64,000 nucleotides of DNA from Tricharina praecox (Eukaryota): contig NW_026250408.1 of assembly GCF_024521635.1 (NCBI RefSeq), positions 558,001 to 622,000 on the forward strand, in the 5' to 3' direction. A program made the position numbers and the translations under genes. Shown here one piece after another: positions 1 through 64,000 of this stretch. Numbering within the stretch: position 1 is the stretch's first letter; each line of letters begins with the position of its first letter. Under the pieces are notes generated by a model. It was not told where the DNA came from. It did no database searches and saw only the letters and a program-made list of their open reading frames with translations.

Positions 1-461
1 ACGTCGCCGACATCGAAGGCGGCTTGGACGAAGATCTCTTTGCCGCGTTCATGCACCAGCTCTCGGAGCAGACCTGTATCACCTACCTCTCCGGCGTGTA
101 CAACAAAGGCGCCAAATTCCGGATCGGCGAGGCGGTCTCTCAGATCCGTGCCGACGTGGCGCTAGCCTACCGTTTCTTTACGGAGTTCATCGATTCGGGC
201 GAGGTCCGCAGCGTGTGGACGGTGCTGGAACAGTTCCTGGCAATGATCTCGACGGAAAAGGACGCGCTCCCGGAGCGGTACGAGGACTTTAAGACTGCGT
301 ACTGGGACCTCCCGCTGAGCTGGGTCGAGGCGGTCGTCAAGTGCCGCGAGGACAAGACTAGGGACATGCTCGAGGGCGTCAAGTCTAGGAATGTCTACAC
401 CCCTAGAGGACAGGAGCCCACTATCATGTCGAGGTATGCTAGGTTGCTCACTGCTTCCTGA
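1..461 (+). CDS. SEC6: 3' end of exocyst subunit Sec6 (partial, starts before the window)
   Basis: ORF 24..461 reads ...YWDLPLSWVEAVVKCREDK...EPTIMSR, which resembles the fungal Sec6 C-terminus. A possible terminal intron donor (GTATGC at 434) makes the last residues uncertain. Confidence 0.7.
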   Translation, partial: VADIEGGLDEDLFAAFMHQLSEQTCITYLSGVYNKGAKFRIGEAVSQIRADVALAYRFFTEFIDSGEVRSVWTVLEQFLAMISTEKDALPERYEDFKTAYWDLPLSWVEAVVKCREDKTRDMLEGVKSRNVYTPRGQEPTIMSRYARLLTAS

Positions 462-540
462 GTGGGCTGTGGTCACTGACGAGTTGCGTGTGCGTGTGTG
501 TATGTGTGTGTGTATGTGTGTGCAACACACACTCAATTGA

Positions 541-764
541 TCGTGTGTTCGTGTGTTCGTGTGTTCGTGTGTTCGTGTGTTCGTGTGTTCGTGTGTTCGT
601 GTGTTCGTGTGTTCGTGTGTTCGTGTGTTCGTGTGTTCGTGTGTTCGTGTGTTCGTGTGTTCGTGTGTTCGTGTGTTCGTGTGTTCGTGTGTTCGTGTGT
701 TCGTGTGTTCGTGTGTTCGTGTGTTCGTGTGTTCGTGTGTTCGTGTGTTCGTGTGTTCGTGTGT
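541..764. repeat. perfect 8-bp tandem repeat (TCGTGTGT)x28, preceded by a (GT)n tract from about 486
   Basis: Directly visible in the sequence; it explains the spurious VFVCSCVR ORFs. Confidence 0.97.
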
Positions 765-1268
765 GGTTGTTTGGCTGGCGATGAATAGTGGTTGTGCGAG
801 ATGTAGCGATGTAGCGATGTTATCTATACAGCGATGCTTATCTTTGGTTTTTATTTCTAGCGTTTGCCCGTCCGTCCGTTATAGTCTGGATCTGGAGGGG
901 GAGCAATACCTACCGTACGTACTACAGCGCTGTTTTACGGGTGTGAACAGCCAGACAGGTGGTGAAGAATTACGAGTGGAATTATGCATACTGGTACGGG
1001 GAGCACTAGCATAATCACCATCCATCACAGGACGAAACGTAAAGATTTGTCTAGAGAAGTTCCTCCTATCATAAAATATAAAACAAGCAGGTACTCGGTA
1101 GAAGAAAAGGTCAAGTCAAGTCACGCAAGCAGAAAGAAAAGAAAAAAAGATGATGTAACTCAGAACACCGACCCATTGACGAAAACGCAAAGCAAATCCA
1201 GCAAAAAAAGAAACCCCTCAACCGCGGGAAGAAAGAAAAAAGAAGAAAAAAAGTAAACTCTATATCCT

Positions 1269-2974
1269 TTAAAAGTTGAATTCGAACCCGCCACCACCAC
1301 GACCAAAGGGACTTCCGCCACCTCCATGCTGCTGTCTAAACATGAACTGCTGCTGACCGCCGAATCCACCTCCGAACGGGCTGCCACCCTGCGCGAACGG
1401 GTTATGTCCCTCCTGGCTATTAGGATCATCGCCATTATCGAAGCGGGCGCGGAGCTCAGGGTTATTGAGGACCTCGTGGGCCTCGTTGATGGCGCTCATC
1501 TTCGTCTGGATCTCTTCGGGCGTCATGGTGCCGCGGTACTTGTCCGGGTGGTATTGCTTGGTGAGCTTGCGGTACGCCTTCTTGATCTCGCGCTCGGAGG
1601 CGTCGCGTGATACGCCCAGGACTTTGTAGTAGTCCTTGGTCTTGGACCGCCGCAGGAGGGTGTGTGCGTCTTGTAGCTTCTTCTGGATCCGACGGTCGTT
1701 GCTAGCTCCCTCTATCTCTTCTTTCGCTTTCTCGAGAAGTCGGATTGCCTCGTCAAACTTGTCTTCCTTTATTAACCGTGTAGCTTTGGACACCGTTGCT
1801 ACGATGGATTGCGGGTTAATTCGAAGAGTTTCTTCGCAGTATGGCTGCGCCTTTTCGGGTTTACCCATCTACAGTTTGGTCAGTACTAGTAGGCAAAAAA
1901 AAACGAAGCCAGCAAGACAACAACATACCTCAGTGAAGTCTTCGCAAACCATCTCCTGGAGATCTCCGAGCAATGTCTGAGGGCATTTTTCGTTGATGAT
2001 GCCTTCCTTCTTGAGATCTGCAACGTCTTCCTTGATATCGTCTATGACTCCGGTTTCATCGGCCACACCCAGCAAGACCTTGTTGGCAGTATTCCACTGC
2101 CGCTTCTCCCGTACGTCCTTTGCCATGTTCACCGCCTTTCCATGGTTCTTTATCCGGCGCAGCAGCTTGCTGCACGGCTTCGAGTCGGGATCGGAGTGTA
2201 AACATTTGCGGAGCTGGGCAGTCGACCGGTCAAAGTCGTGCATGGTGAAATACAGCAGGTTTGCGATCTGCAAATGGGGTGAGATATCAGACGGACTGAG
2301 CTGCGCGAAGTGTCTACACCACCACCACCGTCAGCACCCGCATCCTACCGGCAACAAGGGTAGAGGTCAACCCACGTTAGATCTCCCACAGCTTCCAACA
2401 CATCCCCCTTGTGCATCCGACACCTGGCGCGCAAGCTCCTGAGGCCTGGCGTAGCCTGCGCGATCATGATAGCGGTACCGGCCTTCTCCACACAAGTATC
2501 CCAGTCCTTCTTCCCCTCCGCTGCGTACGCTTCCGCAGCCGCCGTCTTCGCCTCCTCGATCTCCAGGATCTCAGTAGCATACTTAGCCGTGCCGGCCTTC
2601 TGATAATCCTCCGCGGCAGCCGTCCAATCGCCGGCCTTCGACTTCAGCCTCGCGCGCTGGAGGAGCGCGGCCTCAAAGTCCGGCTTGATCTCCAGCACGG
2701 CATCGAAGTCTGCGGACGCGGCGGTGGAGCGGCCGAGCGAGAGGTACGTCGCGCCACGCTTGAACAGCGTCAGGTAGTTGGTGGGGTCCTTCTTGATCGC
2801 GGCGGCGAAGTGGTCCAGCGCGCTCTGCTTGTCGCCCGATTGCAGCAGTGCGTCCGCGCTGGCGATCAAAGAGCTCACCGGAAGGTCGTAGTCGGGCTCG
2901 CCACCCAAGACGGGGGATAGCACGCTGCAGAGAAGACCCGCCGAGAGAACGAACTTCGCGCTGAGGAGGATCAT
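1269..2974 (-). CDS. ER co-chaperone with TPR repeats and C-terminal J-domain (DNAJC3/P58IPK/Jem1 family); exons 2974-2376, 2313-1929, 1868-1269
   Basis: Signal peptide MILLSAKFVLSAGLLCSVL, TPR-like helices, J-domain KDYYKVLGV...HPDK and a G/F-rich tail. GT-AG introns at 2314-2375 and 1869-1928 restore the frame. Confidence 0.92.
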
Positions 2975-3567
2975 GCTGAAGCGAGTGGTGGTGGGGGAAG
3001 GCGTAAGATGGCGGGGTGCGTAGCCTGCGTCAAGCCAATCGTATGAGGTGGCGAGGTATGCGCAGAGTGGATATCTGTCGAGAAGGTTGAATGCTAGAGT
3101 AGATAGAGCAGGAAGTTTATTTCCACGCCGTCCGTTTCCTTGTGCGGGGTATATGGAAGGAGAAGTTTGTTTGGAAAAAAGAGTGACTTGTCAGAGTGAA
3201 GGGAATGAGAGTGACCGTTCGCGCTGAGCCGACACGGGGGAGTGTAATTGTTTTATGGCTGAGTTCTCGAGATGGACCAGAGTGGCCTTTCCATACAGCT
3301 CCAACAGACTATTCCCCTTACGGACGACACCGTCTATCGGGCTGATGTTAGCGTGGCGTGGCACGTTGCAAGGCGCGCCGATACTATTATATGTGGCGCT
3401 GTGGCGGGGGCGGTTAGCGGGCCGTACATAGAGTGCACCTTCCACGGCTAAAGCCCGGGACCCGGATAGCTAGACGACAAGGTTCGTTCGTGATCACGTT
3501 TCCCCCACACACACACTGAGCTTCATCCGCAACCTTAATCCTCGACGAGCACACCTTCGCACGCACG

Positions 3568-4549
3568 ATGACAGACTTCGACTCGATCTGGTCGCCCGCG
3601 AAAGTCTTCTCCCCCACGGTCGCCAAGCAAGCCAGCCTGCTCCTCAAAGACTGGGCGTACGTGGACCAATTCCTGACGACGCGTTTCGCGCCCGCCGCGG
3701 TGCCCAAATTCGAGCGCAACCCGGACACGCTGAAAGCTCTGCTCGCGCTCGCCGCGGCCAACGAGTCCGCCGACGAGGAGAAAACCCTCGAGCGCAGGGT
3801 GAAGGAGAAGGCGCTCGCCGAGCTGAAGAAGCGCGATGCGGCTGTGGAAGCGGCGGGATTGGGGAAGGGCGAGCACATACTCGTGGGCGTCGAGGAGCAC
3901 CTCACGCCGGAGGGGCGACGGTGTCTAAACTCCGTAGCGCTGCTGAGCGTTGCGCTCGCGGGCAACAGCACCGACCCGAAGAAGTAGCCTTCCCCCTCCC
4001 CCTCCCCCTCCGCCCGAGCTTCAACGCACCCCATGTTTACCGCGCCACTAACCTCCCCCCAGGCTATCCTCCCACCTCCTCACGCTCTCCACGCAGGAAT
4101 TCTCCGTGACCACGCAAACCGCGCGCATTGACGCACTACACTCGCGACTACAAGCGGACCTGCAGACTCTCCGGGAGACGCTGCGGCACCTCGAGACAGG
4201 CGACGAATACAGACTCCCATCGGACCTCAGCACGCGAGTGACGGAGTGGACACGCACTGCACGACACCTGCGGAATAAGACGGAGGACTACAGGATCCGG
4301 CTGGAGGAGGAGGCGGCGGAGGCGCCGAGGGAGGAGCTGTTGGTCCCTGTGCTGGTCGAGCAGGAGCAGGAGGTGCTCGCGCTCAAGGAACATGTGCTTA
4401 ATCTCGAGGCCCAGGCCAAGGGATTCCAGGGATTGCCGCCGGAGAAGGATCTAGCTAGGCTCGAGGTCGAGAGAGTACAGGCTGAGTTGGAGGAGCTGGA
4501 GGCGAGGAGGGAGAGGATGTATGATGGTATGATAGGGAGCTCGAGGTAA
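3568..4549 (+). CDS. HAUS1/augmin subunit 1-like coiled-coil protein; intron 3984-4062
   Basis: DWAYVDQFL...VPKFERNPDTLKALLALAAANESADEE and C-terminal FQGLPPEKDLARLEVER resemble fungal HAUS1. An intron with a CTAAC branch point joins ORFs 3568 and 4106 in frame. Confidence 0.72.
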
Positions 4550-4846
4550 GGTGGTATACCACGAGTGCGGTTGCTTGTATTTTACACTATACCCGAGTGC
4601 GGGATGATGAGGAGCACATTAAGCTCTTCGCACGTTTCATCCCGCTCACTCGTGAAAACAGTCTATGGACAACGGGGTATGAAATTGCTACTAGGTATAG
4701 TATATCCAGGTATATGAGCAAGCAAGCAGGCAAAAAATAGAGTAAAGAAAGCACAAAAGGAATCTCAACAAATCAACAATTAACTCCAACCGAAAACCTC
4801 TACTAGTATACTCCAGTTTCCTTCTATGCTGTCAGGTAGACCAGTT

Positions 4847-6147
4847 CTATTTCTGCTTCACCTCGTTTGCACACTTCTCCTCCTGCTCGAGCTCCTGCAA
4901 GTTCTTGATGGTAGTCTCGGCGATTCCCTTCAGCGCTTCGTGGGTGAGGAAAGCTTGATGGCCACTTTGGGGATGTCAGAATACGGGTGAAAGAGCGAGT
5001 GAGAGGAGAGGGTAAGGTAACATGCCTGACGAAAACATTGTAGAAGGACAGTAGCCGGGCAAAGTTATCGTCGTGGATAATCTTTGAGCTCGAGTCCGCA
5101 AAGAAGTAGGATGCCTCCTTCTCGTACACATCCAGGCCAACAGCACCGAGGTGACCAGTCTTCAACGCGCTATATTCCGCGTTAGTACGGTTAAAAGATA
5201 CGGAGGAAGAGGAGACTTACCGAATGAGCGCATGTGTATCGATCAGCGCACCCCTCGAAGTATTGATCAAGATAGCGCCCTTCTTCGTCTTCGACAGCGT
5301 CTTATCGTTGAGCATATACCTCGTCCCCTCCGTGAGCGGACAATGCAGACTGATGATATCCGCGCGTACCAGGAGATCCTCCAGGGTGTCGACATACGAG
5401 ATGCCGTAGTCCCCCGCCTCAGGATTCGGGTAAGTATCGTAAGCGATAACGTTGCAGCCAAAGCCCTTCGCGAGGATGCGACCGGTGAGCAGCCCAATCC
5501 TGCCCGTGCCAACGATGCCGACAGTCTTGTCTTTGAGATTGAACCCCAGCAGCCCGTCGAGTAGGAAGTTCCCCTCGCGCACCCGCAGGTACGCCTTGTG
5601 GTACTTGCGCACAACCGTCATGATCATTCCGACGGCGAATTCGGCGACGGATTCGGGAGAATACGCGGGGACGTGCACCACTTTTAGGCCTAGCTCCTGC
5701 GCGGCAGAAAGGTCAACGTTGTTGTAGCCTGCGCAACGCAGCGCGATGAATTTCTACATAGGTAGGCCAGTCAGCCCGATTCCCTCCCCCAAAAGACAGC
5801 GCGAGGCAGGGAAACGTACGACTCCGTGCTCTTTCAGCTGCGACAGAACCTCCTTGTCGCACACATCGTTGACGAAGATGCACACGGCATCGTAGCCGGC
5901 GGAGAGAAGCGAGGTGTTGACGTCGAGCTTGACGTCGAGGTACTTAAACTCGATCCCGTGGGATTTGGGATCGATGCCGTCGAAGCTGTCGCTGTCGTAC
6001 TGTATGTATGTAGGTTGTCAGTTTGCTTCGATGTGGATTGGATGCACCGCTAACTAACTACATCATGCGGGGTGGTGGGGCGGGGGGGTGGAGGGGTGGA
6101 GGGGTATGGATGCGAACCTTCTTCGTGCCGAAAACCGCGACTTTCAT
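4847..6147 (-). CDS. D-lactate dehydrogenase (D-2-hydroxyacid dehydrogenase, LdhA-like), 5 exons
   Basis: The spliced product has MKVAVFGTKKYD, CIFVND, IALRCAGYNNVDL, VPAYSPESVAE, GIVGTGRIG, LHCPL, INTSRG, GLDVYEKE and NVFVSGHQAFLT, all typical LdhA-family motifs. Confidence 0.92.
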
Positions 6148-8338
6148 TGTTGCTGCGGGTGGGGATGGCGTGAGTTTATTTGTGTGTGTTCCTGAAAATT
6201 GATTGACTGCCGGTGAGGGTCTGAGATGGAGATGTATGCAAGTACTTTACTCAGAGGAAAGAGCGTTCCTTTTGAAGGGATGGCATTTCGACCTAGTTGC
6301 GACCTTTTTTTCCAAGGTGAATGAATATACAGCTCCCAAGAGCTCTAGCTGAGAACTTCTTGCACATCTGACGTCGGGCAGGACCATAGTTAGCCTGGTG
6401 GAACGATGGCTTTCAAGTCACAGCCCGCGCAGCCAGCCAGCCGTTTGTACCAAGACAGACCGGCGCCTGTGTTCACGGCGAACTGTTAGTCCGTGACACC
6501 CTTTGGGCCATGAAGAGAACGTGTATGTATGACTCAGGACTGGAATGGAGAAAAAGCAAAGGGCAAAGGCTGTAATTGTTGCCTGATGTCGGACGATAGG
6601 AAAGAAGCAAAAGTTCCTCGCTTCACTTCGAACAGTGCCATGAGAACTGTCCCTTGATACGGCATTGATGTTTGCAACGGCTGGTCGGTCGATGCGGAAG
6701 AAGCAAAAGTGATATGCATGATGATGCATCCGGCGCACAAATTATTCCGGAGTCTGACGGGTCGGAGGCTCTGATTCGTAAGGACTTACTTAGTTGGTTG
6801 CCTGTTGCGCACAGCATACAAGCGTGAAGAATCCGAGTTCACGATACGACCTCTCAACATTTTCCTGAAGTTTCCTCCCCCATGAATATAGCGCTTCGTA
6901 TTCGGGTCGATACTCGAGAGAGCTTCGAGGCGTCGGCCCGATAATGACAGAATAGTCCCTCCGACCTCGGATTCGCCCAACAGCGACAAGATATCTCCGA
7001 TTCTAGGTTTCCGAAGAATCGGTTAGCTGTGGACATATGAGTAGAACGGCTGAATCAATATGCTTACCGATTCCTGCCGTCGTTCTGCATCCTTGGTGCT
7101 ATCATATGTTTCGCAGCTCGAGCTCTGGCATGTGCATGTTGTATGATATATCACTCGTATTTCTTCACGCTCGCCATGTGGAAATGCAGCTCTCTCTGTC
7201 TGCCCGTCTTATCGCTCGCCGTGTGGAAACGCAGCTCTTTGTCCATCTTGTCGTAGCGCCGTTCATAGATGTCCTCAAATTCGCAGCCCGACTGCACACA
7301 CAAACACCGATCGTGAACGATAGCGAAACAGTTGTGAAGAGACGGAAACAAGAGCACCCGGCCGCCGAGAGAATCCATTGAAGTGGATGACTAAGTGGGC
7401 TATGTAGCACGATTAGCGCCTCAACTAGGGACAGGAAACGTCGGTACTTCGTCACAGATCGTCGACGCGGATAGGTGACCCCTGTCACAGGCGTGCTACC
7501 TGCAAATCCTCAAGCAAGCAAGCAAGTTCATGCAGCGGGCAGGCACAAGTATGTAGATAGATAGCAGGCAGCAGGCAGCAGGAAGGATTTCGGAAATCCA
7601 TGTGAAGAACGATTCCTCCACGATTACCGCACTCTACTCAGAACGAAGGCCGGGTAGAGGATAGGTAGCGAGAGAACTTCGCCAAGTGTCATATGACACC
7701 ATTAAGGCGAGTGAGCAGAGCAGGTACCTGGCTGTACAAATAGCTTGCTGAGTACGGGGGAGCGGTACCTATGGAGGTAAGCACCGTATGCGCCTAGCGA
7801 ACGCCTGCCTCGACCAGCTGCCTGCCAACCCGCGGCCCTGTGATAGCCCAGTCATACGGAAAGCCCCACCGAGCTCCATACACACTACGTACCCCATCGC
7901 TCTTCCCACCATCCAACGTGAGCGAGTGGCTTATCTATCGCGCTCCCTGCTTGTACATACAACGAAAAGCGTTTGTGCGAAATTGAAATATTCACCTCTC
8001 ATCGGGAATTCCATTGCTGGGACCGAAGCTTCACGTTGCAACAAGCTGCTGCTTTCAACTCTGACCCCGCCCCCAACTCAAGCTTCGATAGCCCCCCGCC
8101 CCTCCCATCCCCGGACACACGCCACTGGTATCAAGTAACCATCCCCGTACCTTACATCCATCCACGCCCCGCGATCAACACACCCCATCCATCCGTCCAC
8201 TACCACTCACCGACTACGCGCAACCCGAGGCGCCGAGATCCCCACGGCCTTATATCCCTCCTCCCCCTTCCCTCCCGCTCTATATCCCACATCTTCCCTG
8301 ATAGCTTCGACATCACCCCGAACCCTAATCAACTCACC

Positions 8339-11300
8339 ATGCCTTCCGACGACGAACGAACACCCATCCACCGCATAGGCCGCAAGTTTTCCCGCAAACG
8401 ACAGAGCTCCGGTGGGGCAGTCACCCAGAGCATGCTGCTCCCCAGCCGCCCAAACTTCTCCGAGAGCGAAGACCAAGCGGATGTGTGCGCGCCCGGCAAA
8501 AACGTTCCCGTCAACATGAACCAGAGCTTTTTCCAGCTGCTTACCGGCGTCACGTCGAACATGCGGATGAGCTCGAGGTTCGACGAGGACTCGGACGAGG
8601 ATTCCGACGACGACGATGTGCCGCCCGGAGGTGTTGTTGTGGACAAAGGGAAAGCGAAAGCTACGGAGCGGAAACCGTGGGTGCCGTCGTTCAGCAGACT
8701 ACATTCCATCGAGGAATCCGGGGGAGCCGCTTCGGATGTCGAGGCGGGCCAGGACGATGTTTCAGAATCCTCGTCGAAACTGGGACCTGCACCGTTCATG
8801 AGCCAGATGTTGGAAGCTCAGGCGCAGATGAACACTGCCGATTTTGGTGCTGCGGCACAACTCTCCGAGGCTGAGATGTTCGGTAGCGGTAGCGAGATCC
8901 TATTTAAGGGCGAAAAATCGTCGGAGCTGGCGAAGAAGTTGAAGGAGATCTTTGATCTCCCGCAATTGGAACAGGTTGTTTCAGGTAAGGCTACGCAGAC
9001 GCGTCGGCCGGTTGGTTATGAGACTGTTCTGACGTCCAATCTAGAATACCCATGTTGGTTACTGAAGAGCGTACTGCTACAGGGCTACATGTACATCACG
9101 ACACAACACATATGCTTCTATGCGTACTTGCCCAAGAAAACCGTTTGCTCTCTCCTTGAAATAGTGTCCTCTGGCAAATGCTAAGAATTATTCCAGAACG
9201 TTGCCACGAAATCCGGCTATCTCTCGAAACGTGGCAAGTCGACGGTCAAATCTACGCGCTATTGGTTCATCCTGAAGGGTGATGTATTATCCTACTTTGC
9301 CGACCCGTCGGAGCTGTACTTTCCGAACGGACACATCGACCTTCGGTATGGCATACAGGCAACTCTTGCAGACAATCGGGATCCCACAGTCTTCACAGTC
9401 ACTACCGATCAACGCAAATACTACCTCAAGGCGGATTCCGCACCCAGCGCAAAGGAATGGGTCAAATGCCTCCAGAAGGTCATCTTCCGCTCGCACAATG
9501 AAGGCGACAGCGTCAAGATATCGATTCCGGTGGCCAATGTTATGGGAGTCGAGGAGAGTCCGGTGTTGGAATTTGCAGATACAATCAAGCTGAGTGTTGT
9601 CGACAATGACGACACGTATGCAATGGATGAAGTAAGGCACTCTCGGCATGTGATATGCTGTTCTTGCTGTGGCTGATCGCTCCCTCTAGTATTTCTTTTC
9701 ATTCTTTAGTTTCGGCAACGACGCTCTGAAAGTGTTGCAACAAGTTGTTGAAGGTTCCGTTGCGTCGAAGCTACCCGACAGTTTAGTGGATCGCTCCATG
9801 CTGTCCATCGCATCTTCCGATACAACTTCGGTCCGTAGAGAGGCTGTTCGGGCAACATTAGCCCCCATATCTCCAGCTGGGAGTGCTAGAGCCAGCCCAA
9901 GGCACAGTGGCGAATATTCTCGGACTAGTTTCGACGGGGTGAGACACAGCACAGATCTCACTCGGGAGAGTTTAAAGCTTGGAAATGCCCCCCAGCGGCA
10001 TAGCATAGACTCGAAGAGACAGTCTTCCCACAGAAGGGTCCTCTCGAGCGAGTCGCAGCCAACTGATTTCTCCTTCGGGGGCGAATCTTCGGATGTACGG
10101 CTGTCATTCGACGAGGACGACAGCCCCTCGGCCAGCAATATTCTCAGCCGTAGCGATCTCTTCAAATCTCCGACCATGAGTTCCAAGGGCAAGTCAAAGA
10201 AGGGGAAGTCACATAGGAGGGATACATCGCCTGATGCGACAATACGGGTCCATCCTCCTTCGAGAAGACACACGGCAGACAGCCGCCACAAAATGTCACC
10301 CAATGACTCTGACTCTCAGCTTGGTGGCGCCTCGAGCTCATCCAAGCTTCAAGACATTGCGAAGACCGGCGTATATCCACTGCAACGTGCTGCTGGATGG
10401 GCCGATTGGATGAAGCGGCGGTCCAAGAAAATGACCACCCTCATTGCCGCCCAGCCGATGGGATATCTCGAAAAAGTGTCGGACATGTGGACCGGCGGCA
10501 AACGGCACTACAAGGAGCCTATGGGAATGATGCCGAACGAGAAGGTGGACGGTAGTGATGATGACGGCGATGAGACGGATGCTTTGGAGCACGGCGAGCG
10601 ATTCCGGACCAGGTTTGCGTTGCCGGATTCGGAGAGATTAACAGCGGTCTACTTCGGATATCTTCACCGAGTCTTGCCATTGTATGGCAAGATCTATCTC
10701 AGCAACCGCAACTTTTGTTTCCGCAGCATGGTGCCTGGCATGAAAACCAAGATGGTTTTGCCTCTCAAGGACATCGAGAATGTTGATAAGGAGAAGGGGT
10801 TCAGATTTGGATATTCCGGTCTCGTCATCACTATTAGAGGCCACGAGGAACTCTTCTTCGAGTTTGGTCAGGCGGATACCAGAGACGATGCTCATATTAC
10901 TCTGATGCAAAACATTGACGATATCCGGCACCTCGCCGAGAGCGGTTTCCTAAGCAGGGAAGAGAAGCAAGGTGCCGAGGCCGCAAAGAAGGAACATCAA
11001 ATGCTCCAGGATGCCCGACATGAAGAGGGCGGAGGTCATGATCTTCGCCTACCGACAGCTACCGACGACAGCTGTATCGTGGAGGCGCCGCCGATCGTTT
11101 TTGATGATCCTTATGGATCTATCCTTAACTTCAAGCCGACAGAGCCAATGACCATCACCTGCTTGACCATTGGTAGCCGTGGAGATGTGCAGCCCTTTAT
11201 TGCCCTTTGTCTGGGATTGATGAAAGACGGGCACACTACACGAATTGCCACTCATTCCGAGTTTGGACCTTGGATTGAAAGCTTTGGTATCCAGTTTGCG

Positions 11301-12647
11301 CCCGTTGAAGGAGATCCTGCCGAGCTCATGCAGCTCTGTGTGGAGTACGGCATGTTCACGGTCGAGTTTCTCAAAGTAACAACATCTCGGGTATGCCGTT
11401 GATCCCTCGTTAAAACTACGAAGGCTCCCAGCTGATAAATAACGATAGATGCGAGGTTGGTTAGACGGTCTCCTGGAATCCTCATGGCATGCATGTCAAG
11501 GATCGGATCTCCTGATTGAGAGTCCTAGCGCCATGGGAGGAATCCATATCGCCGAGGCTCTCGGGATTCCATACTTCCGCGCGTTCACCATGCCTTGGAC
11601 AAGGACCCGTGCCTATCCCCACGCCTTCGCGGTGCCGGAACACAAGATGGGCGGCGCCTATAATTACTTCACTTATGTTATCATCGATAACGTGTTTTGG
11701 AAGTCAACAGCCGGCCAGATCAACAGATGGAGAAAGCGGCTGCTTAATCTCCCGCGCACGAGTCTAGACAAGCTCCAGATCAACAAAGTTCCCTTCCTGT
11801 ACAACTTCAGCCCATCGGTCGTTATCCCCCCGCTAGACTACAGCGACTGGATCCGTGTGACAGGATACTGGTTCTTGGATCAGCCAACGGATTGGAAGCC
11901 GCCAAGCGAATTGCTGGCATTCATCGAGAAGGCGCGGAATGATGGCAAGAAGCTTGTATATGTCGGATTCGGCTCAGTTACTGTTGGCGATCCGGAGGCG
12001 CTCACGAAAACAGTAGTGGATTCAGTGCTCAAGGCGGATGTTCGATGCATTCTGTCCAAGGGCTGGTCCGACAGGCTCAGCAAGGCGGGCTCCACTAATC
12101 CGGAAGTCCCATTGCCTGCCGAGATCCACCAGATCAACTCGTGCCCACACGATTGGCTATTCAGGCAGATCGATGCTGCGTGCCACCACGGCGGTGCGGG
12201 AACGACAGGCGCAAGTCTCAGAGCTGGCATTCCGACAATCATCAAGCCATTCTTTGGTGACCAGTTCTTCTTTGGCAATCGCGTGGAAGACCTCGGCGTG
12301 GGCGTGTGCATCAAGAAGATGAACACCAGTGTCTTTACGAAAGCACTTTTGGAGGCTACGCATAATGAGAAGATGATTGTGAAAGCGGAGGTGTTGGGCG
12401 AGCAGATCAGAAGCGTAAGCGTTCATTCAATCCGTCCGGACATGTCGAGCGTGGCGGATGCTAACAATGAATATAGGAGAACGGTGTCGAAACCGCGGTG
12501 CAAGCTATCTATCGCGACCTCGAATACGCACGCACTTTGATCAAGACGCCGCACGTTGGCGAAGTGACGGAGGAATCCGAGGAGTCGTGGACTTTCGTGG
12601 GTGACGAGAGTGACGCAGAACATCTGAAGAAGGTGACTGGGAAGTAG
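8339..12647 (+). CDS. ATG26: sterol 3-beta-glucosyltransferase with PH/GRAM domains (Atg26/Ugt51), multi-exon
   Basis: GRAM/PH segments ([29 protein letters not shown]), glycosyltransferase motifs [32 protein letters not shown] and PFFGDQFF, and last exon [19 protein letters not shown] ending at TAG 12645-12647. Confidence 0.95.
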
Positions 12648-15319
12648 TGTTCTTCCGAAGAATAGTCTATGGTTACGACGACCAGGGCCGCAACTTACAC
12701 TACCACTGCCGCCTTGGATTTTCTTTCCTGTTTTCCTTATGATCGTAATGTTGAATCCCCACAGCGAGTGAATTGATTTTTTTTTCCTTTGATATTTCGT
12801 GTCTTTCTTTCTTTCGGCAAGAAGATTTGTGTTGTGTTTGTGTTTGTGTTGGGAGTTTTTAGAGGCCGGCTACATACCGTGATTGGTGAGAGGCTGTATG
12901 CTATGCTATGCTATATGGATGTGAGTTTTTCAACGATACACATGATCATTTTTTTATTTTCTTTTGCGGATAAGTTGTGATGGAATTGTAATGGCTTTGG
13001 GGGGAGGGGGCTTTGGGGGCTTTTTGACAAACGGAACTGACCGCACGCTTGCTTTCTGCGCTTTTTGAATGGCGTTTCTTGCCCCCTTTTCTTTCTTCTC
13101 TTCTATCGAATTCTTTAGACATTAACTGCCATTACTCTATATAACTAATGGAGCCCAATTCTGGTCCCAGAAATCGGTGTTTTGTTCGGTTTTCGAGGTC
13201 TTGTTCTCTTTGGCGGCTGTGTTGAGACTGAGACAGGCCGTTGCACTGGCTTTTACATAAACAGAACGTGAATATGCCACGAAGCCTACTTCTTACTCAA
13301 GTACGAGGTAAGTAGCGAGATTTCACTAAAGATCACTCGCAGAAGTATCAAACCCCGTAGCTTTGAAATTTGGTTGTGCGCTGGTATGGTGCCTGCAATT
13401 TTGAAGGGCCCTCTTTTTGCGGTTATTTTTTCAAGGCAGCTAGCAGCCGGCAGCAGCTATGAGTGACGGAAAGTGGAAAAGGTACAGGTTATGTACCTCC
13501 CCCATCAGTAGATTCCCGGTCCGATGCTGGTGTGAATATCTTTTGCAAGATGAAACATCGGGTTTTGTATGGAAATCATCATCATGTATACTAAACCCCC
13601 ACGTGATAGCAACTGATTTTCACTCTAAAGTAAGTGTAGTGGTCACATGTACTCGGTTGAAGAAAAGCTCGGAGAGATTTTCGGACCCGGAACTCGGCTG
13701 TTCAACTACTATCCGAAATACGGGCCGCCATCCAGACTCCACCACCAGATAGCCTGTCCCAGGATATGCATAGCCAACCACCGGCAGTGATTGATTCTCG
13801 TAGTGGAAAGGAACTGGTGTATACCAGTCATCGCCGGGTGGTGAAGTTGCATGTTTGAGAGTTGTCAGATGATCTTTTTGTTCTTTGGGGGGGTCGGCTG
13901 TTGCCATGTAAGTTATCCGGGTGCAAAGCTAAAAACCACTGTGACTTTATAGACTGCAGGCACCATATCACTTTATAAATCCGCGAAATCTATGGTGTCG
14001 TAGATTCGTGGTGGTCTCTAAATACTTCATACTTGTTACCGCGAGATCGATGGTTGGTTTGCATAGAACCAGCTGGCTGTGATTCCCATTTTGGCCGAAT
14101 GCTAAGGCACTACTAGACGACTTTCAGGATTTGCCAGATGTCAAGATATAGAATGAGCTAATGCACTGCGAGCATCGCGGGCAGAGCTACCTGTGCATAA
14201 ACCATCCAATAAACAGGTAATATCTCCAGGGAGAGCTCCCATAGAATGATAGCACTCTGGGGTTAATATTGGGAAACTCCCCAGTGCCAAGACGTGGTTT
14301 TTAGCGCACCTGGTAACTTCTGAAGCCAGATCTTATCGACTTCTTGGCGCGAATGATGGGCAGTGAGGCGGGAAGCCGATGATAATGTGAATGGCCTCCA
14401 GCTGTCTCGAGTCTATCCTCAGGAAATGACTCTGATAGTTACTGGTGGGCTGATGGCGGCGTAGAAACCTAGAGTATCTATATGACATATAGCAGCTGGT
14501 ATGTAGATCGACTGCTTTGACATGGTAAGTTGGTAACCAGCAAAAAAAGATACATAAACCTCAATAAGAACGCTAGCGCGTTCGCCTTAGCATTCGAGTT
14601 CGAGCATATGTACGGTCTGGGTCTGCGGTCCACACTCTCCCAAGTAACTTAAGTTGCGTACATCATACTTTACTTACCTGGTACTTAAACTCCATTCCGC
14701 CCCGTGGTACAAGGATTTCGACTTCGATTTGCTCGATCGTTCATTCAATTCCTTCTTCCTCTTCTTCGCAACACCAGCCTCAACGGATCTGGAATACCGC
14801 CTTCCCACCCACTCCGTGTCATCGGCCCACTCTCGATCGCTCGCTCCCTCCCTCACGAAATTCAATAGCACCACCACCTACCGCCCCACCGCCTACGCCG
14901 TCGCGTCACCCCTTCGTCGGCTGCCTACATACTTTACCTTGCGCTTAACAAAGAACGAGACGGGGCCCCACATTCAAAGGGTAGCGTCGTGGTCGTCGCA
15001 GGCAACAGAGAAGGAAAGGATAGGGAAGGGAGCGCTGTCTAGTTATCCGACGTCATCAGAAAAACAAACACTGTCACTGCATACTACACACTACGGACAA
15101 CTACAACCGAGCGAGAACGACGAATCCAGCCAGCCAGCGACCGCAACGGAAACACCGCACGACCAACTAAACTAGAAGCTCCCGCCATAGAGTAGAGTAG
15201 AGAGGCGTCGTCGTCGTCGGGCAGTCGTCTTCTCGGGGAAGCAGGAGCAGGAGCAGGAAGGCAGCCGGCAACCTAACCAACGTACACTACAACACTACAA
15301 CACAGCACAACACAGCATC

Positions 15320-18195
15320 ATGATCATCAAGCTCCCCTCCTCCGTCCGGTTTCCGATCACGGTCACCGAGTTCCTGAAGCAGCCGAACAGCAATGTGGCG
15401 CGGCTCGAGCCGCTGCTTGTATACACCTACAAGACGATGGTCACGGAGTACCCGGAGTACGGCGTCGAGGTGCAGGTGGAGAAGACACTGTCGTCGCAGT
15501 TTGACGCGCCCGTGGGCGGAAAACTCGCGCGGTGGATGGTCGGCGTTGGCTCTGTGGTTGAGAACAGCAGGTTTGTTACGAAACCGGGGAAGGATGGAGA
15601 GGGTGGGCGAGTACTGACACGGTGGTGGTGATAGTACGCCGATTGTCGAGATCGATGAGCCGTGTACACATGAGATTCAGTTCGCCGGACTTTGCACGGA
15701 GTGTGGTGAAGATATGACCTTGTGAGTCTGACCCGCGCACATCCGTTGGTAGCGAGACTAAGAGTACTGACGATAGGTGTGCAGGACGGACTACAATTCG
15801 TACTTCTCGAACAGTGATCGCGCTACAATACAGCTGGCCCACGACAGCGCGGGATTGACTGTGAGCGAAGATGTAGATACCACCACCATCCCCTCTCCTC
15901 TTTCCGGTCGTGGCACAATTGTCTAACGTGGGGGTGTTATTTTCTTTGCACAGGAAGCTCGGAAACTAGAAGATCAAGCGAAACGGCGGTTAATCAAGGA
16001 GCGGAAGCTGTCGCTTGTGGTGGATCTGGACCAGACGATCATTCATGCCACGGTAGACCCGACAGTTGGGGAATGGAAAGACGATCCCTTCTGCGTCAAT
16101 CACGACTCGGTCAAAGATGTGGCGGCGTTCAAGCTCGACGAAGACATCAGCGGCGGCCGAGGAACATGGTACTACGTCAAGATGCGGCCCGGATTGAAGG
16201 AGTTCCTCGAGCACATCTCAAAGCTGTTTGAGCTCCACATCTACACCATGGGAACACGTGCATATGCGCTGTCGGTAAAGAAGATTGTGGACCCGGGTGG
16301 CACGTTGTTCGGCGAGCGCGTGCTGAGCAGAGACGAGAGCGGGAGTATGACGCAGAAGAGTTTGCACCGGCTCTTCCCCGTAGACACGAAGATGGTCGTC
16401 ATCATTGATGACCGCGGTGATGTCTGGAAGTGGAATGACAATCTGGTCAAGGTTCGACCGTACGACTTCTTCGTCGGCATCGGCGACATTAATTCCATGT
16501 TTTTGCCTAAGAAGCAGGAGTTTCCTACTACTGCTACTATTGCTGCGGCCGCCACCGCCACCGCCATCGTGCCTACGGAGGACGCTGCTATAGAACCTGA
16601 GAGCATAGCGATTGGGCAGAAGGAGGAGAAGGAGGCGGAACTTGGAGACGAGACTGCCAACAGTCCTGCGAAGACTGCCGGTGCATCTATGACTGCGCTG
16701 GAGCAACTCATCACCATGGGAAGCGGCGACGACCGGCAGCTGCTGACCGATCAAACATCCGAGCTCGACAAGGCCATTGAGGCACAAAAAGAGAACCGGC
16801 CCCTGGCTAAGAAGCAGGAGCTGCAGGATAAACTCGACGAGGAAGCGGCAGCAGCGGAGATGGCAGCAGCGTCGGAGAACGGCAACACTACCCACAAAGA
16901 CGTCGCCAGCGACGGTGGCGCGCACAAGCACAGTGTCCTTCGAGACGACGATTGGGAATTGAATGCGTTAAAGATACACCTCTCAGCTGTACATGACCGG
17001 TTCTATCAGGAGTACGAGAAGAACAAGGGTGCCCGCAAGGACCGCGTGTCGCAATTGAAAGACGTCAAGAGGCACCCCAGGAAACGGGGCGGCACTGACG
17101 ACGATGACCTGGATATTAGCGCTGTTCCGGATGTGGCAGCGATCATGCCGGTGATGAAGAAGCAGACGTTGAGCGGTGTGGTGTTGGTGTTCTCCGGCGT
17201 GATTCCGCTGGGAGCCGATGTTCACTAGTAAGCACGAGCACCACCAATAACCGTTGTGGATTATAGATGCTAACTCTCCTGCAGCTCCGACATAGCCATC
17301 TGGGCGAAGAGCTTTGGTGCAGTCGTCGTGGAGACGGTTTCGTCTAAAACCACGCATGTCATAGCGGCGAGAGTACATCTCCCCCCCATTACAAGGAACC
17401 AACCAATAGCTAACATCCAATGTGCAGAGTCGCACCGCTAAAGTACGACAAGCGGCCCGCTACCCCCACATCAAGATCGTCAGTCCCCGCTGGCTATACG
17501 ACTCCATCTCTCACTGGCGCCATGAGACCGAAGAGCCTTACCTCATCGAACTGCACCCCGAGGACCGCCCACCACTTGGCACCCCCGTCAACGGCCTCGA
17601 CGACTCCACGCTCCTCTCCTCCGAAGACGACGACTCGGATGACGACTCGGATTACGACTCTGAATTCCAGGGTACCAGCAGTCAACCCGACGGCGGCGTC
17701 GACACGAGTAACGTACCGTGGAAAGATGTGGACGAGGAGTTCGCCGAGTACTTTGGCGACGACGACGACTTCGCCGACAGCGATTCCGAAAGTATCAACA
17801 GTCTCAGCCTCAACTCGGAAACGGAAACGCCTACCACCACCACCGAGCTCGAAGTCGGAAAGCGGAAACGCACCGGCGCTGGAACTGCCACACCTCCCAT
17901 CGCCGGTGATGACGGCGACGGCGATACGGACATGGAGAATACCACAACCACCAACGATACCGGCAGTCGCCTCGCGAAGCGCCAGAAGATTGCCCGCGAA
18001 CGCGCAGCAGCCGGGAGTGGGCTCCGCGATGTGTCGATTCCCAACGAGGGGGCTACGGCGGATGCGGCGGCGGAGGAAGTGACGGAGGCGGAGGCGGAAG
18101 ATGGCGACGACAGCAACTCTCTCGCAGACGAGCTGGAGCGTGAGCTGATGGGCCTCGACAATGCCGATGGCGACGAGGGCGGCGGCGGCGGATAG
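15320..18195 (+). CDS. FCP1: RNA polymerase II CTD phosphatase Fcp1 (FCPH + BRCT + acidic tail), multi-exon
   Basis: Catalytic LVVDLDQTIIHAT motif, YYVKMRPGL, YTMGTRAYA, IIDDRGDVW, a BRCT segment VLVFSGVIPLG...IVSPRWLYDS and an acidic C-terminus. Confidence 0.95.
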
Positions 18196-19988
18196 TAATT
18201 TCCACAACGGGACGGGGGGGGGGTGTGACTTGTACGATAGTTTTCTTCTCTTTTCTTTGTGACAACATCCGGAGTTGTTTGGAACATTTTTTTCTTTCTT
18301 ATTGCTTCCTTCCATGACTATTATACCTACCTTTTTTGGGATGTCTGGGGCGTGCTTGGGGTGTGCTTGGCGCTGTGTGAATAGGGGAACGGGTACGGGG
18401 ATGGAAGTGGTGGTGGTGGTGGGTGTTGCAATCAGTGCAGTGTCTGCAGTGTCTGCCATGGAGGTTGATGAGTGATGTTGTGTGATACTTGCTGTGGGGG
18501 AAAGACGTACACATCACGGGCTAGGCCAGTGAACCTTCCGTGAGATGGGATGGGATGGGCTGGACACTTCAGCAGCAAGCCTAACATACACCACCAAGCC
18601 TACTTAGCCCTTCCCTAGGTCTACAGGAGTTTGTTGTTGTATTTACATACCTCTAATGTGCTTTGATGAGTTAACTATGCTATGCCATGTACTTCTTCCG
18701 TGAGTATTGGAACCATGTCCGAAGACACGTAGTATGGCATGCATCTCGTAGGCGGAGAAGGGTTCTTCTGTGCCTTTAGCCCTGCCTATTTATGTGGACT
18801 CCACCGGGAAATGATCGAGCTTAACGAGCATATGTGCGGTAGTTAGTACCGTAACCTTGCCTGTTTCGTGTTATGCTCTACCACGGTACCTAGTAGAGTA
18901 CATCAACATCTCGCCGTCCGGGGGTCCGGAACCATGTGCTGCCGGCGGCCGCCCTGGACAACTTCGAGTGCTCGTGCCGGGAATGCCCCACACCGCACGG
19001 GGACACGACTCACGAGACGGCTCGTCAGCCCTGTGCCCAGCAGGCAGGCAGGCAGGCAGAAATCTAGAGTACCTATGATATGTATGATATGTATGATATG
19101 TGCATAACTACGGCAGCCTGCTTCCGAGCCACGTATGTAATGTAGGTAGGTGGAGTAGTCTGCAGGTACAGACATACACGCATACATAGCAGGCTGGGCC
19201 TTGTATATTGTACATGTGGACATCCATCTCTGGTCCCTCCCGACGTGTGGGCTCAGCCTGATCGAAGCCTTGCTTGTCCACGCAGGAGCTCCGGAATGCC
19301 GGTACCGATATCATATTGGTATACCCAGAGTATCTAGGGAGAACTTGCGCGGAACGGTGCTTCGTGACTCGCAGGCGTGACGAGTTGATGACAAGTCCGG
19401 CCATGCTCCTTAGTTAAGGCCCAAGGGCTCAATTACTCGTGATCGTGCTCGTGCTCGTGCGCGTGTGCTCCGAGACTCTGTATGCGTGTCAGCTGTGCGT
19501 ACTCTACTTACTACAATGTTTTTCTTCTTCTTCGTGAGTTCCCTCAGGCCGCAAGCCCGGTCGTCATGTCAGCGGCCTGCAGAGTTTCAAAACTGCAGAG
19601 TTTCAAAATTCAAACCACTCGTTACACCGCGAGTCGACAAGGTTGGGAGTATATCGTACTAGGTATAGTACGCGCAGGGCATCCATCGCGGAACCTTGCA
19701 TGGCATTCGAACATCGAACATCTCGCAGGCGGACTGGCCAGTGGACACATCGATATCTTGGATCTGGTTCGCTACTGTAGACTCTAGAGTGGACGAACCA
19801 GCATTTGCCTCAGCTCAATCTGACTATTCTACTAGTGCTATGTACTCCACGCAACCACGGCCAGGCTGGAATTCAGCCTACCGTGGAAACGGCGCGGATT
19901 GGATGCCATGTTTGAGTACATACGGGCGAACAACGTTGACTGTCTGTCTGCCTGTCTGCCGGCCGACCAACTAACCGACCTCGTTCAA

Positions 19989-20380
19989 CCTTCTTCTTCT
20001 CCTTCTTCTCCTTCTTCTCCTCCTCCTTCTCCTTCTCCTTCTTCTTCTTCTCCTCCTTCTGCCTGGAGCCTTCGGCACAGCTGTCCTTTGGACACTGGAG
20101 AAAGCCCAGAACTGCACCGGTCATTCGTTGTCTGTAAATTCGTTCTAAATATATAAGCCATAAGGTCAGACCCCCCTTTTAAGCTCGTCGAATTCTATTA
20201 CCATCGAGGCCTTCACGGACGTACATATTAGGTTCCTGCCGGACCCTTCTTATTCTTGTTCATCATCTTCGTCCTCGTCAGCTCCTTCTTCTTCCTCACC
20301 CTCCTGTTCCTGTTCCTCCTCCTCCATCTCCCCTTCCTTCTTCTTCCTCTTCTCTTCTTCTTCTTCCACCTTCTCCTTCC
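19989..20380. repeat. two pyrimidine-rich (TTC/TCC)n low-complexity tracts at about 19989-20060 and 20246-20380
   Basis: Directly visible CTT/CTC triplet arrays. Confidence 0.8.
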
Positions 20381-21305
20381 ATTGCGATATATCCCCCACG
20401 CCCTAACTACCGTCCTTGCCCCCATCACTCACCGCCGCCTTACATATCACGGGCCCGGCCGGTAGTTAACTAGTTCAAGGTGTTTTGTTTGCAGTGTGAT
20501 CTGCTCTTGAGCTCTCACCGCCTGAACGAGAGTTGCACTGGGTACTTCTAGGCAGTAATAATTTGTCAAACAAAGGTAAGATATAGTCTAAATCACCCTA
20601 CAGACACGCACGCACACACTCCCATACTTCTGTTGTTGCCACCATCCACCGTACTGATGAGCTGTTCACTCGTTAGACTCACTCGCCGGAATCGGGCCCG
20701 GAACGTGTTCTGTTCTGTTTCAAGCCCACCTAGCCCCATCTCATCTCATCAAGCCAGCGCAAGCAAGCAGCCTCACCCCCGATCCCACTCGACGATCCGT
20801 ACGGCGCACGCGCTACGCATCATCCATCACGGGGAAATAACACTTCAAATCTGCCCTCCCTGTCTTTGACAGCCCTGTTTCGTCTGTTTCTCCGCCCAAA
20901 GAATCCGTTATTAGATATCGCATCTATTACTACTATCATACTACCAGCACTCTGCACAACTGCCGCCAAAAGATCCTAGAGCGCATCTGGAACACACACG
21001 ACCTCCCCTCCTCCTCATCCTCCACCCCACACACACCCCGCCTTCTGCGTCCTTTGCGCCCTCTTCGCCCTCGGCGCGCCCTAGGATCGATTGCTTTAGT
21101 TCTTTCTCCTCCGTCCATCCTTAAAGCCCCCCTTCCCGCCCATCCCCTCCACCCCCGCCTAGCTTTCCCGCTCCGGTCCAAAAACTGCATACAGCCATAC
21201 AATCACCTCCAGCTTAATAACCCCACCACCACTACCAATAGCAGCGTAACCATCCGATATCTCCGCTGTCCCGTCTCTCGATCCCTTCGTCAGTACAGCA
21301 TTTCG

Positions 21306-22842
21306 ATGTCTCATGCCTGGCGTCCCGGTCTCTCCACGATAGTCGCTCCAGGCGGTGCTGGACGTAGCTCGCGCTCGAGGTCCCGCCGCCAGGAAAAGAA
21401 CATTCCCCAGTTTTTGACTCAGACCACCACCGGTATTACACGATCCTACCTTTCCCCTCATCTCTTGAAAGTGGCGCATGATGGATGGCGGCGGCGGTGG
21501 TGGTGGGGCGAACCGGCCATGCAACCGGATAAGCAAGCTGACACGGAGCAGAGATACGACGCAAGTTCCACGAAGTCGAGAACCTCCAGAACGAACGTTT
21601 ACACCAGAGCCTGCACAACCCCGAGGACACGCGATGGAAGATCGATGATTCGCACGAGGTGCGCATGCGCAACCGGTACTCGAACGTCTCGCCTTGGGAG
21701 AGCAATCGAGTTCGTCTCGACGTTCCTGAAGGACACTGCGACTACATCAATGCTTCCCCGATCGTGCTTAAGAGTCGCAAGGATGGGTCGGAGAAACGGT
21801 ACATCGCAACACAGGTATGCGCGCGCCTTTCCAGAGAGACGGGGGGAGGAGGAGCAAGAGAAGATGTACCCCGCTTCGTGCTGCGCTTTTGCTTTTGCGA
21901 TTCTGCACCGCCGTACCGATCCGTTCAACGGCCGGCCGGCGGCAGATGGACAGGCTGGAGGCTACTCCATGCACCCTCCACACACACACTAGGCGCAAAG
22001 CTGCTGCATGCACATGGCCGGGTGCCCGATGATGTGGCCCCCCGTAGTCGTCTACTTTTAGGATTTGCTGACACTCGGCTCGCTCGGCAATCGTAGGGAC
22101 CTAAGGAAGCAAACTTAAGTCACTTTTGGCGGATGATCTGGCAGGAAACCACCGATGTGGCGGTGATCGTGATGCTCACAAAGACCTTCGAGCTCGGACG
22201 GGATAAATGTTTCCAGTACTTTCCCGATTCGGATCCCGAGCCGTGGGTGATCAAGGATGAGGGCGAGTTCGACGACGGATTCGAGGCGACCATCACTCTG
22301 TTGGAGAAGAAGAAGGATTTTCGGAGCTTGTGCACCGTAAGGAAGCTGCTCATGAAGGTGGGAGATAAGAGTAAGATCGTCTGGCATCTGCTCTTCAAGG
22401 GCTGGCCGGACTATAACGTCCCCGAGGGCGAGGATAAGAGTGCGCTGTTGGAGTTGATCAAATTGGCGAACGAGAAGAATACCGGGCCAGATAACCCCCT
22501 GATCGTTCATTGTGAGTGCACCCAATCTCGGTTTTCCGCGGGGGTGGGTTAACGGAACGAATAGGCAGTGCTGGCGTCGGACGCTCGGGCACATTTATCA
22601 CGCTCGACCATTTCATCCGCGACATCGATGCCGGAGCCATCCCCATCACCGAACGCGAGGACCTCATCTTCGAGACCGTGAACGAGTTGCGAGAGCAGCG
22701 GATGTACATGGTGCAGAGTGAGGTGCAGTTCCAGTTTATCTACACTGCGCTCAAGGAGCGCTTTATGCGGAGGGCGAAGTCGTCATCACCACCCACGGTC
22801 CACGAGGAGTTGCGGGAAGAAGAGACACACCATAGCGCATAG
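21306..22842 (+). CDS. classical protein tyrosine phosphatase (Ptp1/Pyp-like); introns 21433-21551, 21815-22096, 22512-22564
   Basis: Motifs NRYSNV, DYINAS, YIATQGP, FWRMIWQ, KCFQYFP, WPD loop (GWPDYNVP), HCSAGVGRSG after splicing, and QRMYMVQSEVQF. Confidence 0.93.
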
Positions 22843-24604
22843 CACGCGGTATCGTGGAGTCAAAGTTCCTGGACTTTTCTGTCGGTCAGTCGCTAGCTGC
22901 GGGATCCTTTCTCTTCCCTTTTGGCGTTTTCCGTACGCCACACTTCGGCGGATCTTCTCTCCTTCGCAGTCTGCGCTTGCATGATACTCGGTTTGGTGGG
23001 GGGGGGGGGGGTGTCTTTTCTGGCTTGTATTTTTTGTTTGATGTTATTCTACGGCGAGTGGGGGGTTTTGTTCATACTTCTTTTTTTTACTTTTTTACTC
23101 TCTTGTGCTTCTTTCACGTTACGGGGATACACGGGAGTTCAATCTTGCTATTGCTCTTTTGCGTTATGTTTTTCCAGCCTGGTCGCGTCGGGTCGGCGAA
23201 GGGATGGGTGTGCCACAGATGTATGTGTTCTATGGCTCTAGTGTACCATGGCTGTCTTTCTTCTCTATTGGAGTGTCTGGTGTTTTCTGTCATGTAAGTT
23301 AGGTAGAAGCCGAGTTGCTGCCCTGTCCGTCCGTCCATCGTGAGCCAGCATCAGCATCAGCCGAGCTGGTTCGGGGTACATCGGTAACGGTAACGGACTT
23401 TCATCCGGCGCAATTGATGGCGGTGGGTGGGAGGGGAGAGGGAGGGGGGGAGGAGAGATGTAGGATTGTTATATTTTGCTATGTTTCGCGTGTGTGTGTG
23501 TGTGTTAACTGTATCAATATGATTACTATCCCGGTTGAAAGATCGTCCGTGCATCACAGGGCGCCGCCGGTTTGTTCAGGACAGATCCCAGTAGCTGTAG
23601 CCACTGCCGCGGCCGCGGTACCTAGGCGGTGGCAGCCAGGTCCCCCGTTCGTCCTTCGTGCGAAGCCCGTGAGGTCGAAAACATACAGCGTAGGTTCATA
23701 GGTACATTTGTGGCCGGATGAATACCGCTGTTTGCGGATCTTTGAGGACATAGGCAGCTTGACAGGTATGTCAGGAGATTAAGATAGGTACCTAGTTGGC
23801 TGAAGTTGGAGAACATGAGATGGCATGTATGGTATGTACCTACATAGAAAGGTAGTGCGATCCCGTCATCGGACCGGTTGGATAATCATCCCGTATGTAT
23901 CGTCAGAGAAAAGCCGGAGCTGTAAATAGAGTACAGGGTTGGGGTTGATTATGGATTCGTGGTGCTCATTGATGGTTACTTCTGTACGAATAGGTAGTTT
24001 GCTGGTTTGAAGAGGGCATTGATGTTGCGTGTTTTGCTGCTGGGTATTGCGTTGATACGAGCTCCGGACGAGAACCTGTGTACCCTGAACTGTCAATTCT
24101 ATGCATTCTCCCTCATCCCACCTTTCCCCATTGCCACCGAGCCTTATCTCCCATTTCCCTTCCAAGCCCAACCGGTTCCAACCGCCGCCTCCTAGTTCTC
24201 CCGTTTAACCTCTAACATGTGTGGAGCTATTCTACCGGAGGAGCAATCCTATTGTGTCACGGCACATCACTCGTTCAATGCGCTTTTTCGATGCGAGTGG
24301 CAAATGGCCCTACAGCCCATAGCCGCCCGGCCGGAACCACGCCGGACAGTTTGGGACGCTACGTAGTTATCCACGAGTGATCGGACATGATCGGGCCCGA
24401 TCGCCGACTAAGAGGAGGGGTAGCTATTTATCCGATGAGCAAACAAACCCCTGCATGGAGTACGACCCACGGTGTCCTACTCTACAGCTGCCGGCGTAGG
24501 TATCTATATGAACACTCCGTGCGTTGTTCCTTTCTCCTGCCACTGCTGCGTACCTGCGTACATATCCCGCCTTTGACTTCTTTAGCTACATACACAGATC
24601 ATTG

Positions 24605-26571
24605 ATGGACACCCTTCGCTCCCTCGCAGAGCAGTGGCTCGAGCTCGATAAGGTAACCCCACCCACCTACCTACTCACGCCACCTCCGCGAGAAGATAGT
24701 TAACTGAACGTCTGCAGAATGAAAAAACAAAAGCAGAGATTCAGAAGTTGTTGGCCGATAACGACACCGAGGAGCTCGAGAAACGGCTCGGGAGTCGTGA
24801 GTGCCATTCCCCCCAGCCATTTGGTGATCCACGGCTAACATCCTCCAGGGATCTCATTCGGCACCGCCGGTATAACCTACTACCTCCCAGCTCCCGATGC
24901 CGATATGATATTGATGTGATATGTCTTCTGCGCAGGTCTCCGCGCCGCAATGCAAGCCGGCTTCTCGCGGATGAACGATCTCACCGTGATCCAAGCGTCG
25001 CAGGGGCTAGCAGAATACATCTCGACCTCTGTGGCCTCTGGGGGAGCGTCTATTGTGATTGGCTACGACCACCGGCACAACAGCGAGCGGTTCGCGCGGC
25101 TCACAGGGGCGGCGATGATCCAGCGCGGGATCAAGGTGTACTTCTACACATCCCTCGTGCACACACCGCTGGTGCCGTTCGGGATCAAGATGCTCGGCGC
25201 CTCCGCCGGCGTCATGATCACGGCTAGCCACAATCCTGTCCAGGACAACGGCTACAAGGTCTACTGGTCCAATGCGTGCCAGATCGTCTCGCCGCACGAT
25301 AAGGCCATCGCGAAGGCTATCGAGAGGAATCTGACCCCCGTGTGCTGGGATGAAAGCTTGGTGGATACCAGTGAGCTGGTCGAAAAGCCAATCGAACGCA
25401 TCCAGGACGCGTACTTCCACAAGCTGGTAGACCTGGCCACGCACACTGTTCCCGTGCCACGGGTGAGGGTGGTGTACACGCCCATGCATGGCGTTGGGCT
25501 GCCCGCGATGCAGCGCGCCGCGCGGGACCTCGGCGTGGCGGAGGAGGACCTAGTCACTGTGAAAGCGCAGCAGGCCCCAGACGCCGACTTCCCCACGGTG
25601 CGGTTCCCGAACCCGGAGGAGGTAGGAGCACTCGACCTCGCGATCGTGACCGCGACCGAAAACAACATCTCGATCGTGCTCGCCACCGACCCGGACGCAG
25701 ACCGGTTTGCGGCGGCGGAGCGCCTGCCCTCCGGCGAGTGGCGCACCTTCACGGGCAATGAGCTGGGCATCCTCTTCGCGGCGTACGTGTTCTCCAACAC
25801 GCCAGCCTCGCAGCGCCCAAAGCTGTGTATGCTGTGCTCGACTGTCTCCTCGCAGATGCTGGCGTCGATGGCGCGAATCGAGGGGTTCGCGTTCGAAGAG
25901 ACCCTCACGGGGTTCAAGTGGCTGGGCAACCGCGCGCAGGCCCTGGAGCAGCAGGGCTACCACGCCGCTTACGCCTTCGAGGAGGCCATCGGCTACATGT
26001 TCTCCCCGCTCGTCCAGGACAAAGACGGCATCGCCGCCGCGGTGGTGTTCATCTCTGCGCTGCGAGACTGGTCGTCCGCAGGACAGACACCCTACCAAAA
26101 ACTCCAAGAGCTCTACGGGAAGTACGGCTACTTCAAGACCGCGAATAGCTACTTCGTCTCGCGCGACGCGGCGCTAACTCGGAAGGTGTTTGCGGATATA
26201 CGTGCTGCCGCGCCGAAGGCGGTCGGGGCTAGGAAGATAACCCGCTGGAGAGATCTCACCACGGGCGTCGACACCGCTACCGAGGATGGCAAGCCAACAC
26301 TGCCCATCAGTAAGAGCTCGGAAATGATCACGGCCGAACTCGAGGGCGGCGTTAGGTTTACGGTCCGTGGAAGTGGGACCGAGCCGAAGATTAAGAGTAC
26401 GTCTCCTGTCTCATTCCCCAGGAAATTGTGGGTTGGCTAATGTGGAGGACAGTGTACATCGAGTGCAAAGCCGACACTGAAGCTGCGGCCATCGAGGGCG
26501 CTCAGGAGGTGGCGAGGGATTTGACGAGGGAGTGGTTCAGACCTGAGGAGACGGGGCTGAGGCTGCCTTGA
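24605..26571 (+). CDS. PGM3: phosphoglucomutase/phosphopentomutase, PGM2 subgroup (yeast Pgm3/Prm15-like), with a 21-nt micro-exon at 24849-24869
   Basis: RISFGTAGLR (spliced), TASHNP phosphoserine loop, DPDADR metal loop, FEEAIG and VRGSGTEPKIK. Stop is TGA at 26569-26571. Confidence 0.9.
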
Positions 26572-27110
26572 TCTGATCTGGGCTGGAGGCGGGTTCATCT
26601 TGGACGGCGGAATCGTGGGCTGCGGAGTTTCATTATGTATTTGTGATGTGATGCGACGATAGAGATGTCCGGAATAGAGATAGAATTTACTATTTTGCCA
26701 TTTGCACAGTGTTGGAGCTTGAACAGAACGGAAGATATACTCCAGTTAAGTGAAAAGACATCACATCTCGATCGATAGAACACCTATCGATACAACAACA
26801 CCCAACAACACAATGAATGCAAGTATGCATATGTAAAACCCCACGAATGAATGCCCTCCAAAAGTAATCCAACAAGCAAGCAAGCAAAGCCCCCCGCAAT
26901 AAAATAAACAAGTTGCAAACCCGTAATGAGACCGAACAATACACCCCTAGAAAAACAAAGACCAAAGTGGGGGCGAGGTATCGAAACTTAGAGACCCGTA
27001 ATAAAACCAAATCATTACTCGTAACGCAGAAGAAGATGAAGATGAAGAACACCCCAAGAAACAAAACCCAAACCAAAAAGAACCAAAACAACCAAAAAAA
27101 CATCTAAAAC

Positions 27111-30100
27111 CTATCGTCTCCCCGCCTCCAACCGCTTCAGCTCCACGGACCGGGCCACCTGGTTCCTGATATCTTTGCTGACGGCCCAGGTCTCCTTGAA
27201 CTTCTGCATGCGAACGGTCGCGATGACGGCGTGGATGACGGAGCGCAGGGCGGGCCGTTTCTCGCGAACATAGCGGTCAGGGAAGATGCCCATCTGCTCG
27301 ACGAGCTGCATATTCGCCTCGTTGCTGCGGGATGTGTCAGTACCACTACCGCGCATTGCCCATGGGGACGGGAAACATACCAAGTGCTGTACAGCTGCAG
27401 CTGCATGAGGAAGAAGCTCTTGCTGAACGCGAGATCGCTCCTGAACGACGCTTCGCGTGCGCCCTTGGCCTTGAGGTACTGGATCTGTTTAGCCAGACCC
27501 TTAATCTCGGCCTGATGGCGCTTCTCGGCCTCGTGGATCCTCTGCTCCGCCTCCTCGACGGCCTTGGTCGGGAACGACTTCGGCAGCCCGCTGTTGCTTT
27601 CCTGGAACCGCACGCGCTGTCGGATCGCTCTGCGCTCCTCGTCCCATGCTTGCTGGAGCTCCTTGGTCTGCTCGACTACGTGGTGGTACTTGCGCGTGAG
27701 CCGCTCCAGCTCCGCGGACGCGTGCGAGTCGACCTCTTGCTTCGCCTGCTCGAGAGCGCGTAGCTGGGCTTCCAGCTCGCGCTCGCGCTGGCGGCGGCCG
27801 CGGATATCGTCGTCCCTGGTCTTGACCTGGCTGTTAAGCTGTTCCAGCTCGGCTGTGGCCGTCCGGAGGCGGTCGTGGAGATCCCGGCGTTCCTCGTTGA
27901 TCTGCAGCTGCGCTGTGTTCTCGGAATCCTTGAGCTGGTTGTTGAACCGGGCTTCGGCAAGGTCCCGCTCCAGCCCGTGGATCTTCTTGCGAAGCTCGCC
28001 GAGGGTATTGGTCGCATCGAGGTTCTTTTGCACCAGAGAGTCGTTGGTCTGCCGGATTTCGCCCAGCTCTTGCTCGAGCATGTTGACCTCGTGAACCAAT
28101 TCCTCGTTGGAGTGTTTCTGCTCCGCCAGCTTCCGGTCAATAGACTTGACCTGGCTACGGTGATCGCGGATCTTCTCTTGAGCGGACGCGAGTTGTCGGC
28201 GGAGCTCTTCCTCTACCGCACCACGACCGGAGATGGGCGAGCTGACGATCGATGGGGGCTGGTTAGCGGCACTGCGTGCGTCGTGGAGCTCCTGCTCGAG
28301 CTTGTTGATTCTGCTTCGGAACTCGCGAAGATCCTTTTTGGCGGTGGCTTCTTGTCGTGCAAGATCCGCCTCCCGCCTTTGAGAATCCGAGAGGTGGCCA
28401 CGCAGAGATTCGATCTCCGCCTCAGCATCGCTATCGTGAGAACCCTGCTTGACCAGCTCATCGATCCTAGCTTCGAGACGGGCAACCTTCTGCTGGGCTT
28501 TCTGCTGCTCCCGCTCGCGACTGTCCGAGAGCTTCTTTAGATCATGGCCCAAAGTGTGCGCCTTCTCTTCCTGTTCGCGTGCAGCCTCGAGAGTCTCCTC
28601 GAGCTCGGCTTCCAGCTCATCGATCTTCCTCTCGAGAATCTCTCGCTCCTCGCTTGCATGCTGAACCTCGATCTCGAGCTTGCTCTTGGCTTTTCGTAGC
28701 TCCATCTTCTCGTTGTCGAAACCCTTGGCCATTTCACCATACTTCGAACTCTGGGCAAGCCTGCTCTTGAGCTCATCACGCTCAATCTCAACGTCCACCG
28801 CAGATGTCTGCAAGTCTGCAAGCTGAGATTGAACGGTCATGAGTTGATCCTGGAGCTGCAGCTTCTCCTTGTTGGCAGTTTCCAAACGGCGGGTGGCTTC
28901 CTGGAAGTCTTGTTGCAGTTGCTTCTGGGTTTTCGAATCAGCCTCGAGGTCTCCCTGGAATGTCTGGATGTCGGCTTGAGCGACGGCACGTTGGTTTTCG
29001 AGACGGGTGACTTCGAGACGCGCAGCATTGAGCTTCTTCCGCACGGCGTCAACCTCAGCCTGTGCGGCCTCGATTTGCTCACTCGCGCTCTCTTGAAGCT
29101 CGTCGTTTTGCGCTGTCAAGAGATCGACTTCGTCACTTAGCGCCTGGATCTGGTCCTGGAGCGTCCTCTCGGACTTTTTCGATTGTCGGACTTCCTCCAT
29201 GGCAGCACTGAGCTCAGCGGCCTTGGCCTCGAGGGCGTGCTTGCGTTCCCCGATTTCGCCTTGGAGCTCCTCGATCTGTCTCTCCAAGCTTTGCTCTGAC
29301 GCTTTATGCCGTTCGGTCTCGTTCTGGAGCGCATCGGCAAGCTTGGCTTCCTTCCCTTGGAGGGTATGTTCCGTCTGCTGTAGCGACTGCAGAGTCCTCT
29401 TGAGGCCCTCGGAAGATTCCTCAGCTCTCTGCAATTTGACCTCCAGCTGACGTTTCTCGGAGGCCCAGTTGTCGAACTCGCGCTCGTACTGTTGTGCCTG
29501 CTCCTGCAACTTGCCATCGAGCTCGTTCAATTCATCATCGAAGGCATTCCTCTCTACATCCGCCTGCTGTCTGTATGTCTTCTCGGCAGTCAGAGCGGCA
29601 TCCCTCTCCTGCTGGAGAGCAACGTTGCTTTCTTGGAGCTTCTTTTTGACTTGTTGAAGCTGTTGTTGGAGCTCGGCGCTTTCGGTAGCAAGGGAATCGT
29701 GGCGAGCACGTAAGAGATCCTTCTCGGAGGTAGCGTGGAAAAGTTCACCTCGAACCTTCTTGAGCTCCACATCCAGGTTATTGCGGGCATTGGCATTGGC
29801 CTCCTTCTCGCGCTGCAGATTGTCCTTCTCCCTCTGCAGCCGGTTGATCTCAGCCTGCAGACCCTGAGTGTTTGCCTCAAGACCGCCACGAGCTTTCACA
29901 AGATTATCCTGTTCGCGCCTGTGCCAGTCGACCTCATCTTGCAAGGTCTTGACCTGGACTTCAAGATCGGTCCGGACTCGTCCTATGTTCTCCTTCTCTT
30001 GCTTGAGTTGTGCCTCCAGCTTGTTGCGCGCGTCGGTGTTGGCTTCCTTCTCGCGCTCCAGAATTTCCTTCTCCCTTTTCAGGCGGTTGAGTTCGACCTG

Positions 30101-32640
30101 CATACCTTGAGTGTTTGCCTCGAGACCGCCGCGAGCTTGAGACAGAGTGTCCTGTTCACGCTTGAGCCAGTCGATCTGGTCTTGCAAGCTCCTGTTTTTG
30201 ACTTCCAGATCGTTCTTGACTCTGACGATGCTATCTTTCTCATGCTTCAACCGAGTAATCTCCTCTTGCATGCCCTGCACGCCAGCCTCGAGACCTCCGC
30301 GGGCTTGGGTGAAGTTTTCGTGATCGCGTTTGAGCCAGTCGAGTTCTCCTTGCAGAGCCTTGGCTGTAGCCTCGAGGTCATCGCGGGCTCTCATGACGTT
30401 ACCCTTCTCCAGCTTCAGCCGGTTGATTTCCTCTTGCATGCCCTGTACACCGGCTTCGAGACTACCACGGGTCTGGGCAAAGTTCTCCTGATCGCGCTTC
30501 ATCCAGTCGACTTCCCCCTGTAGGGCCTTCATATTGATCTCGATCTCGTTGCGAGTTCTCGTGAGGGTCTCCTTATCCTGCTTGAGCTTGAAGATTTCCT
30601 CTCGCATTCCTTGGACACCAGCCTCCAGGCCTCCGCGAGCCTTCGAGAGACTATCCTTGTCTTGCTTGAGCCAATCAACTTCGCCTTGCAGTGTCCGCGC
30701 CTTGACTTCCAATTCGTTGCGCGCCATGGCACTGGCCTCGTGCTCTTGCCGGAGACGATTGATCTCATGTTGCGCCTGCTGTGCTTTCGACTCAAGTTCG
30801 GCGCGGGACTTTGCGAGAGCCTCCTTGTCGAGTTTGAGCTGGTGAATTTGCTTCTCCATCGAATCCGCCTCCGCGTCAAAGTCGCCGTTCATATCCTCCA
30901 TCTTCTTCTGCAGTCGTTGGTTCTCATTGATCTTGTCTTGGTATTGGGAGTCCAAGTCATCGTACTGTTGTTGAAGGTTCTCTAGCTCGGCCCGCACGTC
31001 CTTGAGTTCCGACCTGAGTGTCTTGAGTTCTTTGTTCTCCTCCGCTAGTCGACCTTTGTACGAGAAGCTCTTGTTCCGGACGTCGTCGCCCAGTCTTTCG
31101 ACCTCATCTTCCAGCTTTTCGTTCTCCGTTTTGAGCTGGTCTCTTTGACTTTCGACCTTCTGCATTGCTCGTGTCATCTGATCTTTCTCGTCTTCGGCCT
31201 GTCGTTGTAGGTCACTGACGGTCTATCCCAGCATTAGTCGACGTGTCCACCTGTAGCCATGTGGCGAGGGAAACGTACCCGCTCGAGCTCCTTGATCCTT
31301 CTTTCAGCCGCCCGTAGAGCTTCGTCCTTCTGTTCGAGCAGCTGCTCCTTACCGCTGAGCTCTTGATCTCGTCCCTCCTTGAGCTCGTTGATTTGTTCCT
31401 GGAGCTCACCCGCGTGTTCTTCCAAATCCACGATGCGGTCATCCCTCTCCTTAAGCTTGTCCTCAATTTCGGCAAGCTGCTCCTCGTGTTTATCCGCCTC
31501 TCTTTCCTTCTCCCTCAGCTCAGCTTCCAGATCGCCCTTCTCGTCCTCCAGCGTCTCGAGCTCTTTCTGCAGTTTCGCCACATCCTCGCCCTCTTCGGTT
31601 TCCATGCCAGCGATGTGTTTCCGCAGCACCTCGTCATTCTCGCGCAGCTGTTCGATCTCGTCCAGAGCTTTATCGAGTTCTGTCTGGACAGCTTCGAGCT
31701 TCCGTTGTAGTTCCTCGCGCAGCCTGGCCTCCTCCTCGCTCCGCCGGTCGTTGGTATAATTGCTATCCCGATCTCTCCCGGAGCGTCCCAGTTCCTGCCG
31801 TAGCTCCGCAATCGCCTTCTCCGAATCCAACAGCGACTTTTTGTACCGCTTCAGCTCCGCCTTGAGGGTCGCTCGCTCGACTTTGATCTCGACGTTCTGT
31901 CACAACCCAACACACCCAGTCAACCCAACACACTCCCCACAGAAAAAAAGCAATCGCACCGCCAGGGAGGGAAAAACCCGCTGACTACCCACCTCCTTTA
32001 ACGCCGCATCGTTGTGCTCCGGCCCCAGCTTATCCAGCCGCTCGTTGAGAAAAAACACCTTGAGCTTCAGACTAAAGTTCTCCTTCTTGATATCATCGAT
32101 AACCTTCTCCTGTTCCCTGAGGGTCATGAGCCCATCGCCACCCAGCGGAGCACCCGCCCCTCCCCCACCCCCCCTCGGCGCCAACGGCGTGCTGCCGACC
32201 GAACTCTCATGCGCACTCGGATTAACCGTCTCGATGCCCGTCTGCTCGGAGAAGTCGGCAGTATCCTCGGGGAGCGCGGGGGAACTGGGCAGCCTCGCCC
32301 CCGGCCGTAGGAAGTCGGGCACTGGCACGCCATCGCCGAACACGCCCGAGCGCTTCACGCCAGACCGGTGCACGCTCTTCAGCAGCGGCGTGAACTCGTT
32401 GCGCCGGTTGGTCAGCGCGCCGAACGGCTGCCGCTGCGGCGTCGCGAGCGTGATCTTTCCGCTCCCGCCGCTACCGCTCCCCCGCTTGCCCCCCCGCGAC
32501 AGGATACCGTGGTCGACACCGGGAGACTGGAAGGAGTCGATCATGCTACCGAGGTCAGCGCTGCTCGGGTCGTCGCGCGACGAGTACGCCATCGTCGTGT
32601 TGTTCCCGCCGGGTGATGGGAGCGCGCCCGGGTACACCAT
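27111..32640 (-). CDS. PCP1: spindle pole body protein, Pcp1/PcpA/Spc110/pericentrin-like (N-terminal CM1 motif, long coiled coil, C-terminal PACT domain)
   Basis: CM1 motif TLREQEKVIDDIKKENFSLKLKVFFLNERL, more than 1300 aa of heptad-rich coil, and PACT-like IKGLAKQIQYLKAK..RE..FRSDLAFSK plus LRSVIHAVIATVRMQK. Confidence 0.88.
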
Positions 32641-32659
32641 CGTGTGCTGGCTAGTAGTA

Positions 32660-32695
32660 GTGGTGGTGGTGGTGGTGGTGGTGGTGGTGGTGGTG
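32660..32695. repeat. (GGT)n microsatellite in the 5' leader of the Pcp1-like gene
   Basis: Directly visible. Confidence 0.9.
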
Positions 32696-33384
32696 TTGTT
32701 GTAGTCTTTGCTGCTGTGTTTTCGTTTTCGGCCGTTGTCGTTGTCGTTATTGCTCGCGGTAGTATCGGCGGAGCTAATTGGGATATGCGTCGGTTCCTGT
32801 TCCCTCGGCGTCGTCGCATGGGAATGTCGCGACGTGACGGGGTCGGGGTCGGGGTGGGTGGGGGTGGCGGGCGAGCAGGCAAGGTGTTGTTGTTACTTTG
32901 TACGTACTCTAGCAAGGGTTTTGGCGTTGTTTTTGTTTACGTTCGTAGCTGGTGGCCTGCAGGTCACATGTTCTGGCTCGGCGCGTTGAGTAGTTACGGC
33001 AACGTCGCAGCCAGTCTAGGTATTGCACATACATATCAAGGTTCTGACCGATCATGGATTGCCGTGACGACAGCACAGAAAGAATTGCATTAAAATTAAA
33101 AAGCAAGTGTATGTACCCGCGAAAAGCGCTATATAACATGGAAGCAGAGAAAAAAATAGGCAAAAAAAAACGGCCATAGGTTCAAGAAACTGTCGTATAA
33201 AGGGCCTCTAAACCACCAAAAAAAAAGAAGGATCGCCCAACATAACTTCATAACGCCTTTTACAGAGAGACAGAGGTATATATCGCATCTATGTAGCATG
33301 TCTAATTCTTTTGGAAGGAGAGCCAAAAAAAGAACTAAAGCCCCAAAGGATAGAGGAAGAGGAAGAGGTGGAAGGAAGGGCCGC

Positions 33385-35257
33385 TCAGAAATGACCGTAC
33401 TCTCCGGCTTTGGCCATGTGCGCCTGGCAGTCCGCAAGGAGCTGCGCCTGCCTCGCGACTTCGGCGAGACGCCCAATGATCTCCCGGTTGCCACGGTAGA
33501 AATCCCAGATGGCGTAGGGGATTCCAACGTCTTTACAGAACTCGATCACCAGCTTCTGGGTCCGGCGGAGATTATGGCGAGGAATGCGAGGGTAAAGGTG
33601 GTGGATCGCCTATAAAGAAAGAAGCAGTTTAGCATGACAATCGCATTTTTGGGGCGGAGTGCAAAACTAACCTGGAATTGCAGACCGCCATGGAAGAAAT
33701 CCAACCACTCGGAGCAATCGACATCCATAGTGGTCCTCAGCATCTTCTGGGCGAAGCTCTCATTGACGCCCAGGTCCGAAGTGGACATGGCAAAGTGCGA
33801 CAGGGTGATCTGCACATGCAATGGCATGGTGACCATGTGGCTGATCATCACATACACGAATCTCTGCCAGTTGGTCTCGAGACCGTGGTAGAGCACACCG
33901 TATCCGAACCAGTACCAGAAGACTACGAGGCCACTCAGCTCGAAGTACCGGTGCCAGGCCGCAACACCCCGGCGAGGTCCCAGTCCCATGATCAGGTACT
34001 CCAAGGACAGACGGTACAGGTTGAATCTGCCGAAAAGAAGGATCGGGTAGTAGAGGTAATGTTGATACCGCACGCAGAGCTTGGCGAAAGCGTCGTATGG
34101 CAGAACACGCTCGTAGTAGGTCGAGAATACGCTGCCGAAGAATCTGTGGGAGATGGCGAAGAACGGGAGATGCTCGATATCCGGGTCATGCTCGGGGTCA
34201 TTGGTGACGATATGGTGGACCTAATCCCAGCTGTTAGCCCAACAGTCAACGCGTCGGAATCGGAATCGGCTTGCATACATTGTGACTCCTCTTCCACCAG
34301 CCCAAAGAGAGACCTCCGAGGAAGTTGGCAATGACGATTCCCATGCAGGTGTCGACCTGGAAGTTGTGGGTGATGCCCATATGGCCGGCATCGTGCGCGG
34401 CGAAGACGAGTTGATGCCAGAAACATCCCACGAGGAACGCCGAAGTTTTGTACCAGCCGTATTTCAGGCAGATCATCGCTCCGACGAACAAAGCGGTATA
34501 CCGGGTGACCTCGCGTGCATACGCCCAGTAATTGCAATTGAAGAGACCTTCGGCGCGGATTTGGGCTTCGAGCGCGCGGTACTTGATCGCAATCTCTTTC
34601 TGCGTGTTGTAATCCAGCGAAGGATATTTTGCGATGTCTTCCTCGATGGCCTTGCGGGTGAGATAATCGGCGTCGAATGTGCCCGGGCCACCGACTGGGC
34701 CCGGCGTTTCTGAGATCGATGTTACGGACGACGACAACGAGCCGGCACGTCTACGCCGGAGGCTAGGATCCAATACGATGTTTTCGTCGGCCGACGATGT
34801 CGGGGACGACGATCCGGAGCTGGACTGGGTTTCGCATAACTCGGGAATCTCGATAGTCGGGGTCGGTTTCTCGTCGTCCTCTTCGCCGTTGTACGCTCTG
34901 AACTCTCCACCCTGGATGGGCGGCAGAAAGTTCCGCCATTGACCCTCGATCTTGCCGATGATGAATGATTTCATCCGCCGTCTCGCTTCTTCCGAGTGGA
35001 GTCTGACACGAACGAATCAAATCAGCCAAGAAAACCTTAAAACCCGACCACAATGGCATCCGAGACACATACACGTTGATCTCGTCCGTTGCATCTCGTC
35101 CGATCATGTGCCGGATCGCCTTGTCTCCTCCGGGGTGGAATTTCATCCACGCATTGACCGAGAGCACGTTCGAATCATATACGATGATGCCCTTCCCGTC
35201 CGCGATGAGGCCTTCGACCTGCCGTCTGGTGAACGTTCTGTCCGCTAGCTTCCCCAT
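33385..35257 (-). CDS. SLD1: cytochrome b5-fused sphingolipid delta-8 desaturase (Sld1/SdeA-like), 4 exons
   Basis: Cytochrome b5 HPGG motif and His boxes HDAGH, HNVHH (spliced) and QAIHH (spliced). Last exon ends ...GEYGHF TGA at 33385. Confidence 0.88.
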
Positions 35258-38200
35258 GTTGAGCTTCCAGTCGAGGAATCGAGTTGTGTAGGCAGCTTGT
35301 GCGGTAGTTTGTAGCGGTTGATATCTACTTGCGTAGTCGTCGGGCTGGGTCGTTTGTTTTATTCTGTTCTCTTTTCTTTTTCCTTGCGAGATGGATCTTG
35401 AAGTGGGGGAAGTTCGTGAAGTTCGGAATCGGAAACGAGCGATGGGCAGCTGGCAGCACGGGCAGCGGGGCCTTATTTTAGAAATAAGGGGGGGAACAAC
35501 GGCTAACTAACGAGTTGGCATTATCTGGGGTCCGCTGGCGAGTATGTAATGGATGTGGGGAGATGAGATGATGGGGGACGGGCTGAACGGGCTGAACTGA
35601 ACGGGCTGGACGGATCTCGATCGCGACAGCTATGAACCTAGGGAGACGAAGATTTAAAGATGCGGAAAAATCGGCAAGTGAGTGAGTGTCTGTCTGGGGG
35701 AGGAAACACTGGGAGCAGCAGCGGGAAGGAGAAGGGGAATCCGATCGAAGGGAAGGACACAGGCTGAAGAAGGGGTTGGACTATAAAGTAAACGCCAGTC
35801 TGTATTTTTTTTCTCCCACGAGGCAGGAGGCAAAGCAGGTCCGCAGGCAGGAGGACGACGCACGGCGGCGGGCAGGTATGCGGCGTCGCCTCCGTGCGAG
35901 CCAAGAAGAATTAACTATTCCTGAGCTGAGACGCAGCAGCAGCAAGAGCAGCGAAGCAGTTACCGGTTGGACCCCTGAATTTGGAGAAATCGTTGGAATG
36001 CAGGGATGCCTGCAGCCAGGGCTCAGGTCAGGGGAGTTTGGCCACGAACCTGGAGTTTCCGGTTGACAGGCAGGAGAGTGCTTGCTTGCCTGCTTGCTTG
36101 CTTGCTTGCTTGTTGCGCGTCTGCGGTTGGCCAGATAAACGTGGGCCCGGGCGAGGGAAGGGGCGCAGGCACCACCAGTCGGCAAACGATAGAACATCAG
36201 CTATCGATTACTTAGGTAAGGACTTACTCAGATAATTACCGGTATCTATCCACATCGATCCATCTGTCGAACACATCTCGAGAGCCTCTTCAACACCATC
36301 ACCATCACCACATCGTCGTTGTCGTGAAGAATCCCCTCCGAAATCCGGATCGCAGGCCGTCAATCCGCCCAGAAGAAGAGGTTCAGGCTGTCCCTCTCAC
36401 GTTGAACATATGCAGCCAGTCTACGAGCTAGAGCCAAAGAAACCAGGCCTTCTCCTATCCCATCCCAAAGTAGGGTATGCAGAGTATCAAGGCCTCACCC
36501 CCACCATCTTGTACGTACACAGACCGTGAAAGGAAAAAAACGAGAAGGGTGTTGCGACGCGCAACGCACGTCGAATCATTGCGCCCCTTGATCAAGCCCA
36601 TCATATGATCCATAACAATCGCACGGTATCTACATACCTCATATGATACTTTTTTATCCTTAAGCGCGGTGGTATCGTCTGTCGTCGTATGTGCCTAAGG
36701 CACCTGCTTAGATAAATACTTGGTTATGTCTTATCCATTTAAGCAACCACTTATGCCTCAGTCGTCGCAGGTTGTACGGTACTCTAGGTACTCTAGATAT
36801 GCAATCCCAACATCGGTCGTACGAGTCTCCGTCTCCGTCGAAGAAGTCAAGTGGTACGGCGTGGCGTCATGAATTCAAACTCCTCCCCTTCCTCCTCCTC
36901 CCCCTCCTCCTCCCCAAGGCCGCTCGATGAAAATCGAGCTGAACAATGGCGTGGAACCGTCTTGTGTATATGTATATACCGCCATGATCCAGTTAGACAC
37001 ATACCTAGGTCGCAAGCAATCGATGATTAAACAAAACAAAAGCCCCCCTCCTCCAAAGGCGTAGCCAAGATGTAGAGGCGATGAGACATACCCGCTGTCT
37101 CGCCGATGGCCCGTGGGGGCGCGCGGCGGCGAAGACATTCCCGTTCCGACCGCCGACCGCGCGACCGCACACGCACAGCCGCTTCTAAAAAAACCCCCGC
37201 AACGATAATTATCAGCGGCCTCCGTGAAACTCCGTTGACGCGCTCCCACGAGGTCTTCAGCGGCCAGCAGTCAATGGCCTGCGGTCAGTGCCGAGGCATG
37301 TCTCTCCGCTGGTTTCATGCCTAGGTCCTAGGCATGTATAATGTAGGATGTAAGAAGTAAGTATTCGTCGTGCGCCCCGAGCCGCAACGGCTGCCTGCAC
37401 ACTGCACACTGCACCAAGATATAGTATTGTGTATCGTATATCGTAGGTATATCGTACTGCATATAGTTATCATCGTCATAGGCCTGTATCTAGAGTAGAG
37501 TAACGTTACATCATGCCGTCCCGTACAGGTGGCGACATCCGAATCGATAGTATATGCTGAGCACTTACCTAGGTAGAAATCGTCAGCTCTTTTTTCTTCT
37601 CGTTCTTTCAAGGCTTCGTTTAATCCAGGAGGGAGGGATTGCCGGAAGATACCGTAGAGTACGGCGTACGGCGTACTCTACGGCGTACAGAACACTGCTC
37701 GAGCTCGAGCTGATCCGAGGAACTGTTCCAGCAGCCAGCCAGCCAGACAGCTAGCCATTGACGATCGCGACGTAAGTGCTGCCCGCAGACGGGTGCATCG
37801 CAGCTTCGTCGCCTCGGATCTCGGAAGAGATTGAGAGAGGAGAGATTGGGGAAGGCATGATGCGGTGCCTGCATACGCTGAGAGCTGGGTCGCCGGTCGC
37901 CGATCGGCACGGTGGAGTAGGTACCTGCATATCTTCAGGTTCAATGGGCCATGGTGGTGATGCAGTGGTAGTTGCGGTCGAACGCTCTTGAGTCTTCTGC
38001 AGCTGTACATAGTTCTGTAGTTGACATCGATGAGTTAGCAGGCGGACTAACTAATACATAGAGTACCGTAGGCCGGTCGCTTGTCAGTTACTCTAGAGTG
38101 GAGTAGTTACTGTGGAGTGCGGTGCGGAGCGTAGATATATGCGCAGTTCAGTGTGTAGGGCAGAGCTGAAAAACCATCGATTGCAACCACCACCAGCACC

Positions 38201-41200
38201 GTGCACCCTCTATGTACTCTACTATAGTTAACGATTCAACCACCGCCATCAACAATACCCACAAAGAACCTAGACGAATGAATGTATAAGCACCCGCAAC
38301 AGCTGGACGCATGTACCTACCGGCCCCCGGGTACTAGTAGTCCGCTCGCGTGCCCACTGCCGGGGTGGTGAGAAGTGGAGTACCTACTCTGCCTAGGTAG
38401 GTGCGGCAGGCTGTTTTATTTGGACCCAGCGGAGCGGATGGGAGTGTATGCACCGCCGACGACCGACGACCGCGCCTGGAGGAAATATTCACGGTTTGCA
38501 GTGTGATTGGTTGCGCTGCATATCAAGGTGTTGGTTGCAACTTGCGGAAGAGCCATGGCAGCTGAAGTAGAGTACTCCTTAGTTGCTAGTAGAGTAATGT
38601 ATTACTCAGTAGGAGGTGCAGTAGATATAGTAATTAGCCCCGTTTGACGCTCTGCGGGGGGTGGGGGGTTTCAATCGATAGGTACCTTCAGCCAAACGAT
38701 GGTTGATAGTACCGGTATAGTTGCACGTTTGTTGGTCCGTCGATAATTATCGTCCAGAGAAGTGTGTAGTCTACCCAGAGTACAAACGCCTGTGGCTGCT
38801 GAATGATGCTCAGAATCCGGGCTTGAGAAGCACGCCATCGCTTGTTCGAGCGATGTAAGGCATGGGAGGCCGGGGTCACATCCCTTGGTAACACATACCG
38901 AATACCGAGTGACCAGGGTGATTTGCCTAGTTTTGACGATGCATACAATTCTACATACCCAACCAGAGAGAATACGGAAATTTCCAAGGCTGTTCAGCCA
39001 TGTCCGAAAGTTCGCTTGCCAGCCAGTAGAACCACCAATAATTCCGGCAGATTCTGGTTCAAGCCTGATTCAAGTAGGATCCATTACCTATGGCACCCTC
39101 ATATTCGGATATTCCACTGAGAAAACAGTGAAATATCCAGCCAGCCATAACATGTTCAGACTCCGGGGAGGTTTTACTCACTGCGGGTTACAAGCTACAA
39201 GTTACAGCCAGGCCATAGGCTTCCGCTCTTCCGCTCTCACCAAAAGGTAGTAGACTAGTAGTTGTATCGGGAGACTTCGAACTTCGAACTTTGAGGAAGG
39301 CATTTATTTGATAATATGAGCCCTTTACGGAACCCCAGCTTAGTCTTGTCTTTGGCAGTAGCCATAGCATTCCTATTGGCAGTAAGCTCTTCATCGCTGC
39401 CAGCTGTATGTACGGTTTGAAGAGAGCTTGATGTCACTGTGCCCGCGTAGCCCATGTCCACCGTCCGCCAAGGTGTATCCGCAACCAACCTTCAAAGTCT
39501 TTGGAATGTTCAAGGTACTAGTTAAGTACGCAGCGCCGGTGCTGCCGCCACCACTCGCTCCAAGGTTGGGGAGTTTCTTCGGGAATCGGAGATACTACCT
39601 ACTACCGGTGAGACAACGTCGTTTGTCAGAACTACTTACATGGCTTCCGCCGAAGATGGAAATACCTAGGTAAAACACTACTATTATGTACACAGGGGCT
39701 GCGGTCCCTGTGATTCGAGTGTTACATCCTTAGGACCTGGCTCCGTCGGATTCGGGGCCTTAATCGACCGTCCGACCGACCGACCGTCCGGCCCGCGGCG
39801 GTTCTGCATCCATAGGTATCTTACATCGCTGAAACGGGTTCACCGGGCCACCTGGCAATTCTTGCGGGTGTGCTGGTGCTAGATTTGGTGGCTTCCGCTG
39901 GCAGCCTGCTGGCAACCTGCTGGCAGGAGGTTCTTGTTCGTTCGTTTGAGGTCGAAGTGATCGTCTCTCGATTACCCACCTACCTACCTAGGTAGCTGGA
40001 TGAAACAGAAGAAGAAGATATCTAAACATAGGTAGCAAGAGACTTGTCGTCGTGGAATCCTCGTCCACACTTCTATGTATAGGTAGCATGTATGTATGTA
40101 GCGCTGTCACTGACAGCCTGTCAGTGCTGGACTACTACCTAGTAGACGATTTCAAACGTGTCCGGTGTACCAGATAGTGAATGAAGTTGGAAATAGGTAA
40201 TATGCCAACGAGGCTGTGATGTAGAGGTGTTCTATGAACGGAACTGCATCTAGTACTACCTACTGAGTAGGTGCATACTTGCTGGTGCACTCGACCAAGT
40301 ATTCCTGACGTGAATACGATTCAGCACCGTTATACTGCACCATATTATAGTACCTAATACCTATGACGATTTGCTACCCCTCACGATCCCTCACGGAGCA
40401 CCTAGCATGCAGCAGGAACACGACCGAAGCGATGAAGGTTCTTTTCTTTTTATGCTTCGTCACATCACATCCCATGGAGCAACTACCGAGACTCTCAGAC
40501 TTCGACTTTAACTAAACAAGAAGAGACCGAACATGGTGCGGACGAAATGAAACGCAGCAATCGGCGTTCGGAACCAATCCAAGGCTCGAGACATCATGAC
40601 ATGTACATAGAAGATACTTGGTATACGGTTCTTGTGGATGGTTGGTTGGTTGGTCAAATCGTCACGATGTCCGGACTCCGGCCAGCCAGCCAGCTTGCGA
40701 ACTTGCAAACTTGCAAACGGAATCGCTGGCAGGCCGGCCACACAGTACACTAGCCATTGTCTAGCACTCGTTGCTTCTTCTTCTCCTCCACCCCTCCACC
40801 TCTCCACCCCTTCTTCCTTGGTCCTTGGTCACTAACTGGTGTCGTTTGTCGATATCCTGGCGGCTCCCCCTCCCCTGCCTAGCAAAACCGTTGGGCCAGG
40901 AGGAACACGGAGGAATACCAGAGGGGAAGGGCGGGGGGAAGGGGGGAGGGGGGAGGGGAACGGGGGGCTGGACGAGATGAGAATTTCTTCTTCTTCTGAT
41001 GACGACGGACAACGTAACCCACCCATAACCCACTCATCGTATTCCCTCCCTCTCGAGCCTGCGTGAGTGCATATGTACCTGTATATGCAACTGACTGTAT
41101 AGGTGTGTGTGTGTGTGTATGGGTGTGTATCCCTTCCACGATGATGACGGCCTCAGGATCTTCGCTTGACTGCATCAGCAGCATGAAGAGGGGGTTGGAT

Positions 41201-43423
41201 ATCGTGCAGGAGATGAGATGAAGTCGAGCACTCGAGGACGTGCTGACGGGGAATCTCGGAGAATCCACACTTCCTCCCTCTCCTCCTGTTCCTGCCCCTG
41301 CTGTGCCTGAGTCCACTGAGCACTCTTCCGAGACTCCGTGAAAAAGCTGCCCATCCATCCATCCATCCACCCATCCAGTAGACCAGGTCCAAGCAATTCC
41401 GTTGGGAACTTGGGAACTTGGGAATCCGCCCACCCACCCACCCATCGACATCGACGGCATCGGGCAGGCCATGATCCATCGATGCACACGCAGACTGCTG
41501 CTGTCACCGCCGATGCGATGCTAGTACCTGAGCACTGAGGCAGATACCTGATAGGACATGGGGGAGGCAGGTCGGGGGAAGGAAGGGGGAGGAAGGGGAG
41601 GAAGGGGAGGAAGGGGGAGGGGAGGGGGGCTCGCTGGACTGGAACCGGAACGCACATCTCGCGGCCACTCCACAGGAGTGGTGGAGTTTCGCAATCAGGA
41701 TTCAGGATTCAGGTACGAGTATGTAACGATTCCGATCGTCGGGTTCGCCCATCCCAGCCCAGCCCCCAAACCACCCCCCCCCCCCCCCCCATCTCTACCT
41801 GGAGATTCAGAACTGAACTCCCCATGCTGGCTGGTCCTGACTGCGACTGCGTCGGTAGTCGCAGCCGGAGGGAGGATGGAGGAACTCTGGACACGAGCAC
41901 TGCACAACTCCCGAACGGCTGAGAGGGGGACCTGCCTGTGGCGACCGACCCTCCTCCCCCCCAGAGCGGCCGTGCATGGAGACGCACGATAGGCTGGCCG
42001 TGCAAATGAGACCGATGTAGGTTATTCGCATCATGCCTGCCTGTCTACTAGCCCGGCAAGCAAGCAGCAAGCAGCCCAAGCAGGAGCAGCTCGCGGCCGG
42101 GCAGGAGCGCGGATGTATCGGTCGTTGGTTCGCCCGTGCACTTGTCTCTGAGTTTAATCGAGCAGACAAGACAAGACAAGACAAGACATGACATGAGGCA
42201 TGACGAACGACAACAGTAAGTTTGCCTCTAACTAGGTGTCGGGCGGCCAAACGGACGCCGGCCGGCACACTTCTTCCTTCTCTTCTCTTCCTATTTGGGA
42301 GTAGTCGAGGGGCCGAGGGGTGTGTGAAGGTTTCAATCGCGAGTTTACCCAGACGTCTTGTTCTTCTTCTTCTTCGGCTCTTCCTCGTACTCGTACAACA
42401 ACGTCCGAGGGCGAGGAGGGGGGTGGCAATCTGGTCACAGCGAGCGCGGAATGGCTTCAGTTCAGCCATCAACTACTACTGCAATTAGCCCCGGATCAGT
42501 CCTACGTCGAGCGTCAATAAGGAAGTGTGTGTACGCGAGGAGAGAAGTCTCGATGGGTACCAATCGGCTCGCAAGCAAGCAAGCTCGGGGGATCCATCTG
42601 CATGGCATAGGGCGCTCCCCTTCGAGCCCGTGCTGGTGCAGTGCAGTCACGCAAGCCAGCAGACAAGCCAGCAGACAGACAAGCAGACAGACAAGCAGAG
42701 GCAGGCGGGCGGGCAAAAAGAAGGCTTGGGTGTGTCTGTCTGTCTGTCTTGCTGGCCGATCATTAGCCACAGTGGAGGGTTGGAAGGTTCCCACACAGCT
42801 GAAGATATGCAGCCGCGCCCCCCATGCGCTACGGACTGCGAGCAGATGCCGCGCACTTGCAATATAAATCGGCGTGCTGACTGTCCCTGTAATTCGCCGC
42901 CCGTCAAAAGCCCGACGCAGTAAAGCGCGGCGTGTGGATTGGACCGCATCGAGCAGTCTACCCTACTCTACTGCGCTGGCCCTCAGCCCAGTTCGTCCGG
43001 TCTGCGGCGCGTTCTTCGATGCGATGGGTGGATGGGCGGAGAGAGCAATATGGGTATCTAGCTGGGCGGCGGCGGCTTCGTGTGTACGACTCACGAGCGG
43101 AGCCACCGGCCTGACGGCGATGAGCACAGCACGAGCGGTGAGCGTGCTGAATGCCGCGTGCTCGCTACTCGGTGCGGCCGTGCTTCTCCATTGTTCTTCG
43201 TGCTTCGTGCTGCCGTCGCCGTCTGCTCCTTCTGGAACGCGAGGGAGATCGGCAGATTGCGACTTCAGCCCGCCGGCCAATCCCAGAAATCGAAAAAGCA
43301 CACGCCCCGTCAGCGGAAGGCGATCTGAATGTGGCTAAAACGGTCCTCCGTAGGGCTCGACTGCATAACGCATCCGACCTCCCCTCCTTCTCCGCTGTCT
43401 CCACCTTCATCGCCCGGAAGCAC

Positions 43424-43620
43424 CCACCACCTCCACCTCCACCAGCACCTCCACCTCCACCTCCACCAGCACCTCCACCTCCACCTCCACCTCTACCACT
43501 AGTTCCCATTACCACTAACCACTACCATTACCAACTGCCACTACCAGTCTTCCACTACCAACTACCTCCACCCACCACCACCACCCACCACCACCACCCA
43601 CCACTACTTCCCCCACTACC
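43424..43620. repeat. C/A-rich (CCACCT)n/(CCA)n low-complexity array upstream of the metacaspase gene
   Basis: Directly visible; it gives spurious poly-Pro and poly-Gly ORFs. Confidence 0.85.
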
Positions 43621-44202
43621 AGATTACCATACCTTCGCAAGGGTTGTCTCACTCGGGCATTGCTCGTCCTGTCCCTGTCTTGTCGTGTCTTGTCGTGTCT
43701 TGTCGTGTCTTGTGCTTCCTGCTGCATCTTCCCAGCGCAAAATTCTCCATCGCTTGTTCTGCACTGCTTCTCCCCCCACCAACATCATCCTCCACCCTAC
43801 GTTCACCACCTACATTCAACACTTCCTCCCTTGTGCACCTTTGCGCGCCTGCACAGACAGACAGACAGAGAGCCAACTCTTCGCTACACTCCCGACCCGT
43901 CCCCCCTTGTTTACCTTACTTGTTGTTCGCAGGCCTGTTATAAAGCCGTGAGAGTTCGCCCCTCAAGCCACCCACTTCAATAGAGCCCAGAGCATTCAGA
44001 GATCCCGCCCTTGAACACAGGACTTGCAGCAGAGTTCCTACGAATACAATCTCCCCCCCTCCCCCCCCCCCCCACTCCCACTCCCACCCAATCGCCTGCC
44101 GGCTTCACCGATCAATCCATCTCTTCGGCCTTCCCTCATTCCACCCCGGAAGCTCAAGCCCCCACCGATCCACCTATAATCACCCACATAATTCCATAAA
44201 CA

Positions 44203-46126
44203 ATGTCGGGAGGATACCCCGGACAGTATGGACAGCAGCACGGGCAGTACGGAGGAGGATACCCTGGTGGTGGCCAGCCGCCGCCACACGGCCAGCAGCC
44301 GTACCCGCAGCAGGGCTACCCGTATGTAGCCTCCTCCAAATTGCTCGATCCGTGCATGAATCTTGCTCGTGCGGCCCGCTGACAGCTAGCTATCCGACCC
44401 CAAAGGATGCCGCCGGCTCAAGGGTACTACTCACCCTCCCCGCAACAACAGCAACACCCTCAGCAGGGCTACTACCCCCCACCCGCAAATCCCCAGCAGC
44501 CATACTACCCTCCACCGCAACAAGTACGTTGTCGCTGCAACCTGCCCCCCGCGAAGACTGGTTCTGACATTTCGAGCGTAGCCTGGCCAATGGGGTCCCC
44601 CACCGCACCAACAACCATACCCGAGCCCGAGTCAGCAACCGAGTATATCCCCCTCTCTCCAGCTTGGCTCAATCATGTCATAGGTTCTGACTCGACTGCG
44701 CCGTAGTGCCTACCTACCAGAATACCTACCAGAACCACGTTCCCGGCGCTCCCCACCCTCCGTCTACCAGCCAACACAGCTTCGGCGTTCCGGGTCTCAA
44801 CTATTCGTTTGCGTACAGTAACTGCTCGGGGAAGCGCAAGGCGCTGCTTATCGGCATCAATTACATCGGTCAGCGGGGACAGCTGCGCGGCTGCATCAAC
44901 GATGTCAAGAACATGTCGCGGTTCTTGCAGGAGAGATTCGGCTACAACCCGAGCGACATGGTGACTTTGATGGACGACCAGCAACACCCCAAGAGTCAGC
45001 CCACCAAGCAGAACATCTTGACTGCCATGCATTGGCTCGTGAAGGATGCTCAGCCGAACGATTCGCTGTTCTTCCATTATTCCGGGCACGGTGGCCAGAC
45101 CAAGGATCTGGATGGTGATGAGGGTGATGGTTACGACGAGACGATCTATCCGGTGGACTTCCGTCATGCTGGGCACATCGTGGATGATGAGATGCACCGC
45201 ATCATGTGAGATTCTAAGCTCCGCCATGCTTAGCACACGTTCGCTGACGCCGATTAGGGTTGCCCCATTGAAACCGGGGGTGCGCTTGACCGCCATCTTC
45301 GATTCCTGCCATTCCGGGTCAGCGTTGGACCTTCCTTACCTTTACTCCACCTCCGGCAAGCAGAAGGAGCCGAACTTGGCCAAGGAGGCCGGTCAGGGAC
45401 TTTTCAGTGCGCTGCAATCGTACTCCAGGGGAGACATTGGCGGTGTTGCTTCGTCGGCTTTCGGGCTGGCCAAGCGCCTCACCACCGGCAGAAACGCGGA
45501 GGAAAGGGCAATGCGCACAAAAACATCGCCGGCCGATGTTATCCAGTGGTCTGGTTCCAAGGATTCTCAAACTTCGTGAGTTTAGCATTCCTCGCCACGC
45601 GGCTTGCGGCAGCATTTCCTGACGAAAGTTTAGTGCCGATGCTACCGAGAACGGCGAGGCCACGGGAGCCATGAGTTACGCATTCATCCGAGCGCTCACC
45701 AAGAACCCTCAGCAATCGTACGCACAGCTTCTCAACAGCATCCGAGACGAGCTGGCTGGAAAGTACTCGCAGAAGCCGCAGTTGAGCTGCAGCCATCCAT
45801 TAGGTAATGACGGACAACCCCTTGACGAGTCTGAGATGGAGTTCCAGTTTTGATTTCCCCCCCCCCCCCCCCCTGCCCGCTTGTCTTCTTTGCTTCATTC
45901 ACTGCAATATTCCCTTCATTCTTCCGTTCCTTCCTCTTCTCGCCTGGTGCTTTGATATTTGTATAAATAGCTGTTGTTTCTTTTGCTTTTTTCTTTCCTT
46001 TGCTGTTCTGTTTTTTTTTTACTTCTTTTCTGGGTTTCATTCACAAAAGCTACGGCTGCAGCTTGGAGTAACTTTTTTAACGTGCGTTGGGTCACCACAG
46101 ATACGAACCTGCTCTACGTCATGTAG
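44203..46126 (+). CDS. MCA1: type I metacaspase with Q/P/Y/G-rich prodomain, multi-exon; last intron 45804-46100
   Basis: [12 protein letters not shown] prodomain, [16 protein letters not shown], catalytic HYSGHG and DSCHSG, and [11 protein letters not shown] spliced to [12 protein letters not shown]. Confidence 0.95.
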
Positions 46127-46974
46127 ATGCGCCGCCACGACCGACATGAAACGGAACGAACGGACGAACGGAATACAGTCGCTATCGAGGTTATGGAGGA
46201 GGGGGGAGGGGGAAGGGGGAATGCATGGGATGGACAGACGGCAGACTTATTTTTTCAACTGCCATTTTTGTATTGTCATTCGCATCGTGGTTTTGGTAGC
46301 ATCATCTTTGTAGGATTCTATACCTTGCTGGTCGTTTTTGGTGATTTGTATTATCTATGCATAACTACTATACTCGTATCATACTTGCAATACTTGCACG
46401 GACATGGCTATCCAATACAACATATGTATGTAACTACGGTTGGAGGTGTAGTTGGAGGTGATACCTTGTACTTACAACGCTGTCATGCCCCGAGTCCAGG
46501 AGATGGGGAGATGCCTGGGGCAAATGGTTGAATGCATAAACGTGGTTTGCTCCAGATTTAGGCATTAAACACTCTTATGCTGCACTGAAAGAATTGGTTC
46601 GCCTGTCCAGATCAATATATACCCGACCGAGTCTGGTGGCCACTGAGGGAGCGGCGAGAAGCGGCATGGAGCGACATAGCACCGGTAGTGTTATGGGTGT
46701 GTAACCAAGATCAGATCCAATGCGGAGGCGGAGGGTCAACGTTGGAGTCTGGAGTCTGGAATGTGGACTGTCGTTCTATCTATTGTTTCTATCAATATTC
46801 TGTTCTGGTTGTTCGTCGGTTCGTCGGTCTCTAGAGTAGTCCTCATCTTGTATGGAGGTATGATCATCGTCGTCACCAAGGGTAGAGAGTTCTTTTCAAT
46901 GTGACCACGTTTTTGGTCCTCACTCGATTTTGGGCCTCTCACCACTTCAAAGGCGAGCTCGGATACGGTATTCA

Positions 46975-47430
46975 CGGTGGAGAAGTCAACAGAAAGCCTT
47001 GTAGGCAAAGGTCTGGAAGGAGACGGAGAGAAGGAAAGAGAGGTGGTCGATATATATAGCGGAGTTGTTCGCCGACGAGCGGTGCAGCGAGGCAATCCTG
47101 AAGTTTCTGGGAACGACGGATGTGGGGAGAAAGCTCTACCAGACCTGGAGGAGGAGGAGGAGGAGGAGGAGGAGGAGGAGGAGGAGGAGGAAGCAAGGGA
47201 AGCAAGCATCGCATCGGGGGGGCAGAGCAAGAGTGTCCAGCAGGATACTGCGTCTGCGGCCGATGCGAGGAAGCAGGAGATGAGGATGTGCGGTGATATT
47301 TTCTTGGTGCGATTTCATTTGGTATTTGTTTGGCAGGCAGCGGCGCCACACCGTGCTGGCTGGTAACGGAGCTCAACCCCCAGGCCGGCTAGAGTGGGCA
47401 GGAAAGGATTGCGACGGTTCGCCATAATCT
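46975..47430 (+). mobile_element. decayed non-LTR retrotransposon (LINE, Tad1-like) ORF2 C-terminus and 3' UTR, with a (GAG)n expansion
   Basis: Reads WRSQQKAL*AKVWKET..KERWS..IAELFADERCSEAILKFLGTTDVGRK with an in-frame stop at 47002. It is homologous to the second copy at 47560-48430. The 3' boundary is approximate. Confidence 0.75.
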
Positions 47431-47559
47431 AGATAGACTGCATGCGAAATAAAACAGGAAGATCTCCCTCTCTAAATCCATCAATCCACCAAAGGCGAGC
47501 TGTGTACTTGCCCGTACACCCCCATGGCCCCCATCCCCCGGTTTCCACGTCACTATCCG

Positions 47560-48430
47560 ACCCAACTCTCATCTTGCAGCCCGAAGTGACTTTCCTTACC
47601 CCCCGCGGCCCCGCCGTGTCCTGTCCCGATGATATATGAGCGCACCAAGGAAACGACACCAGGAAAAACTTTTCGCGCCTCACGCCGTCTCATCGCACTC
47701 ACCAACGTCCTCGCCGTCGCGCTCAAGTATCAACGCCTTCCATCCGGTTTATAGTAGTGACCGCCGGTGAGTCTATGCCTGACCTTCTTCCCACTCGGAC
47801 AGCTCGCTAACTAACTGCATCTTCTTCAGCGACGGAGTCCGGTACCTATACCGCATCCGTCTGCCAACATCAAACACCAGTGACGGCAAGAAAGAAAGAC
47901 CAGAAAGACCAGAAAGGTCAGAAAGGTTAGAAAGGTCAGAAAGGTTAGAAAGGTTAGAAAGGTTAGAAAGGTTAGAAAGGTTAGAAAGGTCAGAAAGGTT
48001 AGAAAGGTCAGAAAGCCCAGAAAGCCGAGAAAGCCCAGAAAGCCGAGAAAGCCGAGAAAGCCCAGAAAGCCGAGAAAGCCCAGAAAAGCCCGACTGCGGC
48101 GTTTGTCTGCGAAGATTCCCAAGAGGGAGGTCTCGGATCTTGAAGCGGTCTTTGCCCCTTCCCGTCTCCTTCCGGACCTGTTCCCAGAGTATGCGAGTAT
48201 CTTCGCTGACTTTTCCATTCCCGACAGGATAGGACTTAAAGATGCTCCAGAAGGTGCTCCCGCGGGGTCTAAGTCTGGGTCTTGTACAGAGCTGCACCAC
48301 TCGCAGCGCGCATCCGCAGCGCGCAGCTGGCCGGCTCTTTGTCCAGCTCTTTGTCCAATGAAGGTGCTGGACGGTGAGGTTCTGGCCGGTCCGGTCTCCA
48401 GCTAGTAGAACCTCGAAGCTAGGCGTCGGG
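47560..48430 (-). mobile_element. decayed LINE ORF2 C-terminus (zinc-knuckle region) and 3' UTR
   Basis: RLASRFY*LETG...LHWTK...CEWC...TQT..REHL...ILWEQVRKETGRGKDRFKIRDL..FADKRRSRAFL...DVGRR..SELSEWE, broken by frameshifts and local duplications. The 3' boundary is approximate. Confidence 0.8.
47893..48081. repeat. 9-bp minisatellite AGAAAGNNN x21 inside the LINE relic
   Basis: 2 x AGAAAGACC, 11 x AGAAAGGT(T/C), 8 x AGAAAGCC(C/G). Confidence 0.95.
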
Positions 48431-48952
48431 AGCCATCGGGTGGATGGGGCCTAGTTTCTGACCAGCTTCAGCTGTACCGGTACTTCTTGCGAGCGGCTTT
48501 GCTGTCAGGATTTATACATCATACCAAGTCACTCCGCACGAGTGATCCAACGAACGAGTGACACGCAGTGAGTACTAGCGCCCGCCGCCGCCGGTACTCA
48601 CATACGCTTGTTACTCACGTTACTCACGTTGGTCCGTGCGCGCTCTGGGTTACTCTAGTTTCTTGGCTCGCTCGTCGCGCGCGTTCATTCATTGGATCTG
48701 GACCGCTGTTTCATAGTCTCAACCTCGCAACCTCGCAACCTCACAGCCAACCCGAGCATCCCGCACGACCCGCGCATTTTGATCACTTTCGTTTCGCTTT
48801 TGTTCGGTTCGGCGCGCGCGTTTTGGTACCAGCATCTGCACTCCACGAACGACAACGGCGACACGGCGACACGGCGACGACGGTAATACTACGGTAATAC
48901 TACGGTTTTGAAGCAGCAGCGAAGACGAAGAGAAGACGAAGAAGCAGACGAG

Positions 48953-51872
48953 ATGGTCACGGTCAGGAATCCGGCCAATAGACTCGGCAATGAGCTCTAC
49001 GATGCCATGCAGGAGGTGCTGGATACGTTGTTCAACACGAAGGACTCGGAGTACGTATCCCGCGGTGCATCTGAGGGGGATGGGTACTGACATGCAACCA
49101 TTCGCAGCGGCGGCGACCTCTCCTCGCCCTTCCACGACCTTCTCCCGAAGCGGGCGTACGCGGACTACTACAAGCTGATCAAATCGCCGCAGGCTTTGAA
49201 CCCGGTGCAAGCCTCGGTTCGCCGGCGGTCCTACACGTCGTTCGGCGACTTCGTCAAGGACTGCGCGCAGATCTTCTTCAACGCCAAGGTGTACAACCGC
49301 CACGACTCGGAGATCTACCAGTACGCCGACACGCTGGAGAATGTGCTCAAGCAGGCGCTCCAGAAGTGTGTAAGGACCGGGAAGGTCAAGAAGGAGGAGG
49401 CCGAATTGCCGTTCCTGGGTGAGCTGCCGCCGCCGAGTCCGGAGGCGACTGCGCTGGCAAGTCCGCTGCTGGAGGCGGAGGAGGAGGAGGAGGATGATGA
49501 GGAGGATGATGAGGAGGAGGATGACGAGAGTGATGACAACGATGAGGAGGAGGAGGATGGGAAGAAGCGTAGGAACTCGTCTGGTCGTGCGCGGAGGACC
49601 ACGAGGGGCGGGTCTGTGCAGCCGCGGGCGACACGGCGCAGAACGGGGACTGTGGGCGCCTCCGGGGAAGCCAGAGAGGAGGATGGCGAGGAGGAGACGG
49701 GAGGACGGAAAGTCAAGGATGATCCGAGGCGGAAGAGGGGGCGGCCTCCGAGAGTCGACACGCCGATGGAGACTAGGATAAAGAATATCCTCAAGGCTCT
49801 AAGGAAGTTGAAGGACGAGGAGACTGGCAATCAGCGCATGCTGGCGTTCGATAAGCTGCCTGAGAAGAAGGAGTTTCCCGAATACTTCACTGAGATCAAG
49901 AATCCGATTGCGATGGATATCATCAAGGTTTGTGGTTACCTTCGGTGCGGAGTGGGCGGATTGACTGACTGCCGGACGACAGAAAAACATCAAGCGCAGA
50001 GTGTACAAGACTATGGATCACTTCATCGGAGACATGGACTTGATGTTCGACAATGCAAGGACCTTTAACGAGGACGAGAGTCAACTCCACCAGGACGCGG
50101 TGATGCTGCAGGACGAGCTGCATCGCGCCGAACAGTCGGAGATGGCCAAGTTGGATGAGGAACTTGCTGGCGGCGAGGACGGAACTCTTGCAAAGAAGAT
50201 TCCGCTTGACAAGATTGAGCACAACGGAGAGACATACCGCGTTGGTAGGATTCTCCACAATGGTGTCCAGAAAAAGAAGAACAGATGGCTGATGGGTTAC
50301 AGGTGACTGGGTGCATATCGTCAATCCTAACGATCCTAACAAACCCACTGTTGCGCAAGTGTTCCGCACGTGGAAAGAGCGTGATGGACAGGTCTGGATC
50401 AATGCGTGCTGGTACTTCCGCCCCGAGCAGACCGTGCACTGGGTGGAAAAGAGGTTCTACCCCGAGGAAGTAGTCAAGACGGGTCAGTACCGCGACCACA
50501 AGATCGACGAGGTGATAGGCAAGTGTTTCGTGATGTTCTTCACGCGCTATTCCCGCGGACGACCCAGGGGAATAGACGAGAGCAAGTGTCCCATCTATGT
50601 TTGCGAGAGCAGATACAACGAGAGGACAAAGCACTTCAACAAGATCAAGACCTGGAAGAGCTGCATCCCGGACGAGGTGCGTGGCGGTGACTATGAGCTG
50701 GACATGTTTGAGAAGCAGCGAACCCTCAAGAAGATGAACAGTCCCATTGCACATACGTTGCCGCCAGGTGCGAAAGAAGGCGATCCATTGCCCGAGGCCA
50801 AGTTGGGGGTTGAAAACGCTCCACCCGTCGTCGGAGCGGTGTTCAAACGCGCTCGTCGAGAAACGGTATGTTGAATCCCCTTTCGCTCGACTGCATCTCA
50901 ACCGCAACAACACCACAACGGTTCCAATAACTTCCACACCACAACAACCACCTTCACAAACAAACATCGCTAATAATGGCTGTCCAGGACTCTCCTCCTC
51001 CAGAGCCGACTCCGCCCCCACCTCCGCCCCCACCTGTCATTGAAGCACCTGCGCCACGCCCTACCCGCCGTCAGAGCACCGCCAGCACTGCTGCCACCGA
51101 CCCCTACCACGAGACAATGTCCATGACGCAGATGTACAAACAAGCCGCCTCTGTCGCCGCACCCACGCCCGGCCACGGCCCGCAGACCCCGATGCCCACC
51201 ATGCATCACGACCACCAGCTCCGCACTCCGGCGCCACAGCACTTCGCACCGCCACCCGTCTACCACAACCCACCGCAGCCGATGCAGCGCATGCCCTCCA
51301 CCTCCGGCATGGGCGCCGGCACGCCCAGCTACGCCGCGACGCAAGCCGCGCAAGCCGCGCAGCTGCAGATCAACCTCAACCGCCACCACAGCGAGCACAA
51401 GGATATGCAGCCGCCGCACGGCCTGCCCGCTCCCGCCGCCGCTCCCGCCGTCACCTTCACCCTGCCCGAACTCATTGCCAAACAGATCCCCGAGGCCACG
51501 GCCGAACGCTTCCTCCGTAACGAAAACGGACAGATCCTCTGGTTCAGCGTCCCCCCGGTCGACAACCGCCCCGCCGAACGCCCCTTCGGCGGCCTCGGTC
51601 ACTCCGCCCAGTACCTGGCCCACCGCCGCGAGCGCGAGGAGAAACACGAGGCCCGCGCTAGAGAGCGTGAGGCGCAGATGCAGGAGGGTAAGCGCAAGGC
51701 GGAGGAAGATCGCAAGGAGGACCAGAAGCAGGTCAAGAGGCTGCTCGTTACGTCACTTGGTCTGTTGACTGAGCAGATCCGCGAGTCGCTCAATGCTGAA
51801 CCTGAGACGGAGAAGAAGACCGAGAAGGAGAAGGAGACGGAGACGGAGGTTGCATCTGTGTCTGTTGAATGA
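48953..51872 (+). CDS. RSC1: RSC chromatin-remodelling subunit Rsc1/Rsc2 (two bromodomains, AT-hook, BAH domain), multi-exon
   Basis: Bromodomains (DYYKLIK..QIFFNAKVYN and PEYFTEIKNPIAMD..LMFDNARTFNE), AT-hook RKRGRPP, BAH (WINACWYFRPEQTVH..EVVKTGQYRDH..YVCESRY) and C-terminal ILWFSVPP..GHSAQYLA. Confidence 0.92.
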
Positions 51873-52563
51873 TTGATTGGTTGGCTGATGGGTCGGTGGG
51901 TCGATCAAACAGCTGGAGTTAATGGTTTCTGTTCTTTTTTCTTCTACTACTTCAATACGATCATCTTTTCTTTCCTTTGTTTTCTGTTTTCTTTTCTTTA
52001 CATACCACCTCATTGTTTTGTTCGGTATGTGGGATGTCGGGTTGGTTGGGGGAGGTGGGTGGGTGGGTGTACTGTAACTCATATCACTAGAGTTTGTTTT
52101 TGTGTACTCGTATCTCTACTGTTTGCTTTTTCTTCAAAGAATGATTCTATCTACATGCCTCACTTGGACCGTCTTTGAGAATATTCGACGCGTGTGTATT
52201 GATCTCCATAATCTCCAACAATCCTCCAAAAGAATAAAAATAAATAAAATAAATGTGCACGCTGGACATGAAAGAAACGCTCCACTGCGGAAGTTTCCGC
52301 CAAGGAAGGGTTCTCAAACCGGTCTGGTACTGGGAGGTATAATCTTCGGACGGAATGAGAGCCAGCATGATACGGAAGTGATCAAGCAGCTTAATTTATG
52401 TCCGGGGAAAGCTGTCATAATGCACAGGGCAGAGACGAAGCTAGAAAGAAAAAGAAGAATGCACGGAAAGCTCAAACAAAAAAAACAAAAAAAAAGCGGG
52501 AAAAAAGGGAGATATATTTCTGCAAGTACTGTACATGGTCGTGAGCGGGAAGCAGCAGGAGCA

Positions 52564-53109
52564 TCACGGTTTCCTGCGAAACTCGTTCCTAAGCTCATCG
52601 ACATATATCTTCAGGAACGCCGAGACCTTCTTCTGGACGGGCAACTTCTGGTCCGCGCCTGCATGCACATTGTCAACGTCGGAGCCACCTACCGTCAGTA
52701 ACACCTGTAAGCGCTATTCTTTCCCCTCCCGCATCCCCTCCCTTTCGCATTCCACGCTGCCCTCCTATTATTTAAAGGATGAAGGGAAGCAACCTTCATG
52801 CCCCGTGTGCAGATTCGACGGCTCCTCCTCGTCCTGGAGGTGGCGCACGCCCGTGAGCCTTCCGTGGACGCGGCGCACCGCGCGGTGGAACGTCGGGCTT
52901 GCCAAGAGCTATCGCGGCGTCGTCAGCGGCGAACGATTATGCTTCGTGCGCCGGGCGGGGGAAAGGACAGGAACAAGGACGTACTCGTGCTACAAGCCAT
53001 GCCTGAGTGTTGTTCGAGCCGGAGTTAGTGGGGACGAGGAAGGAGAGGGGCGCCCTGGAGGGGCGGGAGAGAAAGAGAATGAGTTCACCTCCACGACGCG
53101 GATCCACAT
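52564..53109 (-). CDS. MRX7: small MIOREX component Mrx7-like protein (82 or 92 aa); exons 53109-53089, 53002-52985, 52908-52794, 52658 (or 52688)-52564
   Basis: Spliced product MWIRVVEAWLVARLLASPTFHRAVRRVHGRLTG...SAFLKIYVDELRNEFRRKP recalls the yeast Mrx7 pattern EEW...LLSSPGFHRFVRKV...DEMR. All introns are GT-AG with branch-point motifs. Confidence 0.8.
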
Positions 53110-53311
53110 GGTGATGGTGTTCTCTGGTGGTGAAAGGGTGGCAGAGGGTGGGGTGGGGTGGGGTTGGTGAAAATTTGAGGGCGGGGTGTGCTGCTAGTGG
53201 GGGGATTTTGACCGATTGATCACTAAGCTGGACACTGCCACAGGGTTGCGTAACCGTGCGGATGAACTACTAGAGCGAATGATGGCATGTGTATTAGTAT
53301 GATCATAACTT

Positions 53312-55033
53312 CCCTTGTAAAAAAAAAGGGGGGGTTTTTTTAAATAGTAGAGCGACTGTTGTGCCATGATTTTTTTTCAAACCCGTAGGAAAAGTAAATA
53401 CCACATCGTGATAGTTGAGAATTATACACATGTCAAATTATTGACCTATAGAAGCCACTCAAAACATTGTACATTCCGTGTTGGATTCACAGACGTGTTG
53501 CAAGTTTTAACGGAGGGTGTAGATATACAGTTCACAGGCTTTTCCCATGAAAATTGGAAGCCGTAGTACAAGTGATCCTGTTTATAGACAGCGGAATGGC
53601 CAGCAATTCCCTATGTGGTTAAAATAAAGCGTTTAAGTGCATTAAAACATTGCAGCATCGTTTTCTTGGCATTTTCTTGGCATTTTCGAACTGTTGAAAC
53701 TTGAGGAGCAGGAGTGCAACATGTGAATATCAGAGATGAAACTGGGCTCGGGTTTTCTCGCTTATGCAGCATTTTTCACATTGGTCTTGAAGCACTAAGC
53801 ACATATGGTTTTATGTTCTACTAGTACTACCTACGAGGCCAGCAGCCAGTATCCAGTATCCAGTATCCAGTATCCAGTATCAAAGTATCCACGGCGGCCA
53901 GTATCTACAGCGGCTAGACAAGCATTACTGCAAGGTGAGCTATTAGCGAGAGAAGCTATCAGGGAAAGGAGGAGCTGCGGTGAGAGTAGAGTTGCGGCGA
54001 GGGGAGTGATAGCAGTTGCAGTGGGAGGGGGAATAGCAGTTGCGGTGAGAGAGGAATAGCAGTTGTGGCGAGGGGGGGGGGGTGATAGTAGTTGCGGTGG
54101 GAGGGGGAGCTGCGGTGGGGGGTGATAGCAGTTACAGCAAGGGGGGTGATAGCAGTTGCGGCGAGGGGGGTGATGGCAGTTGAGGGGGAATAGGCGGGGG
54201 TGGGAATAGCAGTTGCGGATGGGGAGGAGTTGCGGGGAGAGGAGGAGATGTGGGGGGAGGAGGAGTTGTGGGAGAAGAAGAAGAAGAAAAAGAAGAAGAG
54301 ACAGATGGCTAAGAGAGCATACAACCCCGCCATGCCGCCAATGTTGGCAGTGCCCTCTACTAACCACATTCGTCTTCTCCCACCGACAGGAGTCCTCCTT
54401 TACGTCCTCCTCTTGCCAACACCTCCTCCCACGGCTCCTGAGCCATCTCGCGGATTGTTTCAGTCATTCCTGTTCGATGACTAGAGTCATTTCACGAACT
54501 GACTGAGTCATTCCTAGAGTCATTTACCGGATTGACTAAGTCGTTCCTAGAGTCATCTCGCGGATTGACTCAATCATTCCTGTTGGATGACTTAAGTCAT
54601 CTTTCATCCCCACCCCCACTAAACTCCCATTACTCCCTCCCATTGCAGCTCGCCCATCGATCCTTCACACCCCTCGCTTCCCCACACTGGAAAACAGTAG
54701 AAAAATGCCAAGAAAACGTTTAAGTGAGCACCAACGATATATCTCGTCCTTGTGTTTTTATATTTCCACCAATTCCTGTTTACTTAAGCGTTAGATCAAC
54801 GTATGACAAATTCACACACTGTCTGGCTTTTTGCCGAGTTTACAATTTAAAATGGGTGTACTGTCTATCATCATTTTATTTCCGCATCGTTTTACGTGGC
54901 TCACGTTATTCTAGATGCAATAGTTGCGGAATAGTTGCGCAATACCGCGGGGCCGCTTGTGAAATCTAATGATCGCGCAACCATTTCCCAACCCACCGCT
55001 CACGTTTAAAAAACCCCCCTTTTTTTACAAGGG
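53312..55033. mobile_element. non-autonomous DNA transposon with terminal inverted repeats (1722 bp), CACTA/CMC-like
   Basis: Left end CCCTTGTAAAAAAAAAGGGGGGGTTTTTTTAAA and right end TTTAAAAAACCCCCCTTTTTTTACAAGGG, both flanked by TT. There is an internal inverted match CGTTTTCTTGGCATTTT (about 53659 and 54702-54718) and internal tandem arrays, but no transposase ORF. Confidence 0.8.
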
Positions 55034-55315
55034 TTGTTGTCATCTGCTTTGCTATGCTTCAGCAACTCACTTCCAGTTTATTGACAATATGTATTTCATT
55101 TATGCCAGTTGAAGCCAAAGAGAAAAAGATAATAAAACTAGCAATTATCATCTATCGACTTATTCAGATTCCCCACCCGCAACCCGACAATCGTTGCAAG
55201 TATTTATAGACAGTAAAACAGCTACAGAACGAACTTGAACACGCAACCAAACGTTTCATCTACAGAGGAAAAAAGCTACAACCCCGAAGTATTAAAACGC
55301 CGAGGAAGTAACTTT

Positions 55316-56851
55316 TTAAAAGTTGAGAGAAAGGTCCGTGATACCCCAGTGCTACAGAGAATGTCAGTGACTGGTTCGATGGGGGTGGGATGTGCGAGAA
55401 GCATACCTTCTCGGTGGAAAACGTCAAGGCGGTGTCCTCCTTCCAGCCATCGTCGAAGGCGGTGAACAGAATCACGTCCAAGCCCTGGGTGTCAAGAATC
55501 GACTTGACGGCGAGAGCCTGGTTCTCCACGCTGGGAATAGCCTTGTTGTTGGCGGTACCCTGAGTGGGCCAACCAGTCTCTGTAAGGTGCATTAGTATAT
55601 CATGTCACAGTTTGCGTGATGGGATGATGAACGTACCAGTGATGACAATCTGCTTATCGCCGCAGACCTTGGCCATCTCCGTCTTCATGTTGTTCAAGAA
55701 CTCCCCAGTTCCCTCAGCGACGACGTTTCCATCAAAGAACGAGTGGCAGTTGGCCGCGACGTAGTCGGACGCCTCGCAGATAGCAGGGTTGCCCATTATG
55801 GCGACGAAGGTATCGACACCAACGACGGGACCAGTGTATCCGACGTCGGAGCTACGGAGACGCTCACGGCTGGAGTTGATGATGCCGGCGAATTCGCTCG
55901 CAGTCTTCCTTCCAAAGTTGACAACCTCATTGCCGATGGCGACGGTGTGGACGGTATCCCAGTTTCCGTCGACGTACTCGATAAGGGTCTCCAGCTCTTC
56001 GAGGGGCTTGTCCATGTTCCAGATACCGGGCATGACCTTGATGTTATGAGTCTTCGCGGCGGCGATCACGTTCTGAATCTGGCTGCAATCTACACCGTAG
56101 AGACGGATGGGGCTGTACTCCTTGATCAAGGCGATGTCGGCGGCGACTTCTTCGGTGGTCTTGCACGCATTATCGGCATGGTATGGCGAGTAGACAATTC
56201 CGGGCTTGCTGCCACCTCCGGGCGGGTAGGTTCCCGACACGTACGGCGTACCGGTAGCAGCCGGCTTGGTCGAGGAGGAGGAGGACGACACAGGGGCAGC
56301 CAAAGAAGATGAATAGACAGTGGTAGGCTCCGGTGCCTCTGATGATGTCGTCGGCACCGGTACAGGTATGCTTGAAGTGGAAGCAGTGGTCGGCACGGAT
56401 ACGTACACCGATGTTGGAGTAGTCTTGACCGCCGAGGTGGTAGCCTCAGCCGGAGGCTGGTAAACTACCGTCGAACTCGACGAGACCGAAGTCTCTTCAC
56501 TAGGGGAATCGATCACGGGGGTAGCCGTCTTCGACACCACCGCGGTCTTGGTGACGGGTGGCCGAGTGCCGTAGACCGTAACGGTCAAGGTATGGGGAGC
56601 ACTCGGGTCAACAGTGTTGCCCTTCTGATCAACCCACACAGTTGCGGCAGTCGAGTAGCAAGTTGCAACCTTGGGAGCTTCAGAAACCCGCTTGTGGAGA
56701 GCACCATGTCGTCGTCCTGGTTACGAACGGTGAGTAAACGTCCACAGAGCAACACCGACGGGGAGTGGAACATACTGTGAGGCGAAGCAGCTGCCAGCGA
56801 AGAAGCAGCCAAAGCCGCAACCGCAAGATTGATCAAGGACATCCCGAACAT
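55316..56851 (-). CDS. secreted GH17 beta-1,3-glucanase/glucosyltransferase, Scw11/BtgE-like, with a Ser/Thr-rich region; 4 exons
   Basis: Signal peptide, S/T/P-rich linker, GIVYSPY..CKT, IRLYGVDC, VAIGNEVV, AANCHSFFD, VITETGWPT (spliced), FTAFDD and EK-HWGI. Confidence 0.9.
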
Positions 56852-59014
56852 TGTAGATTTTAAGCTGAGAGGTTGGAGCTAGATCGTAATATATGAGATG
56901 TAGCTAGATGAATATGGCTGGTATGGTGTTTCTACGTTATTTCTGGATCTAGGTACAAGAGGGTTGGATGTTCTTCGTGGGTTCGTAAGTTGTTTTATGT
57001 GTATCGCTGCTCTGGACGTCTGCTCTCGAAGCAAAGGAAGGAAGTTGTTTTTCAAAAACAGAAAGAGCGTGATGGGCTTGAAAGAACGAGAGTAGGGTTG
57101 TGTGGTAAACTAGCCCGCACAAGAGAATGAATGAAGGTAGTGAGAGAGAAGGAAAGAGCAACGAACTCGCAGAGACGGTGTCGGAATGGGTAGGGAGAGA
57201 AGGAAGAAGGGAGGCAGAGACGAAGGCAGAGGAGGAGGGGAGCACAGGGTAATATAAGGTATACACCTACTCACACTCGCTGTGTGGGGCATAATTCTGG
57301 GCTGAGTTGTGACCCAACGAGGCTTCTCAGAACCTACGATCGAATGGATGGTTGTCCCTGCTTCAAGGGCACCGCTAACGCAGGGGTCAAGGGGTCGAAG
57401 ACTGCCATGTTACAGAGTTTGCCTTCTCCATCCCGAGAGGGAGTGCGTACGAGTACATGCTCTGCTAGTATGTAGGGAGATATCCTTCCCCGCAGGGCCC
57501 GCAATATCTCCAGCAGCACCCATCGAGAAGGTGTGAGAGTGTCGGCAACATCCTACGGCCTCCGCACCTGCCGCAATGCCACACACAGCGCCGGGGATAT
57601 CTCACAACGGTCTGGGTGCGACATGTAGGTATCTCCATGTTGAAGTCACACATGCACACAGGAAGCTCATGCCTTGCCATGGGGAAAAAAAGCAGAACTC
57701 CCGTCCCTGCCAGCATCTGTACCTGCATATCTAGGCGTGCAAGCCGCAGCGGCGCCTCGCCCATCGCTCATGGATGGCGCTACTAACTTACGTGCCCCAA
57801 CCAAACACCAAGGGACCGTAGCGGCATAAACTCTACTATAATTCGCCGAACTCCTCCTCCATTACGTGGGCGTTTCCTGCCTTTCGCGCACGCATGGCCG
57901 CATATGTATATAAACAGAGGGTCGTATCGTATCGTGTCGTGTCGTGTCGTGTCGTGTCGTATCGCCTGCGGTTGCGTGGCCAAGGTTTCTGCCGTGCCCC
58001 TCCCCTCTAAAATCCCGTCCAATCGGTAGGCGCGCACGGGCAGTCCGTGGAGCTAGTGCTAGGTACATAGCCGCTACGAAAGCTCCGATCGGATTCCAGG
58101 CGATGGGACGACGTTTCATGTCGGTCGGGTCGTTGGATTTGTGTTTTGCCTCAACCTTCAGGTCCGCGCTGGATATGGCTTTTCGACGCGCAGTCGAGAA
58201 GAATCGAGGTCACGACCACCACCGCTACTTAAGCATAAAAGTACCGTATGTCCCTCGATCGTTATCTATTTCGACGTCTGGCACTCGCCCCAAAAACCGG
58301 AACATTCTCATCAGCCTGTTCCGCCGACGAGCACGAGCGTTGGATTCGTCCCCGGTTATTCTGCTGTGGGGGTTTGCGTCGACAGGCGAGGTATGGCAAG
58401 GCATGGAAGCATGGAGGCATGAAGGCATGGAGGCATGGAGGCATGGGGAGGCATGGAAGGCAAATGAAAGGACAGTTCTTGGGCCCCGGGAGGGCTTATG
58501 ATGAGCTTCGGCTTCGGCAAAATGCCATAGCATAGCTATCGTGCGGCGCAGCGCCGGGGACCTTGGGCGGCAAGACAAGTCCCTGCATACACCAGATACC
58601 TACCGTTCACGAGCACTTCACGCCTCGCCCTGACCAACATACCATCCCATCCACCACTTAATACCGAAAAGATTAATTGCTCGCGTCGCACGCGGTGGCG
58701 AAACCCGTTCCTGAAAATATAGTGGTTGTATATGCGTGTTTCGAGTATGTTGCTTGGCGGGGCGCGGCGGTGCGGGGCGGGGGTATTCAGGCAGGTGGAG
58801 GTAGAATATGAAGACCCGGGCCGAACTGGTGCGCAAATGCATAGTAGAGCAGATATAGGTACTTTATGCAAGCCTTGACCTGTGTCGCCAGCGCTCACGT
58901 AATCGTCATTCATCAAAACCATATACTTTGATCTCGCCACCAGCAACACCATCACAGTTGTGGGAACCTCAACATCCACAAGCACAGATTCAAAAACTGA
59001 AGAAAAAAAGATTA

Positions 59015-59113
59015 TGCTACCAGCAGGGTTCGAACCTGCGCGGGTTTCCCCAATGGGTTTCAAGTCAATAGAAAACTTAAGTCCACCGCCTTGGACCACT
59101 CGGCCATAGTAGC
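59015..59113 (-). tRNA. tRNA-Leu (UAA) with a 17-nt intron (59075-59059)
   Basis: Acceptor stem GCTACTA/TGGTAGC, A-box TGGCCGAGTGG, anticodon CT-TAA-G, long variable arm, T-loop GGTTCGAACC and a downstream T7 terminator. Confidence 0.92.
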
Positions 59114-60183
59114 GTGTTGTATTCATCACATGTATGCCGGATAAGACCCAAAGCTCCTAGTGACAGCTTGGCATAGATAAAGCTTTCAACTTTGTTCGCT
59201 ACGCACGCAGGGCACTCGCCCTTCGCGACCTCCGCATCCATAGTCGTCACTCGCTTCTATCCCTCGTTCCGACACGCAGCCCCCGCCTCAAAAGACCCCG
59301 CGCTCGAGTGGGGATCGATCCTTCCTTCCTTCTACATACCGCATCCTACTAGGCCTTGATCGCTAGCACCCCGGACTAGGTACATTCTACCTACCTGGTC
59401 ACAAACCACCACTCGATCATCCCACGACACTTACTCTACTCCATAGCATGTCCACCACAACAATGCCACAAACAGAGCCACTGCCGCTATGTACTCTACA
59501 GGTCCCCGCCGCGATACCCGACGGACGTACTAAAGACGTGGGAGGGAGGATGTACCCGAGCAGTGATTGTACCGTACCGAACCTCCGGCGGCGAACCGAA
59601 ACTGCCGCCAGGTTGCCTCTGCGACATGTAGAGTACATCCAAACCTGCTTCGTGGTTGATATGCTCCTCCTTGGGAGCCATTATTGGCTTACATACCAAG
59701 GCTCTGGGCGGGTCGTTGACCATACGGCTCTCTCCCTCACCCGGCCAGCCACCCAGCCGCCGATGGAGCAGGTACACGGCTTTTACAATCGGTCGAGATA
59801 GACAGTCTTCCAAGATCACCACCAGCTTCGGCTTCCTAGCGTCGAAGGATGCATTGCTTTGCTACGGCTATACCTCCCATGCTTATCCGCTGGGTGATTA
59901 GACGTCGAACAACACTGGGCGTTCGCGGGAAAATATCCGCGGGCGTTTTCTGTCGAGTTTTTCTCTTTCTTCAGGCCAACCTCCTTCTACTTGGAGTACT
60001 TGAGCTGCTGCTATGAGGTGCGAAACTGACGTGAGCATCACATGGTCTCTGATTCGCTCTCTCTCTCATGAAGTATCATTAATCACCCCATCTGCACGAG
60101 CAAAAAACAAACAAACAAGAGCATCATCCATCCATTAAGCGTATTGTCTTGCAATCTCATTCCCGTCAACTCATCGTAACCCT

Positions 60184-60695
60184 CTACAAAACCAGTACAC
60201 CAGCCGCGCCAACAACAGCCAGGACACCGAAGTTGACGACGTTCATTCCGGCAGCACCGGTAGCAACGGCGGCAGCCGAGCTAGCGGCTGAGCCGACCGC
60301 ACCCGAGGCCGACTCGCGAGGACCGTCGCAGTCCCAGTGGTTACCGTGGGACACGCAGCCGACGGACTCGGTGGGGCTGGGGCCGGCGCTGTGGCTGCCG
60401 CTCGCGTGGTCGTCGTGGTCGTCGTGGTCGTCGGCGTGGCCGGTGGCCGAGGACATGGCGGCGGAGCCGGAGGCGGTGGGGCTGCTGATGTTAGTGATGG
60501 ACGCTGTGCGGGAGGGGGGAGAGGGCGTACCAGTCCCAGTGGTCGCCGTGGGAGACGCAGTTGGCGGACTCGGTGGGGGATGCTGTTGACCGTTAGTTAT
60601 AGACGAGGAGGAGGATGCGGGTGGGACTAACGCTGCTGGGCGCTGACGGCCATGGCGAGAGCGGCGATCGAAAGGAGGGTGGTGGATAACTTCAT
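60184..60695 (-). CDS. small secreted, probably GPI-anchored, His/Cys-motif cell-surface protein (about 138 aa); exons 60695-60632, 60582-60531, 60484-60184
   Basis: Signal peptide MKLSTTLLSIAALAMAVSA, two PSPTESxxCVSHG[D/N]HWDC repeats flanking HADDHDDHDDH, and a hydrophobic C-terminus VVNFGVLAVVGAAGVLVL. Both introns have GT, CTAAC and CAG. Confidence 0.85.
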
Positions 60696-62758
60696 TTTCG
60701 CTTTTTGTGTGTGTGTGTGGGGGGGGGGGGGTGCTTCGAATTTGCTGGTGGGTGGGGGTGGGCCGTGAACGAGAGTGTGATGGTGAGGGTGGGAGTGGGA
60801 GTGGGGAGAGGAGGGAGACCGCGAGGTTTGTGGGCTGGCTGTATGTATTTATGTATGCGGGCCAAACAACAACTAGTTCATTCATTCCTACTCCCGCCTA
60901 TGTAGAGTACATACAAGAATCAAGATGCAAGGAGAACTTCCCGTCTCCTCCTCAACCCCCCACGCTGGCTGCAAAGAAATTGCCGTTAGGTAGGTGGTGG
61001 TGGGAACACGCTTGGCACACCTTGATGGCTGGCTGGCCGCTGGTCGACTGCTGGTCGATGACGGGAGAACTCCCGAAGTGTTAATCAAGATGCATGGCTG
61101 GCTGGGTGCGTGCATAAACCTCTGTATAACACCGTATTGCTGTGCTCGGCGATTTAGCACATCGCACATACAGTTCCAACGGTCGGTTCCACAGCAGCTG
61201 TCACCCGTGCTTTCGGCGGTGAAGATGATATGTAACTACTACTCTGCTCGTGTTCACGGTCAATGGAACAGCATGAACGAGAACTTAGAAGGTACTTCCG
61301 CGGGTGAGATGGCTGGATGGCAGGATTATGGTCATCGCAGTTTCCAGTATCTAACTAGCTCCGACAGGAACCTTGGTGGGCACTACACGCTGCCAAGCTG
61401 TAAAACATCTTCCGTTCGCGTCGTTACGTGCATGCATGGAGCGATGTTCATATGGAGTCACTCGCGTGCCAGCTGACTTGTCACTTTTTCACCGGCGGTC
61501 TGCTGGGCTGGGAAACCAGCAGAAAGAGGGGTGGAGCCACGCTTGAGAGATCTTGGGGCGAATTTCAGTTGCGAGCATCAGGCAGGGAGAGCGCACCGCC
61601 TGTCCATCCTCGGCAACAATCCGATTCTGTTCAAAACTCTCTCAAGAGTAGAGGTGAATCGCTAGAGTAGCCCAGCGAGGCGGGGCTCTATGTATTGTAC
61701 TCTAGCCACGGTACGTTGCGCCAACAGCAGTTTACACTACTCTAGCAGTGTCATCCCCAATCCTCCAAGTTCGTCACAGAATCACCATCAGTGATGACAG
61801 TGGCCTTTGGCCTTCACCTTGCCAGAACCTTGGTGCTTGGATCCCTCGATCTTGGTGAATTCGGAAGTAGGAGCCATCAAGCACTTCGGGAGAAAATTTG
61901 GCAGTAGCTACTCCTACTTCAGAACATTGACCTTCAACTCGAGAGAGAGAGGATCTTCGATATCGTTTACCCTCGGAGTTTCGTCTCTTCCAAGAGGATG
62001 CACGAGCCACTCCACTCACCCCAAGCGATGTTCCAAGGAAGTGGGAGATCTGGCCACTCACGGTCTATGACGGGAGGACGATTACCGGTATCGGGGGGAG
62101 GGTTGTTCCTGCATGAGTACCGGCAGTGTGGGATTAGTATCAACGTACTCATTTTGTACATACCTGATTGCCAGAATGCGGCCCGCACCTATGGATGAAA
62201 TTAGAAGCGCCAGGCGCGAGTGAGCCGCCGGCAAGTTGCGATTGTTGACGAGACTTCAATATCAAAAACGAAGGTCTCTGTAAAGTACTACACGAGCAAT
62301 AGGTACGGTGATGAGGCCAGCTCGAGGGCTTGCGTACGCATAATTGCGCAGGTTCCCATCTCTGCGAAAGCTTGAAGATGTACAGGACGTGAATCACTCG
62401 CAACGCCATCTTGCCGATATTTACGAGAACATGGGCTGCACCGCTTCGGCTGGCATTACGAGCACGCTTAGGAGTGAAAAAGTCCAAACTCTACCTATTT
62501 CTAGACTCAGATGCATGTTCCAAGCACACACTCGAAATAGTATCCCTCGAATTCTTCCAAGCTCCCGCCTTGCTCTTCACCCGGTCGCCAAAACCCGCAT
62601 ACACATATATCACCGCCGTGCTCGATCCAGCATCTAGGTAGCATCTAAGCCCCACTTACGCTTTTTAACCTTCCAACCTTCACCTTCCACCCCAAATGGC
62701 AAAAACCAACCCCACCCTTCTCGCCAAAAAGCACCAGCACTCGAGCACCGAGAGCCTC

Positions 62759-62831
62759 AGTTCTGACCCTGATTTGAACAGGGGACCTGTCGATCTGCAA
62801 TCGACCGCTCTAACCCCTGAGCTACCAGAAC
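62759..62831 (-). tRNA. tRNA-Cys (GCA), intronless
   Basis: Cloverleaf GTTCTGG/TCAGAAC, D-stem GCTC/GAGC, anticodon stem GTCGA/TCGAC around TT-GCA-GA, T-arm CCCTG-TTCAAAT-CAGGG and U73 discriminator. Confidence 0.95.
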
Positions 62832-63576
62832 ATGTTGATGGTGGAGGTTCGTGATTGACGGGTATGATACGGTATTGTATCACTCGGAGTCTACGGGTCA
62901 CGTGCATACATAGCTGGTGTGTGCGTGCAAATAGTTTAGAAGCTGCAATGAGGGTTCACCATGAAATGGCAGACCAGTGAGTCCTCATGGGATATGCTTA
63001 CTGATTACTTACTCCAAACCTCATGCGATAGGTACACATGTAGGTAGGCCACGTTATATCTCCCTGTCTCCTTTTCCCCCATCGCAGCATCGTGTACCTA
63101 ACGTCTTGTGGGTTACAGGCTTACATCTTGCAAGCGCCAACATGGCCGGTAGAGTACCTGCTACGGTACCACCTCATTAGGGTGAACGTCGGTGGGTCAA
63201 CCCACCAGCTTTAGCTCTGGCACCACCCATTCAGGGTCTAGGCTAACTAAGTCACAGCTGAAGCGTCAAAAGAAGTCTGTTGAAGCGGGGTATCACGCAT
63301 AATCCATCTTATGTATGTACCAAACTCACTACACGAGGCGGCTTTCCGTTCGCATGAAACGCCCGTACCCGGTGACACATACATTCATTCATTCAGACAC
63401 TATCCAACCGAGTAAAGCAAGGGCGTCCAAGCGCAATACACACAACACTCCGTAACCACAGATGGGAACCCTTCGCAATGTAGAAAGAAAAGAAAATGGT
63501 ATATCCAAACCAAAAGAGAACGCCCAAGAGCGCCCTGAAAAACACGTACAAAAACCATTTCAGCCATTGCGAGAAA

Positions 63577-64000
63577 TCAAATCTGACAGTCGATGTAAGC
63601 CCATATCCGAGAAACCAGTTGGAAAGTGTCTCTACCTGCAAGTAGTCCATCATGCTTTCCAGCGGATGTCTCCTGGTTTGTGTATCCGAATCCGACCACT
63701 CCCCAGAGGCAGCAACAGAGCCCCCCTCGCTGGCTCTGAGTGGTGTTTTTCCGGCCTTGTAGGCTTCCCACTCGCGCCCGACCATCCGCATCACCTCTTT
63801 CAGGGGGGATCCAGGGTTCTCGCGCTTGATTCTAGCCATGTGTTGCTTGGTGAAGGTTTGGTACTCTGTCAGCGGCTTCGGATCGCGGAGGACAGGCTTT
63901 GTTTGGAGTAAGACGCCCAGTCGACACCGCGGGCACCTCATGCGTCCGACATCCTTGGGTTTGGACTGCTGCTTCCAGACGTACGAACAGTGCTCCGTCT
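63577..64000 (-). CDS. 3' end of a SprT-like/HMG-box protein (zinc-ribbon-like Cys segment followed by an HMG-box-like segment); partial
   Basis: C..YVWKQQSK.KD..RMRCPRC..VLLQTKP then TEYQTFTKQHMARIKRENPGSPLKEVMRMVGREW. A likely terminal intron 63635-63583 gives ...MDYLQI-stop. Confidence 0.65.

Follow-up and report, generated by a model that had tools for sequence, protein, structure and literature searches.

What does the small gene at positions 60184-60695 of this stretch of Tricharina praecox DNA encode, and what would its product do for the fungus? The window, that is, the whole stretch of 64,000 nucleotides, had been given a first-pass annotation, which proposed at this locus a minimal, wall-anchored protein binding zinc (or copper or nickel). 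The current account of how fungi acquire zinc rests on ZIP transporters and the secreted zincophore Pra1/Aspf2, although Pra1 is missing from several fungi. Comparison of the sequence with those of its relatives, their neighbours and their promoters supports the zinc interpretation, as set out below.

The gene and its transcripts

The locus is a genuine spliced gene, located on the minus strand with its ATG at 60695 and its stop codon at 60186-60184 (Table 1). Exon 1 translates as MKLSTTLLSIAALAMAVSAQQ and exon 2 as [P]SPTESANCVSHGDHWD, followed by two bases of a cysteine codon, the third base of which is at 60481. Exon 3 contributes the HADDHDDHDDH linker, then PSPTESVGCVSHGNHWDC, and a tail ending in ...GMNVVNFGVLAVVGAAGVLVL.

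Table 1. Features of the gene and its promoter, in window coordinates
Feature	Positions	Strand	Description
Exon 1	60632-60695	-	Start codon 60695-60693, signal peptide (heuristic) MKLSTTLLSIAALAMAVSA/QQ, first base of Pro codon
Intron 1	60583-60631	-	49 nt, GTTAGT...CTAAC...CAG
Exon 2	60531-60582	-	PSPTESAN lead and hairpin 1, CVSHGDHWD(C); Cys codon split tg/c
Intron 2	60482-60530	-	49 nt, GTACGC...CACTAAC...CAGCAG, downstream acceptor used
Exon 3	60184-60481	-	Ser/Ala linker, His/Asp run, hairpin 2, Ser/Ala spacer, hydrophobic tail, stop
His/Asp run HADDHDDHDDH	60406-60438	-	In the linker; from translation
PSPTESVG lead and hairpin 2, CVSHGNHWDC	60328-60381	-	From translation; 42.8 bits on the repeat HMM
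C-terminal hydrophobic tail	60187-60231	-	15 residues, putative GPI-attachment signal; small residues ATGAAGMN before the tail
Promoter CAAGGT cores (4)	61015-61832	- (gene's strand)	61019-61024, 61370-61375, 61816-61821, 61827-61832; motif scan

Both short introns of the first-pass annotation have GT..AG ends and CTAAC branch sites, and both are seen as joints in assembled contigs, each joint skipping 49 nt. The joint 60481>60531 is present in one contig of run X1 and one of run X2, while 60582>60632 is present in the X2 contig only, the X1 contig retaining intron 1; the X2 contig spans 60632-60693 and carries 40 more letters 5' of that segment. The two runs had been assigned to RNA by guess, and the spliced joints indicate that both contain transcripts. 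The contigs are evidence of splicing, not a gauge of expression level or zinc response, and do not distinguish the strands. For intron 2, the presence had been predicted correctly but not the acceptor: the downstream CAG of the CAGCAG pair is used, so that the junction reads ...HWDC/PTASGS and the extra serine is not in the product. This intron is the counterpart of a family-wide intron within hairpin 1, displaced by 6 nt; in the relatives L018 and L024, the hairpin-1 intron splits a tryptophan codon (CAC TG/GTA...AG/G CAC TGC). Exon 3 matches the NCBI entry P0003, a hypothetical protein of T. praecox, at 100% identity, and the NCBI gene model begins 14 residues too late.

The X1 and X2 contigs reach to about 59444, which had suggested a 740-nt 3'UTR. 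This reading was withdrawn because an exon of a convergent short-chain dehydrogenase (SDR) gene survives as a relic at 59776-59901 and because the contigs are blind to strand. An Rfam search of 59300-60250 gave no matches.

Architecture and predicted structure of the protein

The spliced product is 137 residues long, with nine His, ten Asp and four Cys. As first annotated, its translation reads, in order, as a signal peptide, hairpin 1 (CVSHGDHWDC), a Ser/Ala linker with the His/Asp run, hairpin 2 (CVSHGNHWDC) and a hydrophobic GPI-type tail; the signal peptide and the tail are recognised by heuristics. The N-terminus has one Lys and an uncharged run of 17 residues, with Val at -3 and Ala at -1 before the QQ, and this region is conserved in the relatives P0005 and L001. 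For another relative, PADG_03277, a SignalP4 D-score of 0.792 is given in the supplement of PMC5040785. At the other end, the tail has a hydropathy of 2.3-2.6, the last charged residue being at position 95; the family alignment has a conserved [ST][GA]GA region ahead of the tail, and several homologues are named 'GPI anchored protein' by their sources. The protein is probably secreted and GPI-anchored. The absence of a catalytic domain, also part of the first-pass annotation, agrees with the Pfam search, in which the product had no family match at E ≤ 10 (P0001) or E ≤ 1 (P0003), using a Pfam copy without PF28209.

An AlphaFold2 model of P0003, based on a 33-sequence alignment, has strands at residues 67-69 and 74-76 around the HGNH turn. 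At the two motifs the pLDDT reaches 74-77, against about 50 in the remainder and a mean of 59.8. We have moderate confidence in the prediction that only the two motifs are ordered, as beta-hairpins, the rest being mostly disordered. A sequence search of solved structures with the family member P0004 gave no matches; the sole match of the family profile among them, a His-tagged nanobody with an E-value of 0.19, was rejected as not real.

Residues Ser, Thr, Ala, Gly and Pro make up 58% of the mature part, which would suit a GPI wall protein or adhesin of the common Ser/Ala-rich kind, in which the hairpins would serve for structure, pH sensing or metal-dependent aggregation. A feature search likewise places the protein near small GPI/CFEM/KRE1-type wall clusters (scores 0.81-0.87, to be taken as leads only), and a dN/dS above 1 is given for a family member in Paracoccidioides (PMC5040785, supplement). 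We consider this explanation very unlikely: in the family alignment, the conserved positions are only the His, Cys and Asp of the hairpins, and it leaves unexplained the fusions to ZIP transporters, the synteny with ZIP genes and the promoter motif described below.

A fungal family of hairpin proteins

On homology, the protein is a member of the fungal family PF28209, named His-triad_hairpin in Pfam 38.1. A phmmer search connects P0003 to the family member P0004 at E 2.3e-16; the precomputed Pfam column has '-' for P0003 and PF28209 for all six other matches in the same search. The family, which the first-pass annotation had proposed to map in fungal proteomes, forms 205 clusters at 50% identity (E ≤ 1e-3) and 397 clusters at 90% identity within 103-331 residues, all 120 of the latter that were listed being flagged PF28209. 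Among 150 listed of the 205 clusters, 145 have the motif and 143 are at most 270 residues long. Hydrophobic N- and C-termini together with at least one motif are found in 64 of these 143 short relatives among the clusters listed, and 45 of these 64 also have a run of at least five His, Asp or Glu. Members are named from Blastomyces, Paracoccidioides, Fusarium, Aspergillus and Orbilia.

No paper on PF28209 was found in the literature searched, and none of the zincophore and GPI papers listed there appears to describe it. Of six family locus tags, only PADG_03277 was found there. This member is listed as secreted, and its Blastomyces dermatitidis ortholog as induced in vivo (PMC5040785); in the same fungus, genes induced in vivo include PRA1 and ZRT1 (PMC4595289). 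PADG_03277 is absent from the part of the Blastomyces supplementary tables that was searched.

The two hairpin units

The repeat unit consists of a PSPTES-x-G lead and, after it, a C-x2-H-G-[DN]-H-[WY]-[HD]-C loop, and is found twice in the product. Units 1 and 2 are identical at 42 of 48 nucleotides and score 38.6 and 42.8 bits, respectively, with an HMM of the repeat that was derived from 248 units elsewhere in the family, leaving out the Tricharina protein's own clade; the maximum over 200 shuffles of the protein was 4.2 bits. The duplication of the hairpin is real and no product of chance.

The family consensus of the loop is C-E-P-H-G-D-H-W-H-C. Both Tricharina hairpins have Asp for the third His (position 9), as the first-pass annotation had pointed out, and Val for the usual Glu (position 2), so that both read H-G-[DN]-H-W-D and neither matches the H-x-x-H-x-H triad. 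Among the motifs of the family proteins listed, position 9 is His in 233 of 281 and Asp in 45; every hairpin has Asp9 in ten of the 145 motif-bearing proteins among the matches listed. Positions 2 and 9 covary (E2/H9 160, E2/D9 10, nonE2/H9 73, nonE2/D9 35), and we infer that the two residues lie opposite each other across the hairpin.

With the third His and Glu2 absent, two His and one Asp are left per hairpin, so that each site may be weak or adapted to a different metal. One alternative is that the protein binds Cu2+, Ni2+ or Mn2+ at the surface, either to take the metal up or to detoxify it, in which case the Val2/Asp9 pair of this lineage would mark a switch from zinc. His/Asp-rich sequences are promiscuous, and such peptides bind copper and nickel too; Pra1 is described as binding copper as well as zinc (PMC9175090). 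The relatives P0005 and L005 argue otherwise, as an Asp9-form hairpin 2 is conserved there beside a canonical hairpin 1, an arrangement more suggestive of tuning of the site than of a change in function. In the nearest relative, L001, the first hairpin has been lost entirely.

Association with ZIP transporters and Pra1-like proteins

The partners of the hairpin point to zinc. Nine of the 23 longer relatives are ZIP transporters, with two or three hairpins N-terminal to the ZIP domain (in P0017, the ZIP domain is at 191-506), and one, P0029, is a Pra1-like HRXXH protein with a hairpin at its C-terminus; both kinds of fusion were confirmed locally. The likeness of the motifs to those of Pra1 and ZrfC, noted at first from the motifs themselves, is borne out by this distribution. 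Synteny was assessed in a sample of 29 dereplicated metagenomic groups, 19 of which had an upstream flank of at least 2.3 kb. In 11 of these 19 assessable groups there is a ZIP gene no more than about 2.4 kb away, head-to-head in ten, and all ten head-to-head ZIPs carry CHxH[GA] motifs at their N-termini. The C-termini of the linked ZIPs are 48-90% identical to each other, except for one pair at 98%. The ZIP-linked genes share the Tricharina architecture: signal peptide, hairpin, His/Asp run, hairpin and hydrophobic tail.

The expected linkage to ZIP transporters, found in these relatives, does not extend to the Tricharina window. Using tblastn at E ≤ 1, there was no ZIP gene in the 64 kb, including the 3.3 kb upstream of the gene, nor was there a ZIP neighbour at the syntenic relatives L005 and L009; HRXXH-like sequences were found neither in the window nor at any of 43 loci. 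The absence of an adjoining ZIP gene would fit a binder of another metal, but in the family the module is found with ZIP transporters and with a Pra1-like zincin, and not with transporters of the Ctr or NiCoT type.

It would also fit a zinc buffer or shield in the wall, acting against excess or for storage and not feeding a transporter; the many weak acidic and His sites (13 Asp and Glu and nine His in 93 mature residues) are in line with such a role. The head-to-head arrangement with uptake-type ZIP genes in ten of the 19 assessable groups speaks against it, as does the presence of the same hairpins on the outer N-termini of uptake ZIPs.

Promoter motifs

The candidate ZafA/Zap1 core CAAGGT is enriched in family promoters. 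In Aspergillus fumigatus, this core is reported as essential for ZafA binding (PMC6070888). The 1200-bp promoter of the Tricharina gene holds four copies against 0.73 expected (Poisson P 0.0067), the first of them in a stretch (61015-61029) that agrees with the A. fumigatus ZafA consensus at 14 of 15 positions. At least four CAAGGT sites are present in only 15 of the 1257 windows of 1200 bp obtained by sliding, eight of the 15 being the promoter of this gene; a further cluster at 39.4-39.6 kb was dropped, with no evident gene alongside. Across the pooled loci, which are not phylogenetically independent, the regions shared with a ZIP gene have 33 CAAGGT in 19,432 bp compared with 43 in 68,878 bp elsewhere, and those upstream of unlinked family genes 11 in 7,003 bp compared with 36 in 81,172 bp elsewhere. 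The 6-mer was taken from the Aspergillus study, and its use by a Pezizomycete Zap1 is an assumption. With at most one mismatch allowed, the full 15-bp consensus shows no enrichment in the window (9 found, 11 expected); only the count of the 6-mer core carries weight.

The four cores also count against a protein for copper, nickel or manganese, which we regard as unlikely. ZafA sites are found at some repressed A. fumigatus genes as well (PMC6070888), as would suit a buffer against excess zinc; the sole expression report on a relative is nevertheless of induction in the host, alongside zinc-uptake genes (see above), and we judge the buffer to be distinctly unlikely.

Proposed function

The family probably catches zinc at the cell surface; the fusions, gene order and promoters of its members all suggest this. 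In its full form, which we regard as moderately likely, the explanation is that a tethered hairpin protein gathers Zn2+ at the surface when zinc is scarce and delivers it to importers of the ZIP type. The protein would be small, secreted and for the most part disordered, probably held by a GPI anchor in the plasma membrane or by cross-links in the wall. Order would be confined to the two beta-hairpins of ten residues; in each, a Cys pair would close the base, probably as a disulfide, and His4, His7 and Asp9 would face the same way as putative ligands. The acidic His/Asp run that separates the hairpins may add low-affinity sites. Zn2+, the presumed metal, would be concentrated at the cell surface by a protein whose expression would respond to zinc, and could then be handed over to ZIP importers, in the way that Pht proteins supply AdcAII.

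A wider reading is more tentative, and we hold it, as a whole, to be a serious possibility short of a probable one. According to it, GPI-tethered His-triad-hairpin proteins may constitute a second, undescribed surface zinc-capture system of Pezizomycotina, without a Pra1-type domain. Their genes would typically lie head-to-head with a CHxH[GA] ZIP importer, with a promoter rich in Zap1/ZafA sites, and the system would be an equivalent in eukaryotes, clamped by disulfides, of the Pht-AdcAII relay of streptococci. The Tricharina/Sphaerosporella gene would have left the transporter, its hairpin 2 conserving a Val2/Asn6/Asp9 form (two His and one Asp), which would then have overwritten hairpin 1 in T. 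praecox by gene conversion. The outcome could be a lower-affinity, faster-exchanging antenna feeding tighter sites.

Hundreds of small, putative surface proteins carry the hairpin of ZIP ectodomains and of a Pra1-like tail, and often share a promoter with a ZIP gene. If the family does act in zinc capture, a tethered component would be added to the fungal zinc pathway, and its 10-residue, one-disulfide hairpin would be a simple model peptide for zinc hand-over. The natural pair of His-to-Asp and Glu-to-Val replacements in the Tricharina gene offers a ready-made test of the putative metal-binding residues.

Comparison with known systems

The closest counterparts are the stand-alone PF28209 clusters of Ascomycota named 'GPI anchored protein', which share with the Tricharina protein the repeat, the order of the parts and the intron in hairpin 1. 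The Tricharina gene differs from them in having Val2/Asp9 instead of Glu2/His9, an intron donor shifted by 6 nt and no ZIP neighbour.

The streptococcal PhtA/B/D/E proteins (PF04270) are tethered to the surface, as the Tricharina protein would be, and built of repeated short beta units, with a similar H-G-D-H-aromatic-H core. This likeness, raised in the first-pass annotation, is reflected in the Pfam name of the family and in the multi-repeat member P0020, which reaches 27.3 bits with PF04270, Strep_his_triad (cut-off 27). Each Pht unit uses H-x-x-H-x-H and an acidic fourth ligand for one Zn2+, which is handed to AdcAII; in PhtD, the ligands are described as the three His of HxxHxH and Glu63 (PMC3842936). 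The Pht proteins are bacterial, however, and have no Cys bracket, and their units are three-stranded and part of far larger proteins; the Tricharina protein, for its part, has no third His and no PF04270 match in the Pfam search. The resemblance between Pht and His-triad_hairpin units is probably convergent.

For the flexible C-terminal arms of Pra1, the same role in concentrating zinc and handing it over has been proposed. Pra1/Aspf2/Zps1 (PF13933, HRXXH) is described as a secreted scavenger of zinc whose flexible tail terminates in CHTHXXGXXHC and whose gene is divergently paired with a ZIP gene of the Zrt1/ZrfC type (PMC12663325, PMC9175090, PMC6070888), and peptides of this tail are reported to bind zinc (PMC12663325, PMC9175090). 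Similarly, family genes lie head-to-head with ZIP genes, and the tail of the Pra1-like P0029 bears the family hairpin. The Tricharina protein differs from Pra1 in that it is without the HRXXH domain, has C-x8-C instead of C-x9-C and is not paired with a ZIP gene in the window; whereas Pra1 is released, it would be tethered by its putative GPI signal.

The ectodomains of ZrfC/Zrt1-type and basidiomycete ZIPs, finally, present extracellular Cys-bracketed His motifs ahead of the permease, like those of the Tricharina module. Basidiomycete ZIPs carry two or three His-triad hairpins, while the ZIPs adjoining family genes carry CHxH[GA]; the N-terminus of ZrfC is reported to be necessary for zinc uptake from tissue (PMC4343018). 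Without a transmembrane permease of its own, the Tricharina protein would be a free-standing version of this ectodomain module.

Gene structure, transcripts and product

The hairpin gene has three exons (Table). From the sequence, the first-pass annotation had proposed two short introns and a product with a signal peptide, duplicated Cys-bracketed His motifs and a HADDHDDHDDH linker. These elements are present in the translated exons, and spliced joints were found in contigs of two public runs, presumed to be RNA (X1 and X2), when 59900-61000 was searched. One contig from each run carries the joint 60481>60531; 60582>60632 is present in the X2 contig, and the X1 contig keeps intron 1. These joints confirm both introns and place the intron 2 acceptor at the downstream CAG of the tandem. 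In the form retaining intron 1, an in-frame stop after the donor (…AQQR*) would truncate the product; a related ENA model, P0165, translates through this intron. Both contigs extend 456 nt past 59900, representing a 3'UTR of some 740 nt or else overlap with transcripts of a convergent gene relic. A repeat region directly 5' of the start codon (60694-60814) was left out of read placement.

The product has 137 residues, including nine His, ten Asp and four Cys, and its two repeat units are identical at 42 of 48 nucleotides. The C-terminal 123 residues are identical to the NCBI hypothetical protein P0003 of Tricharina praecox, a model that begins at the internal Met15 and thus misses the greater part of the signal peptide. 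Two observations favour the upstream ATG: the N-terminus is conserved in Sphaerosporella brunnea (P0005) and in the metagenomic locus L001, and the X2 contig extends 40 letters 5' of 60693.

Table. Features of the hairpin gene and its surroundings
Feature	Position	Strand	Details
Hairpin gene	60184-60695	-	ATG to stop, three exons
Exon 1	60695-60632	-	From ATG; codes MKLSTTLLSIAALAMAVSAQQ
Intron 1	60631-60583	-	49 nt; GTTAGT, branch site CTAAC, CAG
Exon 2	60582-60531	-	Codes PSPTESANCVSHGDHWD and two bases of a Cys codon
Intron 2	60530-60482	-	49 nt; GTACGC, CACTAAC, tandem acceptor CAGCAG
Exon 3	60481-60184	-	S/A linker with HADDHDDHDDH, PSPTESVGCVSHGNHWDC, S/A spacer, tail GMNVVNFGVLAVVGAAGVLVL, stop
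Region missing from P0003	60653-60695	-	Most of signal peptide
Repeat 5' of start codon	60700-60740	-	Run of about 13 C and (CA)n tract
Contig extension	59444-60184		In X1 and X2 contigs
Dehydrogenase piece	59776-59901	+	Last exon, convergent; ends ...AYPLGD-stop
Ser/Thr-rich ORF	55605-56720	-	371 aa
HMG-box ORF	63393-63998	-	E 1.8e-5; runs off window end
CAAGGT cluster	39464-39566	+	Three cores in about 100 bp, one within a one-mismatch ZafA-consensus match

A fungal family of hairpin proteins

The product has no match in the Pfam copy searched, which is without PF28209, and the precomputed Pfam column of P0003 is empty. A large family nevertheless emerged from word-based and exhaustive searches. 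With exon 3 as the query, seven proteins were matched, six of them flagged PF28209. A phmmer search with the relative P0004 gave 205 clusters at 50% identity (E<=1e-3; 96 of them <=1e-10). Aspergillus clavatus P0042 retrieved 397 clusters (90% identity, 103-331 aa), with the PF28209 flag on all 120 of those listed. Against a repeat HMM of 248 units from outside the clade of the T. praecox protein, the two units of this protein scored 38.6 and 42.8 bits, compared with 4.2 bits for the best of 200 shuffles; because these scores lie so far above the shuffles, membership of the family can be considered secure at the sequence level. In the protein atlas, PF28209 is listed as 'His-triad_hairpin' (Pfam 38.1) and PF28210 as 'DUF8375', and Ascomycota clusters in the family are labelled 'GPI anchored protein'. 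The domain family is thus already curated in Pfam; in the literature searched, we found no publications or experimental work on it. Named members come from Pezizomycetes, Orbiliomycetes, Sordariomycetes, Eurotiomycetes, Dothideomycetes, Leotiomycetes and lichen-forming fungi.

Among the 150 representatives listed of the 205 clusters, 145 contain one or more C-x5-H-x2-C motifs and 143 are no longer than 270 residues. Of these short relatives, 64 begin with Met, are hydrophobic at both termini and carry one or more motifs, and 45 of the 64 also have an H/D/E run of at least five residues. A second architecture has 6-10 hairpins with proline-rich PPGVPEPT-type linkers, often after DUF8375, and a hydrophobic tail at the end (loci L040-L043, with L043 at 9108-10262; proteins P0011, P0012, P0020 and P0114). 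The multi-hairpin loci are on contigs of 0.6-1.1 Mb, one of them named TARA.

Predicted hairpin structure and putative ligands

The consensus of 281 motifs is [GAP]-P-S-P-T-E-S-[VI]-G-C-E-P-H-G-D-H-W-H-C-[DE]-G-P. Counting from the first Cys, both Cys, His4 and His7 vary hardly or not at all; position 9 is occupied by His in 233 motifs and by Asp in 45, and position 2 by Glu in 172 and by Val in 42. Both T. praecox hairpins have Asp9, in line with the earlier proposal that Asp replaces the third His of the triad.

AlphaFold2, run with a 33-sequence alignment, predicts a chain that is largely disordered (mean pLDDT 59.8), with order confined to the two motifs (pLDDT 74-77). In the P0003 model, the strands of hairpin 2 are formed by residues 67-69 (C-V-S) and 74-76 (W-D-C), connected by the turn H-G-N-H. 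Cys1 would lie opposite Cys10, allowing a disulfide clamp, and residues 2, 4, 7 and 9 would share one face. This geometry agrees with the covariation of positions 2 and 9 (Glu2/His9 160, Glu2/Asp9 10, non-Glu2/His9 73, non-Glu2/Asp9 35; odds ratio 7.7, Fisher P 8e-9, with motifs counted without regard to phylogeny); on 87 distinct motif strings, the same classes number 24, 4, 35 and 21. The canonical hairpin would offer three His and one Glu as ligands, the same set as reported for zinc in PhtD (His83, His86, His88 and Glu63; PMC3842936); for PhtA, three His and Asp173 are described (PMC3842936). The T. praecox hairpins, with Val2, His4, His7 and Asp9, would provide two His and one Asp. Sequence searches found no related solved structures. 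That the protein serves as a binder of a metal other than zinc is unlikely.

The T. praecox locus and its orthologues

The stop codon of the hairpin gene is just 283 nt away from a piece of a short-chain dehydrogenase gene that looks like a relic: only the last exon is recognisable, with no tblastx match to the body of the gene in 50-64 kb of the window. This exon is also present at loci L001 and L005/L009, and in L005 the dehydrogenase is intact (adh_short E 5.9e-40). As all have this exon, these loci and that of T. praecox are orthologous. The Ser/Thr-rich ORF has no Pfam match at E<=0.01, and neither it nor the HMG-box ORF suggests a connection with metals. That the hairpin protein is a wall protein without a metal-trafficking role is very unlikely in our judgement.

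Throughout the T. praecox clade, hairpin 2 is of the Val2/Asp9 type, usually with Asn6 (P0005, P0138, P0141, P0165, L001 and L005); the variant is therefore conserved, and its interpretation as decay can be discarded. S. brunnea and L005 have a canonical hairpin 1, L001 has none, and that of T. praecox belongs to the hairpin 2 type. In L001 (1004-1396), the closest metagenomic relative, the signal peptide, SPTES lead, H/D run and hairpin 2 are retained, with Cys and His lacking behind the first SPTES. In family members, a phase-2 intron splits the Trp codon of hairpin 1 (CAC TG|GTA...AG|G CAC TGC); the T. praecox donor is 6 nt further on (CAC TGG GAC TG|GTACGC), and identity between its two hairpins extends up to this donor. 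The simplest reading is that hairpin 1 was converted by hairpin 2.

Association with zinc transporter genes

The metagenome scan yielded 43 loci in 29 groups at >=90% nucleotide identity; 19 groups include 2.3 kb or more of sequence upstream of the match, and the other ten are too short for judging. A ZIP zinc transporter gene lies within about 2.4 kb in 11 of these 19 groups and is missing from eight. In ten of the 11 it is head-to-head (upstream, on the opposite strand); only at L020 (5205-8335) is it downstream on the same strand, beside a three-hairpin gene, and this ZIP is the most divergent (48-60% identity to the other linked ZIPs). All ten head-to-head ZIPs have CHxH[GA] motifs in the N-terminal ectodomain, with a CHFHA copy beside the membrane domain. 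The C-termini of the linked ZIPs are 48-90% identical between groups, save one 98% pair, so several ZIP lineages were sampled. The ZIP-paired hairpin genes are identical in kind of architecture to the T. praecox gene. The ZIP linkage envisaged in the first-pass annotation thus exists in relatives, but not at the T. praecox locus, where the 64-kb window contains no ZIP or HRXXH (Pra1/Aspf2-type) gene; L005/L009 have no ZIP in their 10-kb flanks, and L001 is too short for judging. None of the 43 loci encodes an HRXXH domain.

Fusions bring the hairpin together with two of the kinds of protein it had been likened to, Pra1-type proteins and ZIP transporters. The 23 longer relatives comprise nine with ZIP, eight with DUF8375, one with HRXXH, one with GH18, one with PF20684 and PF27998, and three with PF28209 alone. 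In the ZIP fusions, a signal-like N-terminus is followed by 2-3 hairpins and then by the permease (ZIP domain at 191-506 in P0017). In P0029, HRXXH spans 21-253 and the hairpin is the final element of the tail, the site of the CHTHXXGXXHC motif in Candida albicans Pra1; peptides covering that motif are reported to bind zinc (PMC12663325; PMC9175090). Family member P0068 is PADG_03277, listed as a secreted protein with an ortholog in Blastomyces dermatitidis that is induced in vivo (PMC5040785); genes reported as induced in vivo in B. dermatitidis include PRA1, ZRT1 and ZRT2 (PMC4595289).

Promoter sites

The Aspergillus fumigatus zinc regulator ZafA is described as needing a CARGGT core inside DYYVYCARGGTVYYY, with three ZafA sites in the aspf2-zrfC promoter (PMC6070888). 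In ten shared regions, from ZIP membrane domain to hairpin-gene ATG, CAAGGT occurs 33 times in 19,432 bp versus 43 in the remaining 68,878 bp (Poisson 5.6e-7), and upstream of six unlinked family genes 11 times in 7,003 bp versus 36 in 81,172 bp elsewhere (P 3.9e-4); as the pooled loci are not independent, these P values are indicative only. The T. praecox promoter has four CAAGGT cores in 1200 bp, all on the gene's strand, versus a Poisson expectation of 0.73 (P 0.0067). Four cores are reached in just 15 of 1257 sliding windows, eight of which are this promoter. The core nearest the gene belongs to a stretch that agrees with the ZafA consensus at 14 of 15 positions; the full consensus is not enriched in the window. 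The separate CAAGGT cluster (Table) has no long ORF nearby. As far as the literature searched shows, neither the ZIP pairing nor the promoter enrichment of the family is in print.

Proposed role

The case for zinc comes from comparison: the ZIP and HRXXH fusions, the synteny with ZIP genes, the promoter cores and the in vivo induction of a relative's ortholog. On this reading, the T. praecox protein is probably a tethered zinc antenna. The S/A stalks, which could be O-glycosylated, would hold the two disulfide-clamped hairpins and the acidic His/Asp run at the cell surface, where these would capture Zn2+ under scarcity and hand it to ZIP importers. Zinc buffering instead of uptake, the reading without this last step, appears quite unlikely. 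As an antenna supplying importers, the hairpin protein would resemble known kinds of system, Pra1-ZIP and Pht-AdcAII, and in relatives the hairpin and ZIP genes are arranged as in PRA1-ZRT1 and aspf2-zrfC, with another protein as the partner.
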